A stretch of 64,000 nucleotides of DNA from an uncultured Solirubrobacterales bacterium (GTDB taxonomy: Bacteria; Actinomycetota; Thermoleophilia; Solirubrobacterales; 70-9), in NCBI GenBank assembly GCA_963807425.1, contig CAWEBZ010000002.1, positions 27,614 through 91,613 on the forward strand, given 5' to 3'. The position numbers were made by a program, and so were the translations under genes. The notes beneath the pieces were generated by a model. That model was given only the letters and a program-made list of their open reading frames with translations. It was not told the DNA's origin and did no database searches. Numbering within the stretch: position 1 is the first letter of the stretch; each line of letters starts with the position of its first letter. Shown here one piece after another: positions 1 through 64,000 of this stretch.

Positions 1-88
1 CGCCAGGCCCCATCAGCTCCATCAGCAGGTTCGTCACCCCCCGTAGCTCAAGCTAGGAAGCGCGTCTCGACTGGAAGCTTCCCGCCCT

Positions 89-192
89 AGAGGCGCGTGG
101 ATGCCTCTCCGGCGGAACTTGTGAGCAACTCACCTTTGAACCCTGCTGGAGTGCGAGCGCGGGTTCCGCGGGAGAGGCATCCACGCGCCTCT
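89..192 (-). terminator. Long GC-rich stem-loop 10 nt downstream of the gltB stop
   Basis: Arms 89-110 and 171-192 are exact reverse complements (22/22). After one G:G mismatch, 7 more pairs follow (112-118/163-169). The apical 40 nt contain a small hairpin GTGAG-CAA-CTCAC (121-133). There is no U tract. Confidence 0.4.
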
Positions 193-201
193 CCCTCCGG
201 A

Positions 202-3200
202 TCACTCGGTCGAGATGCTCGGGTCGGCCTGGACCTTGTGCGGGACGACCATGAGGAATTTCTCGCCGGCTTCGGCGGCCAGGCCAAGAACCCGGTCTGC
301 CTCCTCATCCTGATCGGTGGCCCGCAGCTCGTTGGCGTAGTGGCCGAGCAGGTCGTCGACGTCGAGCAGGCCCTCGGCGTCGAGCTCTTTGAGCTCGACC
401 TTGGCACCCTCGCCGAGCCGCCGTTCGATCGCCTCGCGGTCGATGCCGAAGGCGCCGTGGCGAACGTAGACGCGGCCGCCGGTCATGCCGGCGCAGGCCC
501 AGGGACCGAGGTCGCCGAGGACGACGGCACGCCCGGAGGTCATGTACTCGAAGGCAAAGCCCTTGGCGTTGGCGCGATCGACGATGCAGCCGCGGCTGTC
601 GTCGATCTCCTCTTCGGGCTCACCCGCCAGCACCACGTCGGCGCCAGATAGGCGGATGCAGAAGCGCGAATCGGCCGAGCCCTGGACGACGAGGCGGCCA
701 CGCTGGGCACCGTAGGCGAAGGACTTGCCGACCGAGCCGTTGACCCGCTTGCCCTTGGCGCCCTTGCCCTTGAGCACGGACACCGTCCCGCCCAGCATCG
801 TCTTGCCGACGCCGTCTTGGGCACCGCCCTCGACCCGGATCGAGACGCCGTAGGAGTTGAACGCGCCGAGTCCCTGGCCGGCGACCGAGCCGCCGTTGAA
901 CTCGAGGCTGGCGAGCACGTCGTCGTTGGACTCCGGCCCGTCCTCGAAGATCCGGGTGCGGGAGATCGCCCCCGACAGCTCAGTGCCAAGGACGCGGTCG
1001 TTGGCGTCGGTGGCACGGGGGAACTGGTTGCGCACGGTGCGCCCCGAGCAGATGTCGCCGGCGAGAGCGCCAATCTGCGCCGACGCCTGCTTCGCCTCCA
1101 TCCGGATCGGGCGGGCGACGACGAGCCCCGCCTCGGCGCGCGCCTCGTCGAGCTCCTCCGCCACTGGCAGGTCGAGTGGCTCGAGGTCGAGGAACTCCTC
1201 CAGCGGCGTGATCAGCGGTGCCAGGTCAACCGTCTCGTGATGGGAGATCTGCTCGAGCAGGTCGTAGCGGCCGACGAGGTCCTGGGCGCGGTCGTAGCCG
1301 AGCGAGGCGACAACCTGCTTGACCTCCTCGCCCATCGCTTGGAAGAAGCGGGCACAGCTCTCGGCGGCGCCGTCGACCTCCTGCGGGGTGAACTTCTTCA
1401 GCCCGTGCTCCTGCGCCTGCTCGACCGTCTCGATCTGCGTCGCGATGCCGACGTGGCAGGTGTCGAGCTGGCAGCCGCGGCAGATCGTGCAGCCGAGGCT
1501 GACCATCGCCAGGGTGCCGAAGCCGACCCGGTTGGCGCCGAGGCAGTGCAGCTTGACGATGTCGTGGCCATGGCGGTAGCCGCCGTCGGCCCAGATCTCG
1601 ACCCGGTTGCGGATCCCGGCCTCCATCAGCGCCCGGTGCACGGCGCGGGTGCCGATGTCGGAGGGCAGGCCGACGTGGCGCAGCGCGTGCTGGCGGGCGG
1701 CGCCGGTCCCCCCCTCGAAGCCCGAGAGGGTGATGATGTCGGCGCCGGCCTTGGCGATCCCGAGGCCGATCGTGCCGATGTTCGGCACCACCGGCACCTT
1801 GACCGAGACGCGGACGTCGGGATTGACCGTCTTCAGCTCGTCGATCAGCTCGGCGAGATCCTCGATCGAGTAGAGGTCGTGGTTGTTTGACGGTGAGATC
1901 AGATCGGTGCCGGGTGCCGCGTTACGGGCGGCGGCGACCTTCTCGGAGACCTTCTTGCCGGGCAGGTGGCCGCCCTCGCCGGGCTTGGCGCCTTGGCCGA
2001 TCTTGATCTCGGCCAGATAGGAGGAGTTGAGCATCTCCGCCGAGACGCCGAAGCGGCCCGAGGCGACCTGCTGGCCGCGCCACTTGCGGTAGTGGCCGTA
2101 CATGTCGCGGATCTCGCCACCCTCGCCGTTGACGCAGAGGACATTGATCGACTTCGCCGCCTCGGCGTAGGCACGGAAGGCGGGCTCGGACTGGGAGCCG
2201 AAGCTCATCGAGGAGATCACGACCGGGTAGTCGTGGCGGCCGACGCCGGCATCGACGTTCGCCGGATCGACCGGGTCGCGATCCCCCTTCAGGCCCATGA
2301 TGTGGCGCATCGAGATCGGGCTCTGGCTCTCCAGGTCGCGGACCTTCTCCGAGTATTCCTCGTAGGAGCCGGTGCCGTTGGCGGTCGCGATCGCCGCCTT
2401 GTAGACCTTGGGGTAGAAGCGGAAGGTCTTGGCCGGCTTGGCCTCTTCGTCGCCGGCGAGGATCCGCGCCCGCTCGTTGGTGTCCACGTCGAGATCGGGA
2501 AAGCCGAAGCCGCTCGCCTCGGATGCGGCGAAGGCCTCGGTCTGGAAGATCTCGGCCAACTCGGGCTTGACCCCAATCGAGGAGAACTGGCGCGCATAGC
2601 CGCGCACCTCGTGGATCCCGATCGTCGAGATCACTTTCTCCATCCCCTTGTTGAGCGCGTCGCAGAGGTTGGAGACGTCGCTCTCGTAGTCCTCGACGCA
2701 GATCACCTCGACCATCGTGTACGGGCAGACGCCGTTGGCGCCGAGACCGAGGGCGAGCAGGGTGTCGTGGACGTTGCGGAGCGCGGCGGAGCGCAGCACG
2801 ACGCCGCAACGGCGGCGCAGGTTCTCCTCGCCGGGCTCGACCTTGAACTGCTTCAGCGCCTGGTCGACGGCGGAGACAGCGAGGTGAGGGTCGAGGTAGC
2901 GGCGCTCGGCGTCATAGACGGTACGGTCGGTCAGCACCAGCAGCTCGGCGCCGTTGCGGACTTTCTTCACCGCTTCCTGCTTGATCCGCTCGATCGCCCC
3001 CTGGGTCGTCTCGGACTCGAGCAGGGAGATGTCGACGGCGTCGGCGCGGCCGCGGAACTCCTCCCAGAGGTCCTCGAGCAGGTAGGTGCGGTGCTTGCGC
3101 GCGATCGCGCGATAGGTCTTGTCGGAGAGCGGCGCCATGTCGTGATGGCCACCGAGGATCACCGGGAACTCGGTCTCGACGGTGCCGGTGTCCTCGCCTG

Positions 3201-4875
3201 CGGCGTGGATCGAGGGTCGGCGGCCGAACACCGTCCTGGTGGAGAAGTGCTCCATCTCACGTTCGCGGTCGATCGCCGGGTTGGTGACGACGGCAACCGT
3301 CTCCTTGAAGTAGTCGGCGAGGTTCTGGCGCTCCGGCGATAGCGCGGCCAGTGGGCCGTCGTAGCCGAGCGAGCCCACCGGCTCGGACCCGTTCGAAGCC
3401 ATCTGCTGGACGAGTTTGACGTCGTCGCGCTGCCAGCCGAAGCCGGCGAGGACGCGGTCGGAGACCTTGACCGGCTCCTCGGGACCGGCGTCGGAATAGC
3501 CCGGGACCTCGCCGCCCTCGAGCGGGCCACCGGCGTCGAGGGCACGGTCGTAGGGGCCGGCGTCCTCGGCGCCGTTGCGTGCCAGCCAGCGCTTGCGGAC
3601 GATGCGCAGCATCTCGTCGTGGGGGTGCAGGGTCGAGCGCTTGCGCTCGCGGTCGATCTTCACCAGTGCCTTCTCGCCGGGGGCTAGCGGCTTCGGCTCG
3701 GCGGCCATCGCGCTGACCGGGACGACCCCGGGCTCGGAGCTGAAGACGAAGTCCTCCGCGGTCTCCACCTGCCACAGCGGCCGCAGCCCGAGCGCGTCGG
3801 CGGAGAAGACGCATTCGTTGGTATGGCGGGCAATCAGCGCGACCGGCCCCTGGGCGAAGGGGCCCATCGCCTGGTGCAGATACATGTAGAAGCGATGCAG
3901 CTCGGAGGGCATCGAGCGGATCTCCTCGGCGATCGGTGGCACGACCATCTCCATCGCCTCGGCGAGGCTGAGGCCATCGCGGCTGATCAGGGTGTCGATC
4001 GTTCGGTTGAGGTCCTGCGAGTCCGAGGAACCTGGCTGAATCGGCACTCCCAGCATCAGCGCCTCCTGGCGCAGCTGGGCGATCGTGTTGATCTCGCCGT
4101 TGTGGCCGAGCACCGAGAAGGGCTGGACCCGCTTGAAGGAAGGCCAGGTGTTGGTCGAGTAGCGATTGTGGCCGAAGCTGCCGATCGTCTCGAAGCGCTC
4201 GTCGAGCAGGTCGGGGTAGTACTCGCCGAGCACCTTCGGCGCCCCCATCACCTTGTAGACGCAGGTCGTCGCCGAGAAGGACGGAACGTGGACGTCGAGG
4301 CGCTGCTCGAGCTCGATCAGCAGGTCGAAGAGCACGCGGTCGCGGTGCGAGGCGTCGGCGACGAGGCCAGCCAGCTGCCAGAAATGCGGCTCCTCCTCGC
4401 GCGCCGTGGGGCCGAGGGCGGGAGAGTTGACCACCCCAACCCGCTCGGCGAGGATGCGGAAGCCGCCCCGCCCGAGCAGCTCGCGGGCGTCGTGCTGGAT
4501 CCGCTCGCGATCCTGGGAGCGTTCGATGAAGATGTGGGCGACGGCGAAGGCGTCGTCGAGAGTGAGCGAGGGGTCGTGGCCGCCGGAGCGGACCTCCTCG
4601 GCCCAGATCTTGCGCGGCAGGTCGAGCAGCAGCCCGCAGCCGTCGCCCTCGCCATCGACGTTGCCGGCACGGTGCAGCATCTTCCCCAGAGCCGGGATCG
4701 CCAGTTCGATCGGCGCGTGGCTCGGCGTCGCGTCTTTGCGCACGGACGCGTAGATCGCACAGGCGTCCTTGTCCTCGACGCTGGGCGGCGAGACGAGCGG
4801 CCGGTAGGGACGCTCAGGCGAGTAGCGGACGGGGCCGCGCTCGCCGTGAAGCTCACGGGACTGGCTATCGGACAT
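202..4875 (-). CDS. gltB: Glutamate synthase large subunit
   Basis: Uninterrupted 1557-aa ORF with the amidotransferase, FMN/Fe-S and C-terminal GXGXG-type regions typical of GltB. A GGGAGG RBS lies 5 nt upstream of the ATG at 4875. Confidence 0.95.
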   Translation of the reverse strand: MSDSQSRELHGERGPVRYSPERPYRPLVSPPSVEDKDACAIYASVRKDATPSHAPIELAIPALGKMLHRAGNVDGEGDGCGLLLDLPRKIWAEEVRSGGHDPSLTLDDAFAVAHIFIERSQDRERIQHDARELLGRGGFRILAERVGVVNSPALGPTAREEEPHFWQLAGLVADASHRDRVLFDLLIELEQRLDVHVPSFSATTCVYKVMGAPKVLGEYYPDLLDERFETIGSFGHNRYSTNTWPSFKRVQPFSVLGHNGEINTIAQLRQEALMLGVPIQPGSSDSQDLNRTIDTLISRDGLSLAEAMEMVVPPIAEEIRSMPSELHRFYMYLHQAMGPFAQGPVALIARHTNECVFSADALGLRPLWQVETAEDFVFSSEPGVVPVSAMAAEPKPLAPGEKALVKIDRERKRSTLHPHDEMLRIVRKRWLARNGAEDAGPYDRALDAGGPLEGGEVPGYSDAGPEEPVKVSDRVLAGFGWQRDDVKLVQQMASNGSEPVGSLGYDGPLAALSPERQNLADYFKETVAVVTNPAIDREREMEHFSTRTVFGRRPSIHAAGEDTGTVETEFPVILGGHHDMAPLSDKTYRAIARKHRTYLLEDLWEEFRGRADAVDISLLESETTQGAIERIKQEAVKKVRNGAELLVLTDRTVYDAERRYLDPHLAVSAVDQALKQFKVEPGEENLRRRCGVVLRSAALRNVHDTLLALGLGANGVCPYTMVEVICVEDYESDVSNLCDALNKGMEKVISTIGIHEVRGYARQFSSIGVKPELAEIFQTEAFAASEASGFGFPDLDVDTNERARILAGDEEAKPAKTFRFYPKVYKAAIATANGTGSYEEYSEKVRDLESQSPISMRHIMGLKGDRDPVDPANVDAGVGRHDYPVVISSMSFGSQSEPAFRAYAEAAKSINVLCVNGEGGEIRDMYGHYRKWRGQQVASGRFGVSAEMLNSSYLAEIKIGQGAKPGEGGHLPGKKVSEKVAAARNAAPGTDLISPSNNHDLYSIEDLAELIDELKTVNPDVRVSVKVPVVPNIGTIGLGIAKAGADIITLSGFEGGTGAARQHALRHVGLPSDIGTRAVHRALMEAGIRNRVEIWADGGYRHGHDIVKLHCLGANRVGFGTLAMVSLGCTICRGCQLDTCHVGIATQIETVEQAQEHGLKKFTPQEVDGAAESCARFFQAMGEEVKQVVASLGYDRAQDLVGRYDLLEQISHHETVDLAPLITPLEEFLDLEPLDLPVAEELDEARAEAGLVVARPIRMEAKQASAQIGALAGDICSGRTVRNQFPRATDANDRVLGTELSGAISRTRIFEDGPESNDDVLASLEFNGGSVAGQGLGAFNSYGVSIRVEGGAQDGVGKTMLGGTVSVLKGKGAKGKRVNGSVGKSFAYGAQRGRLVVQGSADSRFCIRLSGADVVLAGEPEEEIDDSRGCIVDRANAKGFAFEYMTSGRAVVLGDLGPWACAGMTGGRVYVRHGAFGIDREAIERRLGEGAKVELKELDAEGLLDVDDLLGHYANELRATDQDEEADRVLGLAAEAGEKFLMVVPHKVQADPSISTE

Positions 4876-4978
4876 GCTGACCTCCCGGTTTCCACGCCTT
4901 CTTCGAGCGGGCGCGCGACGGGTTGACGAGTCGCAGAATTATAGGGCCAGCGCCTAGGGCAACTCGCATGAATCTTCA

Positions 4979-5002
4979 TTTACCCGCTCTATGCGGGGTA
5001 AA
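4979..5002 (-). terminator. Weak hairpin downstream of the cupin gene
   Basis: TTTACCCGC / GCGGGGTAAA stem with one bulged base and a 5-nt loop, about 20 nt after the stop at 5022. There is no clear U tract. Confidence 0.3.
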
Positions 5003-5021
5003 TGCGTAACCCAGCGGGCCG

Positions 5022-5396
5022 CTAGGCCCAGGAAGAGTGCTCGAAATCGCCGCTCGGGTCGACCCCGATCAGGAGGGCGGTGACAAGGGCGTCGGAGCGG
5101 TTGAGGATCGTGCGTCTGACGGGTGGCTCGAGCGAGGCGAAGGTGCCCGCGGGGGCCGCGTGGTCCTCTCCGTCGATCCGGAAGATCGCCTCTCCCTCGA
5201 GGATCGCGTAGAGCTCGACCTGACCGCTGCCGGACTCGTCGTGCTCGGGGATCTGCCCGCCCGGACCGATCTCGACCAGGTTGTAGCCGAACGCCGAGGT
5301 GCCGAGCGCCTTGCGCGCCAGCAGCCAGGTCGACTCCCCCGACCCCTCCATCGTCTCGAACTCGTCGCGGTGCTTGATCGTGTAGCCGTCGCCCAT
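5022..5396 (-). CDS. Cupin-domain protein
   Basis: 124 aa counted from the internal ATG at 5396. The longer 181-aa ORF would overlap the upstream gene. Cupin-like barrel motifs are present (GGQIPEHDE ... VELYAILEGE). Confidence 0.65.
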   Translation of the reverse strand: MGDGYTIKHRDEFETMEGSGESTWLLARKALGTSAFGYNLVEIGPGGQIPEHDESGSGQVELYAILEGEAIFRIDGEDHAAPAGTFASLEPPVRRTILNRSDALVTALLIGVDPSGDFEHSSWA

Positions 5397-5397
5397 C

Positions 5398-6429
5398 TCA
5401 GTTGCTCCAGTCAGGTTCGAATGCGTTCTTGGCAAGCACCTTTGGCTTGCCGCCTGTGTAAGGGATGCTGACGACCTTGTGGTTAGGACCGGGTTCGAAG
5501 CCGCCGAGACTGCCGAGGACGGTATTGCCGTCGCCGGAGAGGGCGGCACCGACGAAGCCGACCTCACGTTCCTTCGTCAGCGCTTGTTCCGCACCGGTCC
5601 GCGGATTGACCGTGACGGCATAGCTCGTGTCCTGGCCGCCGAACTCGGCGAGCAGGCGCTGTCCATTCGCCGACCACTCGGTGGGAGTCAAGCCCAACAG
5701 CAGCGGTCCAACTTTGGTGTGGGTCAAACGCTTCTGCTGGCTGCCATCCGGGTTCATCAGGAAGAGCTCGTTCTTCGGGGCGTACTTGCGCTGCTTGGCG
5801 CCGAGGAGCTTGACGAAGACGATCTTGCCGATCGGACCCCAGAGGGGACTTTGGGAGCGCCGATCGTGGGTGAGGCGAACCGGTTTGCCGCCGCCCGTAG
5901 CGACGCGGTAGACGTCGCTTCGAAGCGGGAACTTTTCGCTCCCGGCCCTCGAGTAGACCAGTTCATCGCCGGGGGGAGAGAAGCTGAAGCCGCTGAAGTA
6001 GCCGGCCGCGACCGTGCGCTTGGCCCCAGTCGCGACATCCAGCAGAACCAGATTTCGCGAGCCGAGCTCGGCCCCCCGCAGCGCCGCGATCGTCTTCGAA
6101 TCGGGTGAAAAAGCAAGATAGGAGGTCTCCTGCCAAGCGGGCATCAACCTGCGCGAGGGCCCGCCGGCGACCGGCGCCAGCACCAGTTCCTGAGCGTGAC
6201 CGGGACCTTCACGGAGATAGGCGATCGTCTGGCCATCGGGAAGTACCCGCGGGCTCCGTCCCGGGCCGACCCTGCGCGCGCCGGAGCCGTCGTCAGCCGC
6301 GACGTAGACGACAGGGTTCAGCGGATTGCGGGTGTAGGTCAGCGTCGCCTGCGCAGCCACCGGGAGGGAGAGAAGCGCAGCCATAGCGGCGATCAGCGCA
6401 ATCCATCCAGACCTCAGCGTGCCCGGCAT
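5398..6429 (-). CDS. Secreted TolB-like (PD40/WD40-like) beta-propeller protein
   Basis: From the Met at 6429 there is a signal-peptide-like N-terminus (WIALIAAMAALLSLPVAAQA). Blade motifs repeat (FSPDSKT, FSPPGDELVY, NPDGSQ, SGDGNT). Confidence 0.65.
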   Translation of the reverse strand: MPGTLRSGWIALIAAMAALLSLPVAAQATLTYTRNPLNPVVYVAADDGSGARRVGPGRSPRVLPDGQTIAYLREGPGHAQELVLAPVAGGPSRRLMPAWQETSYLAFSPDSKTIAALRGAELGSRNLVLLDVATGAKRTVAAGYFSGFSFSPPGDELVYSRAGSEKFPLRSDVYRVATGGGKPVRLTHDRRSQSPLWGPIGKIVFVKLLGAKQRKYAPKNELFLMNPDGSQQKRLTHTKVGPLLLGLTPTEWSANGQRLLAEFGGQDTSYAVTVNPRTGAEQALTKEREVGFVGAALSGDGNTVLGSLGGFEPGPNHKVVSIPYTGGKPKVLAKNAFEPDWSN

Positions 6430-6469
6430 GCGGCGATGGTAGCCACGTGATCGGCCCGGACCGTGGCGC

Positions 6470-6847
6470 TCAGCCGGGGCCGACGATTGCCGCGGCGACC
6501 AGGCCGCCGCTGACACCGAGAAAGGAGACGACCGCCAGTGAGCGGTACCAGAGGCGTTTCTCGGCGTCGGGATCGAAGGCGAGCGGGACGAAGAGGAAGG
6601 GGTTGACGGCGGTGCCGAAGACGAGGAGCACGGCGATCGCCACCGGCAGGTCCGGGACGGCGAGGCCGACGCCGATCAGGATCAGGCCCATCATCACGTA
6701 GTCGAGGTGGACCTGGCGGATCCGCTGCGGGGCGACGATCCCGATCCGGCGCAGCCACTCGGGCTGCTCTTGGCGGACGACCATCGCCCAGCCCAATAGT
6801 CCGCCGAGCGCCAGCTCGATCAGGCCGATCTGGATCACCCAGTCCAT
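6470..6847 (-). CDS. Small integral membrane protein (4 hydrophobic segments)
   Basis: 125 aa from the ATG at 6847, 2 nt after the thrB stop. The sequence is strongly hydrophobic. I recognise no family. Confidence 0.5.
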   Translation of the reverse strand: MDWVIQIGLIELALGGLLGWAMVVRQEQPEWLRRIGIVAPQRIRQVHLDYVMMGLILIGVGLAVPDLPVAIAVLLVFGTAVNPFLFVPLAFDPDAEKRLWYRSLAVVSFLGVSGGLVAAAIVGPG

Positions 6848-6849
6848 GC

Positions 6850-7728
6850 CTAGAGCTCGGGGACGTCGGCGCCGTGGGGGCTGAAGGGGAGGCGGTGGAC
6901 CTCTGCCCAACCGGCGCAGCGGCGCTCCAGCTCCTCGGTGATCTTGCCAGCGTCCTGCCAGGTGGTCCAGACAAGGACCGTGGGGCCGGCGCCCGAGATC
7001 GTCGCCCCGAGGGCGCCGATCTCAGCCGCGGAGTCGACCAGCTCCATCGAGCGCGGGTAGAGCTGGCGCCGGCGCTGCTGATGGATGCGGTCTGCGAGGC
7101 CGCGGGCGACGAGGTCGAGGTCGGCACGCTGCAGGCCGAGAACGAGCTGCGAGGCGGCGGAGACGTTCGCCACAGCATCCGCGAGCGGGATCTCAGCCGG
7201 GATCGCCTCCCGCGCCCGCTCGGTCGAGACCGCCTCGGCGGGGATCACGGCGACGCCCTCGAGACCGCCGGGAGGATCGAAGCGGGCGGCGATCGGCACT
7301 CCGCCGTCGGTGCCGCAGATCACGAACCCGCCATAGATCGCCGCCGCGACGTTGTCCGGGTGCCCCTCCAGCTCGGCCGCGCGGGCCAGCATCTCCTCTT
7401 TCGAGAGGGCCAGCTCGAAGAGGTGCTCGGCAGCGGCGAGCCCAGCGACGATCGCTGCCGCGCTGGAGCCGAGCCCGCGCGCGAGCGGAATCTCGCTGCG
7501 CAGGCGGAAGGCGATCCCGTCCGCCGGATGCAGGCTCTCGAAGGCCCGCACCACCAGGTTGTCGCGGCCGGTCGGCACGTCGAGCCCGCCGGGGTCGAAG
7601 GAGAACTCTCCCGCCTCCTCGACCTCCAGCTCCAGGTGCAGGGCGACCGCAGCCGCCAGCACGTCGTAGCCCGGACCAAGGTTGGCCGAGGTGGCGGGAA
7701 CGCGAACCAGTCGGTGGCGGGTCGTCAC
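6850..7728 (-). CDS. thrB: Homoserine kinase
   Basis: GHMP-kinase motifs [12 protein letters not shown] and GLGSSAA. Its start overlaps the thrC stop by 4 nt. Confidence 0.9.
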
Positions 7729-8759
7729 GCGAAGACCGCGCGCTCGACCGCGCTGAGGTCGTTCTCGCAGTTGATCACCGAAGGTGCTTTGGACAGCGCC
7801 GTGTCGGGGTCCTTGAGGCCATGTCCGGTGAGGACACAGACGACCGACTCGGGAGGAGCCTCTCCCTCGACCACAGGCAAGCCGTGAGCGAGCAGGCCGG
7901 CCACCGAGGCGGCCGAGGCCGGCTCGCAGAAAACGCCCTCGCCCGCGGCGAGCCAGCGGTAGGCGTCAAGGATCTGATCGTCGCTGACCGCGGCGACCCT
8001 GCCGCGCGAGGCGGTGAAGGCGTCCATCGCCTCCTCCCAGCGAGCCGGGTTGCCGATTCGGATCGCCGAGGCGACCGTCTCCGGATTGGCCACCGGGGCG
8101 CCTCCAACGAGTGGGGCGGCACCCTCGGCCTGGAAGCCGTAGAGCACCGGCGCGGCGCCGGCCTCCTGGAAACCGCGCCAGTAGGCGGTCACGTTGCCGG
8201 CGTTGCCGACCGGTATCGCCAGCGCGCCGGGCGCCTCTCCCAGCTCCTCGATCACCTCAAAGGCCGCTGTCTTCTGCCCTTCGATCCGGTGCGGGTTGAC
8301 CGAGTTGACGAGCTCGATCGGGTGCTTGTCGGCGAGCTCGCGAACGATGCGCAGGGCATCGTCGAAGTTCCCCTGCAGGGCGACGACCCGCGCCCCGTGC
8401 ATCAGCGCCTGGGCGAGCTTGCCGATCGCGATCTTGCCCTCCGGCACGATCACCGCTCCTCGCAATCCGGCTCGCGCGGCGTAGGCCGCAGCGCTTGCGG
8501 CGGTGTTGCCGGTAGAGGCGCAGATGACCGCCTCCGCCCCCCTTCCCTTCGCCCTCGACACCGCGACCGTCATCCCACGGTCCTTGAAGCTTCCGGTCGG
8601 GTTCGCCCCCTCGAACTTGAGGTAGGCGCGCACCCCGAGCCGCTCGGAAAGGCGCGGCGCCTCGATCAACGGCGTCGACCCCTCGTTCAGCGTCACCACG
8701 GGGTCGCCGGGCTCCAGCGACAGCTGCTCCCTGTAGCGCTCGATTAGCGCAGCAGGCAT
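7725..8759 (-). CDS. thrC: Threonine synthase
   Basis: PLP-lysine motif [10 protein letters not shown], 344 aa, lying between hom and thrB. Confidence 0.93.
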
Positions 8760-8766
8760 GCCACCC

Positions 8767-9990
8767 TCACACGAACTCCTCTTCGATCACGCGGATGGAA
8801 CGCGGCGGCGACCTGAGCACGTCGAGGTCCTCGATCTCTTCCAGCGCCGCCGCGAATCGCGACTCTAAGCACTCGTGAATGACCATCACCAAGCGGGTGT
8901 CGTCGCCGACGCCGCGCTGGACGACACTCTTCACCGACACGTCTTTGTCGCCTAGTACGCGTGCTATCTGGGCGAGCACGCCGGGGCGGTCTGCCACCGC
9001 CAGGTGCAGGTAGAAGGAGGAGGCGACGTCGGAGACGATCGGCAACTCCTCGCGAGTCTCGTGAACGGGCGCGTCGCCGCTGAGGATCGAGACAACGTCC
9101 CCGAGCACGGCCGAGGCGGTCTGCACGCCCCCCGCCCCCGGTCCCGACATCGTCACCTCGGTGATCTCGTCCGCCTCGACCATCACCGCGTTGAACGGCC
9201 CCTCGACCGGAGCTAGGGGATGGCCGCCGTAGAGGAAGCAGGGAAAGACCCGCACGCTGATCCCGCCTTCGCGACGCTCGGCGACGCCGAGCAGCTTCAG
9301 CGAGAGACCCAGCTCCTTGGCGTAGGCGAGATCGTCGGGTTTGACCTGCTCGATTCCCTCGTAGGCGACCTCCTCGAGCGTGACCGGGGTGTGGAAGGCG
9401 AGGCGGGCGAGGATCGCCATCTTCGCCGCGGCATCGGCGCCGTTGACGTCGTCGGTCGGATCCGACTCGGCGTAGCCCAGCTCCTGCGCGCGAGAGAGGA
9501 CGTCCTCATAAGACGCTCCGGTGGCGGCCATCTCGCTGAGGATGAAGTTGGTGGTGCCGTTGACGATGCCGAAGACCTTGGTGATCTCGGTTGCGGCAAA
9601 GCTCTCCTGGATCACGCGCACGATCGGGATCACGCCGGCGACCGCCGCCTCGAAGCGAAGCTGGACGCCAGCCTTGCGGGCAACGTCGAATAGCTCGTCA
9701 CCGTGGCGGGCGAGCAACTGCTTGTTGGCGGTGACGACCGGTTTGCCGGCCCGCAGTGCCTCCAGCACATGAGCGCGGGCGGGATCGGTGCCCCCGATCA
9801 GCTCGACGATCAGATCGGAGCGCTCGAGGATCTCGCCGAAGTCACCCTCGGAGCGGGTGAGAATCCCCGAAACCTCCGGGCGGCGCCCGGTCGCCGCCTC
9901 GACCGCGTCGGCGCGCGCAGCGACCAGGTCGGCGAAGGCAGCGCCCACCGTGCCGCGTCCCAGCAGCCCGATGCGAATCGGATCAGACAT
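8767..9990 (-). CDS. hom: Homoserine dehydrogenase with C-terminal ACT domain
   Basis: N-terminal Rossmann motif GLLGRGTVG, a homoserine dehydrogenase core and an ACT-like C-terminus. Operon context is lysA-hom-thrC-thrB. Confidence 0.92.
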
Positions 9991-11257
9991 CTCTGGAAGT
10001 GAGATCCTCGTAGGTCTCTCGCCGCACGACGACGCGGGCGTTCCCGTCGCGGCAGAAGACGACCGGCGGCCGCGTCACGCCGTTGTAATTGCTGGCCATC
10101 GCGTGGCCATAGGCGCCCGTGGCCGGCGTGACCAGCACGTCGCCGACGCGTGGGTCCTCGAGCCTTGCCTCCTTGATCAGGACGTCCCCCGACTCGCAGT
10201 GCATGCCGACCAGCCGGCACGGCGTCGAGTCGCCGATCCGGTCCGCGATCTCGGCTTCGTAGACGGCGTCGTAGAGCATCGGCCGAATGTTGTCCGACAT
10301 GCCACCGTCGACGGCGACGTACTTGCGCACGCCCGGCAAGTCCTTGACCGTGCCGACGGTGTAGACCGAGACGCCGGCGTTGGCGACCAGCGAGCGGCCC
10401 GGCTCACAGAGGACCTTGATCCCGGCGGGCAGACGCCCAAGCATCGCCTCGGCGTAAGCGGCCGGCGGCGGCGGGCTCTGGTCGCGGGTGTAGGCGACGG
10501 CAAAACCGCCGCCCATGTTGACGACGGGAAAGTCGCCGGCAGAACGCATCACGTCGGCGAGGGTGTCGTAGACGTCCAGCTCGAATACCTGCGAGCCGAT
10601 GTGGGCGTGCAGGCCGCGGACGTCGAGCCCGGCGGCAGCGCAACGCTCGACCGCCCGGGGGAGCTCGGCGAGCGGGATGCCGAACTTCGAATCCTCCTGG
10701 CCGGTGGCGATCTTGTGGTGAGTATCGGGGCGGATCCCCGGCGTCACCCGCAGCAGGACCCGTTGCGGGCGCCGCGACGCGACGCGCCCGAGCTTGTCGA
10801 TCTCGTCGAGCGAGTCGACGATCACGTGGCCGACGCCAGCCTCCAGCGCCTGCTCCAGCTCGGCCTCGGTCTTGTTGTTGCCGTGCATGTAGATCCGCTC
10901 GGGATCGAAACCGGCCCGCAGCGCCAGGTACAGCTCGCCACCGGAAGCGACGTCGCAGGAGAGACCCTCCTCGGCGAAGATCCGCAACGCCGCCGTGCAG
11001 GGAAACGCCTTGCTTGCGTAGACGACCTCGAAGCTATCTGTGCGATCGGCGAAGGCGGCAACCGTGGCCTGGGCGCGAGCCCGCAGGTCATCCTCCGAGT
11101 AGACGTAGGCCGGGGTGCCGAACTCTGCCGCCAGCTCGACCACGTCGCAGCCGCCGATCTCGAGGCGACCGCGCTCGTTGACGCGACTGCCAAGCGGGTA
11201 GGCCGGCGAGCCCTCGATCGGGTCAGCCACTGCGCCAGCCTGTCCGCGCTCCGCCAT
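9983..11257 (-). CDS. lysA: Diaminopimelate decarboxylase
   Basis: Motifs VYASKAF (PLP Lys) and HCESGD; 424 aa; 8-nt overlap with hom. Confidence 0.92.
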   Translation of the reverse strand: MAERGQAGAVADPIEGSPAYPLGSRVNERGRLEIGGCDVVELAAEFGTPAYVYSEDDLRARAQATVAAFADRTDSFEVVYASKAFPCTAALRIFAEEGLSCDVASGGELYLALRAGFDPERIYMHGNNKTEAELEQALEAGVGHVIVDSLDEIDKLGRVASRRPQRVLLRVTPGIRPDTHHKIATGQEDSKFGIPLAELPRAVERCAAAGLDVRGLHAHIGSQVFELDVYDTLADVMRSAGDFPVVNMGGGFAVAYTRDQSPPPPAAYAEAMLGRLPAGIKVLCEPGRSLVANAGVSVYTVGTVKDLPGVRKYVAVDGGMSDNIRPMLYDAVYEAEIADRIGDSTPCRLVGMHCESGDVLIKEARLEDPRVGDVLVTPATGAYGHAMASNYNGVTRPPVVFCRDGNARVVVRRETYEDLTSRDV

Positions 11258-11312
11258 CGGACGGCATTGTGACGGTTGAAGGGAAAGAGGGCGGCTGGCG
11301 GTGCCTGCGGTC

Positions 11313-12011
11313 TTAGCGTTTGCCGCCGAGCAGGCCGCCGACCGTTTCCACGACTTTGTCGACCGTTTTGCCGACCGGAGTGCTGGGGCCGGCGACGCCG
11401 TTGACGACTTCTTCGGTCACCTGGGTGACACCGGTTTCGCTCAGCGCTCCGCCGACGACTTTGTCGACCCCCGCGACGGTGTCGTTGACGGTCCCCGTGA
11501 CCGCGCCCGAGGTGGAGGACCCGCCGCCAGCGCCACCACCGCCGGCCGAGGAAGTTCCCGGCCCGGCGCCGCCGCCATTGCCGTTACCACCGCTGCTGCT
11601 CGCAGGATTGGAGGCGGCAGGCGAAGGAGAGTCGGCAGAGCCCGGGGTTGGACCGGGGATCGAGGCGGTCGGCGTTTCAGTCGCAGGCGGAGCGGCGGCT
11701 CCAGTGCTCGTGCCACCATCGCCCACCCGTTCGACCGGATTGCCGCCCTGCTGCGATTGCGCCTGACGATTTGCCGTCCCAGCCACTGCTCCGGCGCCCG
11801 CAGTGGCTCCACCAGCGGCCGCGGCCCCTTCCCCGCCCGCCGGCCGGCCGCTAGAGACGGCGGCGCTGTCACCGCTTCCGCCGATCCCGGCGAGCGGCCA
11901 GTCCCTCAGAGCCTGCAGCGAGACGAGCAGGACGAAGGCAACAACAGCGGCCCCAATCAGGGCTGTGCCTGAAACCGCACCTGCAAGATAGGTATGTGCT
12001 TGGCGAATCAA
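11313..12011 (-). CDS. Membrane-anchored Gly/Ala/Ser/Pro-rich hypothetical protein
   Basis: TTG start at 12011. It has one N-terminal TM helix, a long low-complexity G/A/S/P region, and a C-terminal set of short V-x-x-T/V-V-x-G repeats. Confidence 0.45.
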   Translation of the reverse strand: MIRQAHTYLAGAVSGTALIGAAVVAFVLLVSLQALRDWPLAGIGGSGDSAAVSSGRPAGGEGAAAAGGATAGAGAVAGTANRQAQSQQGGNPVERVGDGGTSTGAAAPPATETPTASIPGPTPGSADSPSPAASNPASSSGGNGNGGGAGPGTSSAGGGGAGGGSSTSGAVTGTVNDTVAGVDKVVGGALSETGVTQVTEEVVNGVAGPSTPVGKTVDKVVETVGGLLGGKR

Positions 12012-12121
12012 TCTGGGTCGCCTCGTCGCTTCCTACCCAGAGTCGCAGGACCTTACCCTCGAGACATACTGAATAATTGGATTTTCGAGAAATTTTGGGT
12101 ACGGAAGACCGGATCCGGCCC

Positions 12122-12290
12122 CTAGGAGGGACTGGCGAAACCCGAGTGCGCGGGTCAGCGAGCGCCGGACCAAGCGGGGCAAGGACGCAGGGAGCCCGAA
12201 TAGCAGCGCTATTTGGGCGACCGAGGACGTCGCACCGCGCCGTGTCCGCCGCCGCTGAACGCGTGCGGGGGTTTCGCCAGTCCCTCCTAG
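12122..12290 (+). ncRNA. Candidate structured RNA/repeat element, copy 1 (shares its core with 37064-37162)
   Basis: Closed by exact 22-bp arms (12122-12143/12269-12290). Core blocks AAGGACGCAGGGAGC (12181-12195) and GCGACCGAGGACG (12217-12229) are identical to copy 2. Between them is a hairpin of variable sequence, and the flanking 7-bp helix covaries. Strand was chosen because the G.U and G.A pairs only work on the plus strand. Confidence 0.3.
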
Positions 12291-13478
12291 CTACAGGTAC
12301 CCGAGCGGATCGGTCGGCGCGCCGCTGATCCTCACCTCGAAATGGAGGTGATCGCCATAGCAGTGGCCGGTGCAGCCGACATAGCCGATCACGTCGCCTT
12401 GCGAGACGCTCTGCCCGGAGGCAGCGGCAAAGGAGGACTGATGGGCGTAACAGGTCTGCAGGCCGCCGCCGTGGTCGAGGCAGGTGAAGTTGCCATAGCC
12501 ACCGCTTTCCGCTTCGGACTGCAGCAGCACGACCGAGCCCGAGGCAGCGGCACGGATCGGGGTGCCGGCCGGAACCGCGATGTCGATCCCCTCGTGCATG
12601 CGACCCCATCGCATCCCATAGGTCGAAACGACCGCGCCATCGACCGGCCAGATCAGCTGTCCTGAGCCGTAGCGAATCGGTCCCGCCGGTAGGGGTGCCG
12701 AGGCCGTACCGCCGAGCGTCGCCGCGAGTTCAGCCTGGATCTCGGCAACGTCGCCGTCGAGGTCCTCTTCGGTCTCGCGAATCTTTGCCAGCGCGGCGAC
12801 ACGCTCTCCGCGCACCGAGACCAGGGCCGACTGGCGTTGCTCCACCGCAGCCCGAGCGTTCGACAGCGCCTGCTCTTCGGCCGCGATAGCGTCGCGCGCC
12901 GCCTCGATCTGGTTCTTCGCGGTGCGCAGTCGCGAGACCGTTTCCTTGACCTGATCGCGCAGTTCCCTCACCCGGCCGACGATCGCCTCGTCCATGCCAT
13001 GGATCCGGTTCAGGTACTCCGCCTGGTCGACGAGGTCGTCATATCCCTCGGCGCTGACTAGGACGCTGAGCACATCGGGGGTGCCGGTCTCGTAGATCGC
13101 GACTAGACGCTCGCGCAGCGCAATCAAAGCCCGCTTCAGGTGCGCTCTCATCACCGCGAGGCGTTTCTTCGCGACGTCGAGCTCGGCGACGGCCCGGTCG
13201 AGTTCCGCCTGCTTGGCGTTGAGGCGGACGCGGACCGCAGCCTCGCGGTTGCGCAGCGCCGCGACCTCAGCCGTGAGCCGGTCGATGCGATCGCCGTAGC
13301 GGGAGATCGTCGTCGTCAGCACGCCCGAGCGTTCGCGCACCTTGGAGAGCTTCGCCTCCTTGGCGTCGAGCTGCGATTCGAGATCCTGGGCTGGCGCCGC
13401 CGTGCTCGCTGCGAGTAGCACGATCAGCGCCGCCACGGCGGCAAGCAGAGCCGCCAGGGCAAGGCGAGTCTTGAGCAT
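12291..13478 (-). CDS. M23/LytM-family peptidoglycan endopeptidase with N-terminal coiled coil
   Basis: Signal/anchor sequence, about 230 aa of heptad-like coiled coil, and C-terminal motifs HEGIDIA and HLHFEV. Confidence 0.85.
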   Translation of the reverse strand: MLKTRLALAALLAAVAALIVLLAASTAAPAQDLESQLDAKEAKLSKVRERSGVLTTTISRYGDRIDRLTAEVAALRNREAAVRVRLNAKQAELDRAVAELDVAKKRLAVMRAHLKRALIALRERLVAIYETGTPDVLSVLVSAEGYDDLVDQAEYLNRIHGMDEAIVGRVRELRDQVKETVSRLRTAKNQIEAARDAIAAEEQALSNARAAVEQRQSALVSVRGERVAALAKIRETEEDLDGDVAEIQAELAATLGGTASAPLPAGPIRYGSGQLIWPVDGAVVSTYGMRWGRMHEGIDIAVPAGTPIRAAASGSVVLLQSEAESGGYGNFTCLDHGGGLQTCYAHQSSFAAASGQSVSQGDVIGYVGCTGHCYGDHLHFEVRISGAPTDPLGYL

Positions 13479-13547
13479 CGTTAGCGAGGCTAGCTGAGTC
13501 GAGATTCCGCTCAGTGCAGGGGATTAATCCTGCAACCTGGCTTGCGA

Positions 13548-14468
13548 TCAGGCTTCGCGAGGAGCGTTTTCGACCCGCAGCAGCGCCTCGTCGGCCTGCT
13601 CCTCCATCTGCAGGGTCGTGTGGTCGATCTCGAAACGCTCGTGCAGCATCACCTCGAGCCGGCGCCGGATCAGGTCCCGATCGTGGTCCAGCGAGACGAC
13701 GACGTGGGCCGCAAGCGCACCGAAGCCGGCGGTCACGGTCCAGACGTGGAGGTCATGCACCGAGCGCACTCCCTCCTCCGCGCAGATCGAAGCACCGACC
13801 GCGTCGACGTCGAAGCCGGCCGGCGCCGCCTCCATCAAGACGTCGACCGGTTCCTTGATCAGCCTCCATGAGGAAGCAAGGATCAGGGCCGCGATCGCGA
13901 GGCTGACGATCGGGTCGACGATCGACGAGCCGCCCGCCAAGACGAAAGCGCCGGCGAGGACGACTCCGAGCGAGCCGAGGGCATCGGCAACGCTATGGCG
14001 GAGCACCCCCTCGAGGTTGATGTCCTCACGCTCTCCCCGGGCAAGGACCAACGTCGCGGCGATGTTTCCGAGCAGGCCGAAGAGACCGAGTGCAAGCACC
14101 CCGGCGCCGTCGATCTCGGGCGGGTCGCCAAGGCGACCGAGAGCAGCGACCGCGATCGCAATCGAGATCGCCACCAGCGTCAGCCCGTTGACCAGTGCCG
14201 CCAGCACCTCCGAGCGCTGGTAACCGAAGGTGCGCCGTCCGCCGGCGGGACGGGCTGCTAGGCCCGCTGCCAACAGCGCCAGAACCACCGAGCCGGAATC
14301 GGAGAGCAGGTGGCCGGCGTCGGCAAGCAGCGCCAGGGAGCCAGTGACCACCCCGCCCACCGCCTCAACGACCAGCATCGCGACGTTGATCGCCAAAGCG
14401 ATCCACATCCGCCGCCGACTGTCCTCCCGCCGCGCGTCGAGAGCGTGCGAGTGAGTGTGCGAGTGCAC
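13548..14468 (-). CDS. Cation diffusion facilitator (CzcD/ZitB-like) metal efflux transporter
   Basis: GTG start. His-rich N-terminus HSHTHSH, six TM segments and a C-terminal cytoplasmic domain typical of CDF transporters. Confidence 0.88.
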   Translation of the reverse strand: MHSHTHSHALDARREDSRRRMWIALAINVAMLVVEAVGGVVTGSLALLADAGHLLSDSGSVVLALLAAGLAARPAGGRRTFGYQRSEVLAALVNGLTLVAISIAIAVAALGRLGDPPEIDGAGVLALGLFGLLGNIAATLVLARGEREDINLEGVLRHSVADALGSLGVVLAGAFVLAGGSSIVDPIVSLAIAALILASSWRLIKEPVDVLMEAAPAGFDVDAVGASICAEEGVRSVHDLHVWTVTAGFGALAAHVVVSLDHDRDLIRRRLEVMLHERFEIDHTTLQMEEQADEALLRVENAPREA

Positions 14469-14482
14469 GCTCGGAGCTTAAA

Positions 14483-14548
14483 GAGCCGTCGGGGGTCTCT
14501 TCTCAGGAACTCCCGCGAAGCGGCCTGAGAAGAGACCCCCGACGGCTC
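14483..14548 (-). terminator. Intrinsic-terminator-like hairpin after the acyl-CoA dehydrogenase gene
   Basis: Perfect 25-bp stem (14483-14507/14524-14548) with a 16-nt loop, 6 nt after the TAA stop at 14555. It is followed on the minus strand by UUUAAG. Confidence 0.6.
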
Positions 14549-14554
14549 GCCGCC

Positions 14555-15829
14555 TTATGCGGGAACTGGCTCTTTCTCCGCCGGCTTCTCCGCAATCGCC
14601 TGCTCGGCGACTTCGGCGGCGTAGCCGAGGCGCTCGGCGTACTCGCGTGCCTGCATCCGCGAGATCACCATGCGCTGGATCTCCGCCGTGCCCTCGAACA
14701 GCTGGTAGATCTTGGCGTCGCGGAACCACTTCTCCAGCGGGCAATCGCTGCTCCAGGCGTAGGGACCGACGAGGTCCATCAGCGTTGTCGTCGCCCACAT
14801 CGTCACGTCGCCGCCCTTGAGCTTCGACATCGAGCCCTGACCGCCGGTCATCGGGATGCCGTTGCGACCCATCCAGGCGGCACGCTGGACCAGCAGCCGC
14901 GCCGCCTCGATCTCGGTGGCGACATCGGCGAGGACCTGCTGGATGCGCTGCTCCTGGAGGACTGGCTTGCCGCCTTCGGTCTGCCCGTCGAGGTACTCGA
15001 GGGTCCACTCGTAGGCCGCCTGGGCGATGCCTAGGGCCGAGGCGCCGACCAGCGGCCGGGTCATCTCGAAGGTCGCCAGAGCGTCGGCGCCGCGCGACTT
15101 CTTTCCTTCGCGGCCCCGCTGCAGCTTGCGCTCCAGCTTCTCCTCGCCGCCCAGCAGGTTCTCAGCCGGGATGCGGCAGTCGTCGAGCACGATCTCGGCG
15201 GTGTGGGAGGCGCGGATGCCGAGCTTCGACTCCTTCTTGCCCTGGCTCAGGCCCGGCGTGTCCTTGCCGACGACGAAGGAGGCCTGGCCGCGCGTGCCGA
15301 GCGCCGGATCGACGGTGGCGACGACGACGTGAACGTCGGCGATGCCGCCGTTGGTGATGAAGACCTTGGTCCCGTTGAGGACCCACTCATCGCCGTCGCG
15401 CTTGGCCGTCGTCTTCAAGCTCTTCACGTCGGAGCCCGCCTGTGGCTCGGTGACGGCATAGGCGCCGAGCTTGATCTCCTCGCCGATGCCGAAGCACTCG
15501 GGGACCCACTGTCCAATCTGCTCCGGCGTGCCAGAGGAGGCGATACCGGCCGCGGCGAGCCCGGAGCCGGAGACCGCCAGGGCGATCCCCGCGCAACCCC
15601 AGTGGAACTCTTCGGCGGAGATCACCTGCAGCTGTCCCTCAGAGTCGCCGGCCGAGCGCTGAATCGCCTCGAGGCCTCCAAACCCCTGCTTGCGGGCCTC
15701 TTTGATGACCTCCCAGGGGATGCTCTCCTCTTCGTCGTGCTTGCGGGCGGCTGGCCGGATCACCTCGCGGGCGAAGGTCCGGCAGCGCTGCTTGAAGTCC
15801 AGCTGCTCCTCGTTTAGTGCGAAATCCAT
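14555..15829 (-). CDS. Acyl-CoA dehydrogenase
   Basis: 424 aa with an ACAD fold. The catalytic-Glu motif is YQLFEGTAEIQR. Confidence 0.9.
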   Translation of the reverse strand: MDFALNEEQLDFKQRCRTFAREVIRPAARKHDEEESIPWEVIKEARKQGFGGLEAIQRSAGDSEGQLQVISAEEFHWGCAGIALAVSGSGLAAAGIASSGTPEQIGQWVPECFGIGEEIKLGAYAVTEPQAGSDVKSLKTTAKRDGDEWVLNGTKVFITNGGIADVHVVVATVDPALGTRGQASFVVGKDTPGLSQGKKESKLGIRASHTAEIVLDDCRIPAENLLGGEEKLERKLQRGREGKKSRGADALATFEMTRPLVGASALGIAQAAYEWTLEYLDGQTEGGKPVLQEQRIQQVLADVATEIEAARLLVQRAAWMGRNGIPMTGGQGSMSKLKGGDVTMWATTTLMDLVGPYAWSSDCPLEKWFRDAKIYQLFEGTAEIQRMVISRMQAREYAERLGYAAEVAEQAIAEKPAEKEPVPA

Positions 15830-15865
15830 TTGATCCCCTCTTGGCTCGGCGGCGACACTGGTTGA

Positions 15866-15881
15866 TTGACTGGTCAGTCAA
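15866..15881. promoter_or_regulatory. Palindromic operator-like site TTGACTGGTCAGTCAA (site 1)
   Basis: 7-bp inverted arms with a 2-nt centre, in the divergent region between the ACAD gene (ATG 15829) and the gene starting at 15941. The 21-mer GATTGACTGGTCAGTCAACCA (15864-15884) is identical to 25270-25290. Confidence 0.5.
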
Positions 15882-15897
15882 CCAGTCTTCACAAAGA

Positions 15898-15913
15898 TTA
15901 ACTGACCAGCCAG
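15898..15913. promoter_or_regulatory. Degenerate second copy of the operator-like site
   Basis: TTAACTGACCAGCCAG matches the reverse complement of site 1 at 13/16 positions and lies 17 nt downstream of it. Confidence 0.3.
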
Positions 15914-15940
15914 CCAGTCCCCACATGTAGCGTTCGGCCC

Positions 15941-17326
15941 GTGGCGAGGAAGCAGCCGATCAACGCAGACGTGGAGGCACCCGCGGCGCCGAGTGGGGGG
16001 GCCTCTCAATCCACACCGGCAAAGTCACCACCGAAGCCGGCGGAGTCGTCCGCCACAGAGTCCAAGCCTCCCAAGACCTCGGCGCCCAAGGCGCCGAAGC
16101 GGGGGCGCAAACCGATCCCAGCGGCGCTGAAGGCGATCGGCGGGCTCGTCGCCGTCGCAGTCGTTTTCCTCGTCGCAGCGGTGATTGGCGGCAGCGGCTC
16201 GCAGGAGGGTGGCTCGGGAAAGCCGGCACCCGCGCCACAGCCGGTCAGGAGCGAGCCGGCGGAGACTCCTTCCTCGCAGACCGCTGAGCAGCTCGGCTAT
16301 CCGGCCTTCGCCACCAACAACACAACCCGCGTCGGCGGCTCAGACCCCGCTGCCAACGCGGCGGGGGTCGCGATGTCGGTCTTCCCCTCCGCCACGGCCG
16401 CCCAGCGCCCGGCCGCTGTCGCCCTCGTCGACGAGGGCGACTGGCACGGGGCGCTCGCCGCCTCGGTGCTGATGGCGGCGCCCGTGGGGGCGCCGCTCCT
16501 GATCTCGAGCGGGGGCGAGCTGCCCGAACCAACCTCGCAAGCTCTCGAGGCCCTCGATCCCCAGGGCGGCAAAGACACCCGCGGAGCCCAGGCTTTTGCG
16601 ATCGGCGACGCGGCCACATCAGACGGACTCGAAGCGACGACGATCAAAGCGGGCAAGCCTGCCGCGGTCGCCGCTTCGATCGCGGGCCTGCGAAGCAAGC
16701 TGGCCAGCGGTCCCCCCGAGCACTTCGTCGTCGCCCCCGAAGCCCAGGCGGCGTTTGCGATGCCGGCCGCTGCCTGGGCGGCCCGATCCGGCGACCCGGT
16801 GCTCTTCACCGCTACCGACCGCCTCCCCGCAGCGACGGCGGCTGCCCTGAGACGGCATCCGCGAACGCCGGTCTACGTACTCGGCCCCTCTTCGGCGATC
16901 TCCTCCGACGTCGTGCGGGAAATCGCCAAGACCAGCAACCGGGTGCGGCGCGTCTCCGGGGAGGACCCCGTGAGCAACGCGATCGCGCTCGCCCGCTATG
17001 CCGACGGAAGCTTCGGCTGGAACGTCAACGATCCTGGCCATGGGTTCGTCGTCGTCCGCAGCGACGCCCCGCTCGACGCTGCCGCGGCCGCGCCGCTGTC
17101 CGCGTCGGGCACCTGGGGCCCGCTCCTGCTCACCGATAACGCCGCTACGCTTCCGGACGCGCTGCGCGGATACCTGCTCGACGTAAAGCCGGGATACACC
17201 ACAGATCCGACCCGCGCCTTCTACAACCACGTGTGGGTGATCGGAGACCAGGAGGCCATCGACGTGAACCAGCAGGCAGAGATCAACGAGTTGGCCGAAC
17301 TGACAAAGATCGGAACCTCACCGTGA
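15941..17326 (+). CDS. Membrane-anchored protein with three putative cell-wall-binding-repeat-2-like modules
   Basis: GTG start. It has a Lys/Pro-rich N-terminus and one TM helix. Three modules follow, each with a pattern like (R)VxGxD(P)...A..., small-residue-rich strands, then APLL/PVLF/PLLL. The family assignment is from memory. Confidence 0.55.
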   Translation: MARKQPINADVEAPAAPSGGASQSTPAKSPPKPAESSATESKPPKTSAPKAPKRGRKPIPAALKAIGGLVAVAVVFLVAAVIGGSGSQEGGSGKPAPAPQPVRSEPAETPSSQTAEQLGYPAFATNNTTRVGGSDPAANAAGVAMSVFPSATAAQRPAAVALVDEGDWHGALAASVLMAAPVGAPLLISSGGELPEPTSQALEALDPQGGKDTRGAQAFAIGDAATSDGLEATTIKAGKPAAVAASIAGLRSKLASGPPEHFVVAPEAQAAFAMPAAAWAARSGDPVLFTATDRLPAATAAALRRHPRTPVYVLGPSSAISSDVVREIAKTSNRVRRVSGEDPVSNAIALARYADGSFGWNVNDPGHGFVVVRSDAPLDAAAAAPLSASGTWGPLLLTDNAATLPDALRGYLLDVKPGYTTDPTRAFYNHVWVIGDQEAIDVNQQAEINELAELTKIGTSP

Positions 17327-17571
17327 GCGAGGCCGAGAGTCCCGAGCTGCTGAGCAGCTCCCATGAGGTCACGGCCGAGGACGTTCGCGCTCTCGCCGGC
17401 GCCTCCACCCCCCACTTTGCGCTTCAGGTCCGCAACCGGATCCGCCGCCTGATCGAGCCACTGCCGGCCGACCACCCGGCGAGGATCGAAGGCGAGCGCA
17501 AGATCGCCGAGCTCGAGGAGCTGGCAGAGCACAGCGGCGACCCGCGCGGCACCCTCGGAATCGGACACTGA
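17323..17571 (+). CDS. Small hypothetical protein (82 aa)
   Basis: GTG at 17323 overlaps the upstream stop (GTGA). Its own stop overlaps the next ATG (ATGA at 17568-17571), which suggests translational coupling. Confidence 0.4.
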   Translation: MSEAESPELLSSSHEVTAEDVRALAGASTPHFALQVRNRIRRLIEPLPADHPARIEGERKIAELEELAEHSGDPRGTLGIGH

Positions 17572-18239
17572 TGAAGCAGCTGGCACCGGGTGTGTGGCGC
17601 CTCAAGGAGATCCCCTATCCCTCAATCAACGTCTACCTCGCCGAGGACGTGCTGATCGACGCCGGCCGCCGCTGGGACCGCGGTCGCATCTTCAGCGAGA
17701 TCGAGGGTCGCGAGATCTCGCTGCTGGCATTGACCCATGCCCACCCCGACCACCAGGGCGTCGCCAAGGACGTCTGCGAAGCACGTGAGATCCCGCTTGC
17801 CTGCCACGCCGACGACGTCGAGGCGATGGAAGGCAAGCGGCCGATGCAGGAGGCCGCCGCCGGCAATCCCGTCAACCGGGTGATCCGCAAGATCTGGCAG
17901 GGACCTCCGTACAAAGTCGACCGCATCCTCAACGAAGGAGCCGAGGTCGCCGGCTTTCGCGTCGTCCATGCACCCGGGCACGCTCGCGGCGAGGTGATCT
18001 TCTTCCGCGACTCCGACCGGGTGGCGATATGCGGCGACGTGATCCGCAACATGAGTTACGCGACCGCACTGCCCGGGATCAAGGAGCCGCCGAAGATCTT
18101 CACCTATGACCCCGCCGAGAACCGCCGTTCGATCCGCAAGCTCGCCGATCTCGAACCCTCTTTGATCCTGCCCGGCCACGGCCCCGCCGTTACCGACACA
18201 GCCGAGTTCAAGCGCTTCGTCGCAACCCTGCCGAGCTAG
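17571..18239 (+). CDS. MBL-fold metallo-hydrolase
   Basis: HxHxDH motif THAHPDHQG, later HAPGH and PGHG motifs, 222 aa. Confidence 0.85.
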   Translation: MKQLAPGVWRLKEIPYPSINVYLAEDVLIDAGRRWDRGRIFSEIEGREISLLALTHAHPDHQGVAKDVCEAREIPLACHADDVEAMEGKRPMQEAAAGNPVNRVIRKIWQGPPYKVDRILNEGAEVAGFRVVHAPGHARGEVIFFRDSDRVAICGDVIRNMSYATALPGIKEPPKIFTYDPAENRRSIRKLADLEPSLILPGHGPAVTDTAEFKRFVATLPS

Positions 18240-18312
18240 ACGCAGAGACGAGGTTAGGCGCTCGCCTGATCTGGGTATGGCTCCAGCACGCTGCAAGTGC
18301 GAAGGGAGTCTT

Positions 18313-18837
18313 ATGGAGACGCTGGGGAAGAAGAAGCCATCGCCCGCGATGCTCGTGGCCATAATCGCGCTCATAGTGGCGCTGGCCGGCACCGCCTACG
18401 CGGCACAGACGATCAACGGCGGGGCGATCAAAAAGCAGACGATCGGGGCCGGCAAGATCAAGCACAAGACCCTCACCGGCTACCAGATCAACACCAACAA
18501 GCTGGGAGTGGTGCCTACGGCCACGCGTGCCGCCCACACCTACTGGGCAGTCGTCAACAACCCAGCGGGAGTCGGCAACGCAGCCCTCGCTCGAGCCAGC
18601 GATGCCGGGATCACCGCGGTTGAGGGCGGTGGCGCTGTGGCCGTCGCCTTCCCGATCAACATCTCGGGTTGCGCGAACGTCGCCGGACGCGACAACGCCG
18701 GGACCTCTGTACCCGGCCCTGGCTACGCCCAGACCAACACCTCGCCCGCCAACGCCAACGCGATCGAAGTCCGCACCCGGGACGAGAAAGGCGCTGACGC
18801 TGACGCCGACTTCCATCTAATCGTCGTCTGCCCATAG
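18313..18837 (+). CDS. Secreted/anchored hypothetical protein
   Basis: The ATG at 18313 is preceded by GAAGGGAG. Signal-like N-terminus KKPSPAMLVAIIALIVALAGTAYA. I recognise no domain. Confidence 0.5.
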   Translation: METLGKKKPSPAMLVAIIALIVALAGTAYAAQTINGGAIKKQTIGAGKIKHKTLTGYQINTNKLGVVPTATRAAHTYWAVVNNPAGVGNAALARASDAGITAVEGGGAVAVAFPINISGCANVAGRDNAGTSVPGPGYAQTNTSPANANAIEVRTRDEKGADADADFHLIVVCP

Positions 18838-18857
18838 TCGGGCGGCGCCAAAATGCT

Positions 18858-18894
18858 CGGCCTGTCCCCTCACGCCACCAGAGGGGGCAGGCCG
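18858..18894 (+). terminator. Hairpin downstream of the 18313-18837 gene
   Basis: 14-bp stem CGGCCTGTCCCCTC / GAGGGGGCAGGCCG (one G.U pair) with a 9-nt loop, 20 nt after the TAG. No U tract. Confidence 0.4.
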
Positions 18895-18937
18895 GCATAG
18901 AGGGGCAGGCTTAGATGCGAACGGCTAGGCTGGGCGC

Positions 18938-19141
18938 GTGAGCGAGGCAGAGCACGGGTTCAAAGAGGGCGACAAGGTCTGGGTCGAGGATGGCAACGGC
19001 AAGCACCATCCCGGGATCTTCGTCGGCGACAACGAAGCTTCTGGCTGGTTCGGCGGCGGGCCGAGCGCCTACGTGGTCCACCCCGAGGCCCACAACGCCG
19101 AGGTCGTCTCGATCTTCCGCATCACCCCGCGCGACGAGTAG
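18938..19141 (+). CDS. Small hypothetical protein (67 aa)
   Basis: GTG start. The translation has normal composition (KEGDKVWVEDGNGKHHPGIFVG ...), suggesting a small beta-rich domain. No family recognised. Confidence 0.4.
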   Translation: MSEAEHGFKEGDKVWVEDGNGKHHPGIFVGDNEASGWFGGGPSAYVVHPEAHNAEVVSIFRITPRDE

Positions 19142-19228
19142 CGGCCGGGGGGCTTACGAGGACTGGTACCTGGTACCTGCTCGCGAGCTGACCGACCGCG
19201 AGAGGATCTGGCCGAGCCGCTGAGGGGC

Positions 19229-19510
19229 TCAGGAGGGCAGCCGCGCTGCGGGCATATCCACCCGGTCGCCGTTGAAGGGCACGCCCTCAGCGACCAGGTG
19301 CCGCCGTTGCCGCGCCCCCTTTGCCAACGAGCCGTCGGCACGGACCACACGCCACCAGGGCAGATCGGGGTCGTCGCACTCGAAAAGGACCGAGCCGGCG
19401 AAGCGAGGCGAGCCAGGCGAGACATCGCCATAGGTAGAGACGAAGCCGGCGGGGATCTCGCGCACGCGCTCGAGCACGTCGAAGGCGCGGGTTTCTCCCG
19501 CCGAGGTCAG
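19229..19510 (-). CDS. Alkyltransferase-like (ATL) protein with an MGMT DNA-binding domain lacking the Cys acceptor
   Basis: IPAGFVSTYGDV ... PWWRVV: the PCHRV motif has Trp in place of Cys. There is no in-frame ATG. Candidate starts are CTG 19510 (overlapping the upstream TGA) or GTG 19477. Confidence 0.65.
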   Translation of the reverse strand: MTSAGETRAFDVLERVREIPAGFVSTYGDVSPGSPRFAGSVLFECDDPDLPWWRVVRADGSLAKGARQRRHLVAEGVPFNGDRVDMPAARLPS

Positions 19511-20535
19511 GCGGTGGGACCGAAAGCCGTGATGATCCGGTTCTGGTACTCGGAGAGCTCTTCGGGAGAGATGAAGTAAGTGGGCGGCGTGAGGAAGAGG
19601 CCGTCGGCCCGCTCGGCGGTGGCTTCGACCCGGGCGCGGACCTTGTCGAGCGGGCCGGCAGCGCAATAGGCGTCGACCATCTCGTCACTGATCGCCGCCG
19701 GCACAGCGGCCAGGTCGCCACGGCGGAATGCCTTGCCGGCGGCCACGGCGTTGTCGGCGAAGCCGTGCAGCTCCCAGAGGGGCATGTAGGTCTTGACCGT
19801 GGCGTAGAAGGAGATCGTGCGGCGGGCCATGTCGATTGCCCGCTCCTCGTCGTCGTCGATCGCGCAGCAGACGGTCGGCAGGTAGTCGAACGCCTTGCGC
19901 TCGCGGCCGGAGCGGCGCAGGCCCTCCTCGAAGGAGCTGACGACGACCTCGTCGATCCAGCGCAGGCTCTGGATCGGATGGCCGATCAGGCCGTCGGCGA
20001 CGTCACCCGCCATCCGGCACATACCCCCCTGCACGCCGGCGGTGTAAATCGGCACCGACTCGCGCGCAGCCGGGTGGGGCCGGATCCAGCCCTTGATGTC
20101 GATGTCGTAGTAGGTGCCCTCGTAGCGAATCGGTTCGCCCTTGCCGGCCTGCTGCATGATCAGCCGCGTCGCCTCGATCGCCTCGCGCATGTGCGGCGCC
20201 GGCTTGCCGTACTCGGCGTTGTGCCAGGTCTCGTTCAGGCGCTTGACCCCGGAGCCGAGACCGAGGCGGAAGCGCCCGCCAGACATCTCGTCGATGTCGA
20301 GCGCCGAGATGGCGAGAATGAAGGGACTGCGGGTGAAGGCCCAGGCGATCCCGGTAGCGACATCGATCTTCTCGGTCCTGCCGGCAAGGTAGGCCGCCTG
20401 GGTGACCGAGGAGCGAAAGAGCTCTGGTGCCCAGACACACTCCACCCCAGCCGCTTCGGCACTCTTTGTCTCGGCCTCGAGGTCGGGAACGGAGACGCCG
20501 ATCGCGGCTACGGAAATGCGGTCTAGCGCGCTCAT
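19507..20535 (-). CDS. LLM-class (luciferase-like, probably F420-dependent) oxidoreductase
   Basis: 342 aa from the ATG at 20535 (MSALDRIS...) with luciferase-like TIM-barrel sequence. The longer 605-aa ORF is an out-of-frame overlap with the upstream gene. Confidence 0.8.
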   Translation of the reverse strand: MSALDRISVAAIGVSVPDLEAETKSAEAAGVECVWAPELFRSSVTQAAYLAGRTEKIDVATGIAWAFTRSPFILAISALDIDEMSGGRFRLGLGSGVKRLNETWHNAEYGKPAPHMREAIEATRLIMQQAGKGEPIRYEGTYYDIDIKGWIRPHPAARESVPIYTAGVQGGMCRMAGDVADGLIGHPIQSLRWIDEVVVSSFEEGLRRSGRERKAFDYLPTVCCAIDDDEERAIDMARRTISFYATVKTYMPLWELHGFADNAVAAGKAFRRGDLAAVPAAISDEMVDAYCAAGPLDKVRARVEATAERADGLFLTPPTYFISPEELSEYQNRIITAFGPTA

Positions 20536-20545
20536 TCCGTCCAGC

Positions 20546-21670
20546 TCAGACCGAGACCGGCTCCGCGGCCTCGACGAGAACCGCATCGGCGACCCGCTCG
20601 CGATGCCACTTGGCGTCACCGAACATCGCCGCGTTGGCCTTGCCGCGCTTGAGGAAGAAGTGCAGGTCGTGCTCCCAGGTGAAGCCGATGCCACCGTGCA
20701 CCTGGAGCGAGGCGTCGGGCACCCGCCAGCCAGCGTCGGACGCATAGGACTTGGCCATCGAGGCCGCCAGCGGCAGCGTCTCGGGCGCGGCGTCGGCTGC
20801 CCAGGCGGCGCCGTAGACGGCGGAGCGGGAATTCTCGGTCTCCAGCAGCATTTGGGCACAGCGGTGGGAGACCGCCTGGTAGGAGCCGATCGGGCGGCCG
20901 AACTGCTGGCGGTCTTTGGCGTAGGCGACGGCCATCTCCATCGTCCGCTGGGCGATCCCGGTCGACTCGGCGGCAAGCGCGACGCAGAGGCGGAAGAAGA
21001 CGGGGTAGTAGTCGGCCTCCTCCGCCGGCAGGGTCTGCTCGGCCCCGACCCGGACACCGTCGAAGCGCACTGAGTAGAGGCGGCGGGTGAGGTCGATCGA
21101 GGGCTCGGCCTGGACGCTGACGCCGTCCGCACCGCGCTCGACCAGGTGACGGCAGCCGTCCGCGGTCGCGACGAGGAAGAAGTCGGCCGCTGCCGCATCA
21201 AGGACAAGCACCTTCTCGCCGTCGAGGACAACGCCGTCGCCGTCGGGCTTCGCATCCATCGTGAAGCCACCCGGGGTCGCCGGCGAGCCTGCATCCCAGA
21301 GCGCCGGCGTACCGCGCAGCTCACCGGCCGCCAGCGGGCGCAGCCAGCGCTCGCGCTGCTCGTCGGAGCCGCAAAGCGCCAGCAGGAGGCCGGCGATCGT
21401 GTTGGAGAAGAGCGGCGAGGGAGCGAGCGCGTAACCCATCTCCTCGAAGAGGACGCTGAGCTCGACTATGCCGAGGCCCTGGCCGCCCCACTGCTCGGGC
21501 AGCGCCAGGCCAGGCCAGCCGAGCTCGGCCATCTCGGCCCAGTCGGACTGCTCGAAGCCGTGCTCGCTCTCGGCAAGCTCGCGAATCCGCTCCGATTTGT
21601 AGCGGGCTGCAAGGAAGTCCCGCGCCGTCGCTTTGATTGCCTGCTGCTCGTCGGTGAGGTCGAAGTACAT
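20546..21670 (-). CDS. Acyl-CoA dehydrogenase family protein (no IYEGT-type catalytic motif seen)
   Basis: 374 aa with an ACAD fold. The C-terminal region reads GGIGFTWEHDLHFF instead of the usual xYEGT motif. Confidence 0.82.
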   Translation of the reverse strand: MYFDLTDEQQAIKATARDFLAARYKSERIRELAESEHGFEQSDWAEMAELGWPGLALPEQWGGQGLGIVELSVLFEEMGYALAPSPLFSNTIAGLLLALCGSDEQRERWLRPLAAGELRGTPALWDAGSPATPGGFTMDAKPDGDGVVLDGEKVLVLDAAAADFFLVATADGCRHLVERGADGVSVQAEPSIDLTRRLYSVRFDGVRVGAEQTLPAEEADYYPVFFRLCVALAAESTGIAQRTMEMAVAYAKDRQQFGRPIGSYQAVSHRCAQMLLETENSRSAVYGAAWAADAAPETLPLAASMAKSYASDAGWRVPDASLQVHGGIGFTWEHDLHFFLKRGKANAAMFGDAKWHRERVADAVLVEAAEPVSV

Positions 21671-21675
21671 GGGAA

Positions 21676-22854
21676 TCAGCGAAGCCTGGGTAGGCCGAGA
21701 ACCCGCTCGGCGATGATGTTCTTGAGGATGTCGGTGGTACCGCCCTCGATCGAGTTGGCCCGCGAGCGCAGGAAGCGGTACTGCCAGGCGCCGTTCTCGA
21801 CCGCATGCGAAGCGCCACGATCGAGCGGTGCGTAGGCGCCCTCGATCTCGAGCGCCAGCTCGGCCATCCGCTGGTTGATGTCAGCCCACTGCCACTTGCC
21901 CAGTGAGCCCTCCGGCCCCGGGATCCCGGACTGCATCGTTTTGGTCAGGCCGCGATAGGCGTTGAGGCGCATCGTCTCGGCCTCGATGTGGAGCTGGGCT
22001 ATGCGCTGGCGGTAGACCGGGTCCTCAGCCGCGCTGCCACCGTTGAGTCGCGTCTCGGCAGCCAGCTCACCAAGGCGCCTGAGACCGTTGGCGACCTGGG
22101 CGATCGCCCCGAAGGCAAGCCCTGCACGCTCGTTCATTAGGGTCGTGATCGCGACGTTCCAGCCGCCGCCGACCTCGCCGATGACGTTCTCGTCGGGGAT
22201 GCGCGCCTCGTTGATGAACACCTCGTTGAACTCGCCCTCGCCGGTGATCTGAACCAGCGGCTTCGCTTCGACCCCCTCCTGCTCCATGTCCAGCAGGAAG
22301 TAGGTGAGCCCCTTGTGCTTAGGCGCGTCGGGGTCGGTGCGGGCAACGAGCATGCACCACTTCGCGTACTGGGCGAACGTGGTCCAGACCTTCTGCCCGG
22401 TGACGACCCATTCGTCGCCGTCCTTGACCGCCTTCGTCTTCAGCGAGGCGAGGTCTGAGCCCGACTCGGGCTCGGAGAAGCCCTGGCACCAGATCTCCTC
22501 GGCGGTGAGGATCGGCTCCAGGTAGCGCTGCTTCTGCGCATCGGTGCCATGGGCGATCACCACCGGGCCGCCCATCGCCAGGCCGAGCACGTTGGCCGGG
22601 CTCGGCGCTTCCAGCCTCGATGCCTCGCCGACGAAGATCGCCTGCTCGATCATCGTGGCGCCGCGGCCGCCGTACTCCTTCGGCCAGGAGATCCCAGCCC
22701 AACCGGCGGCATGCATCTTCTGCTGCCACTCGCGGCGGAAGGCCATCACCTCCTCCAGGCCGGCCTCCGGCTCAGGCCCGGGATGGTTCTCTTCGATCCA
22801 AGTGCGGACCTCGTCGCGGAACTGCTGCTCAGACGGCGAAAGAGTTAGGTCCAT
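21676..22854 (-). CDS. Acyl-CoA dehydrogenase family protein
   Basis: 392 aa with the C-terminal catalytic motif SIEGGTTDILKN. It lies 5 nt upstream of the next ACAD gene. Confidence 0.87.
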   Translation of the reverse strand: MDLTLSPSEQQFRDEVRTWIEENHPGPEPEAGLEEVMAFRREWQQKMHAAGWAGISWPKEYGGRGATMIEQAIFVGEASRLEAPSPANVLGLAMGGPVVIAHGTDAQKQRYLEPILTAEEIWCQGFSEPESGSDLASLKTKAVKDGDEWVVTGQKVWTTFAQYAKWCMLVARTDPDAPKHKGLTYFLLDMEQEGVEAKPLVQITGEGEFNEVFINEARIPDENVIGEVGGGWNVAITTLMNERAGLAFGAIAQVANGLRRLGELAAETRLNGGSAAEDPVYRQRIAQLHIEAETMRLNAYRGLTKTMQSGIPGPEGSLGKWQWADINQRMAELALEIEGAYAPLDRGASHAVENGAWQYRFLRSRANSIEGGTTDILKNIIAERVLGLPRLR

Positions 22855-22914
22855 CGGCCGCGGAGCATACTGGGATTGGCCAGGCAGCCAGACAGGGAGA
22901 GCCTACGCCGACCC

Positions 22915-23391
22915 TCAGTAGCCGCAGACCGCGAGGCCGTATTCTTCGGACAGTCCCTTCGCCCTGCGGAAGAGTTCCGTGTTGGTCCTCAACCCCGTCG
23001 CGGGATCTTCTTCAGTCCTTTCGAGTCCTTCTTCGAGCGCTTCGATGATCGCCTCGACTTCATCCTCATCGCCGCTGGGTGCTCCCAGCGCTTGCAGTTC
23101 GTCGATCTCGCGCGTGGTGGACGGAATCACGACCGTCTCCGCAATTTCGGTCGCCTTCGCGTTGGTTTCCGATACGGATTCCTCGCTTTCCTTGACGACG
23201 TTCTCTTTCAGGTAGGCCGCCAGCTTGGATTCGACCCGCTTATCTCCCGCCTGGCAGATGGCGTCCGCCTTTTTGAGAAACGCCGCTTTGGAGATCGAGC
23301 TCGTGCTCGTATCGTCGTCACCCCCACAACCCCCCGCGATCAGCGCGATCGCCAGCGCGCCGACCGACAGTGCAATCAACCCCTTGCTCAC
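22915..23391 (-). CDS. Lipoprotein, paralog 1
   Basis: GTG start and lipobox LIAGGC. Shared motifs with the neighbouring gene: SSISKA.F...AD..C, EI..LGAP, and GYG..VC at the C-terminus. Confidence 0.6.
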   Translation of the reverse strand: MSKGLIALSVGALAIALIAGGCGGDDDTSTSSISKAAFLKKADAICQAGDKRVESKLAAYLKENVVKESEESVSETNAKATEIAETVVIPSTTREIDELQALGAPSGDEDEVEAIIEALEEGLERTEEDPATGLRTNTELFRRAKGLSEEYGLAVCGY

Positions 23392-23451
23392 GTTGACCCC
23401 TCCGCTTGCCTTGACTGGTGGGGGAAACCTACCTCGTCTCGCCGCGGCGGT

Positions 23452-23994
23452 CTATTTCCCGGAAGCCCCTTCCCCCTGGGCACAGACTTCGAAGCCGTAG
23501 CCCGCGACGATCGCGCGGGCCTTGCCCAGCAACTGATCCGGGGACTGAATCGCCATAGTGGGATTCTTTTCGGCCTTCTTGGCCGCCGCTTCCACTTCGC
23601 TCAAGAAGCTGACGATCTGGAGCTGATCCTGCTCCGGAGCGCCAAGCGCACGGATCTCGTCGACTTGGAACTGGAGCACCGGCGCCAGGATTTCCTTGGC
23701 GATGTCCTCGGTCTGCTGGGGATTCAGTTTGTTGCCTTCGATTCCTTTGTCTTTGAGATAGCTCGCGAGTTCGGCCTGGGCTTTTTTGCCGGCGCTGGCG
23801 CAAACCGCATCGGCTTCTTCGATGAACTCGGCTTTGCTGATCGATGAGGCAGTCGTCGTATCAGCGTTGCCAGCGTCGTTTCCTCCAGCGTTGCCGTTTC
23901 CCCCGCCGTCATCGCTTCCCCCGCCGCCGCATCCAGCCACGATCAGGATGGCGACAAGCACCATGGCAATCGTTGTGATCGGTCGCATGCTCAA
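23452..23994 (-). CDS. Lipoprotein, paralog 2
   Basis: TTG start at 23994 (GGAGGGGAG lies 6 nt upstream) and lipobox IVAGC. It shares the same conserved motifs and two Cys residues as paralog 1. Confidence 0.6.
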   Translation of the reverse strand: MSMRPITTIAMVLVAILIVAGCGGGGSDDGGGNGNAGGNDAGNADTTTASSISKAEFIEEADAVCASAGKKAQAELASYLKDKGIEGNKLNPQQTEDIAKEILAPVLQFQVDEIRALGAPEQDQLQIVSFLSEVEAAAKKAEKNPTMAIQSPDQLLGKARAIVAGYGFEVCAQGEGASGK

Positions 23995-24066
23995 GACCTA
24001 CTCCCCTCCAATTACTTTGACTGGTAGGGGAAATCTACACGCTCACACCGCCTGAGGCCAGAAGCC

Positions 24067-25254
<1,188 letters not shown>

Positions 25255-25271
25255 CGCACGCCTCCGTTCGA

Positions 25272-25287
25272 TTGACTGGTCAGTCAA
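25272..25287. promoter_or_regulatory. Palindromic operator-like site TTGACTGGTCAGTCAA (site 2)
   Basis: It begins 18 nt upstream of the thiolase ATG (25254) and ends 66 nt upstream of the hbd ATG (25353). The 21-mer 25270-25290 is identical to 15864-15884. Confidence 0.5.
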
Positions 25288-25352
25288 CCAAGAGTACCTG
25301 GCAGCAGGGGTCGGGCGACCGCTCTTCACGGAGCTTGATAGGAACCCGCACC

Positions 25353-26177
25353 ATGAATGCAAGCACGGGGTACGAGAGTCCGGGAATCGCGGGAAGCGGC
25401 GCCATCGCCACAGGTCTGGCCGCTGTGTCCACCACAACCGCCGACACGATCCTCCTCGCCAGGAGCGAGGCGTCCGCTTGGCGGGCGGAGGAGAAAGTCG
25501 TCGCGGCCTGCGCCAAGATCGAGGGAGCCGAACCGTCGCGACTGCGGGTAACGACGGATCCAGCCGACCTTTCCGAGTGCGACATCGTCGTCGAGGCGAT
25601 CGTCGAGGAGGTCGCGCCCAAGGGCGAGCTACTCGCCAGGGTCGCCGCGGCCTGCCCCAACGCCGATCTCGCAACCACCACCTCGTCGCTCGGCATCGCC
25701 GAGATCGCCGAGGCGGGCGGGATCGCCGGCCGCCTCTTCGGGCTTCACGTCTTCAACCCGGTGCCGCGAATGAAGCTGGTCGAGGTCTGCTTCCCGGATG
25801 GCACCGACGGCGCCCGCGAGAAGGCGCTCGCCTGGTGCGCCGCACTGGGCAAGACCGCGGTTGAGGTTCCCGACCTGGCCGGCTTCGTCGTCAACAGGCT
25901 GCTCTTTCCCTACCTCTTCGACGCCGTCCGCTTCATGGAACAGACAGGCATGGAGGCCGGTGAGGTCGACACCTGCATGAAGCTCGGGGCCGGCCACCCG
26001 ATGGGCCCGCTGGCGCTGCTCGACTTCGTCGGTCTCGACGTCTGCAAGGCGATCGGTGACGCCCTCTACGCCGCCTCCGGCGAGGAGTACCAGAAGCCCC
26101 CCAAGCTCCTGGTCAAGATGGAGGACGAAGGGAAGCTAGGCCGCAAGAGCGGCGCTGGGTTTTACACGTACGACTAG
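25353..26177 (+). CDS. 3-hydroxybutyryl-CoA / 3-hydroxyacyl-CoA dehydrogenase
   Basis: Starts at ATG 25353. Rossmann motif GIAGSGAIATG and C-terminal domain motif GHPMGPLALLDFVGLD. The upstream TTG at 25272 lies inside the palindrome and is unlikely to be the start. Confidence 0.87.
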   Translation: MNASTGYESPGIAGSGAIATGLAAVSTTTADTILLARSEASAWRAEEKVVAACAKIEGAEPSRLRVTTDPADLSECDIVVEAIVEEVAPKGELLARVAAACPNADLATTTSSLGIAEIAEAGGIAGRLFGLHVFNPVPRMKLVEVCFPDGTDGAREKALAWCAALGKTAVEVPDLAGFVVNRLLFPYLFDAVRFMEQTGMEAGEVDTCMKLGAGHPMGPLALLDFVGLDVCKAIGDALYAASGEEYQKPPKLLVKMEDEGKLGRKSGAGFYTYD

Positions 26178-26401
26178 CGCTTTCCGGCTAGATCCCAGAT
26201 GACGTCGGCCGGGGAGATGCCCTGGCGGCGGGCGATGCTCTCGACCTCATCCCAGGGAAGCTCGGCCTCGGGCAGATCGTCCCAACGCGCCAGATCAAGG
26301 GCCTCGACGGCTCCCTGAAGCGCCGGGCCGAGATGCTCCTCCGCGCGCAGCAGCGCCCTGAGAACCTCGAGCTGCTTGTCGCTCAAACGCACAACCCACA
26401 T
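26174..26401 (-). CDS. Small hypothetical protein (75 aa)
   Basis: ATG at 26401 with GGAGG 7 nt upstream. Acidic, helical-looking sequence. No family recognised. Confidence 0.4.
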   Translation of the reverse strand: MWVVRLSDKQLEVLRALLRAEEHLGPALQGAVEALDLARWDDLPEAELPWDEVESIARRQGISPADVIWDLAGKR

Positions 26402-26445
26402 GCATGACCTCCAGGATTCGGCGGGACGCGGGTTGCTCAAAGAAA

Positions 26446-27744
26446 TTAAGAACCGGGGCGGACGGAACCGCTGATGCGGACCGCCTCAATCCGGTTCTCG
26501 CGCACCGACTCGACCCGGATCGTGTAGCCGTTGGCCGTGATCGAGTCACCCCGCTTCGGTAGCCGGCCGAGCTCGCCGAAGACGTAACCCCCCACAGAGT
26601 TGTATGCGTCGGTGTCGACCGGCAGCTCGATTCCGGCGTCGGAGAGGTCGCCGAGCGACACGTGTCCGCGCACGAACCACTCTCCGCTCGCCAGCTGCCG
26701 CAGCGCCGCGGCGCGGGGGTCGGTCTCGTCTTCGATCTCCCCCACCACCTCCTCGAGAATGTCCTCGACGGTGACGATCCCGACCGTGCGGCCGTACTCG
26801 TCAACGATCACGGAGAGCGAGGTGCGCTGGACCTGGAGGTCGTGGAGGAGGTCGTCGAGCGGGCGAGTCTCGGGGACAATCACGGCCTCGCGAACCGCCG
26901 ACTCGATTCCGGCATCCGGTCCGTCGCTCATGAAGAGCCGGGCGAGGCTGTTGTTATGGACGATTCCCTTGACCCGGTCCGGGTTCTCGTCCTCGATCAC
27001 GACAAGGCGCGTGTGGCCAGAGGTGACACAGCGCCGCAGCGCCGTCTCCACGGTCTCAGAGGCATCAACGGTGACCACCGCGGGGATCGGAGTCATCACC
27101 TCGCGCGCCTCCTGCTCGTGCAGGTGGAAGACGCCGCCCAGCATTCCCGCCTCGCCGGGATCCAGCGTCCCACCCAACTTCGAGCGATCGATGATCTGCT
27201 TCAGGTCCTCAGCTGTGTGGCGCTCCTCGATGTCGGTCGGATCGACGCCGAAGAGACGGACGATCGCGTTCGAGAATGCGCTCAGCACGATGGTCACGGG
27301 CGCGGTTGCCGCGCGGAACCAGTTGAGCGGACGGGAGACACGGCGAGCGGTGCGCTCGGCGTGGCTGATCGCCAGCATCTTCGGCACCTGCTCGCCGATG
27401 CTGATGTGAATCGCGGTGACCAGGGTGAAGGCGATCGCCACCGAGAGGCCGACCGCGACGCCGTGCGAGAGACCGCCGAAGGCCGGCTCCAGCAGCTCGG
27501 CCAGCGCCGGCTCGCCCAGGAAGCCGATGCCGATCGACGCCATCGTGATCCCGATCTGACAGGCCGAAAGCGACTCGTCGATCTTGTCGAGCTGCTCGAC
27601 CACCGCCTCCGCCCCGCTCTCACCTTCCTCGGCAAGCTGCTCGATCTTCCCGCGACGGGTCCGCACCAAGGCGAACTCGGCCGCGACAAAGAAGCCGTTG
27701 ATCGCAACCAGCAGGAGCAGGAGGACGAGCAGGAGGATGCTCAT
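26446..27744 (-). CDS. CNNM/TlyC-family (hemolysin-like) transporter-associated protein
   Basis: N-terminal DUF21-type TM domain, a CBS pair and a CorC_HlyC-like C-terminus; 432 aa. Confidence 0.87.
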   Translation of the reverse strand: MSILLLVLLLLLVAINGFFVAAEFALVRTRRGKIEQLAEEGESGAEAVVEQLDKIDESLSACQIGITMASIGIGFLGEPALAELLEPAFGGLSHGVAVGLSVAIAFTLVTAIHISIGEQVPKMLAISHAERTARRVSRPLNWFRAATAPVTIVLSAFSNAIVRLFGVDPTDIEERHTAEDLKQIIDRSKLGGTLDPGEAGMLGGVFHLHEQEAREVMTPIPAVVTVDASETVETALRRCVTSGHTRLVVIEDENPDRVKGIVHNNSLARLFMSDGPDAGIESAVREAVIVPETRPLDDLLHDLQVQRTSLSVIVDEYGRTVGIVTVEDILEEVVGEIEDETDPRAAALRQLASGEWFVRGHVSLGDLSDAGIELPVDTDAYNSVGGYVFGELGRLPKRGDSITANGYTIRVESVRENRIEAVRISGSVRPGS

Positions 27745-27852
27745 CGGCTATATGACCCGGTACTTCGGGGGAGGTCGTCGTCGGCCATTCGGCGGAAGGG
27801 AATATAGCTTTCCCCTCCGCGGATCCAGCAGGAAGTGCCATATTGAGCCCGG

Positions 27853-28767
27853 ATGCGCATCGCAAGCCTCGTACCGTCGGCAACCGAGATGCTCTTCGCC
27901 CTCGGGCTGGGGGATGACGTCGTCGCGGTGACGCACGAGTGCGACTACCCGCCCGAGGTTCGTTCTCGTCCCCATCTGACCCGCACCGTGCTGCCCGCCG
28001 GCCTCAGCGCCAGGGAGATCGACAACACGGTCAAGGTGCGGGTCGCCGAGGGCCAGGCGCTCTACGAGCTGGATGAGGAGCTGCTGGCCTCGCTTGCCCC
28101 CGATCTGATCGTCACCCAGGCGATCTGCGAGGTATGCGCGGTTTCCTACGAGGACGTGCTCGAAGTAGCCGCGCGCCTACCCGGGCGGCCGCAGGTGATC
28201 CAGCAGGACCCCAGCACGCTCGGCGAGATGCTGGAGGACGTGATCCGGCTCGGCGAGGCGGCGCGGATCGAGCCGCAGGCACACGAGCTGCGGGGCGAGC
28301 TGGAGGGCAGGCTGGCGACCGTTCGCGCTGCCGTCTCCGGGGCGAGCCTGCCGCGGGTGATCGCGCTGGAGTGGCTCGACCCGCCCTTCGTCGGCGGCCA
28401 CTGGATCCCCGAGATGATCTCGATCGCCGGCGGCGAGGACGTCGCCGGGCCTCCCGGGCTGAAGTCACCGGAGGTTTCCTGGGGAGAGCTTTCCGGATTG
28501 GGGCCCGATGTCGCGATCGCGATGCCATGCGGCTGGTACGTCGAGGACTCGCGCACTCAGGCCCTCGAGCACTGGGAGCAGATCGAGGAGCTGGGGGCGA
28601 AGCGGATCTTCGCCGTGGATGCGGCATCGACCTTTTCCCGGCCTGGACCGCGGCTGATCGACGGGGTCGAGCTGCTCGGGCATCTGCTCCATCCCGATCT
28701 GGTCGACCCACCGGGGAACATCGGCTTCGCCGAGCTACAGGCGCCCGAGGTGCAGCAGGGTCGCTGA
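27853..28767 (+). CDS. Periplasmic-binding-protein type 2 (cobalamin/siderophore-type) substrate-binding protein without a signal peptide
   Basis: MRIASLVPSATEMLFALGLGDDVVAVTHECDYP ... is typical of BtuF-like binding proteins. There is no hydrophobic leader and no permease or ATPase gene nearby. Confidence 0.7.
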   Translation: MRIASLVPSATEMLFALGLGDDVVAVTHECDYPPEVRSRPHLTRTVLPAGLSAREIDNTVKVRVAEGQALYELDEELLASLAPDLIVTQAICEVCAVSYEDVLEVAARLPGRPQVIQQDPSTLGEMLEDVIRLGEAARIEPQAHELRGELEGRLATVRAAVSGASLPRVIALEWLDPPFVGGHWIPEMISIAGGEDVAGPPGLKSPEVSWGELSGLGPDVAIAMPCGWYVEDSRTQALEHWEQIEELGAKRIFAVDAASTFSRPGPRLIDGVELLGHLLHPDLVDPPGNIGFAELQAPEVQQGR

Positions 28768-28769
28768 GG

Positions 28770-29594
28770 TCAGGCGACGGCCAGCGCGCCGACGACCGAG
28801 AGAACACCGACCGCGATCATCGCCGCCAGCTCCGCTCCCAGCCGATTGGGTCCAAGCATGCCCCGGTCGCCCGCGACGATCGCGATCCCGCAGAGCAGGC
28901 CCCCGGCCAAACCGCCGAGATGGCCGCCGATGCTGATTCCGGCGATGCCGAAGGTGAGCGCGAGATTGATCAGCAGCAGCACCCCGAGCTCCGAGGCCAC
29001 GGTGTTGAGGCCGCGACCGCGGGCGATCACGAAGGTGGCGCCGAAGATGCCGAAGATCGCCCCCGAGGCCCCAACCGTGAACTGACCTGGGTCGGTAAGC
29101 GCCAGCGCCCCGAACGATCCCGCGAGCAGCGAGGCGAAATAGAGGGCGACGAAGCGGGGCGTCCCGATCCCCGGCTCCAAGAGCCGCCCGAGCACGAAGA
29201 GGGCGAACATGTTGAAGCCGAGGTGCAGGAGTCCGGCATGGAGGAAGCCGCCGGTCACCAGGCGGTACCACTCGCCATCGGCAACCGCAGCCCCCTGCAA
29301 GCCGAAGTCGCGGACGAGGGAACCGCTGACCCCGCTGAGACCGCCGCTGCCTGTGGCTGTCTCGGCGAGATAGGCAACGACGTTGAGCGCGATCAGCACG
29401 ACCGTCGCCGGCGCGGTGCCGAACAAGGAGGCCTCCCCCACCCCCCTCGTCACCTTCGTCCGCTGGCTCGCGCACTCCGGACAGCGCATTCCCACCGGGG
29501 TCGGCGTCATGCAGTCGGGACAGATCGGCCGCCCGCACGATGAGCAGGAGACCCCCGTCTCGCGGTTCGGGTGCCTGTAACAAGTCTCGGCCAC
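28770..29594 (-). CDS. Rhomboid-family intramembrane serine protease with N-terminal zinc ribbon
   Basis: A Cys-rich N-terminus (CSSCGRPICPDC ... CPEC), the GASGAIFG serine motif, a later HLGG histidine and multiple TM helices. Confidence 0.85.
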   Translation of the reverse strand: MAETCYRHPNRETGVSCSSCGRPICPDCMTPTPVGMRCPECASQRTKVTRGVGEASLFGTAPATVVLIALNVVAYLAETATGSGGLSGVSGSLVRDFGLQGAAVADGEWYRLVTGGFLHAGLLHLGFNMFALFVLGRLLEPGIGTPRFVALYFASLLAGSFGALALTDPGQFTVGASGAIFGIFGATFVIARGRGLNTVASELGVLLLINLALTFGIAGISIGGHLGGLAGGLLCGIAIVAGDRGMLGPNRLGAELAAMIAVGVLSVVGALAVA

Positions 29595-29621
29595 GGGGAT
29601 GCGCAGCCTACAATCGTCGCC

Positions 29622-30041
29622 GTGGACGGACCCAGCCCGGCAAGGCTCTACACGACGCTCTGCGGCGCACTGCTCGTCATCGCCGGGATCGCCGGCTTCT
29701 TCTACAGCGCCTCCTTCGGCTCGCCCGGTGAGGTCGGCGAGGTGTTCGGGGCCTTCGCCGTCAACGGCTGGAGCAACGTGCTCTACGTCCTCGCCGGAAC
29801 GATCGGCCTGCTGGCCGCCGACTACGGCTCGCGCCCGTACGCGCTGAGCGTCGGGCTGATCTTCGTCGTGATCGCGGCCTGGGGATTCACGATCGGCAGC
29901 GGCGACTCGATCCTCGGCTTTCTCCCCGTCAACACCGCGGACACCGTCTTCAGCCTTGTGCTCGGCGTGCTCGGGATCGGCGCAGCGATGGCGACGCCCA
30001 AGGCGAAAGCGAAGGCCAAGCCCGCTTCCGCTATGGCCTGA
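29622..30041 (+). CDS. DUF4383-like small membrane protein
   Basis: Four hydrophobic helices with NGWSNVLY... typical of DUF4383. The start is uncertain: GTG 29622 is preferred over the ORF-track start at 29571, which overlaps the rhomboid start. Confidence 0.55.
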   Translation: MDGPSPARLYTTLCGALLVIAGIAGFFYSASFGSPGEVGEVFGAFAVNGWSNVLYVLAGTIGLLAADYGSRPYALSVGLIFVVIAAWGFTIGSGDSILGFLPVNTADTVFSLVLGVLGIGAAMATPKAKAKAKPASAMA

Positions 30042-30378
30042 GCCGGCCGCTCAGCGAGCGCAGGCCGCCCTTGGCCTGCTGACGGCCACGGCGGCGGGCC
30101 TCGAGCAGGACCAGGGCACTGGCGGCGACACCCCCAGCGCCGACCGCGACCACCGGGCGCACCCAGTTGCGAGGATCGCGCAAGGCGCGCAGCTCGCTGT
30201 CGGAGAGCTCCTCGGCCCAGTGAGACAGCTCCTCTGCAGCGGCCTGGGTGACGGCGGACAGCGTGTCCTCGACCCTGCCTGAGAGCCGCTCCGGCGGCTC
30301 GATCGGCCGCAGCGCATCGGAGAGCAGATGCTCGACGTTCCAGGTGCTGCCGCTGAGTCGCTCGCTGGCTTCACTCAT
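30031..30378 (-). CDS. Putative anti-sigma factor (single C-terminal TM helix)
   Basis: 115 aa, overlapping the ECF sigma stop by 8 nt. TM segment is WVRPVVAVGAGGVAASALVLL. The assignment rests on gene context only. Confidence 0.45.
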   Translation of the reverse strand: MSEASERLSGSTWNVEHLLSDALRPIEPPERLSGRVEDTLSAVTQAAAEELSHWAEELSDSELRALRDPRNWVRPVVAVGAGGVAASALVLLEARRRGRQQAKGGLRSLSGRLRP

Positions 30379-30937
30379 CGTCCATCTCCTCCTGCAGCTG
30401 CTTGATCGCGCGATGGATCAGCACCTTGGTGGCACCGTCGGTGCGACCGAGGGCGCGGGCGATCTCGCGGTTGTCCATGCCGAGCGCAAAGCGCATGATC
30501 AACGCCTCGCGACGGTCGTCGGGGAGGTTCTCCAGCTTGGCCATCACCTGGCGCAGCTCCTCGCGGCCCTCGGCGATCGCCTCGGTGCCGTGGCGGGCCG
30601 GAATCGGGTCCGCGTTCTCGAGCGATGTCTGCGGCCGGCGCGAGCGGTCGCGGTAGTAGTTCGAGGCGAGGTTGTGGGCGATCCGGATCAGCCAGGGACG
30701 CAGCGGCCGTCCGGCGGACTCCCGCCGGGCGCGGTCGAAGTGGCGATAGGCCTGAAGGAAGGCCTGCTCGGTGAGGTCCTCGGCATCGTGGGGGTTGCCG
30801 ATCCGGTAATAGGCATAGGAATAGACGTCGCGCAGGTGGGCCCGGTAGAGGTCCTCGAAGGCCCGGTCCAGCTCCGCCTTGGCGGCTGGGTCGAGGCTCG
30901 CCGGCTCGACGTTCTCGCTCGCTCGCTCCGCGCTCAC
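30371..30937 (-). CDS. ECF-type sigma-70 family RNA polymerase sigma factor
   Basis: Region 2 (DAEDLTEQAFLQAYRHF ... WLIRIAHN) and region 4 (LPDDRREALIMRFALGMDNREIARALG). Confidence 0.88.
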   Translation of the reverse strand: MSAERASENVEPASLDPAAKAELDRAFEDLYRAHLRDVYSYAYYRIGNPHDAEDLTEQAFLQAYRHFDRARRESAGRPLRPWLIRIAHNLASNYYRDRSRRPQTSLENADPIPARHGTEAIAEGREELRQVMAKLENLPDDRREALIMRFALGMDNREIARALGRTDGATKVLIHRAIKQLQEEMDDE

Positions 30938-30958
30938 AGATCAACCCTAGATGCACCA

Positions 30959-32626
30959 TCAAGCTGCCTTCTTCGAGCGCTCGGCACTGCGCAGCCCGGC
31001 AACCCAGGACTCAGCGTCGATCTCGCCCCGGATCAGGGCGGCGAGGCCGGACAGCGCTTCCGCGGGGGTTCCCGCCGCCTCGGTGGCTGCCGCCAGCAGC
31101 GGCACCGCGTCCAACCCCTCGGAAGCCTGGCCGATCAACCCGGGGATCTCAGCCGCCGGCGTTCCCCTGCCGAGCAGCTCTCCGGCGCGGCGGTTGCGGC
31201 CGGTCGGCGCCATCACCGTCGCTGTGAGGTCGCCGACCCCGGCCAGGCCGGAGAAGGTCTCGAGCTCGGCGCCGCGGCCGATCGCGTACTCGATGCACTC
31301 GTGCCAGATCTCCGCCGCTGCGATACCCGCCGCGTTCAGCCCATGGGGCTCGGCGGCGGCGGCGGCCAGAGCCGCGGCGTTCTTCGCCGCCCCGGCCATC
31401 TCGACCCCGGCGACGTCGTGCGCGCGCTCGCAGACCAGGCCGGCATGATCGAAGACGCCGCCGAGCTGTTCGCGAAGGTCCGCATCGGCGGAACCGAGCA
31501 CGAGGGCGGCAGAGCCCGACACGGCCTCGCGTGCGTGCGCCGGCCCGCCGAGACAGGCAATCGCACGCGCACGAACCCGCTCGCCGACGTACTCGGCGGG
31601 GAGCTGCCCCAGCGGCGCGATCAGCCCCTTGGTTAGGAGCAGAACGGCGGAGCGCGCACCGATCCGGTCGGCGATCGTCCCGACGGCCTGGGGTAGCGAT
31701 CCCGACGGGATCGCCAGGCAGACGAGGTCCAGCCCGGCCAGCTCGATCTCCGATGCGGGACGCACGCGCACCGTGCTCGGCAGGCGGACGCCCTCGAGGT
31801 AGCGGCGGTTTTCGCCGGCCTCGGCGATCTCCGCGGCCTGCGTAGCGGTGCGGGCTCCGAGCTGGACCTCGAGCCCGCCGCGAGCCAGCAGCACAGCGAC
31901 CGCGGTGCCCCAGCTACCGGCGCCGATCACCGCTGCGCGGCGCATCGGCGGCAGGCCTCCCATGTCCTCCCACTGCAGCTCGACATTGGGCCAGATCCTT
32001 GCCGTCACCGTCGCCGCCAAGCCGCGGGACGGGTCCTCCGCGCGGGGAAAGGTCATCGCGCGTCCAAGCCTCACCTTCACCTTGCGGGGACGGATTCGCC
32101 AGCCTCGTCGTACGTGTTCGGTGCCGAGCACTGCCGCGGGAATCACCGGCGCTCCGGTTTGCAGGGCGAGGCGACCGACCCCCCGCTTGGGCTCGGCCAA
32201 CGAGCCACGGCGGATCCGGGTGCCCTCAGGGAAAATGCAGACAGTTCCGCCGCGCTCGACCACCAGCCGGGCGGTCTCGACCGACTCCTCGTCTGACTCG
32301 CCGCGGCGAATCGGGAAGGCACCCAGCCGCGAGAGCAGCCATCCCTGCCAGCGGCGCTCGAACAGCTCGACCTTGGCCACGTAGTTCAGCGGCCGCCGCC
32401 AGGGCAGGATGCCGCCAATCGCGAACGGGTCGAGAAAGCTCCTGTGGTTGGAGGCGACGATCAGGCCGCCTTTGACCCGACGCCCGTGCTCGCGACCGGT
32501 CCTCGTGTAGCGGAAGTAGACGAGGAAGAAGGGCGTCATCGCAACCCGCGCGAGCAGGTACATCGGCCAGTTGACGCCATGTCGGCGCGTGTAGGCGTGG
32601 TAGCGATGGAGTCGCTCTTCGATCAT
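30959..32626 (-). CDS. Fusion protein: 1-acyl-sn-glycerol-3-phosphate acyltransferase (PlsC-like) plus NAD(P)H glycerol-3-phosphate dehydrogenase (GpsA)
   Basis: Residues 1 to about 225 carry the NHRSFLD (HX4D) and FPEGTR motifs. Residues about 229-555 carry the Rossmann motif VIGAGSWGTA and a GpsA core. A single 555-aa frame has no stop between the two parts. Confidence 0.82.
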   Translation of the reverse strand: MIEERLHRYHAYTRRHGVNWPMYLLARVAMTPFFLVYFRYTRTGREHGRRVKGGLIVASNHRSFLDPFAIGGILPWRRPLNYVAKVELFERRWQGWLLSRLGAFPIRRGESDEESVETARLVVERGGTVCIFPEGTRIRRGSLAEPKRGVGRLALQTGAPVIPAAVLGTEHVRRGWRIRPRKVKVRLGRAMTFPRAEDPSRGLAATVTARIWPNVELQWEDMGGLPPMRRAAVIGAGSWGTAVAVLLARGGLEVQLGARTATQAAEIAEAGENRRYLEGVRLPSTVRVRPASEIELAGLDLVCLAIPSGSLPQAVGTIADRIGARSAVLLLTKGLIAPLGQLPAEYVGERVRARAIACLGGPAHAREAVSGSAALVLGSADADLREQLGGVFDHAGLVCERAHDVAGVEMAGAAKNAAALAAAAAEPHGLNAAGIAAAEIWHECIEYAIGRGAELETFSGLAGVGDLTATVMAPTGRNRRAGELLGRGTPAAEIPGLIGQASEGLDAVPLLAAATEAAGTPAEALSGLAALIRGEIDAESWVAGLRSAERSKKAA

Positions 32627-32657
32627 CGAAGAGCGCTACACGGGGAGAGCGTCGCGG

Positions 32658-33662
32658 TTACCAGGCACTCTCGATCAGCTGCAGGAGCTCCTCGCGCGTC
32701 GGCGGCTCCGGGGTGAAGGCGATCTCCGGGCGCAGGAGCATCGACTCCAGAGCCTGGTCGAGCTGAGCGCGATCAGCACCAAGATCGCCAAGGCCAGGAG
32801 GACCGCCGCCGAGCTCGAGGATGCGGGACTCGATCCGATCCGGACTGGTCCCGATCGCCTCGGCCAGGGGCTCGAGGCCGTCAGGGGCACGAGGGGCCAT
32901 GAAGGCCATCGCACGAGGGAGGATCGCGGCGTTGGTCTCGGCGTGGGGAATGCCGCAGACGCGGACCAGGGTCTGGCAGATCACGTGGTGGATACCGAAC
33001 ATGCCGGAGTCGATCGCGTAGGCGCTGAGGATCGAACCGAGCGCAAGGGCATCGCGATTGCGCTCGGCCGGATCCTGGTCAAGGGAGCTGGCGATCAGCT
33101 CCGCACCGCGCAGCGCCGCCATCTGAGAGACAGGGTTGGCGAACGGCGTGTAGAGCGAGTCGGCGCCGTGGGCCAGGGCGTTCATCGAGCTCGCTCGCAA
33201 CTGCGCCTCTGGCAGGCCGGTCATCGCCTCTGCCGCGGCAATCACCAGCGCCGGGCGCACGAGGTCGAGGACCCTGTCCTCGGCTCCGGCCGGAAGACGA
33301 TGGATGCCGGTCATCTCGGCACCAGACATCGTGGTCGGGATCGCGGCGACGCGGGCGCCGCTGACCGAGGCGATCGCCTTGGCGGTGTCGATCACCCTGC
33401 CGCCCCCGAATGCCACCAGGTTCTCGGCCTGGGTGGCCTTGAGCAACGAGGCGGCTAGCTCGGGAACGGAGCCCGTTGGCACCTCTCTCACCGCGGTTGC
33501 CGCCTGCACCAGCTCCGGCGCCTTGGCGATGGCCCGCTCGGTTGAGAGCAGGTCGAAGGCCTCTATCCCGTGCTCGATCAACAGCTGCGGCGCATCGGAG
33601 ACGCCGCTGGCGCGGAATACGACGACCCGCCCGGCATCCCGCCAGACGAAGTTGCCGTTCAC
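32658..33662 (-). CDS. Iron-containing alcohol dehydrogenase family protein (maleylacetate-reductase-like)
   Basis: GTG start overlapping the upstream stop (GTGA). Motifs GGGRVIDTAK and a His-rich metal site (HHVICQ ... HAETNA). Confidence 0.7.
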   Translation of the reverse strand: MNGNFVWRDAGRVVVFRASGVSDAPQLLIEHGIEAFDLLSTERAIAKAPELVQAATAVREVPTGSVPELAASLLKATQAENLVAFGGGRVIDTAKAIASVSGARVAAIPTTMSGAEMTGIHRLPAGAEDRVLDLVRPALVIAAAEAMTGLPEAQLRASSMNALAHGADSLYTPFANPVSQMAALRGAELIASSLDQDPAERNRDALALGSILSAYAIDSGMFGIHHVICQTLVRVCGIPHAETNAAILPRAMAFMAPRAPDGLEPLAEAIGTSPDRIESRILELGGGPPGLGDLGADRAQLDQALESMLLRPEIAFTPEPPTREELLQLIESAW

Positions 33663-34576
33663 TCGGCGGAGACCGTGCGGGGGTTCACCACTGGTCGCAG
33701 GTTCGGTTCGACCTCTCCGCGGAGGTGCTCGTAGTCAGGCGGCAGCGAGAGCTTCTCGCCGAGGTGCTCGAGCGGCTCGTCGACCGTGAAGCCCGGCCCC
33801 AGGGTGGCGATCTCGAAGAGGACGCCGCTCGGCTCACGGAAGTAGATCGAGCGGAAGTAGAAGCGATCGATAACCGGGGTCGGCTGTGCACCGGCCGAGA
33901 TCGCCCGCTGGCGCCACTCTGGGTGCTCGTCGATACTCGAAGCCCAAGCGACGTGGTGGACGCTGCCCGCCCCCTGCAGCCCACGCTCGGTGGGCGGCTC
34001 GTCGTAGGTGTAGAGGCCCCCGCGCTGCACGCCGCGTGCCTCCCAGCCGTCGGCCACCGGCTCGAACTCAAGCGCCTCCAAGAGGCCGCGACTTGCATCT
34101 GGATCGGCGCTGAAAGCCCGTACGGCGTGGAACCCCTGCAGCGCGAGCTCGGCGGGTACCTCTGGGTGATCGGCGATCAGCGGCTCGTCGTCGACCTCGA
34201 CCACAGCCAGCTCGTGACCGAGCCCCTCTGGGTCGGAGAAGAGCAAACTGCCCTCAGTACGCTCGGACTCGATCCCGGCGGCGGCGAGCCGCCCGGCCCA
34301 GAAGCTCAGCGACTCCTCCGAGCCGACTCGCCAGACGATCCGGTGGACGTCCCCAGCTCCGGCCCGCCCCGATGGCACGCCGGGAAACTCGAAGAAGGTG
34401 AGATCGGAGCCAGCGCTGCCCTTCTCGTCTGCAAAGAAGAGGTGGTAGACGGTTGGCTGGTCCTGGTTGACCGTCTTCTTGACCAGCCGCAGCCCCATAA
34501 CCCCCGCATAGAAGTCGACATTGCGCTGCGCGTCGTCGGTGATCGCGGTGATGTGGTGAATTCCCTCTAGCTTCAT
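33659..34576 (-). CDS. Ring-cleaving dioxygenase (two-module VOC/glyoxalase superfamily)
   Basis: 305 aa from the ATG at 34576 (MKLEGIHHITAI...) with a second module containing HHVAW. The rest of the 746-aa ORF is antisense to the gene at 34601-35977. Confidence 0.82.
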   Translation of the reverse strand: MKLEGIHHITAITDDAQRNVDFYAGVMGLRLVKKTVNQDQPTVYHLFFADEKGSAGSDLTFFEFPGVPSGRAGAGDVHRIVWRVGSEESLSFWAGRLAAAGIESERTEGSLLFSDPEGLGHELAVVEVDDEPLIADHPEVPAELALQGFHAVRAFSADPDASRGLLEALEFEPVADGWEARGVQRGGLYTYDEPPTERGLQGAGSVHHVAWASSIDEHPEWRQRAISAGAQPTPVIDRFYFRSIYFREPSGVLFEIATLGPGFTVDEPLEHLGEKLSLPPDYEHLRGEVEPNLRPVVNPRTVSAE

Positions 34577-34600
34577 GGGGTCACGTATAGCATTCCTCCA

Positions 34601-35977
34601 GTGAGCCGCGGACGACGACGCACAGTAAAGGCCCTCGTCGTGCTCGGCTCGGTGCTCGCCTTCCTCAGCGTCTTCGCGATCTGGACCGAGCGCCAGGCAC
34701 TCAACACCGACGACTGGGTCGACACCAGCGGCCGGCTGATCGAGAACTCGACGATCCGCGAAGAGGTCGGCAACTACCTGGTCGACCAGCTTTACGAAAA
34801 CGTCGACGTCGAGAAAGAACTGACCGAAATCCTTCCCGGCGATACCAAGGACCTCGCCGGGCCCGTCTCGGGCGGGCTGCGCCAGGTGGCCGGAACCGGG
34901 GCCGATCAGGTGCTGAAGAGCTCGACCGCACAGGGCCTCTGGGAAGAAGCCAACCGGACGGCCCACGAGCAGCTTCTCGCCGTGCTCGAAGACAAGGGCG
35001 AAGCGGTCTCCACCGAAGAAGGAAACGTCAGCCTCAACCTCGGCAGCCTGGTGACGAACCTCGCGGACCAAGTGGGGATCGGCGCCGATCTCGCTGAGAA
35101 GCTTCCGCCCGACGCGGGCCAGATCACGATCCTGCGCTCGGACCAGCTGAAGACCGCCCAGAACATCGCGGTGGCGGTGAAGGGATTGGCGCTGGTCCTC
35201 TCGCTGCTCACCTTGCTCACCTTCGGCCTGGCGATCTACCTCTCGCGAGAGGGACGCTGGGTGACCGTACTGTTCAGCGGGATCGGCCTGGTCGCCGCCG
35301 GCTTCGCGGTGATCGTCGCCCGCGAGATCGCCGGCGGAATCGTGATCGACCAGCTGGTCACCGACGAGAGCGCCAAGCCCGCGGGAGAAGCGGCCTGGTC
35401 GATCGCCACCTCGCTGATGACCAGCATCGCGACGACCGTGATCGTCGTCGGCGTGCTGTTTGGGATCGCCGGCTGGCTCGCCTCTCCCACCAGCTCCGCG
35501 CAGGCCACGCGCAGGGTGCTCGCCCCGGCGCTTCGCGACTACGCGGTCTACGTCTACACCGCCCTGGCGATCGTCGTCTGCTTCTACTTCCTCTCGGCAC
35601 CGACCCAGAACCTGCGCTCCTTCCTCACCACCCTGGCGATCGCCGGCCTGGCGGCATTCGGCATCCACGAGCTGCGCAAACAGTCCGCCGAGGAATTCCC
35701 CGACGCCGAGTTCAGCGACGTTTTCGGGAAAACCAAGGAGCGGGTCGTCGGCGCGGTCAAGGACGCCAACATCGGCGAGCGAGCCTCGAAACTGCGCCTG
35801 CCCGAGATGCGCAAACCAGGCGCCGGCACGACAGAGACGCCAGCCGTCGACAGCGAGGACGCCCGCCTTGCCCGCCTCGAGCGCCTCGCGACCCTGCACG
35901 AGAAAGGGGTCCTCACCGACGAGGAGCTGGCTACGGAGAAGGCCCGGGTGCTCAACCCCGCCGACCCTGAGGCCTGA
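34601..35977 (+). CDS. Integral membrane protein with C-terminal SHOCT domain
   Basis: An N-terminal TM helix, a large extracytoplasmic region and four or five more TM helices. The C-terminal RLERLATLHEKGVLTDEELATEKARVL matches the SHOCT pattern. Confidence 0.65.
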   Translation: MSRGRRRTVKALVVLGSVLAFLSVFAIWTERQALNTDDWVDTSGRLIENSTIREEVGNYLVDQLYENVDVEKELTEILPGDTKDLAGPVSGGLRQVAGTGADQVLKSSTAQGLWEEANRTAHEQLLAVLEDKGEAVSTEEGNVSLNLGSLVTNLADQVGIGADLAEKLPPDAGQITILRSDQLKTAQNIAVAVKGLALVLSLLTLLTFGLAIYLSREGRWVTVLFSGIGLVAAGFAVIVAREIAGGIVIDQLVTDESAKPAGEAAWSIATSLMTSIATTVIVVGVLFGIAGWLASPTSSAQATRRVLAPALRDYAVYVYTALAIVVCFYFLSAPTQNLRSFLTTLAIAGLAAFGIHELRKQSAEEFPDAEFSDVFGKTKERVVGAVKDANIGERASKLRLPEMRKPGAGTTETPAVDSEDARLARLERLATLHEKGVLTDEELATEKARVLNPADPEA

Positions 35978-35983
35978 GCCCGA

Positions 35984-36056
35984 AGCCCGCCTCCGGAATC
36001 GAACCGGAAACCTCTTGATTACAAATCAAGTGCTCTACCAATTGAGCTAGGCGGGC
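35984..36056 (-). tRNA. tRNA-Thr (anticodon UGU)
   Basis: A manual cloverleaf fold works: acceptor GCCCGCC/GGCGGGC, D arm GCTC-AATTGGTA-GAGC, anticodon arm CTTGA-TTTGTAA-TCAAG, T arm TCCGG-TTCGATT-CCGGA, discriminator T. CCA is not encoded. Confidence 0.9.
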
Positions 36057-36076
36057 GCGGAACCGAATATAGAGAG

Positions 36077-37066
36077 ATGGACGCGAAGTTTCGGTTTCTG
36101 GAGCCTGACGAGGGCGATGTGCTGTGCGAGGCGATCCGGGTCGCTTACGGAGACAGCTATGACGTGCGCTGGGTATATGACCCAGCCGAGGTATCGGCGC
36201 GACTGGCGGCAGGGACCTATGTGTCATGTGTGGCCGAGTCGGCCGATGGAGAGCTGCTCTGCCATGAGGGGATGAGCCTCAGCGATCCCGGCGACGCCGT
36301 CGGCCACTCGGGCCAGGCGGTGACGATGCCGTCGGCGCGCGGCCAGCACCTCTTCACCCGCACCAAGCAGCACCTGATGGACTGGGCGCGCGAACGAGGC
36401 CTGGCGGGGATGTACAGCGAGGCGACCGCCGCCCACCCCTACAGCCAGCGCGCCAACATCGAGCTAGGTGCGCACGAGACGGGCTTCCTGCTCGGCTGGA
36501 TCCCGGCCTCGGTCTCCAACGACGCGGCGAGCGATGCGCCGCGCCAGCGTCAATCGGCGGCGCTCTTCTACACCAAGTTGAACGACGGCCATGAGCGCGC
36601 GGTCTATGCCCCAGAGCGCCACCGGGAGATAGTCGAGACGACGCTGGAGCTCTGCGAGCTGCGTGGGACGCTGGCCGAGCCCCCGGCCGGAGCCACACTG
36701 GAGGAGCGAACCAAGCTGCAGATCGAGGTCGACGCCGACCACAATCTGGCGCTGATTACCGTGCATGTGCCGGGCCTGGACCTCGAGGCCGTGGTCGCGG
36801 CGGAGCGCCACCACCTCTTCCACCGGGCCGGATTGGACGCCGTCTACCTCGATCTGCCCCTGGAGACCCCGGCGACGGCGCTGGTCGCCGATCACCTCGA
36901 GCGGCTGGGGGTCTCCTATGCCGGCGTCTTCCCCAACAGCCGCACCGACGGCGACGTGCTGCGGATGCAGTCCCTACACCGCGCTCGGATCAAGGCCGAC
37001 GACGTCGCGGTCGCCTCCGAGCACGGCAGGGAATTGCTCGACTACGTGCTCAACGACCTGCCGTAA
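36077..37066 (+). CDS. Hypothetical protein, tentatively with a GNAT-like acetyltransferase N-terminal domain
   Basis: 329 aa. The segment AVTMPSARGQHLFTRTKQHLMDWARERG resembles GNAT motif A. The rest is unassigned. Confidence 0.4.
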   Translation: MDAKFRFLEPDEGDVLCEAIRVAYGDSYDVRWVYDPAEVSARLAAGTYVSCVAESADGELLCHEGMSLSDPGDAVGHSGQAVTMPSARGQHLFTRTKQHLMDWARERGLAGMYSEATAAHPYSQRANIELGAHETGFLLGWIPASVSNDAASDAPRQRQSAALFYTKLNDGHERAVYAPERHREIVETTLELCELRGTLAEPPAGATLEERTKLQIEVDADHNLALITVHVPGLDLEAVVAAERHHLFHRAGLDAVYLDLPLETPATALVADHLERLGVSYAGVFPNSRTDGDVLRMQSLHRARIKADDVAVASEHGRELLDYVLNDLP

Positions 37067-37162
37067 GGCAATTCGGCCAAGCAGATCAAGGACGCAGGGA
37101 GCGAAGCGTGCTTTGCACGCGAGCGACCGAGGACGCCGATATGCGCCAGCCGAATGGCCTTA
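37064..37162 (+). ncRNA. Candidate structured RNA/repeat element, copy 2
   Basis: The outer stem TAAGGCAATTCGGC / GCCGAATGGCCTTA contains both convergent TAA stop codons. Core blocks at 37088-37102 and 37123-37135 are identical to copy 1. The inner hairpin is GCGTGC-TTT-GCACGC. Confidence 0.3.
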
Positions 37163-37873
37163 GAGGGGGGCCTCGCGGGACTCGAGGTGAGCCCCGACCT
37201 TGCGCTTGACCCGCTGCAGGGCGTTGTCGACGGTCTTCGTGTCGCACTCGAGCCGCTCGGCGGTGGCCTCGTAGGAGTGGCCGTCGAGGTAGAGCGAGAG
37301 CACCCGGCTCTCGAGGTCCGAGAGCACGCCCGAGACACCGGAGAGGCAGGAGACCAGACTCTCCAGCTCTTCGGAAGCAATCACCTGGTTGACGGGGTCG
37401 AAGACCGTCGGGCCGGGCAGGATCTCGTCCAGGGTTGTGTCGGAATCGCCCGCGGCAGCGGGGGTCTGGCTAAAGGAGACGTACTGGTTGAGCGGGGTGT
37501 GCTTGTTGCGGGTCGCCGTCTTCACCGCGGTAATGATCTGGCGAGTGATGCAGAGCTCGGCGAAGTTGCGGAAGCTCGACTCGCGGTCGGTGCGGTAATC
37601 GCGGATCGCCTTGTAGAGACCGAGCAGCCCTTCCTGGATCAGGTCGTCGGCCTCGCCGCCGAGCAGGAAGTAGGAAGAGGCCTTCAGCCGCACGAAGCCG
37701 CGATAGCGGCGGACGATCGCGTCATAGGCGTCTGCCCGCCCATCCTTGGCGAGCGCGACCAGATAGTGATCATCAAGCTCAGGTTGAGAGTTAGTCTCGG
37801 CTACCGCGCGGAGAGAGCCATTGAGCCTTCCCGAAGGGAGATGCATTTCCTGCGTAGGCGTAGATAGAGCCAC
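37160..37873 (-). CDS. sigH: Bacillus-type sigma-H-like RNA polymerase sigma factor
   Basis: The motifs FRNFAELCITRQIITAVKTATRNKHTPLN and TVDNALQRVKRKV closely recall B. subtilis SigH (from memory). The GTG at 37873 is preceded by AAGGAGAAGG; an alternative ATG lies at 37846. The cysS-rlmB-sigH synteny also matches. Confidence 0.82.
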   Translation of the reverse strand: MALSTPTQEMHLPSGRLNGSLRAVAETNSQPELDDHYLVALAKDGRADAYDAIVRRYRGFVRLKASSYFLLGGEADDLIQEGLLGLYKAIRDYRTDRESSFRNFAELCITRQIITAVKTATRNKHTPLNQYVSFSQTPAAAGDSDTTLDEILPGPTVFDPVNQVIASEELESLVSCLSGVSGVLSDLESRVLSLYLDGHSYEATAERLECDTKTVDNALQRVKRKVGAHLESREAPL

Positions 37874-37983
37874 AGATCCTTCTCCTTGATGAAGGGTCGT
37901 GGCGCCAATACCTCCCCTGAGGCGCCCTATATGGACTGGATGCCTCAGACTCAAGCTGAGGTTCACCCTTGATTTGACGCGGG

Positions 37984-38011
37984 AGTTTACGGGCGCGCAG
38001 AGTTCTGTCAA
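37984..38011 (-). promoter_or_regulatory. Sigma-70-type promoter candidate for sigH
   Basis: On the minus strand: TTGACA (38011-38006), a 16-nt spacer, then TAAACT (37989-37984). It lies in a 176-nt, lower-GC intergenic region. Confidence 0.45.
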
Positions 38012-38049
38012 CCCCCGAACTGACGTTCGTGCAATCGCCGTTGCAGTTG

Positions 38050-38700
38050 CTAGCGCTGCCGAACGGCCTCGAAAAGCAGCGCCGCAGCGGCCGCCGAGAC
38101 GTTGAGCGACTCGATCTGGCCACGCTGAGGCAGTGCGATCAACCCATCGCAGGCGGACGCGACCCGGGGCCGGATGCCTTTGCCCTCGCCTCCGAGGACG
38201 AGCACCGTCGGACCGGCGAGGTCGGTGTCCCAGGGAGCCTGCGGCGCATCGGCATCGGCGCCCCAGATCCAGAACCCGGCGCCCTTCGCCTCGCCCAGCC
38301 AGTCGGCCAGGTTGCGAACGCGGGCGATCTGGAGGTGCTCCACGGCGCCCGCCGAAGCCTTGCAGGCGACGGCAGTGACCTCGGCTGAGCGGCGTTCGGG
38401 GATGACGACCCCGGCCGCGCCGGCGACCTCGGCCGAACGACAGACCGCGCCGAGGTTGCGCGGATCCTGAACCTGGTCGAGCACGATCAGCAGCGGACTC
38501 TCGCCGCGCAGGAGCCCCCCCGGGTCGGCGTAGGGATAAGGATCGACCTCGGCGACGACCCCCTGGTGATCCGGCGAGCCGCAGAGCCGCTCCAGCTCCT
38601 CGCCAGAGCTCTCCGGTGCCTTCCACACACGCTGCACCCGCCGCCTCCCCCGTTCCGCCTCGGCAACGGGCTGGCGCCCGTAGATCAGCTGCGAGGCCAT
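38050..38700 (-). CDS. rlmB: SpoU/TrmH-family 23S rRNA 2'-O-methyltransferase (RlmB-like)
   Basis: 216 aa with SpoU methylase motifs (DPRNLGAVCRSAE ... LVLGGEGKG ... IPQRGQIESLNVS). It lies immediately after cysS. Confidence 0.82.
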   Translation of the reverse strand: MASQLIYGRQPVAEAERGRRRVQRVWKAPESSGEELERLCGSPDHQGVVAEVDPYPYADPGGLLRGESPLLIVLDQVQDPRNLGAVCRSAEVAGAAGVVIPERRSAEVTAVACKASAGAVEHLQIARVRNLADWLGEAKGAGFWIWGADADAPQAPWDTDLAGPTVLVLGGEGKGIRPRVASACDGLIALPQRGQIESLNVSAAAAALLFEAVRQR

Positions 38701-40095
38701 CTAGCCCTTGGGTACAAGCTTGGCACCGTCAGCGGAGTCCCTGACCTCCCAGCCCAGCTCCGCCAACCGGTCCCGAATCTCATCCGCCCGCCCAAAGTCC
38801 TTAGCCGCCCGCGCGGCCTCCCGTTCCGCGAGCAACCCCTCCGCCTCCGCATCTCCCCCTTGCTCAGCCTCGGCCAGCGAATCGAGCCCTACAAGCTCAA
38901 GCATTTCGCGTACCGCCTCTGCCGCCCCAGGCACCTCTTCCCGGTTCGCTTCGCCGACCAGCTCAAATGCCTCAGCCATGGCTCTGGGCGTGTTGAAGTC
39001 GTCGGCAAGCGCCTCCCGAAACGCTTCGAGACGGGACTCGGGGGAGGGTCCGGCAGAGCCTCCCCGCTGTTGCTCTGACGGACCCTCCCCCGAGTCCCCC
39101 CCTTCCCGCGCCGTAACGGGGTGCTCCCGAAAGAAGTTCCGCAACCGCTCGACCTGGGCCACGGCCTGCTCCATCTGCTCGGCCCCAAACGCCAGCGGCT
39201 GCCGGTAATGCCCGGAGATGAGGTACGCGACGACCCCCTCGCGCCCATACCGATCCAACGCCTCCGAGAGTTGAAAAATATTCCCCTCGGACTTCGACAT
39301 CTTCTCGGCCCCAGTCTCGATCATCCCGTTGTGCATCCAGACCCGGGCGAAGGAGCGTCCCGCCGCCTCGGACTGGGCGATCTCGTTCTCGTGGTGGGGG
39401 AAGACCAGGTCTGATCCGCCGCCGTGAATCGCGAAGGACGGGCCCAGCTCCGCCTCTGCCATCGCCGAGCACTCGATGTGCCATCCGGGGCGACCGGGGC
39501 CCCAGGGCGAGTCCCAGGAGGTGTCCTCGCCCTCCTTGTGGGCCTTCCACAGCGCGAAGTCGAGCGGATCCTCCTTCAGCGCGGCCAGGCCGGTCTCCTC
39601 ACCCTGGTCCATGTCCTCGATCCGGCGGTTGGAGAGCTTTCCGTAACCCTCCAGGCTCATCACCCGGAAGTAGACGTCTCCCCCGGACTCATACGCATGC
39701 CCAACCTCGATCAACTCGGCGATCAGGGCGACGATCTCCGCGATCTTCTCCGTTGCCAGCGGCTCCGCATCGGGACGGCCGAGCCCAAGCCGGTCGGTGT
39801 CCTCGAAGTAGGCGCTGGTCATGCGTCCGGCAAACGCTGCCGACGGCTCCCCCGCCTCGCCTGCCGCCACGTAGATCTTGTCGTTGACGTCGGTGACGTT
39901 GACGACCAGCTTCGTCTCATAACCCTCGGACCCCAGGAAGCGGGACAGCAGAGAGAAGACGACGAACGGCCGCGCGTTGCCGATGTGGATCCGGCTGTAC
40001 ACCGTCGGCCCACAGGCGTAGATCCCGACCTGCCGATCGGAGTCGAGCGTGACCAGCTCGCCACTGAGGGTGTCCTTGATCCGCACCTTCCGCAC
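38701..40095 (-). CDS. cysS: Cysteine--tRNA ligase
   Basis: HIGN (HIGH-class) and KMSKS motifs; 464 aa. Confidence 0.95.
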   Translation of the reverse strand: MRKVRIKDTLSGELVTLDSDRQVGIYACGPTVYSRIHIGNARPFVVFSLLSRFLGSEGYETKLVVNVTDVNDKIYVAAGEAGEPSAAFAGRMTSAYFEDTDRLGLGRPDAEPLATEKIAEIVALIAELIEVGHAYESGGDVYFRVMSLEGYGKLSNRRIEDMDQGEETGLAALKEDPLDFALWKAHKEGEDTSWDSPWGPGRPGWHIECSAMAEAELGPSFAIHGGGSDLVFPHHENEIAQSEAAGRSFARVWMHNGMIETGAEKMSKSEGNIFQLSEALDRYGREGVVAYLISGHYRQPLAFGAEQMEQAVAQVERLRNFFREHPVTAREGGDSGEGPSEQQRGGSAGPSPESRLEAFREALADDFNTPRAMAEAFELVGEANREEVPGAAEAVREMLELVGLDSLAEAEQGGDAEAEGLLAEREAARAAKDFGRADEIRDRLAELGWEVRDSADGAKLVPKG

Positions 40096-40115
40096 GGGAC
40101 GGATGCTATTCGGGA

Positions 40116-40985
40116 CTAGAAAGTCCGGTATCCGGCAGGAGAGGCGGCTGCCTCGCGCCGGGCCCAGCTGGGCGCCGTCTGGTCGGCTGCCGCGAGTGCC
40201 TCGCGCCGGGCCCGTTTGGCACTTGCCTTGATCTCGTCCTCAGCCGCTCGCCGCGCCCGCTCCTCGCGCTGCTCGGCCTGGCTGCGAATCCGGTCGGACT
40301 CGGCCTTGAGCTGGTCCTCGGCCCGGGCCCGGGCGACGTCGGAGGCCTCACGCTCGACCTTCTCGACCAGCTTGCGGACCCGCTCCTCCGCCTCGCGGCG
40401 AACGTCCTCGGTGCCAGCCATGACCCGCTCCTCGATTTCCGCCTCGAGCCTGACCGCGACCTCGTGGGCCTCGTGCGCCGCCGCTTCCGCGTCGGCCGCT
40501 CGCTGCTCTGCCGCCGCAACCCGGCGATCGGCCTCGAGCTGTGCCTGCTCGACCAGCTGCTTGGCCTGCTCCTCGGACTGACGCTCGAGCTGCTCGAGCT
40601 CCTCCGCAAGCGAGTTCTTCGACTCGGCCTCGAGCGAGGAGATCTCAGCCGCCAGCTTCTCGCGATCCGCCTGGGCGTGCTGCCGAGCCTGCTCGAAGGC
40701 ACGCTCGGCTCGGTCCCGGGCGTCCTCAGCACGAGCCGCCCGGCTCTCCGCCTCACGTCGCTTGCCACGCTCGGCGGCGACGCGCTGGCGTCCCTCCTCG
40801 CCCAGCTTGCGCAAGGTCGCCATCGCCCGCTGCTTCAGCTCGGCGCGCATCTCCTCGGCTTTCGCCTCAGCCCGGGCGACTCGCTCCTCACTGACCCGGA
40901 CCCACTCGAGCGCCTGCTTGGCGGTCTCATGCATCTCCTCGGTCGCCGCACCGACCGCCTTCAGCTGAATTGCAGGCTCACCCAT
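40116..40985 (-). CDS. Glu/Ala/Arg-rich coiled-coil hypothetical protein
   Basis: 289 aa, almost entirely heptad-like EAR-rich helix. No TM segment or known domain recognised. Confidence 0.45.
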   Translation of the reverse strand: MGEPAIQLKAVGAATEEMHETAKQALEWVRVSEERVARAEAKAEEMRAELKQRAMATLRKLGEEGRQRVAAERGKRREAESRAARAEDARDRAERAFEQARQHAQADREKLAAEISSLEAESKNSLAEELEQLERQSEEQAKQLVEQAQLEADRRVAAAEQRAADAEAAAHEAHEVAVRLEAEIEERVMAGTEDVRREAEERVRKLVEKVEREASDVARARAEDQLKAESDRIRSQAEQREERARRAAEDEIKASAKRARREALAAADQTAPSWARREAAASPAGYRTF

Positions 40986-41075
40986 TGGTGCCGGAACCTA
41001 CTACCCGTGCCGGAAGGCACGCTACCCCTAGCGAGGGGGAAAGTCCGCAATTAGCAGAGAGGATCCCTGGACCGC

Positions 41076-42722
41076 TCAGGACTTCTGGGTCTCGCGCTCG
41101 CGCAGCTCGCGCTTGAGGACCTTGCCGGTCGCGTTGCGCGGCAGCTCGTCGAGGAACTCGATCTCGCGCGGTGCCTTGTAGGAGGCGAGATTGGCCTTGA
41201 TGTGCGCCTTCAGCTCCTCTTCGGAGATCTCGGCCTCTGTCGCAACCACGACGAATGCCTTCAACCGCTGCCCGAACTCCTCGTCATCGACCCCGATCAC
41301 CGCTGCCTCGACCACGGCGCCATGGTCGGCAAGCAGATCCTCGACCTCGCGCGGGAAGACGTTCTCGCCGCCGGAGACGATCATCTCGTCGTCGCGGCCG
41401 TCGATGAAGAGCCGGCCCGCGGCATCGAAGTGACCAACGTCACCGCTGCAGAGCAGGCCGTCGATCGCCTCCTTGCCCCCACCCCCGGTGTAGCCCTCGA
41501 AGGACATCTCGTTGCCGACGAAGATGCGTCCAACCTCGCCCTGCGGCAGGTCCTGACCCGTCTCGTCATAGATCTTGACCACGGTGCCACGCGGCGGCTG
41601 GCCCGCCGTGCCGGGCGCCGCGCGAAGGTCCTCCGGCGTTGCGACCGTCGCGTAGGCGACCTCGGTCGAGCCGTAGAGGTTGTAGACGGAATCGCCGAAG
41701 CGGTCCATCCACTCGATCGCCAGCTCGCCCGGAAGCGCCGAACCCGAGACGGAGGTGATGCGCAGAGAGGAAAGGTCGTATTTGGCGAGCGTCTCCTCGG
41801 GAAGGCGGAGGATGCGCTGCAGCATCACTGGGACTACGCCAAGGACCTCGGCGCGGTGCTCCTGGACCGCGCGAAGCGTCTGCTCGGGATCGAAGCGGCG
41901 CCGCAGCACCATCGTCGACGCGGTCGGCAGGCTGATGACGAAGTGAAAGAAGCCCCAGGAGTGGAAGAGCGGCGCCGCGATCATCATCGTCTCGCGAGCC
42001 CGATACGGGATCTTGTCGATCAGCGCCGCCATCGCCAGGAGACCGTCTGGGCTGGAGCGCTGTGCCCCCTTCGGGGTGCCGGTCGTGCCCGAGGTGAGGA
42101 TGACGAAGCGCGGTTTGTCGGGCGGGGGCTTCAGGTTGGAGTCGTCGTTGGCGGCGATCAGCGACTCGAGCGTGGGACCCTCGGGCGTACCTTCGGCCCA
42201 GGCGACGATGCGAGCGACGCTCTCGTCGACTCCGTCGAGCAGGCCGGCAAACTCCTCGTCGTAAACCAGCGCCTTGGGCCCCTCCCGCCGCATCACCTCG
42301 ACCAGCTGCGGGCCGGCGAACATCGTGTTGAGGTAGAGGGCGCTGGCACCCAGCTTGGCCGCGGCGAGCGTCGTCTCGATGAAGCCGCGGTGGTTGCGGC
42401 ACATGATCCCGATGCCGTCGCCGTGCCCGATCCCCATCGAGGCGAAGGCGTGGGCGAGGGCGTTCGTGCGCCGATGCACCCGCTCGAAGCTGAGCGAGCC
42501 GCGTTCGTCGATCAGCATCGTCTCGTGCGGGTGTTTGTGCGCGGCGGTCGCCACCCCGGTTGCCGGTGAGGCGCCCCAGCGCAGGAAGGTCGTGGCGACC
42601 TTGGCCGCCTTGTCGGGCCGGCTCAAGCCGACGACGCCGGCCTCGCGCAGCACTTTCGCCTCGAACGCCAGGTCCGAAACCGACTGCCGCGCGCTCGACG
42701 CGATTGAGCGGAGGGTTCCCAT
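41076..42722 (-). CDS. AMP-dependent acyl-CoA synthetase/ligase
   Basis: AMP-binding motif LTSGTTGTPKGA and later GYTGGG ... GDVG motifs; 548 aa. Confidence 0.9.
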   Translation of the reverse strand: MGTLRSIASSARQSVSDLAFEAKVLREAGVVGLSRPDKAAKVATTFLRWGASPATGVATAAHKHPHETMLIDERGSLSFERVHRRTNALAHAFASMGIGHGDGIGIMCRNHRGFIETTLAAAKLGASALYLNTMFAGPQLVEVMRREGPKALVYDEEFAGLLDGVDESVARIVAWAEGTPEGPTLESLIAANDDSNLKPPPDKPRFVILTSGTTGTPKGAQRSSPDGLLAMAALIDKIPYRARETMMIAAPLFHSWGFFHFVISLPTASTMVLRRRFDPEQTLRAVQEHRAEVLGVVPVMLQRILRLPEETLAKYDLSSLRITSVSGSALPGELAIEWMDRFGDSVYNLYGSTEVAYATVATPEDLRAAPGTAGQPPRGTVVKIYDETGQDLPQGEVGRIFVGNEMSFEGYTGGGGKEAIDGLLCSGDVGHFDAAGRLFIDGRDDEMIVSGGENVFPREVEDLLADHGAVVEAAVIGVDDEEFGQRLKAFVVVATEAEISEEELKAHIKANLASYKAPREIEFLDELPRNATGKVLKRELRERETQKS

Positions 42723-42742
42723 CGGACCGGGAAGCCTAGTGG

Positions 42743-43198
42743 CTATTCGGCCTCAACCGAGGCGACCGCGATGCAGGCAATTCCCTCACCGCGGCCGATC
42801 CATCCCATCCCCTCGTTGCTGGTCCCCTTGACGTTGACGCGAGCCGAGGTCGCCTCGGCAAGGATCCGCTCCATCTCGGCTCGGTGGGGAGCGATCCGCG
42901 GCTCCTCGCAGACGAGGGTCACATCGATATTGACGATCTTGCCGGCGACGGTGCCGACCACCGTGCGCAGCAGGTCGATCGAGTCGGCGCCCTGCCAGCG
43001 CTCCTCGTCGTCGGGGAAGAGGGTGCCGATGTCGCCCATCCCAGCTGCGCCAAGCAGAGCGTCGATCACCGCGTGGGTTAGGACGTCGGCGTCGGAATGC
43101 CCGGCGAGGCCGCGCGCGTAGTCGATCTCGACTCCGCCCAAGACAAGCCGGCGACCCTCGGCGAAGCGGTGGCTGTCGTAGCCGATGCCGACACTCAT
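42743..43198 (-). CDS. ispF: 2-C-methyl-D-erythritol 2,4-cyclodiphosphate synthase
   Basis: 151 aa from the ATG at 43198 (it overlaps the upstream TGA as ATGA). Motifs GYDSHRF and GHSDADVLTHA. Confidence 0.93.
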   Translation of the reverse strand: MSVGIGYDSHRFAEGRRLVLGGVEIDYARGLAGHSDADVLTHAVIDALLGAAGMGDIGTLFPDDEERWQGADSIDLLRTVVGTVAGKIVNIDVTLVCEEPRIAPHRAEMERILAEATSARVNVKGTSNEGMGWIGRGEGIACIAVASVEAE

Positions 43199-44046
43199 CG
43201 AGACCCATCCTCGCGCACCGTGGCGCCGAGCGGCTCGAGCCGGCACGAGCGGCCCTCGAAGACGCAGATCTCCGCCACCCCGAGCTCGCCGAGGAACTCG
43301 ACCGCGCGGTCGTAGCCGAAGCCGACCTGGTCTGGCAGGTGGGCATCGGAGGAGAGAGCGAACGGCGCTCCCGCTTCGACGCACATCTCAGCGAAGGCGC
43401 GGGCCGGGTAGAGCTCGCCGACCGGCTTGCGCAGACCTGCGGTCGAGATCTCGACCGCGATCCCGGCTTCTGCAATCGCCGCCACCGCCGGCTCGTAGAA
43501 GAAGCGCGGGTCGCGCTCGGGGAGCGGCCGGGACGAGCCCCACACCTTGACCAGGTCGGGGTGGGCGAGGATGTCGAAGAGACCCGAGCGGGCGCACTCG
43601 GCGAGAGCGGCGAAGTAGCGGCGCCAGACCTCGTCCGCGTCCCCCCGGCCCTTCCATACGTCCCAGCCCTCGTGGTCGACCGCGGCCTCGCCGAGGAAGT
43701 GGACCGAACCGACTACGTAGTCGAAGTCGCGCGCCTCCAGCATGGTCGCCGTGCGGTCCTCGGCGCCCGGGACGAAGTCGCACTCGATGCCGAGCTTCAG
43801 TGGGGTCTCACGCACGAATGCGCAGTAGGCGTCGAGATCGTCGCGCGCTTGCTCCTGCCAGAAGGGGTGGCGCCAGAGGTCGAGCGCCTGGGTGAAGCGG
43901 TAGACGTGCTCGGAGACGCCCAGCTCGGCGATCCCAGCCTCCCCCGCGGCAGCCAGGTAGCGGTCGACGTTCTCGGTGGTGAAGAAGCGCTCTGCCGTCG
44001 TCTCGGGCTCGTCTGGGCGCAGGTGGAGGTGGTAATCGGTCAGCAC
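43195..44046 (-). CDS. PHP-domain histidinol-phosphatase family protein (HisJ/HisK-like)
   Basis: GTG start. N-terminal DYHLHL, later SVHF, AHPD and SSDAH metal-ligand motifs. Confidence 0.78.
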   Translation of the reverse strand: MLTDYHLHLRPDEPETTAERFFTTENVDRYLAAAGEAGIAELGVSEHVYRFTQALDLWRHPFWQEQARDDLDAYCAFVRETPLKLGIECDFVPGAEDRTATMLEARDFDYVVGSVHFLGEAAVDHEGWDVWKGRGDADEVWRRYFAALAECARSGLFDILAHPDLVKVWGSSRPLPERDPRFFYEPAVAAIAEAGIAVEISTAGLRKPVGELYPARAFAEMCVEAGAPFALSSDAHLPDQVGFGYDRAVEFLGELGVAEICVFEGRSCRLEPLGATVREDGSR

Positions 44047-44062
44047 AGCCCGATCCTATGGG

Positions 44063-44112
44063 GACGTGCCGTCTCTTAGGCACCCATAGTGACCTCTAAC
44101 AAGCGGCACGTC
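44063..44112 (+). repeat. 50-nt hairpin element, copy B (5' leader of the DUF389 gene)
   Basis: GACGTGCCG ... CGGCACGTC arms. It matches the minus-strand sequence of 58451-58500 at 40/50 positions and ends 16 nt before the ATG at 44129. Confidence 0.5.
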
Positions 44113-44128
44113 GGGATACGCTGAGGCC

Positions 44129-45118
44129 ATGGTCCACCTGCGGATCGTCCTCCCGGCCGAGCGGTCCGAGAAGGTTCTCGACCTGCTGGGGGCATCGCCT
44201 TCCGCCTGCAACCTGATCTTCCTCGCAGGCGCCGCCCGCCGCCCGGCGGGTGACGTGATCCTCTGCGACATCGCCCGCGAGGACGCCAGCATCCTGATCG
44301 AGGACCTGAAGGAGCTCGGCGTTCCCCGCGATGGCTCGATCGCACTGGAGCAGATCGACTCGCAGATCTCCGACGCGGCCAAGCGGGCTGAGCGGGCGGC
44401 ACGCGGCGTCCCCTCCGACGCGGTCGTCTGGGAGGAGGTCGAGACCCGCACCTCAGAGAGCATCGAGCTGGGCGGCAACTTCCTCGTCTTCATGATGCTG
44501 GCCTGTCTGATCGCCTCGGTCGGGATCTTCACCGGCTCGCCAATCCTGATCGTCGGCGCGATGGTCGTCGGGCCCGAGTTCGGCCCACTCGCCGGCCTCT
44601 GCGTGGCCGCCGTCGAGCGCCGGCTCGGCGTAGCCCTGAGATCGCTGGCCGCCCTGGCCATCGGCTTTCCGGTGGGGATCACCGCTGCCTTCCTGTTCAC
44701 CCTGATCTGCGTCGAGACGGGACTGGTCGATTCCGGCTTCGAGAGCATCCAGAACCCACTGACGCGGTTCATCGCCGAGCCGGACACGTTCTCCTTCATC
44801 GTCGCCGCCTTCGCCGGGGCGGCCGGGGTCCTCTCCCTCACCTCGTCCAAGTCGGGGGCGCTGGTCGGCGTGCTGATCTCCGTGACGACGATCCCCGCGG
44901 CGGCGAACATCGGGGTTGCCGCCGCGCTGGGCAACTGGGCCGACTGGCGCGGCGCGATGACGCAGCTCGCCCTCAACCTGGTCGCGATCGTGCTGGCCGG
45001 GGTGAGCACGCTCTACGTCGAGCGCAGGCTCTTCGAACGGCGCCGGCGTCGCCACCTCGGCGATGGGGTGCGAGCGGTCGCCGGATTGCCCACCGAGGAC
45101 GGCAAGGGCCGCAGGTGA
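44129..45118 (+). CDS. DUF389-family membrane protein
   Basis: A soluble N-terminal domain followed by about six TM helices (GPEFGPLAG motif), typical of DUF389/TIGR00341 proteins. Confidence 0.78.
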   Translation: MVHLRIVLPAERSEKVLDLLGASPSACNLIFLAGAARRPAGDVILCDIAREDASILIEDLKELGVPRDGSIALEQIDSQISDAAKRAERAARGVPSDAVVWEEVETRTSESIELGGNFLVFMMLACLIASVGIFTGSPILIVGAMVVGPEFGPLAGLCVAAVERRLGVALRSLAALAIGFPVGITAAFLFTLICVETGLVDSGFESIQNPLTRFIAEPDTFSFIVAAFAGAAGVLSLTSSKSGALVGVLISVTTIPAAANIGVAAALGNWADWRGAMTQLALNLVAIVLAGVSTLYVERRLFERRRRRHLGDGVRAVAGLPTEDGKGRR

Positions 45119-45261
45119 TCCGCCAGCTGGCGATCCTCCTCGGTGCCTTCGCCGGCGGTGCCGCGATCGCCGCGGCGCTCGGTGCGGCCAGCTTCGGCAT
45201 CGCCCTCGGTGCCGGCCAGGTCTGCTTCGCGGCGGCGCTGGTCGGGGTCCTACTGCGCTGA
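45115..45261 (+). CDS. Possible 48-aa hydrophobic peptide
   Basis: GTG at 45115 overlaps the DUF389 stop (GTGA). The translation VIRQLAILLGAFAGGAAIAAALGAASFGIALGAGQVCFAAALVGVLLR would form two TM-like helices. It is below the ORF-track size cut-off and overlaps the ispD 3' end. Confidence 0.2.
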   Translation: MIRQLAILLGAFAGGAAIAAALGAASFGIALGAGQVCFAAALVGVLLR

Positions 45262-45954
45262 GCGCTCGCTGAGCAGCAGCTTGGCCAGCTCGAGGTCGAG
45301 CGGCGTCGTCACCTTGAGGTTCTCCGCCGGCGATGGGTGGATCAGCACCCTCCCTCCAGCCGCCTCGACCAGCATCGCCTCGTCGGTTGCCGCAGCCACA
45401 CCGGTCGGATCGCCGGCGAGTGCCTTCCGCAGCGCCTCGGCCCGGAAGACCTGCGGCGTCTGCGCTGCCCATAGCCGCCCCCGGTCCAGCGTCGATTCGA
45501 CGGCAATCGAAGGATCGCCCCCCTCATGGGGGGCAGAATGCTTCAGCGAACCGGAGGCCTGCTTGACCGTATCGGTGACCGGGGTGGCGGCGATGGCGCC
45601 GCTTGCCTCCGGGTCGGCCTCCAGGGTCGCGACCACGGCCTCGATCAGCTCGGGCGTCGCGAGAGGCCGGGCAGCGTCGTGGACCGCCACCAGCTCCGTT
45701 CCAACCGTCTCGAGCGCGTTGGCAACCGATTCCGCCCGAGCCGCGGCGCCGTCGACAACGGTCAGATCGCCGTCCCTGAGGCCGTGGACGTGCCCCGGTG
45801 GACAGGCGACGACGATCGAGCGAACCGAATCGCAGGCTCGGAATGCCGCGATCGACCACTCGACCATCGGCCTGCCGGCGAGCGGCACGAAGGCCTTCGG
45901 ACCGCCGGCTCCGAGCCTCTCCCCGGAGCCGGCGGCCGCGATGACCGCGGTAAC
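45250..45954 (-). CDS. ispD: 2-C-methyl-D-erythritol 4-phosphate cytidylyltransferase (start codon unresolved)
   Basis: VIAAAGSGERLG ... PKAF ... VHDAARP motifs. There is no ATG/GTG/TTG/CTG in frame between the carD stop and the conserved N-terminal motif, so the 5' end given is approximate. Confidence 0.8.
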   Translation of the reverse strand, partial: VTAVIAAAGSGERLGAGGPKAFVPLAGRPMVEWSIAAFRACDSVRSIVVACPPGHVHGLRDGDLTVVDGAAARAESVANALETVGTELVAVHDAARPLATPELIEAVVATLEADPEASGAIAATPVTDTVKQASGSLKHSAPHEGGDPSIAVESTLDRGRLWAAQTPQVFRAEALRKALAGDPTGVAAATDEAMLVEAAGGRVLIHPSPAENLKVTTPLDLELAKLLLSERSAQ

Positions 45955-45964
45955 GCTGCTGGAC

Positions 45965-46507
45965 CTAAACGGTCGCCGTGGCGGCGAAGCGCTCCTCCAG
46001 CAAGCCGTCGAGGTACTCCTCCGCGCCCTCCTCGTCTTTGTCGAGCGCGTACATGAACTCCGATGCGAGGATCTTCTTCGCCCGCGTGTACATCTGCTTC
46101 TCGCCGGTGGAGAGTCCCTTCTCCATCTCGCGAATCGCCAGATTGCGAACCACCTCGGCCAGCTCGAACACATCGCCGGTCTTGATCTTCTCGCGGTTGT
46201 ACTTGAAGCGCCGATTCCAGTTCTTCGGCATCTCGGAGACGTCGTCGGTGAGAACCGAGGTGACCTTCTTGATCTCTTCCTCGTCGATCACCCGGCGCAG
46301 GCCGGCGATGCCGGCGTTTTCGCAGGGGACCATCACCGTGAGTTCGTTGTGGAGGATCTTGATCGTGAGGTACTCACGCTCCTCCCCCATCAGCTCACGA
46401 GTCTCCTTTTTCATTACCAATCCCGCGCCATGGTGGGGATAGACAACCTTGTCCCCTTCTTCGAAGTCACAGACGTAAACGACGTCCTCCTCGAAGCCCG
46501 CCTCCAT
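45965..46507 (-). CDS. carD: CarD/CdnL-family RNA polymerase-binding transcription factor
   Basis: GDKVVYPHHGAG ... EYLTIKI ... motifs; 180 aa from the ATG at 46507, with GAGGAGG just upstream. Confidence 0.9.
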   Translation of the reverse strand: MEAGFEEDVVYVCDFEEGDKVVYPHHGAGLVMKKETRELMGEEREYLTIKILHNELTVMVPCENAGIAGLRRVIDEEEIKKVTSVLTDDVSEMPKNWNRRFKYNREKIKTGDVFELAEVVRNLAIREMEKGLSTGEKQMYTRAKKILASEFMYALDKDEEGAEEYLDGLLEERFAATATV

Positions 46508-46553
46508 GGCCTCCTCAGCTAGCTCAGAAATCGCCTTGCTCCTTTCCGCTCCG

Positions 46554-46574
46554 TGACGGCGCCAGTCGCCGTCA
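46554..46574 (-). terminator. Small hairpin overlapping the disA stop codon
   Basis: TGACGGCG / CGCCGTCA 8-bp stem with a 5-nt loop. The right arm contains the disA TGA. Confidence 0.25.
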
Positions 46575-47684
46575 GCTCTGTAGGTACCGGTCAACCAGAT
46601 CGACCTCCTGAAGCCTGCGCAGGCCCTCACGGATGTCCTTGGCTCGGGTAGAACCAACTCCGTCGACGGCCTCCAGGTCGGCGTCGGAGGCCGCAAGGAC
46701 CTCCTCCAGCCCACCCAGCTCGTGGATGATCTTCTGGACGACAAGCTTGGGGATGCGCGGCACGCGGCCGAGAACGCGGTAGCCGCGCGGCGCAACCGGG
46801 AAGTCGAGGGTGTTGAGCTTGCGGTCGTAGCCGAGCAGCTCAGCGAGACGACCGAAGTCGAGCACGTCCTGGTGCGGCATCCGCGCCAGGGACTGCAGGA
46901 CCGTGGCCAGGTTCTCCTCGGAGTCTTCGACGCTGTAGTCGCGGATCAGCGCCGTCTTGTCGGCGGCGACGCCGACCATCGTCTCCTCGAGCTGCATCTC
47001 GATCAGCCGGCCCTCGGTGCCGAGCTCGACGATGTAGCGCTCGACCTCGACCGCCATCCGGGTCACCAGCTCGGCCCGCTGCAACACCGCGAGCGCGTCG
47101 TAGAGGACGCCGCCGCCCTCGAACTCGAGCACGGTGAGGCGGTTCGAGACCTGGTCCAGCCTGGCGCGGTACTTGTCCAGCGTCGCCAGTCCCTGGTTGG
47201 CCTTGGCGAGCACCGCCGGGATGTCCTGGAGGATGTACTTGGTCCCCTCGACGTAGAGGGAGACGACGTCGCGGCGCTGGGAGATCGCGATCACCAGCGC
47301 CTCGGTCTGTTTGGAGACGCGCTCGGCAGTGCGGTGGCGGGTGCCGGTCTCGGCCGACATGATCGTCGGGTCGGGCATCAGCTGCACGTTTGCCCAAGCG
47401 ATCATCGTCGCCTCGGCGTTGAGGACAATCGCACCGTCCATCTTCGCTACCTGGTAGAGCATCGCCGGCGTGTAGTCGATGTCGAGTTTGATCCCGCCGG
47501 AGAGCAGGTGCGAGATGTCGCCCGGATCGCCGACGACGATCAGGCCGCCGGTGCGCGAATGGACGATGTTGTCGATTCCCTCGCGCAGGGCGCCGCCGGG
47601 GGCGACCACGTCCAGCGCCCTCAGAAGCCGGGGATCCTGACGTTCGGAAAGCTCGTGAAGCTCGTCCCCAGGGAGAGAAGACAT
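46572..47684 (-). CDS. disA: DNA integrity scanning protein DisA (diadenylate cyclase)
   Basis: DAC-domain motifs (GGLIVVG, DGAIVL, TGTRHRTAER), a linker and a C-terminal helix-hairpin-helix region; 370 aa. Confidence 0.92.
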   Translation of the reverse strand: MSSLPGDELHELSERQDPRLLRALDVVAPGGALREGIDNIVHSRTGGLIVVGDPGDISHLLSGGIKLDIDYTPAMLYQVAKMDGAIVLNAEATMIAWANVQLMPDPTIMSAETGTRHRTAERVSKQTEALVIAISQRRDVVSLYVEGTKYILQDIPAVLAKANQGLATLDKYRARLDQVSNRLTVLEFEGGGVLYDALAVLQRAELVTRMAVEVERYIVELGTEGRLIEMQLEETMVGVAADKTALIRDYSVEDSEENLATVLQSLARMPHQDVLDFGRLAELLGYDRKLNTLDFPVAPRGYRVLGRVPRIPKLVVQKIIHELGGLEEVLAASDADLEAVDGVGSTRAKDIREGLRRLQEVDLVDRYLQS

Positions 47685-47805
47685 CGCTTTCTAGGATGGC
47701 AAAAACCGCTTTGGAATGCGGAGTGGCTAAATCCCAGTGGACAGGTCGGAATAGACGCTGTCAAGGAAACCCATCACTCATTCCCCTAAATCCCGGCCTC
47801 TTCAG

Positions 47806-49254
47806 TCATAGATGGAAGCGCCGATGATGACGATGGTGGTGAAGTTCGCGTGAAGGTGGGTCGCCGGCGACGGCCGGGTCCGGCCCCGGCTGTGCCGGAT
47901 CGCGCACGAAGATCCAGGTCAGCGCCGTGCCCGCGGCGCAGAGCGCGACCAGGATCCAGGTCGAACCCGCGACCGAAGCCGAGAAGGAATCGCCCCCGTC
48001 CTGCAGAGCGTGGAAGACGGCGCCGCTGACTGCGAGCGCAATCGTGCCCGCCAGCACCCTGTCCATCGCCAGCACCCCCGAGGCGATGCCGACCTTCCCG
48101 GGTGGCATCGCCGCCATTGCCGCCGTCGACATCGGCGCGTAGACGAAGCCGAGCGCGATCCCGAAGAGGAGGTAGCCGGCGAGGAGCAGCCCGTAGGGGC
48201 TGCTGGCTCCGAGCTGGGTCAGGACGAGCAGGCCAGCGACCCCGAAGGCCATGCCCGCGGTCATCAGCCTTCTCGCGCCGAAGCGGGCGATCAGGCGACC
48301 TGACAGCGGCGAGATGACCACCATCGGCGCCGTAACCGGCAGGATCATCAGGCCGCTGAGCACCGCCGAGTGCCCGCGCACGTCCTGCAGGTACTGGGGC
48401 TGGAAGAACATCACCGCCCAGTAGGCGCCGACGAGAGCGAAGGCGGCGGCGCTGGCGCCGAAGTAGGGCCCGTTGCGAAAGAGGGAGAACTCGACGATCG
48501 GCTCGCGGGTGCGGTGCTCGACCCGCCAGAAGGCGAAGAGCGACACCAGCCCCGTGACGGCGATAGCGGCGGTCGCCGTCGAGCTCCATGTGCGGCTCTG
48601 AACCAGGGCCAGGACGACCGCGGTGAGACCGGCGCTGAGCGCCAGCAGGCCAGGGAAGTCGATCCGCCGTCCGGAGCCCGGGTCGGTCGACTCCGGCGCG
48701 GCGCTGGCGGTGATCGCGAAGGCGACGACGGCGACAGGCAGGTTGATCCAGAAGATCACCCGCCAGTCGATTTCGACCAGGGCGCCGCCAGCGAGCGGGC
48801 CGATTGCCAGTGCCAGGGCGGAGATTCCGGCCCAGATCCCCAGGGCGCGCGCCTGCTCTCCGGCCGGGAACGCATTGCAGACGATCGCCAGCGAGAGCGG
48901 CAACATCGGCGCCGCGCCGATGCCCTGCAGCAACCGGCCGGCGATCAACTGGTCCTGGTCCCCGGCAGCGCCCGAGAGGGCGGAGCCGAGCGCGAAGACG
49001 ACGATGCCGGCGAGGAAGAGTCGCCTGCGGCCGAACATGTCGCCCAGCCTCCCGGCAGTGACGACGAAGACCGTGATCGCCAGCAGATAACCGTTCATCA
49101 CCCACTGCAGGCCGGTTGAGCTGGCCCCGACGTCGTGGCGGATGCTGGGCAGTGCCAGAGCAACCACGGTCGAGTCGAGCATCAGCAGAAAGAGCCCTGC
49201 GCAGGTCCCCGCCAGCGTCCACCACGGCCTGCTGCCCTCATCGATCTTCAGCAC
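47806..49254 (-). CDS. MFS transporter (14-TMS, DHA2/EmrB-like)
   Basis: GTG start, 482 aa, 14 hydrophobic segments and the MFS motif GRLGDMFGRRR. Confidence 0.87.
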   Translation of the reverse strand: MLKIDEGSRPWWTLAGTCAGLFLLMLDSTVVALALPSIRHDVGASSTGLQWVMNGYLLAITVFVVTAGRLGDMFGRRRLFLAGIVVFALGSALSGAAGDQDQLIAGRLLQGIGAAPMLPLSLAIVCNAFPAGEQARALGIWAGISALALAIGPLAGGALVEIDWRVIFWINLPVAVVAFAITASAAPESTDPGSGRRIDFPGLLALSAGLTAVVLALVQSRTWSSTATAAIAVTGLVSLFAFWRVEHRTREPIVEFSLFRNGPYFGASAAAFALVGAYWAVMFFQPQYLQDVRGHSAVLSGLMILPVTAPMVVISPLSGRLIARFGARRLMTAGMAFGVAGLLVLTQLGASSPYGLLLAGYLLFGIALGFVYAPMSTAAMAAMPPGKVGIASGVLAMDRVLAGTIALAVSGAVFHALQDGGDSFSASVAGSTWILVALCAAGTALTWIFVRDPAQPGPDPAVAGDPPSRELHHHRHHRRFHL

Positions 49255-49288
49255 TGCAGCAGCCTATGAAGCGAGGAGGTCGCGAGAT

Positions 49289-49395
49289 GAGAGAAGCCGG
49301 GGACCCCTCCCTCGGAGGCCGTTGCGCAGCAGATCGTGGAGACGATTCGGTTCGCGGTCGCCAAGCCTCCGCTGGAGGGGTCCCCGGCTTCTCTC
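49289..49395 (-). terminator. Long GC-rich stem-loop 18 nt downstream of the aldo/keto reductase stop
   Basis: Exact 22-bp arms (49289-49310/49374-49395), a 2x2 internal loop, then 7 further pairs (CGGAGGC/GCCTCCG). Confidence 0.4.
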
Positions 49396-49413
49396 CGGCG
49401 GCGTGCTCGCGAG

Positions 49414-50551
49414 CTAGTCAGTCGCGATCAGGTCGCGAGCTGGGTCGATGCGCCAGCGGGCGCCGACCTCGACAAGCTCAGGTGTGAGCTTCCAGCGGTC
49501 GGGGCGCTCCTCGCCCTCGTGCTGGGGGTTGGCCCCCTTCAGGGTCATGCAGCCGGTGTTGTCGCCGATCGCGCGGATCTCCTCGACGTCCTCGTCGCTG
49601 AGCAGATGCTCGGCCGGCAGGGCGGTCAGCTCCGCCCGCTTCTGCTCGATCGAGCGCGCATCCGGCCCGGTCTCCTGGATCAGGGTGGGGACGACGCACT
49701 CGATCGCAGGGTGGGCGAGGTTCCACTGGCAGGCGAGCTGGATCGGGGTCAGGCCGGCGCGCTCGCCGATCGGCAGCACGCGGCTCGAGCTTCTCCAGAC
49801 CTGGCCTCGATCCAGCCGTCGGGACGGAAGGCGCGATGGTCGCCCTTGGCCAGCTCCATCCCGGCGCGGAGGTCGCCCCAGAAGAGGCCGCCGTAATCGA
49901 CCACGCGGGTGATCACCTTGACCCCGTGGCGCTCGGCGGCGTCGAGGCAGAGCTCGCCGGGCCAGGGCTCGAAGGGGTTGAGGATGATCATCGCCCAATC
50001 GATTCGATCGCCGAAGCGCTCCAGGCAGGCGATCAGGTCGAGGGTGAAGCCGTTGGCGGGACCAGGTGCGACGCCGATCCGCGCCGTCAGCCCCGCCTCG
50101 CGCAGCGCCGCCATCCCGTCCCAGACCGCCTCGCTCGAGTAGCCGATGCGATCGGGGTTGTGGAGCAGCAGCAGGTCGAAGCGCTCGGCGCCGATCCGCT
50201 CGAGGCTGCGCTCGGCAGCCATGCGCAGGTAGGCGGCGTAGTCCCCCTCACCCCGCAGGCGCGGGTCGGTGAAGCGGGGAAAGCCACGCGGCCCGTCGCG
50301 CTCGCCCTCGTAGAAGTCGTGGCCGACCGCGCCGACCAGGCAGTAGTCATCGCGGGGAACTCCGGCCAGCGCGCGCCCCAGCGACCCGATCGGCCTCGCC
50401 CTGGCCGTAGGTATCGGCGGTGAGGACGGTGTCGATGCCGTCTCCCGGGCGCAGCAGCGCCTGCTAGGCGCTGCTCCTCGATCGCTTCGCCGAAGTGGAG
50501 GAAGCGACCGCCGCTCCAGGTTCCGATCGCGCTGCGGCCGGGCTCGCGCAC
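49414..50551 (-). pseudogene. Aldo/keto reductase, reading frame broken at four places
   Basis: The AKR sequence can be followed through four successive frame changes, each a one-nucleotide forward shift, near 50461-50464, 50382, 49800-49802 and 49780 ([11 protein letters not shown] | LGRALAG ... PDGWIEA | GLEKLEP | VLPIGERAGLTPIQLACQW). Confidence 0.7.
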
Positions 50552-50567
50552 TCGTATGCCGCGCCGA

Positions 50568-53166
<2,599 letters not shown>

Positions 53167-53293
53167 AAAGCCTCTCTATCTACTCAACTCGCAAGCGCGC
53201 TGAGTAAGTATCGGTAGACGCCCTTCGGTTATCGGGAGGCGTCCATGTGCCCTTTAAACGATACCGAGAGCGCCCAACCGGCCTCGGTGACGC

Positions 53294-53318
53294 AAAAATC
53301 CGCTCAGAGCGGGTTTTT
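53294..53318 (-). terminator. Bidirectional intrinsic terminator after lysS
   Basis: AAAAATCCGCT-CAG-AGCGGGTTTTT: a GC core stem flanked by A and T tracts, 8 nt after the lysS TAA (53326-53328). Confidence 0.65.
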
Positions 53319-53325
53319 GGCCCGT

Positions 53326-54806
<1,481 letters not shown>

Positions 54807-54819
54807 CTGAGGCGAGAGC

Positions 54820-55299
54820 CTAAGCGGTCTCGATCTTGGTGATCTTGAGTTTCTTCTTCGGCCCGCGCGGGACCTCGACCGTGACCACGTCGTTGCGTTT
54901 GTGGCCGACCAGCGCTTTGCCGATCGGCGACTCGTTGGAGAGCTTGTGCTCCAGCGGGTCGGCCTCGGTCGAGCCGACGATCTGGAACTTCTGCGAGTCG
55001 CCGGTCTTCTGGTCCTTGACATGGACGATCGAGCCGAACTGGACCTCGTCGGTGCCGAGGCCCTTCTCGTCGATCACGGTGGCGCGGCGCAGCCTCTCCT
55101 CGAGCTGGGCGATCCGCTGCTCGAGCAGGGCCTGCTCGTTCTTGGCGTCGTCGTACTCAGCGTTCTCGGAGATGTCGCCGAACTCACGCGCCTCCTTGAT
55201 CCGTTCGGCGACCTCGCGGCGCTTCACGGTCGAGAGGTGATCTATCTCCTCCTTGAGCTTCTCGAGACCCTCGGGGGTGATTACGGACTGGCGACTCAC
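54820..55299 (-). CDS. greA: Transcription elongation factor GreA
   Basis: GTG start, 159 aa, with motifs [13 protein letters not shown] and the C-terminal domain. Confidence 0.93.
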
Positions 55300-55409
55300 T
55301 GGCCTGACCTCGCTTTGCTAGATAAGACTGCGGGAAACGGCTCCTAGACCCAAAAACGCCCGGACATGGCGGCCACAGGGTCACCACACCAGGGCAGGAA
55401 GTCGCGGGA

Positions 55410-56411
55410 TTATAGCGAGGGAACCGGAGCGGCCAAACCGCGAATCAGGAGCCTGGCCCGCGGCAGGTCGGCGCTCCGCTGCAACTCGTCGGCAAGCTCG
55501 GACGGAGCGTCGAGTGGGCCCATGTACCAGGGATAGAACTTACGCAGGTAGCGCGTGGCCCGCTCCTCCCCCAGATGCTCCTCGGCCCGGTCGACCACCC
55601 AGAGCAGCTCGGCGACGATCTCCGCCCGCTCAGGCGGCTCGCTGCGACGCCCGGTCAGTTCCTCGAACACCCAGGGATTTCCGAGCGCTCCGCGGGCGAT
55701 CATCACCGCGTCGGCACCCGACTCTTCGTAGGCGAGGTGCGCTGCGACGGCACTCTTCAGCCCGCCCGAGACGATTACCGGGACGTCCACCCGTTCGACC
55801 AGCTCGCGGGTCAGCGCGTAGTCGGGAGTGCCTTTGTGGCCGACGGTGGCGGCGCGGGGATGGAAGGCGATCGCGGCGACGCCGGCCTCGTCGGCGAGGC
55901 GCAGCGCCAGCTCGAAGCCCGAACGATCGCCAGCTTCGATTCCGGAGCGCAGCTTGACCGTCACCGGCAGCCCGCTGCCCTCGGCCGCCCCGCGCGCCAG
56001 CGCCAGCGCCAGCTCGTGATCACGCAGGAGCTCAGCGCCGGCGCCGGTGCGGCGGACCTTGCGCACCGGGCAACCCATGTTGATGTCGATCAGGTCAGCA
56101 CCGACTTCGGCCGCGACCTCGGCGCCGGAGCGCATCACCTCGGCATCGTGGCCGAAGAGCTGCACCGAGACAGGGTGCTCGTCGGGGTGAATCCGCATCA
56201 GCTCGCGCAGGGTGCGCTCGTTGCGGTGGTGCAGTCCAAAGCTGGAGACCATCTCCGACACCGCCAGGCCGGCGCCGTGGCGCTTCGCCTGCAAGCGCAC
56301 GAACCAGTTGCCGATCCCGGCCAGCGGTGCCAGCAAGACGCGATTGGGAATCTCGAGGCCGGCGATCCGGAAGGGATCAGTCAGCGGGGGCTGTTTGGGC
56401 ATTGCGCTCAT
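55410..56411 (-). CDS. dus: tRNA-dihydrouridine synthase
   Basis: LAPLAGIGN ... DINMGCPV ... Dus family motifs; 333 aa. Confidence 0.9.
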   Translation of the reverse strand: MSAMPKQPPLTDPFRIAGLEIPNRVLLAPLAGIGNWFVRLQAKRHGAGLAVSEMVSSFGLHHRNERTLRELMRIHPDEHPVSVQLFGHDAEVMRSGAEVAAEVGADLIDINMGCPVRKVRRTGAGAELLRDHELALALARGAAEGSGLPVTVKLRSGIEAGDRSGFELALRLADEAGVAAIAFHPRAATVGHKGTPDYALTRELVERVDVPVIVSGGLKSAVAAHLAYEESGADAVMIARGALGNPWVFEELTGRRSEPPERAEIVAELLWVVDRAEEHLGEERATRYLRKFYPWYMGPLDAPSELADELQRSADLPRARLLIRGLAAPVPSL

Positions 56412-57156
56412 GGATAAGGCGTAGGCCCTTGAGGGTAAGCATGTCGTCGACCTCGTCGATCGTCTCCGTGAACGGGACGATTGTCTTGGCCAAGCCTCCC
56501 GTGGCCAGCAGCCGGGGATCGTCCAGCTCCGTTTCGATGCGGCGCACGATGCCGTCGATCATGCCGGCGAAGCCGAAGACGAACCCCGACTGGATCGCGG
56601 TGCGGCTGGAGCGGCCGATCGCCGTCTCCGGCGCTTCGAGGTCGATGCGGGTAATGCGGGCAGCTCGATCGATCAGCGCCGTGAGCGAGATCTCCAAGCC
56701 CGGACCGATCGCGCCGCCGAGGTATTCGCCCTCGTGAGAGACCACGTCGACGTTGATCCCGGTACCGAAATCAACCACGATGCAGGCGGTAGCGAAGCGC
56801 TCGTAGGCGGCAATCGAGTTGACGAGACGGTCGGCGCCGACCTCGAGAGGATTGTCGATTCGGATCGGCATCCCGGTCTTGACACCAGGCCCGATCGTCA
56901 GGCACTCCGCGTCGATGTAGCGCTCGGCGAGCTGCTCGTACTGGGTGCCGAGTGGCGGCACAACGGAGGAGACGCAAACGGCGTCGACGTCGTCCAACGA
57001 CATACCGCAGAGGGCGAAGAGACCGGCGATGCGCTCCGCCAGCTCGTCGCCTGTCGCCCCCGAGCGGGTCTGAAAGCGCCAGTGCTCGACCAGCTCCTCA
57101 CCGTTGAAGACCCCGAGGTGGGTCTGGGTGTTGCCGACGTCGACCGCGAGGAGCAC
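56377..57156 (-). CDS. coaX: Type III pantothenate kinase
   Basis: GTG at 57156 gives VLLAVDVGNTQTHLG... . The later VDFGTGIN motif is also present. The longer 376-aa ORF extension overlaps the divergent gene. Confidence 0.85.
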   Translation of the reverse strand: MLLAVDVGNTQTHLGVFNGEELVEHWRFQTRSGATGDELAERIAGLFALCGMSLDDVDAVCVSSVVPPLGTQYEQLAERYIDAECLTIGPGVKTGMPIRIDNPLEVGADRLVNSIAAYERFATACIVVDFGTGINVDVVSHEGEYLGGAIGPGLEISLTALIDRAARITRIDLEAPETAIGRSSRTAIQSGFVFGFAGMIDGIVRRIETELDDPRLLATGGLAKTIVPFTETIDEVDDMLTLKGLRLIHERNAQTAPAD

Positions 57157-57192
57157 GGCGGGATTATCGCCTACGCCATAGGATTGACACCG

Positions 57193-57951
57193 GTGAAGGT
57201 CAGGCTCTACACGATCCCGGGCTCGCATCCGGGAGTGGCGGTGCAGGCGATGCTCAAGGCCAAGGGCATCCCCTTCAAGCGCACCGATCTCTTTCCCGTG
57301 ATGCAGAAGCTCGTGGTTCGCTCGATGGGCTTCCCGAAACAGACGGTGCCCGCTCTGAAGATCGACGGGCGCAAGATCCAGGGCTCGCGCGAGATCGCTC
57401 GCGAGCTCGACCGTATCCAGCCCGACCCGCCCCTCTTCCCAGGCGACCCCGGGAAGCGCAGCGCGGTCGAAGAGGCCGAGCGCTTTGGCGACGAGGAGCT
57501 CCAGCATCCGGTCCGCCAGCTGATCTGGTGGGCGCTGCGCAAGGACAAGGCACCGCTTCGCAGCTACTCGGAGGGCGCGAAGCTGGGAATCCCGGTCGGC
57601 TTGGCAGTCGCCACTGCAGATCCGATCCTTGCCCTCACCGCCCGCTACAACGAGGCCAATGACGAGAACGTCCGCCGCGATCTCGCCCTACTGCCGGGCC
57701 TCCTCGACCGGATCGACGCCTGGATTGAGCAGGGGGTTCTCAATGGCGAGCAGCTCCATGCGGCCGACTACCAGATTGCGCCCTCCCTGCGGTTGGCTAT
57801 GACCATGCAGGACCTGCGTCCGGTGATCGACAGCCGGCCGGCGGGCAGCTTCGCGAGACGCGTCATCCCCGACTACGCCGGGGATGCTCCGCCGATCTTC
57901 CCGCCCGCCTGGCTAGAGCCGCTGCGCGGCACGCAGGCAGCAAACGCCTAA
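57193..57951 (+). CDS. Glutathione S-transferase-like (thioredoxin-fold N-terminal domain) protein
   Basis: GTG at 57193. VRLYTIPGSHPG ... VPALKIDGRKIQGSREIAREL is typical of a GST N-terminal domain. Confidence 0.6.
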   Translation: MKVRLYTIPGSHPGVAVQAMLKAKGIPFKRTDLFPVMQKLVVRSMGFPKQTVPALKIDGRKIQGSREIARELDRIQPDPPLFPGDPGKRSAVEEAERFGDEELQHPVRQLIWWALRKDKAPLRSYSEGAKLGIPVGLAVATADPILALTARYNEANDENVRRDLALLPGLLDRIDAWIEQGVLNGEQLHAADYQIAPSLRLAMTMQDLRPVIDSRPAGSFARRVIPDYAGDAPPIFPPAWLEPLRGTQAANA

Positions 57952-58442
57952 AGCGAATCCACCCGTTCCGCCCGCTGGCCCGGACCGAGTTGCTCGAGGG
58001 CCTGCGCGAGTCGAGTTCCATCCGGAAGGGCCAACCCCGGATCGAGCTCCAGCAGGGGCGCGAGGACGAAGCGGCGACCGCTCACCTCCGGATGGGGCAG
58101 GGTGAGGCGCTCGGTCTGGAGCTCGAGATCGCCGAGCAGTAGCAGGTCTACGTCGAGCGGGCGCGGACTGTGGCGCGGCGCGTCGAGAACGCGACCTCGC
58201 TCGACCTCGACCTCCTTGCAGAGATCAAGCAGCGCCTCCGGCTCGAGGTCGGTGCGGATCCTGACCGCCGCGTTGAGGAAGTCGGACTGGTCGAGCACCT
58301 CGCCCACCGGCTCCGTCTCGTAGGCCGAGGAGATCGCGTCGACCTCCACCCCACGCTCGCGCAGCAAATCGACCGCGGCACGAAGGTGCCCTGCGCGGTC
58401 GCCGACATTCGACCCCAGCCCCAGATACCCGCTCCGCATCAT
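57948..58442 (-). CDS. folK: 2-amino-4-hydroxy-6-hydroxymethyldihydropteridine diphosphokinase
   Basis: YLGLGSNVGDR ... ETEPVG ... RPLDVDLL ... LPHP motifs; 164 aa. Confidence 0.9.
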   Translation of the reverse strand: MMRSGYLGLGSNVGDRAGHLRAAVDLLRERGVEVDAISSAYETEPVGEVLDQSDFLNAAVRIRTDLEPEALLDLCKEVEVERGRVLDAPRHSPRPLDVDLLLLGDLELQTERLTLPHPEVSGRRFVLAPLLELDPGLALPDGTRLAQALEQLGPGQRAERVDSL

Positions 58443-58450
58443 GGACTCAG

Positions 58451-58500
58451 GACGTGCCGTCTGTTATGTGCCCGTATGGGTGCATAACAGACGGCACGTC
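58451..58500 (-). repeat. 50-nt hairpin element, copy A (folB-folK intercistronic)
   Basis: Perfect 18-bp arms (58451-58468/58483-58500) and a 14-nt loop with an internal CCC/GGG stem. It fills the 61-nt gap between the folB stop and the folK ATG. Confidence 0.6.
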
Positions 58501-58503
58501 AGC

Positions 58504-58926
58504 TCAAGCGCCTTCGGCTTCTTCGTCTGGCTCGTCGGAGCGCTCGTGGACGACCTCGACCGCGACCTCCTGAATCGCCAGCGGCAAGGGCGGCTCTGGC
58601 TTCGCCGCTCGCACCCGTACCGAGTCGCAGCCGTAGCGCTCCATCAAACGTTCGCCGATCACCTGGGAGAGGCGCTCCAGGGTCCGGTAGCTGCGCTCGG
58701 TGGCGGCCAGGGCAACGATGTCGCAGACCGCCGCGTAGTCGACCGTGTCCTCGATTCGGTCGGTGAGGACCGCGTCGCAATCGGGCACATCGAAGGAAAT
58801 GTCGAACTCGAGCCGCTGGCCAACCTCCTGCTCGGAATCGCTTACCCCGTGGTGGGTATAGATCGAGAGCCCGCGCAGCTCGACCTCGACCCTCGACTCG
58901 GTTCCGTTCCCATTCGGCTCGTCCAT
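58504..58926 (-). CDS. folB: Dihydroneopterin aldolase
   Basis: From the ATG at 58926. Motifs LRGLSIYTHHGV..SEQEVGQRLEFDI; about 140 aa. Confidence 0.87.
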   Translation of the reverse strand: MDEPNGNGTESRVEVELRGLSIYTHHGVSDSEQEVGQRLEFDISFDVPDCDAVLTDRIEDTVDYAAVCDIVALAATERSYRTLERLSQVIGERLMERYGCDSVRVRAAKPEPPLPLAIQEVAVEVVHERSDEPDEEAEGA

Positions 58927-58954
58927 TACGGAAAACCTATGAGATCGTGAGCGG

Positions 58955-59662
58955 ATGCACGATTCGGTGGTGATCGAGGAGCGCTTTCGGGGACCGGCGG
59001 ACAGCGGCAACGGCGGCTATTCCTGCGGCGCCCTCGCCCGCTTCCTCGAGCCGCGCTCAGCGGAGGTGACGCTGCGCTTGCCACCTCCGCTGAACAAGCC
59101 GTTGGAGGTCATTACCGACGGCGCGATGGCGACCATGCGCGATGACGATGCCGTCGTCGCCGAGGGCCGCGCGATCGACGAGCTCGCGATCGAGGTACCG
59201 GACCCGGTTGGGGTCGAGGAAGCCGCGGCGGCCCGCGAAGAGTCCCCGATGCGGCATGAGCACCCGTTTCCCGGTTGCTTCGTCTGCGGCCCGGAGCGCC
59301 AATCCGGGGATGGCCTCGGGATCACCTGCGGTCCCGCCAGCAGGAACCTGGTGGCATCGCCGTGGTATGTCGACGACAGCGTCCTCGACGGTGATGGCCG
59401 GGTTCCCCCTGAGATCGTCTGGTCGGTGCTCGACTGCCCTGGCGGCATCTCCTCGATGCTACTTCCCGATGTGGGGATGTGCGTGCTGGGACGGCTCGCC
59501 GCCCGAATCTACGGAGAGATCGAGCCGGGGACGACCTGTGTCGCAACCGGGTGGCCGATCGGCCGCGAGGGGCGCAAGTTCCTCGCCGGCTCGGCGATCT
59601 TCTCTGAGGATGGCGAGCCCCTTGCCCACGCCCGCGCGACCTGGATCGAACTGAAGCGCTGA
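58955..59662 (+). CDS. Hotdog-fold (PaaI-like) thioesterase domain protein
   Basis: HPFPGCFVCGPE plus a C-terminal hotdog-like region; 235 aa. It lies on the opposite strand inside the fol gene string. Confidence 0.5.
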   Translation: MHDSVVIEERFRGPADSGNGGYSCGALARFLEPRSAEVTLRLPPPLNKPLEVITDGAMATMRDDDAVVAEGRAIDELAIEVPDPVGVEEAAAAREESPMRHEHPFPGCFVCGPERQSGDGLGITCGPASRNLVASPWYVDDSVLDGDGRVPPEIVWSVLDCPGGISSMLLPDVGMCVLGRLAARIYGEIEPGTTCVATGWPIGREGRKFLAGSAIFSEDGEPLAHARATWIELKR

Positions 59663-59669
59663 GCGCGAC

Positions 59670-60488
59670 TCAGGCCAGGATCGCGCTTGCGACCCGAAGC
59701 GCCTGCGCCGCCTCGGCGACGTCATGGACGCGCAGGACATCGGCGCCCTCGGCGGCAGCGAGGACCGACGAGGCAATGGTGCCGCCCGCCCGCTGATCGA
59801 CCTCGGACCCGTCGATCCTGCCGATGAAGCTCTTGCGCGAGGTGCCAACGACCAGCGGCCGGCCGAGGCCGCGCAGCTCACCGAGCCGGCGCAGCAGCTC
59901 GAGATTGTGCTCGAGCGTCTTGCCGAACCCGATCCCGGGGTCGAGCCAGATCCGCTCCTCCTCGATCCCCGCGGCGACCGCAACCTCCGTCCGCTCGGCG
60001 AGAAACGCCTTGACCTCGTCGACGACGTCGTCGTAGGCGGGGTCCTCCTGCATCGTCCGCGGATTACCTGGCATGTGCATCAGCACTACCCCGACCCCTC
60101 GCTCCGCGCAGAGAGCTCCCATCTCCGGATCGCCCTGTAGCGCGGTCACGTCATTGACTATCTCCGCCCCCGCCTCGATCGCCGCCTCGGCCACAGCCGC
60201 CTTCGAGGTGTCGATCGACACCGTCGCAGCAGCGGCCAGCCCCGCTACAACGGGCTCAACCCGCCGCAACTCCTCGGCCACATCCACCGCAGCAGCCCCC
60301 GGCCGCGTCGATTCCCCACCGACATCCAAAATCGAAGCCCCGTCCTTAGCAAGCTCCATCCCGTGGGCAATAGCCGCATCCGCATCGAGGTACAGCCCAC
60401 CATCCGAGAACGAGTCCGGTGTGACGTTGACGACTCCCATCAGCTTCGGGTTCATAAGCGAAGTATCGCTAGCTCCTGGAAGGGCCAT
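59670..60488 (-). CDS. folP: Dihydropteroate synthase
   Basis: MGVVNVTPDSFSDGG ... DVGGESTRPG ... SIDT motifs. The start could be ATG 60488 or 60455. Confidence 0.92.
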   Translation of the reverse strand: MALPGASDTSLMNPKLMGVVNVTPDSFSDGGLYLDADAAIAHGMELAKDGASILDVGGESTRPGAAAVDVAEELRRVEPVVAGLAAAATVSIDTSKAAVAEAAIEAGAEIVNDVTALQGDPEMGALCAERGVGVVLMHMPGNPRTMQEDPAYDDVVDEVKAFLAERTEVAVAAGIEEERIWLDPGIGFGKTLEHNLELLRRLGELRGLGRPLVVGTSRKSFIGRIDGSEVDQRAGGTIASSVLAAAEGADVLRVHDVAEAAQALRVASAILA

Positions 60489-60572
60489 GGGGTGGGCCCT
60501 CGAACGGGCGGATACTCATAGTGCTGCGCTAATTAGCGCAGCACTTGTCCGGGTGAGGGCCACTCCATGGCC
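60483..60572 (-). promoter_or_regulatory. Nested inverted repeats spanning the ftsH-folP intercistronic region
   Basis: Outer arms 60483-60501 / 60555-60572 form about 18 bp with one bulge, and the left arm contains the folP ATG (60486-60488). The inner perfect hairpin is GTGCTGCGCT-AATT-AGCGCAGCAC (60521-60544). Confidence 0.4.
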
Positions 60573-60581
60573 CCCAACCGG

Positions 60582-62531
<1,950 letters not shown>

Positions 62532-62566
62532 AGGGAAAAATCAGCGTACCAGGGCGGTTTTGCGCC

Positions 62567-63094
62567 CTAGGCGTCGAGAGCGGCCACGTAAGGGAGATTG
62601 CGGTAGTGCTGAGCGTGGTCGAGGCCATAGCCGATCGCGAAGCGGTTGGGGATCTCGAAGCCGACGTAGCGCGGGGAGAGATCGACGCGGAGGCGCTCCG
62701 GCTTGGTCAGGAGCGCACAGACCTCGAGCGAAGCCGGGTTACGAGCCTTGAGGTTGCGCATCAGGTACTGCAGGGTGAGGCCGGAGTCGATGATGTCCTC
62801 GACGATCAGCACGTGGCGGCCTTCGATCGGCGCATCGAGGTCCTTGAGGATCCGCACCACGCCCGAGGAATCGGTCTGCGAGCCGTAGCTGGAGACAGCC
62901 ATGAAGTCGATCTCGCAGGGCACGGTCACGCTCCGCATCAGGTCGGCGAGGAAGAGGACGGCGCCCTTGAGAACGCCGACCATGAAGAGGTCACGGCCCT
63001 CGTACTCGTCGCTGATCTGCCTGCCCAGCTCGGCGACGCGCCGCGTCAGCTCCTCGCCGGAAACGAGGGTCTCGCCGATCGCGGGATCGCTCAC
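62567..63094 (-). CDS. hpt: Hypoxanthine phosphoribosyltransferase
   Basis: The GTG at 63094 gives 175 aa. The PRPP motif is VLIVEDIIDSGLTL. Confidence 0.9.
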   Translation of the reverse strand: MSDPAIGETLVSGEELTRRVAELGRQISDEYEGRDLFMVGVLKGAVLFLADLMRSVTVPCEIDFMAVSSYGSQTDSSGVVRILKDLDAPIEGRHVLIVEDIIDSGLTLQYLMRNLKARNPASLEVCALLTKPERLRVDLSPRYVGFEIPNRFAIGYGLDHAQHYRNLPYVAALDA

Positions 63095-63131
63095 GGGCCG
63101 CAGTCTAGATATAGAGCGACCCTCGGTGCGA

Positions 63132-64000
63132 TCAGCGCTCGGCGTGCAGGACGCCGCGCTCTGCGATCGCCCGAACGCCGCCGCCGAGGTCGAGCATCGC
63201 CATGCCTGTGCGGCGCAGCGCCGCCACCTCGTCGGCATGGTTGGCAGCGCCGGGCACCGGGCGGCCGGCTGCGCGGTCGGCGAGCTGCTGGACGACGAGC
63301 CGGCGCAATGCCGAGGGCAGCTCCGCCAGCCGCTCGAGCGAGATCGTGCCGCGATCTCCATTGGAGCCGTCGATCTCGGCATCGACCAGAGCGTCGAGCA
63401 CCTCAGCCTCGTCGCGCAGCAAGGCGGCGGTGCGGAGCACGTTGCGGGCTGCGGCGGGATGGATCTCGGCCAGCGCCGCCGCCAACCCGTGCCGAACGCG
63501 GTTGCGGGCATAGGCGTCGCCGGCGTTGCTCGAGTCGTCGCGCCAGGCGAGCTCTCGCTCTTCGCAGTAAGTCGTCGTCTGCTCCCTGGTGAAGGCGAGC
63601 AGGGGCCGCACCAGGCTGCCGTCGCGCGGACGCATCCCCAGCAGCGCGCGACGGCTCGGTGAGGAAGCGAGGCGATAGAGGATCGTCTCGACCTGATCGT
63701 CGGCGGTGTGGCCAGTGGCGATCACGGCATCGGCGGGCAGCGCCAGATGCGCCGCGGCCGCGTAGCGGGCGTCGCGCGCCCAGGCCTGCAGGTTGCCGGG
63801 TCCCTCGGGTCGGTGCGGTCGCTCGATCTCGAGCCGCACACCGAGCCGCCCGCAGAGGGCTGCACAGTGCGTCTCGTCCTCGTCTGAATCGTCGCGCAGC
63901 CCATAGTTGACGTGGAGCACAGTCACCGCTTCGGCTCCAAGCAACCGCACCGCAAGGTCGACCAGGCAAACCGAGTCGCGGCCGCCGGAGAGCATGGCGA
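63132..64000 (-). CDS. tilS: tRNA(Ile)-lysidine synthase, 5' end outside the window
   Basis: The SGGRDS P-loop lies at the window edge, and the frame stays open upstream of the ATG at 63995, so the gene is truncated by the window. Confidence 0.85.
   Translation of the reverse strand, partial: AMLSGGRDSVCLVDLAVRLLGAEAVTVLHVNYGLRDDSDEDETHCAALCGRLGVRLEIERPHRPEGPGNLQAWARDARYAAAAHLALPADAVIATGHTADDQVETILYRLASSPSRRALLGMRPRDGSLVRPLLAFTREQTTTYCEERELAWRDDSSNAGDAYARNRVRHGLAAALAEIHPAAARNVLRTAALLRDEAEVLDALVDAEIDGSNGDRGTISLERLAELPSALRRLVVQQLADRAAGRPVPGAANHADEVAALRRTGMAMLDLGGGVRAIAERGVLHAER

Follow-up and report, generated by a model that had tools for sequence, protein, structure and literature searches.

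In this study, a 64,000-nt stretch of DNA (in the following "the window") was analyzed, and two sites within it are probably copies of one previously undescribed family of non-coding, hairpin-forming mobile repeats of the Thermoleophilia, resembling MITEs (miniature inverted-repeat transposable elements) and repetitive extragenic palindromes (REPs). The repeat occurs in many copies, is intergenic and independent of any gene or orientation, has two discrete lengths, ends in inverted repeats, and is present or missing at orthologous sites. These facts define a non-autonomous palindromic mobile repeat of the MITE/REP kind, a jumping element rather than a gene for a dedicated RNA. The first-pass annotation of the window had proposed a structured RNA at the two sites. 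Of this proposal, the conserved structure and the truly covarying helices were retained, while neither a separate gene for a structured RNA nor cis-regulation of the neighboring peptidase gene by an RNA was supported.

Two core blocks, described before as recurring letter for letter, are exact in both copies, and all four lie on the + strand (Table 1). For block 1, no further match with fewer than three mismatches was found in the 64-kb window. A covariance model of the family scored copy 2 with 102.3 bits and copy 1 with 75.4 bits, and the next-best match in the window reached 12 bits. The segment between the blocks is, as proposed, a hairpin of unrelated sequence in the two copies, and the 7-bp helix bracketing the blocks (P2) was found at identical spacing, with one G.A mismatch in each copy. 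Copy 1 forms the palindrome expected next to the stop codon of an M23 peptidase gene; its outer 22 bp are perfectly paired, the fold has −122.3 kcal/mol (z = −10.9), and the copy ends one base short of the peptidase stop codon (12291-12293). The peptidase gene lies on the − strand, the + strand of copy 1 is antisense to it, as had been stated, and the copy represents a clear antisense case between co-directional genes. Copy 2, with a fold of −45 kcal/mol (z = −4.5), sits between the stop codons of a + strand gene (36077-37066) and a sigma-factor gene on the − strand (37160 onward). Its limits, given before as 37064-37162, had to be corrected, as these include the TA on each side of the element proper.

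Table 1. Features of the two window copies and terminal repeat families of the long form
Feature	Position	Strand	Remarks
Copy 1, long form	12122-12290	+	169 nt including flanking C-TA...TA-G; whole palindrome directly after the M23 peptidase stop
Copy 1, left flanking TA	12123-12124	.	inside CTAG 12122-12125, read from sequence
Copy 1, left terminal inverted repeat	12125-12143	+	alpha family, GGAGGGACTGGCGAAACCC; perfect complement of 12269-12287
Copy 1, P2 5′ strand	12174-12180	+	GCGGGGC; pairs with 12232-12238, one G.A
Copy 1, core block 1	12181-12195	+	AAGGACGCAGGGAGC (AA GGAC GCA GGGAGC); exact match
Copy 1, apical hairpin P4	12196-12216	+	CCGAATAGC-AGC-GCTATTTGG; 9-bp stem, AGC loop
Copy 1, core block 2	12217-12229	+	GCGACCGAGGACG (GCGACC GA GGAC G); exact match
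Copy 1, P2 3′ strand	12232-12238	+	GCACCGC
Copy 1, right terminal inverted repeat	12269-12287	+	GGGTTTCGCCAGTCCCTCC
Copy 1, right flanking TA	12288-12289	.	
Copy 2, left flanking TA	37064-37065	.	with A37066, TAA stop of the + strand gene 36077-37066
Copy 2, short form	37066-37160	+	95 nt between two TAs; inserted between two convergent genes
Copy 2, P2 5′ strand	37081-37087	+	GCAGATC; pairs with GATATGC 37138-37144
Copy 2, core block 1	37088-37102	+	exact match
Copy 2, apical part	37103-37122	+	GAA/GA 3x2 loop, then hairpin GCGTGC-TTT-GCACGC
Copy 2, core block 2	37123-37135	+	exact match
Copy 2, right flanking TA	37161-37162	.	with T37160, TAA stop of the sigma-factor gene on the − strand
Alpha terminal repeat			TA-GGAGGGCTTGGCGGAAC; includes window copy 1
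Beta terminal repeat			TA-GAGCTCCTAACACAATGA and relatives
Gamma terminal repeat			TA-GTGGTTCTCCTGG and relatives

For copy 2, orthologues of the + strand gene (83-88% identical) were located in six relatives (L121, L122, L123, L124, L129, and L130), and the copy is absent from the orthologous site in all of them. In L121, L122, L124, and L129, the 3′ ends of the + strand gene and of the sigma-factor gene overlap at CCTTAGAGG (CCT-TAG-AGG); L130 has a 19-nt spacer and L123 a different downstream neighbor. At the same junction, the window reads CTG CCG TA/AGGCAATTCGG...CCGAATGGCCT/TA GAGG, compared with CCT TAG AGG in the four relatives. The TA on both sides of copy 2 and the empty site CCT-TA-GAG fit a TA duplication, this being the sole resolved junction and its TA being palindromic; since TA is its own reverse complement, a TA flank is indistinguishable from a last pair of the palindrome. 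In the simplest reading, copy 2 would have integrated at the TA of TTAG with duplication of this TA, which requires one synonymous change from CCT to CCG, and its first A and last T would recreate TAA for both genes. An origin of the outer arm (P1) from an inverted target duplication was rejected, since the arm sequence is missing at the empty site.

For copy 1, four peptidase orthologues (86-90% identical) were compared. The copy is absent from all four relatives (L125-L128), in which the spacer between the peptidase gene and the next gene comprises 99-108 nt, compared with 279 nt in the window; the extra 169 nt follow directly on the peptidase TAG as C-TA-GGAGGG...CCCTCC-TA-G. Judged from these comparisons, both window copies are insertions. 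As further indications of mobility, the inner part of copy 1 was also found at an unrelated locus (L061, ~90% identical), and in L046 and L103 different copies follow the same orthologous gene in opposite orientations. L110 carries two inverted copies 1.9 kb apart, the interiors of which are ~97% identical, while a three-base block is changed on both outer arms (TTT/AAA vs CCC/GGG). This difference suggests arm-to-arm templating or a module exchange between copies.

Species-representative genomes were scanned once with the exact pattern GGACGCAGGGAGC-N8-38-GCGACCGAGGAC, which was found in at least 120 Thermoleophilia assemblies or loci; because an exact pattern was used, family size, copies per genome, and taxonomic range are lower bounds. 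All but one of the matches listed are labeled as Thermoleophilia, Solirubrobacterales, Gaiellales, Thermoleophilaceae, or generically as Actinomycetes/Actinomycetota, the exception being a 2.5-kb contig binned as Fimbriiglobus. A covariance model was built from 117 copies with a hand-set structure and model-based realignment. The search with such a model, recommended in the first-pass annotation, indeed detected further copies, resulting in 133 copies in 1.01 Mb of Thermoleophilia DNA, 11 of them unseeded (about one extra per 80 kb). In the window and the 1.01 Mb, no copy scored between 12 and 45 bits, and hence no heavily decayed copies were seen. Copies are sometimes clustered, and both orientations occur within one locus. 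At the loci among the matches listed, 210 neighboring proteins formed 195 clusters, and the sampled neighbors are ordinary or housekeeping proteins such as ThiS, ThiF, an ABC ATPase, glutaredoxin, BolA, and IF-1.

Read 5′ to 3′ on the + strand, the repeat consists of the P1 arm, a 2x3 loop AA/GCC, P2, a second AA/GCC 2x3 loop, the core, and the apical hairpin. P2 (7 bp) begins with G-C and C-G, continues with four to five free pairs, one of which is often G.A, and closes with C-G. Within the core, GGAC lies opposite GGAC and forms G-C, G.A, A.G, and C-G, followed by a 3x2 loop (GCA opposite GA) and by GGGAGC opposite GCGACC. For the latter, the pairing suggested before was recovered, i.e. two Watson-Crick pairs, tandem G.A/A.G, and two Watson-Crick pairs. 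In place of the purine-rich symmetric internal loop postulated for the remainder, the helix continues almost without interruption, with G.A pairs and small loops (2x3 and 3x2). The conserved core AA-GGAC-GCA-GGGAGC vs GCGACC-GA-GGAC-GCC may form an irregular helix with two tandem G.A/A.G steps, one single G.A, and small 2x3/3x2 loops. As both core strands are nearly alike (AA...GGAC...GCC), the core is approximately two-fold symmetric. Of the apical hairpin, two types occur: one has a 9-bp stem, the other a GNN/RA loop and then GYGTGC-NNN-GCACRC; the type of copy 2 is that of most Solirubrobacterales copies. When RNAalifold was run on the raw MAFFT alignment, too little of the apical and outer helices was predicted, since the two apical architectures are mixed in that alignment, and this prediction was replaced by the model-based alignment.

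In the model-based alignment, 90.3% of the cells contain standard pairs, compared with 69.1% after shuffling of partners and 23-40% after sliding by one to three columns, and double-sided changes were found in 645 cells vs 181 expected and in 21 of 28 modeled pairs; as the alignment was fitted to the model structure, these pair counts lean towards that structure. The P2 columns contain GC, AU, and CG in near-equal numbers. As a side observation, copies within one genome (L003, L037) share the apical hairpin, yet their P2 helices are entirely different and compensated. Helix mismatches are G.A/A.G in 140 cases and C.T/T.C in 10, and in 101 of 118 copies among the matches listed, the + strand is predicted to fold more stably than the − strand. 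Since mismatches are nearly all G.A and rarely C.T, the purine-rich strand alone is selected to fold, and selection acts on this one folded strand. This agrees with the earlier statement that the G.U and G.A pairs are possible on the + strand alone: the core is not self-complementary and is purine-rich on this strand alone.

Selected with the exact pattern, the 122 seed copies necessarily match the core throughout, and the fair, unbiased sample of the core is that of the 11 unseeded copies. They carry on average 1.5 substitutions per 25 core positions (n = 11), which are mostly wobble-compatible or compensatory. Four of the 11 share a C-to-T change giving G.U at one core position, one has a U.G plus a G.U, and another one a compensatory swap of C-G to G-C.

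These properties could also be those of a structured RNA module with a function for the host, spread to or kept at gene ends, for which mobility would be only the route of arrival. Transcribed in the 3′ UTR or intercistronic region, its purine-rich hairpin would bind a host protein and then determine where the 3′ ends of mRNAs lie, how stable they are, or how they are processed, which is the role of REP, ERIC, and Correia hairpins in other bacteria. This explanation is unlikely in our view, although several observations speak for it: a conserved core and conserved junctions with covarying helices are the usual signature of functional RNA, the + strand alone is selected to fold and mostly the more stable one, core variants are of the G.U type, and heavily decayed copies were not seen. 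Also, gene 3′ ends are preferred, as among the matches listed 48 of 118 elements directly adjoin the stop codon of a neighboring gene, 10 of these 48 on both sides, and between tandem genes sense is in mild excess over antisense (32 vs 17). The orientation relative to the abutting gene is random, however (26 stops on the sense and 32 on the antisense side), all orientation counts being noisy because the home-made gene caller behind them, which uses the GC of the three codon positions, is crude. Besides window copy 1, clear antisense copies between co-directional genes are found in L037 (495-607 and 6386-6499, the latter inside thiF-thiS), which argues against a function in the transcript, as do the lack of a promoter-like site or, on both strands, of a U-tract terminator at the window copies and the fact that relatives manage without the repeat at both window sites.

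The lengths of the copies cluster at ~96-108 nt and ~161-185 nt, with family modes of ~103 and ~167 nt, below the limit of ~500 bp for MITEs. A conserved open reading frame is not possible, since the number of apical nucleotides varies between copies and is no multiple of three. The P1 arms of the short form are paired over 17 bp, beyond which pairing drops to the background level. These arms are weakly conserved in sequence, which would be unusual for a transposase recognizing sequence-specific ends. The long form is extended by ~30 nt per side, and its ends are conserved terminal repeats belonging to three or more families (Table 1), invariably found as an inverted pair around the core with a distance of 147-150 nt. 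The alpha family also flanks cores in L001, L014, L029, L062, L072, L084, L110, and L115, and two different families coexist in genome L001. In other genomes, TA precedes 20 of 25 alpha-type repeats (80%); of the short copies, about one half has ends without TA, such as CTGA...TCAG. The long form may also be a short element nested in another palindrome; neither outer-only palindromes nor a TA at the inner junction were found.

Many copies with conserved termini and target-site duplications had been named in advance as pointing to a MITE instead of an RNA family, and this is largely what was found. The copies are dispersed and polymorphic, with empty orthologous sites for both window copies, their termini are defined inverted repeats (the perfect 22-bp outer stem in copy 1, the 17-bp arms with weak consensus in the short form), and the TA flanks are consistent with a target duplication without proving it. 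A cognate autonomous element sharing the ends was not found in the 1.01 Mb, a sample too small to exclude one, and the same DNA contained no split or orphan half-cores, unpaired terminal repeats, or matching long-range inverted repeats. Matches were absent from IMG/VR viral contigs, and a phage origin was rejected on this basis.

Taken together, the junctions argue fairly well for integration at a TA, by which this target TA would be duplicated; often it is the TA of a stop codon, or of CTAG/TTAG at the meeting point of convergent genes. As the element ends are purine...pyrimidine, the stop codon would be rebuilt for the genes on both sides. Targeting of TA with its duplication is the behavior of DDE transposases of the IS630/Tc1-mariner type. 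The TA flanks, the CTAG/TTAG targets, and the rebuilding of stop codons make the action in trans of such a TA-specific enzyme a fairly well supported assumption and point to a putative IS630/Tc1-mariner link of the repeat.

DDE cut-and-paste of double-stranded DNA by itself leaves the strand-asymmetric core, the covariation of the inner helices, and the concerted arm change in L110 unexplained. Because the shared G.A-rich core, the inner-helix covariation, and the selection on one strand are not accounted for by the DDE model, we infer a protein recognizing the purine-rich strand in its folded state, be it single-stranded DNA (ssDNA) or RNA, for which the GA-rich core would probably be the recognition module. 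Tentatively, this protein could be the mobilizing enzyme or, slightly less likely, a host RNA-binding or RNA-processing protein acting on element-bearing transcripts; a host factor acting at the DNA level on the extruded hairpin is quite unlikely. With similarly low probability, the core might be the handle of an undescribed structure-guided system, in which a dedicated Thermoleophilia protein would recognize the irregular G.A helix of the folded strand and act at a fixed distance. Such a system could move the element or employ it as a cassette for gene ends that is portable and supplies both strands with a stop codon and a hairpin. The concerted arm replacement in L110 and the near-free variation of P2 would then result from the structure-guided mechanism instead of ordinary drift. 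Action at a fixed distance is consistent with arms that are constant in length but free in sequence and with two size classes about three helical turns apart per side.

Strand-specific folding is also what a REPIN-like element would show that is moved as folded ssDNA by an HUH tyrosine transposase (RAYT or IS200/IS605 type) recognizing the mismatched hairpin and cutting at its foot, and the tolerance of G.A and G.T as well as the long hairpin with arms of free sequence and fixed length fit as well. In E. coli REPs, mismatched AA/GC residues are required for cleavage by RAYT (PMC3733652), and the repeated AA/GCC loops of the Thermoleophilia repeat resemble these. Nevertheless, we regard such an element as very unlikely. 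A GTAG tag is missing, CGTC occurs on the − strand only and in direct instead of inverted orientation, and TA flanks and conserved 19-22-bp terminal inverted repeats are foreign to REP and IS200/IS605. Also, the flank GC skew oriented by the repeat has a mean of −0.002 (p = 0.43), i.e. the orientation bias expected for ssDNA transposition coupled to the lagging strand is lacking, and a replication-coupled orientation thereby obtains no support. Among ten neighboring proteins scanned, no Y1 transposase was present.

That the copies are a family of independently transcribed small RNA genes, as proposed in the first-pass annotation, is extremely unlikely, even though the fold is conserved, strand-specific, and covarying and, as suspected there, belongs to no Rfam family: the 45 nt on either side of the short form, upstream and downstream, show no sequence conservation, promoter-like and terminator-like sites were not found at the window copies, the repeat exactly fills the gap between stop codons and even supplies stops, and insertion polymorphism and dispersal argue for a mobile repeat. 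With Rfam 15 at gathering threshold, the only match in the whole window was a tRNA; permissive scans of both window copies yielded noise (E >= 0.34), and six other loci holding 14 copies gave no match, so that a known RNA family was ruled out at both thresholds. The remaining identities were rejected as well: a gene-specific cis-regulator of the M23 peptidase or sigma factor by the unrelated neighbors and the relatives lacking the repeat at both sites, a single-copy RNA like 6S, SRP, or Y RNA by copy number and dispersal, a small peptide gene by the variable apical length that is not a multiple of three and the lack of a start codon properly spaced from the GGAGG of the alpha repeat, and an intrinsic (Rho-independent) terminator by the lack of a terminator-like site at either window copy on either strand.

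Besides Rfam, the repeat was also not found in the searchable literature (sequence and topic searches). Thermoleophilia are abundant in soil and genetically almost unstudied, and no interspersed repeat family seems to have been described for them before. The repeat affects annotation, as it can supply stop codons and the last residues of proteins, and it can be mistaken for an RNA gene or a terminator. Furthermore, it is a useful metagenome marker for the class. The combination of MITE behavior with an invariant non-Watson-Crick core, covarying helices, and strand-specific folding makes the family a good place to seek a new hairpin-recognizing protein. If it is merely a selfish MITE, it still illustrates how insertion at overlapping convergent stop codons is made harmless by rebuilding both.

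With regard to known systems, the G.A/A.G steps flanked by G-C (GGAC/GGAC and GGGAGC/GCGACC) are reminiscent of kink-turns and other tandem G.A motifs. By inspection, the core deviates from the kink-turn consensus, as there is no 3-nt bulge directly 5′ of a G.A step with a directly continuing opposite strand; both G.A steps are Watson-Crick-flanked on both sides, and four extra nucleotides interrupt the would-be non-bulged strand.

MITEs of the IS630/Tc1-mariner group (e.g. Nezha in cyanobacteria) and IS630/IS870 elements are characterized by TA duplication, a preference for NTAN/CTAG, terminal inverted repeats, and an interplay of insertion and stop codons. The Thermoleophilia repeat differs from IS630-derived MITEs in three respects: a cognate autonomous element like IS630 was not detected in the 1.01 Mb, one core is combined with several unrelated families of terminal repeats, and a flanking TA is missing in many short copies.

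Like REPs and REPINs, the repeat consists of interspersed extragenic imperfect palindromes, often between convergent genes, and in REPs the mismatches are functionally important. Both the action and the movement of REPs and REPINs presumably involve a folded single strand, REP units comprise 20-40 nt with a terminal GTAG or CGTC tag and are usually arranged as inverted dimers, and a survey of REPs reported none in Actinobacteria (PMC3733652). In contrast, the Thermoleophilia unit is a single hairpin of 95-169 nt with TA flanks and terminal repeats, lacks GTAG, and contains GACG/CGTC twice as a direct repeat inside the core. We know of no association of the Thermoleophilia repeat with a RAYT.

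ERIC or IRU sequences of enterobacteria (127 bp) are imperfect palindromes of ~100-170 nt that are transcribed, intergenic, found in either orientation, and have effects on mRNA stability. They are conserved along their whole length and, unlike the Thermoleophilia repeat, have neither an invariant asymmetric core nor a comparable covariation of helices.

Correia elements (CREE/NEMIS) of Neisseria are non-coding elements of 100-160 bp with terminal inverted repeats and TA target duplication, which are located intergenically near gene ends, occur in length classes, and form long RNA hairpins when transcribed. The likeness to the Thermoleophilia repeat is that both are small, non-coding, and hairpin-forming with terminal inverted repeats, a location near gene ends, and length classes; they share no sequence similarity, and their hosts differ. 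While Correia elements are conserved over their full length, conservation in the Thermoleophilia repeat is restricted to a 25-30-nt non-complementary GA-rich core and small junction loops, and the helices covary. Finally, Correia elements belong to a genus, whereas the repeat described here spans a whole class.

For the exact place occupied by the second copy of the element in the window, four relatives provide the orthologous site without a copy (Table). In all of them, a gene for a conserved 329-aa protein and a gene for an ECF-type sigma factor meet tail-to-tail with a 4-nt overlap (TTAG), so that one TA is common to the stop codons of both genes. The 329-aa protein is labeled GNAT or RsbW in some sources and has no Pfam match.

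Gene ends were also found as copy positions in other genomes. In two of these (L046 and L103), the copies follow orthologous genes with 86% identity, and each copy begins at the stop codon. The two copies run in opposite directions and differ in their arms and in the inner helix beside the core (P2); the last 5–7 codons of the genes also differ. This pattern speaks for insertions that occurred repeatedly and independently at the end of this gene. At a further locus (L037), two copies of like orientation lie on either side of a 90-aa ThiS gene. One of the two is located within the thiF-thiS pair and antisense to it, and a third copy is found 5.4 kb away.

In the two inverted copies of L110, separated by 1.9 kb, the interiors are ~97% identical. 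Their outer arms differ in a three-base block, which is changed on both arms (TTT/AAA vs CCC/GGG), suggesting a concerted change of the arms. Another copy (L094) carries an extra GCGACCGAGGAC block in its outer arm with an imperfect mirror in the opposite arm, and this block may have been left behind by an element that was nested or rearranged. Among the matches listed, only one carrier has a non-actinobacterial label, i.e. the contig JANOSQ010000511.1 (L100), binned as Fimbriiglobus (Planctomycetota). Because this contig is short (2.5 kb) and its copy is typical of the beta-type terminal-repeat family, mis-binning of a contig from Thermoleophilia is the probable explanation.

Coordinates of element copies, copy-free orthologous sites and further window features
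Locus	Feature	Position	Strand
L110	copy	4622-4788	+
L110	copy	~6490-6655	-
L094	extra block in outer arm	~1745-1760	
L037	copy	5998-6110	+
L037	copy	6386-6499	+
L037	copy	495-607	-
L046	copy	2060-2172	
L103	copy	6424-6536	
L121	TTAG overlap	3487-3490	
L122	TTAG overlap	3466-3469	
L124	TTAG overlap	3511-3514	
L129	TTAG overlap	2508-2511	
Window	A+T-rich stretch (~100 nt), upstream of ORF 11313-12011	12012-12100	-
Window	'tRNA-Ala (cgc)' (100 nt)	42150-42249	-

Two further features of the window were noted. The tRNA called by ARAGORN, with the anticodon at position 38, was not reported by the Rfam tRNA model at gathering score; it may be a false call or a tRNA gene that is interrupted. Beside the first copy, an A+T-rich stretch is present in a host genome of 68% G+C. 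A permissive Rfam scan of its part 12050-12100 gave no match. Across the five genomes compared, the stretch (TACYCAAAATTNCTCGAAAATCCAATTATTCGGTATGTC...CCTGCGACCCTGGGTAG.AAGCGA) is conserved far above the remaining spacer. It resembles a conserved promoter or 5′ leader for the ORF 11313-12011, which encodes a Pro/Gly-rich 232-aa protein.

Follow-up and report, generated by a model that had tools for sequence, protein, structure and literature searches.

REP/BIME sequences of Escherichia coli are extragenic palindromes that lie at the 3′ ends of transcription units and stabilise the upstream mRNA. The RIP/RIB form (BIME-1) has a non-palindromic centre that binds protein and contains a central IHF site, enclosed by inverted repeats; for REPIN/RAYT systems movement is thought to be due to a single-copy Y1 transposase acting on hairpins. 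Integron attC sites conserve structure while their sequence varies: one strand folds with unpaired or extrahelical bases and a variable terminal structure, and the site is placed directly after the stop codon of a gene. Correia elements have a TA target duplication. Correia elements (CREE/NEMIS) of Neisseria are dispersed, non-coding palindromes of ~100–200 bp with polymorphic insertion, which contain an IHF site, may be inverted, and have inverted repeats that RNase III cuts in mRNA (PMC10969869). The ERIC/IRU sequences of enterobacteria are imperfect palindromes of ~127 bp that occupy 3′ ends as well as transcribed intergenic regions; they are conserved between genera, and their effect on mRNA varies with orientation (PMC10969869). 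SPRITE, in Streptococcus pneumoniae, is a dispersed, terminator-like hairpin repeat at gene ends (PMC10969869).

Here we describe a palindromic element at the stop codon of a sigH gene, found in a 64-kb stretch of DNA (hereafter the window) that also holds a second, longer element of the same family. We consider the sigH element (copy 2) to be, probably, a dispersed palindromic repeat of the MITE/REP-like type, whose asymmetric centre is unusually conserved and which would serve as a passive hairpin at mRNA 3′ ends. The features concerned are as follows, in window coordinates.

12122 to 12290, plus strand: copy 1, long-form element of 169 nt with ends CTAGGAGGG...CCCTCCTAG; covariance model, 74 bits.
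36077 to 37066, plus strand: converging open reading frame (ORF) of 329 amino acids, with its stop inside the P1 5′ arm.
37064 to 37162, plus strand (the purine-rich, better-folding strand): copy 2, complete short-form element of 99 nt; covariance model, 93 bits, E = 2.7e-22.
37064 to 37077, plus strand: 5′ arm of the outer stem P1, TAAGGCAATTCGGC, opening with TAA (37064–37066), the stop of the ORF at 36077–37066.
37079 to 37080, plus strand: P1/P2 junction, AA on the 5′ side opposite GCC(A) at 37145–37148.
37081 to 37087, plus strand: 5′ strand of helix P2, GCAGATC, partner of 37138–37144.
37088 to 37102, plus strand: conserved block 1, AAGGACGCAGGGAGC, exact in both window copies.
37103 to 37122, plus strand: P4, the variable terminal hairpin GAA-GCGTGC-TTT-GCACGC-GA, with GCGTGC-TTT-GCACGC at 37106–37120.
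37123 to 37137, plus strand: conserved block 2, GCGACCGAGGACGCC, of which GCGACCGAGGACG (37123–37135) is the invariant part.
37138 to 37144, plus strand: 3′ strand of P2, GATATGC, partner of 37081–37087.
37149 to 37162, plus strand: 3′ arm of P1, GCCGAATGGCCTTA, closing with TTA (37160–37162), which reads on the minus strand as TAA, the sigH stop.
37160 to 37846, minus strand: gene for a SigH-like sigma factor, with its stop inside the P1 3′ arm.

The sigma factor is a SigH equivalog (NF006148 match at 241 bits), and the converging 329-residue ORF belongs to no Pfam or NCBIfam family. The fold that a sequence-only reading had proposed for copy 2 proved correct in all its parts. P1 includes both TAA stops and is paired at 13 of 14 positions, the sole exception being an A.G at 37070/37156; the inner helix P2 (6 of 7 positions paired, one G.A), the two invariant blocks and the private hairpin are likewise present. 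The 9x9 internal loop is symmetric, its 5′ side being AAGGACGCA of block 1 and its 3′ side GAGGACGCC of block 2, so that AGGACGC stands on both sides of the loop. After AAGGACGCA, the GG, GA and GC of block 1 build an inner helix with the GC, GA and CC of block 2, tandem G.A/A.G included. Copy 2 folds at -47.1 kcal/mol (z = -4.0), a value equalled by none of 200 shuffles, and copy 1 at -123 kcal/mol (z = -9.9); the reverse strands of both copies fold slightly less well. A K-turn can be set aside, the tandem G.A being without an adjoining 3-nt bulge, as can the known self-cleaving ribozymes, for which there was no Rfam match and whose cores are not known to match.

Copy 1 carries both blocks exactly (AAGGACGCAGGGAGC at 12181–12195 and GCGACCGAGGACG at 12217–12229) and begins one base past the stop of a minus-strand M23 peptidase gene (12291–13478). 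That both copies sit at gene 3′ ends, as had been suggested from the sequence, is thus correct, copy 2 overlapping the sigH stop itself; the accompanying claim that they are antisense to the 3′ ends of sigH and the M23 gene is not, since the element lies downstream of the stops and overlaps that of sigH only. Neither block has a further exact occurrence in the 64-kb window, and the covariance model, run over the same sequence, recovers copies 1 and 2 only (runner-up 14 bits). Ends of the copy 1 type also occur at other loci in other genomes (L014, L029, L062, L072, L084, L110 and L115; L numbers denote individual loci throughout). A 110-nt, AT-richer spacer precedes copy 1.

Scanning one genome per species for GGACGCAGGGAGC-N(8-38)-GCGACCGAGGA, we found the exact two-block pattern, with a spacer of 8–38 nt, in at least 120 other genome stretches. 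Nearly all are metagenome-assembled genomes (MAGs) labelled Solirubrobacterales, Gaiellales, Thermoleophilaceae, Thermoleophilia or, more broadly, Actinomycetes/Actinomycetota, and the exact core spans three orders. One short contig among the matches listed was binned as Fimbriiglobus. No copies were found in viral contigs, plasmids or phages. The same covariance model, applied to 749 kb of fetched loci, added 8 non-exact copies. Copy number is modest, with 2 in the 64-kb window and 6 in 322 kb of unbiased sequence, from which any per-genome number is an estimate. The expectation that the family would be new to Rfam was borne out: at the gathering threshold of Rfam 15 the sole match in the window was a tRNA, with nothing for either copy, and at E values up to 10 the two copies drew only chance lncRNA and CRISPR-repeat matches of 12–17 bits. 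A search of the searchable literature for the core sequence or for Thermoleophilia repeats returned nothing relevant. The family is therefore apparently undescribed in Rfam and in that literature, and would give a little-studied yet abundant class of soil bacteria its own repeat family; it is probably mobile and non-coding and, as far as sampled, confined to the actinobacterial class Thermoleophilia, in its soil members.

The copies share one layout around a constant centre. P1 is a variable outer stem, of ~15 bp in the short form and 55–60 nt per arm in the long form, whose arm sequence differs between copies and subfamilies, whereas the non-palindromic centre is conserved. The P1/P2 junction reads AA/GC (n=60), GA/GA (n=17) or mixed AA/GA (n=3). 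Inside it come P2 (7 bp), the symmetric 9x9 loop AAGGACGCA/GAGGACGCC, the inner helix GG-GA-GC/GC-GA-CC with its tandem G.A, and P4, in which the letters differ between copies and the pairing is retained. Small mobile repeats usually follow the opposite rule; in this family it is the ends that vary, with compensation, around a nearly fixed centre.

Pairing is maintained across this variation. The proposed pairs are intact in 79% of cells, compared with 65% in shuffles and 27–40% in slid controls, and doubly changed cells number 464 against 165 in shuffles, with the slid controls far below. P2 is the strongest-covarying helix of the family, and the covariation proposed for it, together with the conservation of the internal loop, is upheld by these counts. 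Compensation reaches into the core: in the inner helix, three copies have a C to U change that yields G.U, and a C-G pair is exchanged for G-C in L037:6394 and again, as read from the sequence, in L171. The family stems covary strongly, and the structure is real. The elements are non-coding, with a core that shows the same invariance at each of the three codon phases. The near-invariance of the core among the at least 120 matches is partly a matter of ascertainment; in the unbiased sample (6 copies in 322 kb), read from the sequences, one core was perfect, three had 1–2 changes and two had decayed. Minimum-free-energy folding of the core plus 100 nt of either flank drew the stems out too far in DNA so rich in GC, and was set aside.

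Mismatches show which strand folds. Among 81 distinct P2 variants, read on the purine-rich strand (plus in the window), purine–purine mismatches outnumber pyrimidine–pyrimidine ones by 70 to 12 (p = 4e-11), and GU pairs number 22 against 8 AC. The P2-only count is the informative one here, as lenient alignments ran into the flanks and left stem-wide GU and AC counts uninformative. Mismatches are therefore better tolerated on the purine-rich strand, which implies that one strand folds under selection. This asymmetry is a strand-specific structural signature, valid for RNA and single-stranded DNA alike, and a function as a single-stranded nucleic acid of either kind is possible. The earlier reading had held that its RNA hypothesis would weaken if the invariant blocks were part of a dispersed DNA repeat free of structural constraint; the blocks do belong to a dispersed DNA repeat, but the constraint is real and specific to one strand.

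We compared 80 orthologous sigH loci from soil metagenomes (83–96% amino acid identity), 72 of which had at least 120 nt of sequence downstream. The element is missing at 67 of these 72 sites and present at the sigH stop in the other five (L148, L175, L176, L178 and L199), with a different gene downstream of the filled site in L178 and L199. In most related loci, the gene converging on sigH is an orthologue of the 329-residue ORF, and its product ends in ...DYVLADLP*. At empty sites sigH meets or overlaps its converging neighbour, typically through a common CTAG that provides a TAG stop for each. In the closest relatives of the window (94–96% identity) the empty site reads ...gtc TAG GGCAGGTC, compared with ...ctc TAA[GGCC...TGCC]TTA CGGCAGGTC in the filled window, and the last residue of the converging protein is unchanged between the two (...DLP*). 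Set against the majority of orthologous loci, the 95–99-nt segment is an insertion at the shared CTAG stop overlap. In principle the empty sites could be deletions and not the ancestral state.

An ordinary bidirectional terminator hairpin that had evolved locally, its likeness to copy 1 being due to chance, would equally place a stable stem between convergent genes. Its probability is negligible: the same 15-mer and 13-mer occur exactly, at the same spacing, in copy 1 and at least 120 other stretches, a spacer is normally lacking altogether at the orthologous site, and a U tract is missing. Recurrence in those stretches, the covariance-model result and the empty orthologous sites refute it. 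Nor is copy 2 a sigH-specific regulatory RNA. The proposal of a gene-specific 3′-UTR regulator is not supported, given 67 empty sites of 72, unrelated neighbouring genes, insertion in both orientations and decay of filled copies. Elements of this kind are easily misread as gene-specific riboswitch-like or 3′-UTR regulators, and annotation calls for corresponding caution.

The ends of copy 2, TAA...TTA, would fit insertion at the TA of CTAG, with one synonymous substitution needed. The striking local anatomy, in which the stop codon of one gene pairs with that of the other, is explained as the trace left by insertion into the CTAG that the two genes shared. The second site is that of L171, whose long form is placed between GGT and TAACC; L157 and L161 have the palindrome GGTTAACC there. 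Other filled/empty pairs show small palindromes or hairpins at the empty site, such as CTGAGCC|CGGTCAG in L081 and GACC-loop-GGTC in L067, and L065 has a bare P1-like hairpin at the position of the full element in L012. Duplication of TA fits the sigH and L171 sites, with one substitution each, and misfits L003/L005 and L037/L045; no fixed target-site duplication is consistent across the filled/empty pairs. Because the targets are palindromic, a TA duplication is indistinguishable from stem, and in an automatic boundary check the palindrome usually ran 1–3 nt beyond the TA.

Insertion at palindromic, hairpin-prone sequences with no consistent target duplication is what would be expected if the folded purine-rich strand were a single-stranded DNA substrate for a strand-specific enzyme that copies or moves the element, the loop being its binding or cleavage site. 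Candidate enzymes are an HUH/Y1 transposase (RAYT or IS200/IS605 type) or an attC-style tyrosine recombinase. The mismatch asymmetry suits DNA hairpins equally well, and the combination of variable stem sequence with conserved structure and loop resembles attC. We nevertheless regard this reading as distinctly improbable, given that orientation shows no relation to replication-like GC skew (r = -0.0009 +/- 0.0027), that no Y1 transposase or integrase gene was seen near the copies, that there is neither a REP head of the GTAG type nor a set of R/L boxes as in attC, and that the copies are not arrayed.

The genes around the copies were called heuristically, from ORFs and GC3, and all context counts rest on these calls. 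The right edge of the element meets the end of a minus-strand gene in 82 copies and a plus-strand gene in 19; the left edge meets the end of a plus-strand gene in 51 copies and a minus-strand gene in 34. By context, 32 copies are convergent, 34 tandem (24 and 10 in the two orientations) and 2 divergent. Whether further copies lie at gene ends, a check proposed by the sequence-only reading, is thereby answered: nearly every copy abuts a stop codon, and the stops fall in the terminal bases of P1, with stop distances peaking at 16–32 nt for the short form and 55–66 nt for the long form. The 231 flanks collected fall into 202 clusters and include none orthologous to the two loci of the window. Subfamilies with identical ends recur at different loci. 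The copies are solitary, lie among housekeeping genes and form no arrays, and their neighbours are mutually unrelated and of no common functional class (nadE, gyrB, atpD, rplF, ychF, moaD-like and others). Of 69 copies directly adjoined by one gene only, 50 have their folding strand antisense to that gene (p = 2e-4).

These positions bear on whether the element is a structured RNA module selected by the host. As such it would be an mRNA 3′ hairpin binding a (dimeric) protein or nuclease and controlling termination, 3′-end processing or mRNA stability, with dispersed copies recruited to that role. Much of the evidence is what such a module would leave: the strong covariation (464 versus 165 doubly changed cells) and the compensatory changes within the core, mismatches that are benign on the purine-rich strand, an exact core in at least 120 stretches from three orders, gene 3′-end positions with divergent intergenic copies nearly absent, and small hairpins at the same place in empty sites. 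It accords poorly with 67 of 72 empty orthologous sites and decay in two of the five filled ones, with the finding of both orientations at one site, and with neighbours lacking a common functional class; moreover, the well-folding strand, being antisense in 50 of 69 single-gene cases, would often lie outside any known transcript. On balance we give it some weight while thinking it rather unlikely. Orientation also speaks against a CsrA or anti-SD decoy, for which the purine strand would have to be transcribed at most copies.

An independent small RNA gene on the plus strand, another suggestion of the sequence-only reading, could account for the purine-rich conserved loops and the stable fold, and the AT-richer spacer ahead of copy 1 could be seen in the same light. 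It is very improbable. Neither window copy has a promoter-like site, aligned copies show no conserved sequence upstream of the palindrome, and both stem ends touch stops in copy 2 and in the 32 convergent contexts, leaving no room for a promoter. A U tract or terminator-like site is likewise absent at the two window copies; over all copies, T is at background downstream of the stem, as is A upstream of it (~1.7–2.0 per 10 nt). A few copies, for example L067, have a U run on the minus sense.

Set beside the described systems, the family appears to act most like the Correia and ERIC MITEs and the RIP/BIME elements of E. coli. MITEs are non-coding and shorter than ~300 bp, as are the window elements at 99 and 169 nt, and like MITEs the family has dispersed copies that are present or absent at orthologous sites (202 flank clusters; 67 empty versus 5 filled). 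The P1 arms pair as terminal inverted repeats do, yet their sequence differs between copies. MITEs also have a related autonomous insertion sequence (IS), and none was found for the Thermoleophilia repeat in ~1.3 Mb of fetched loci: neither an autonomous parent nor half-elements split by an ORF occur there, and the neighbour genes that recur are common paralogues (ABC ATPases, SDRs and similar), none of them transposase-like. Correia elements conserve their terminal repeats, whereas the Thermoleophilia repeat conserves its centre and varies its ends with compensation; they lie mostly upstream of genes and carry promoters, whereas the Thermoleophilia copies abut stops and avoid divergent regions; and the two are without sequence similarity. 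ERIC copies differ in being uniform over their full length and in host clade, and neither a contrast of core and stem nor strand-biased mismatches are known to have been described for them.

REP sequences conserve a stem sequence and a GTAG head within a species, and the Thermoleophilia repeat has neither; the REP/REPIN palindrome is 20–40 nt long and often occurs in inverted pairs, whereas here it is a non-palindromic centre that is conserved. In attC, R and L boxes (GTTRRRY; R''/R' RYYYAAC/GTTRRRY) stand at the foot of the stem, the centre is not conserved and the sites form cassette arrays beside intI; the stem feet of the Thermoleophilia repeat (TAAGG..., CTAGG..., CTGAC...) are not attC boxes, and its copies are solitary. 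SPRITE resembles a canonical Rho-independent terminator, unlike a repeat with a large conserved internal loop and no U tract. IS110 bridge-RNA-like elements were rejected, as they have variable loops and fixed stems, the reverse of the arrangement here. Each of these systems has defining features that the Thermoleophilia repeat lacks or leaves open, among them conservation of the terminal repeats, target duplication of fixed length, a parent IS, the GTAG head, the attC boxes and a U tract.

If copy 2 is a MITE/REP-like repeat, as we favour, its history may have run as follows. Insertion at the central TA of CTAG would have duplicated the TA, and the element ends A...T would have added the third base of each stop, leaving both genes with a TAA stop; the stem would thus begin and end on stop codons because insertion regenerated both. 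In a genome of ~70% G+C, the palindromic junctions at gene ends in which the repeat would land consist largely of stop codons, and these stops and their junctions may be the AT-containing targets that are tolerated. After insertion the outer stem would enlarge or be rebuilt from the flanks. Either strand, once transcribed, would give the flanking mRNAs a highly stable 3′ hairpin that, even without a U tract, might exert a passive terminator or 3′-protection effect. The asymmetric centre (the 9x9 loop AAGGACGCA/GAGGACGCC with the tandem G.A helix) is a putative recognition module for a trans-acting factor, which would most likely mobilise or copy the element through its folded single strand. 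Two features sit badly with the MITE reading: variable ends around a conserved centre are the reverse of ordinary MITEs, and strand-asymmetric mismatches are unexpected for an element cut and pasted as a double strand.

Filled sites record how the outer stem may grow. The final four codons of the converging gene (DLA* in L148, DLS* in L175) make up one P1 arm at these two loci, and the other arm is an inverted copy of them. In L042 the arm consists of the IAVRP codons of the left gene, which reads on into the element and ends at a TAG formed on the border of the core. We infer that the outer stem is partly built from flanking coding sequence, plausibly by template switching within the palindrome. 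The P1 arms of L148 and L175 are homologous, and their cores lie in opposite orientations at one site. The centre can flip or be re-inserted, and Correia elements likewise invert. The cores of L175 and L176 are decayed.

The family may also be a hairpin-borne element of a new kind, a reading that we think unlikely. Its purine-rich strand would fold, as single-stranded DNA or RNA, and the pseudo-two-fold 9x9 loop would be read by a dimeric Thermoleophilia enzyme, the element being copied into the centres of small palindromes, notably at converging stops, the outer stem deriving from inverted copies of the flank. Spread of this kind would, if true, differ from that of classic DDE MITEs and from REP/RAYT. 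The family offers a tractable way in both to the protein partner and to the growth of palindromes into coding flanks.

Three copies of the element were found close together in each of three other genome stretches, L003 (6.3 kb), L037 (8 kb) and L064 (8 kb). The three L003 copies shared a nearly identical terminal hairpin, P4, while their P2 helices were entirely different and fully compensated, so that P2 diverges faster than P4 within a genome. Long-form copies (for example, in L004, L018, L023, L027, L037, L053 and L087) carried a second conserved internal-loop module, GCGARAACC...GGTTYGCAGC, in the outer stem, with one A.G mismatch, a bulged A and covariation (AAACC/GGTTT, AAGGC/GCCTT and AGAACC/GGTTC). 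This module was absent from copy 2 (37064-37162).

Comparison of a filled site (L042:6974-7073) with its empty counterpart (L067:6427-6571) revealed that the left gene in L042 extends into the element, across P1 and P2, and ends at a TAG at the edge of the conserved core, where CAAGGACGC has become CTAGGACGC. The protein C-terminus was ...MTIAVRPLPTKTD in L042 compared with ...MTIAVRPRPDA at the empty site; the last ~6 residues of the left gene product therefore come from the element. At a second orthologous pair, L012 had a full element (4398-4497), whereas L065 had only a P1-like hairpin at that place (~2200-2260), TAAGGCCGCCTGACC-GCC-GGTCGGGCC..CCTTAG. This bare hairpin may be ancestral, its loop having received the core unit, or else may be the scar of an internal deletion.

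The genes around copy 2 in the window were as follows.

35984-36056, minus strand: tRNA gene (Rfam RF00005, 72 bits)
36077-37066, plus strand: 329-aa ORF convergent with sigH (orthologues in the related loci L121-L197)
37160-37846, minus strand: SigH equivalog, Firmicutes-type, sporulation (NF006148, 241 bits)
38050-38700, minus strand: ORF upstream of sigH

The 329-aa ORF matched no Pfam or NCBIfam family, yet its convergent arrangement with sigH is conserved in most related loci. Among the closest relatives, a palindromic CTAG is common to sigH and the orthologue of this ORF, and the two TAG stops thus overlap by 2 bases. The tRNA gene lies immediately upstream of the 329-aa ORF. The Firmicutes-type sporulation SigH equivalog is here encoded in a high-GC genome of an actinobacterial class. 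Judged by eye, the ORF upstream of sigH looks like an rlmB/TrmH-type methyltransferase, which, if so, would echo the rlmB-sigH neighbourhood of Bacillus.

One further hairpin in the window was a weak match (13 bits) to the covariance model of the element, because of its stem only.

14479-14552, both strands: perfect long hairpin, GCCGTCGGGGGTCTCTTCTC...GAGAAGAGACCCCCGACGGC

AAAGA precedes the stem on the plus strand, so the minus strand reads the stem and then a U run, and the hairpin looks like an ordinary terminator.

Among the matches listed, the sole non-Actinomycetota label belonged to L100 (JANOSQ010000511.1, 2.5 kb), a short contig that had been assigned to a Fimbriiglobus (Planctomycetota) bin, probably in error.
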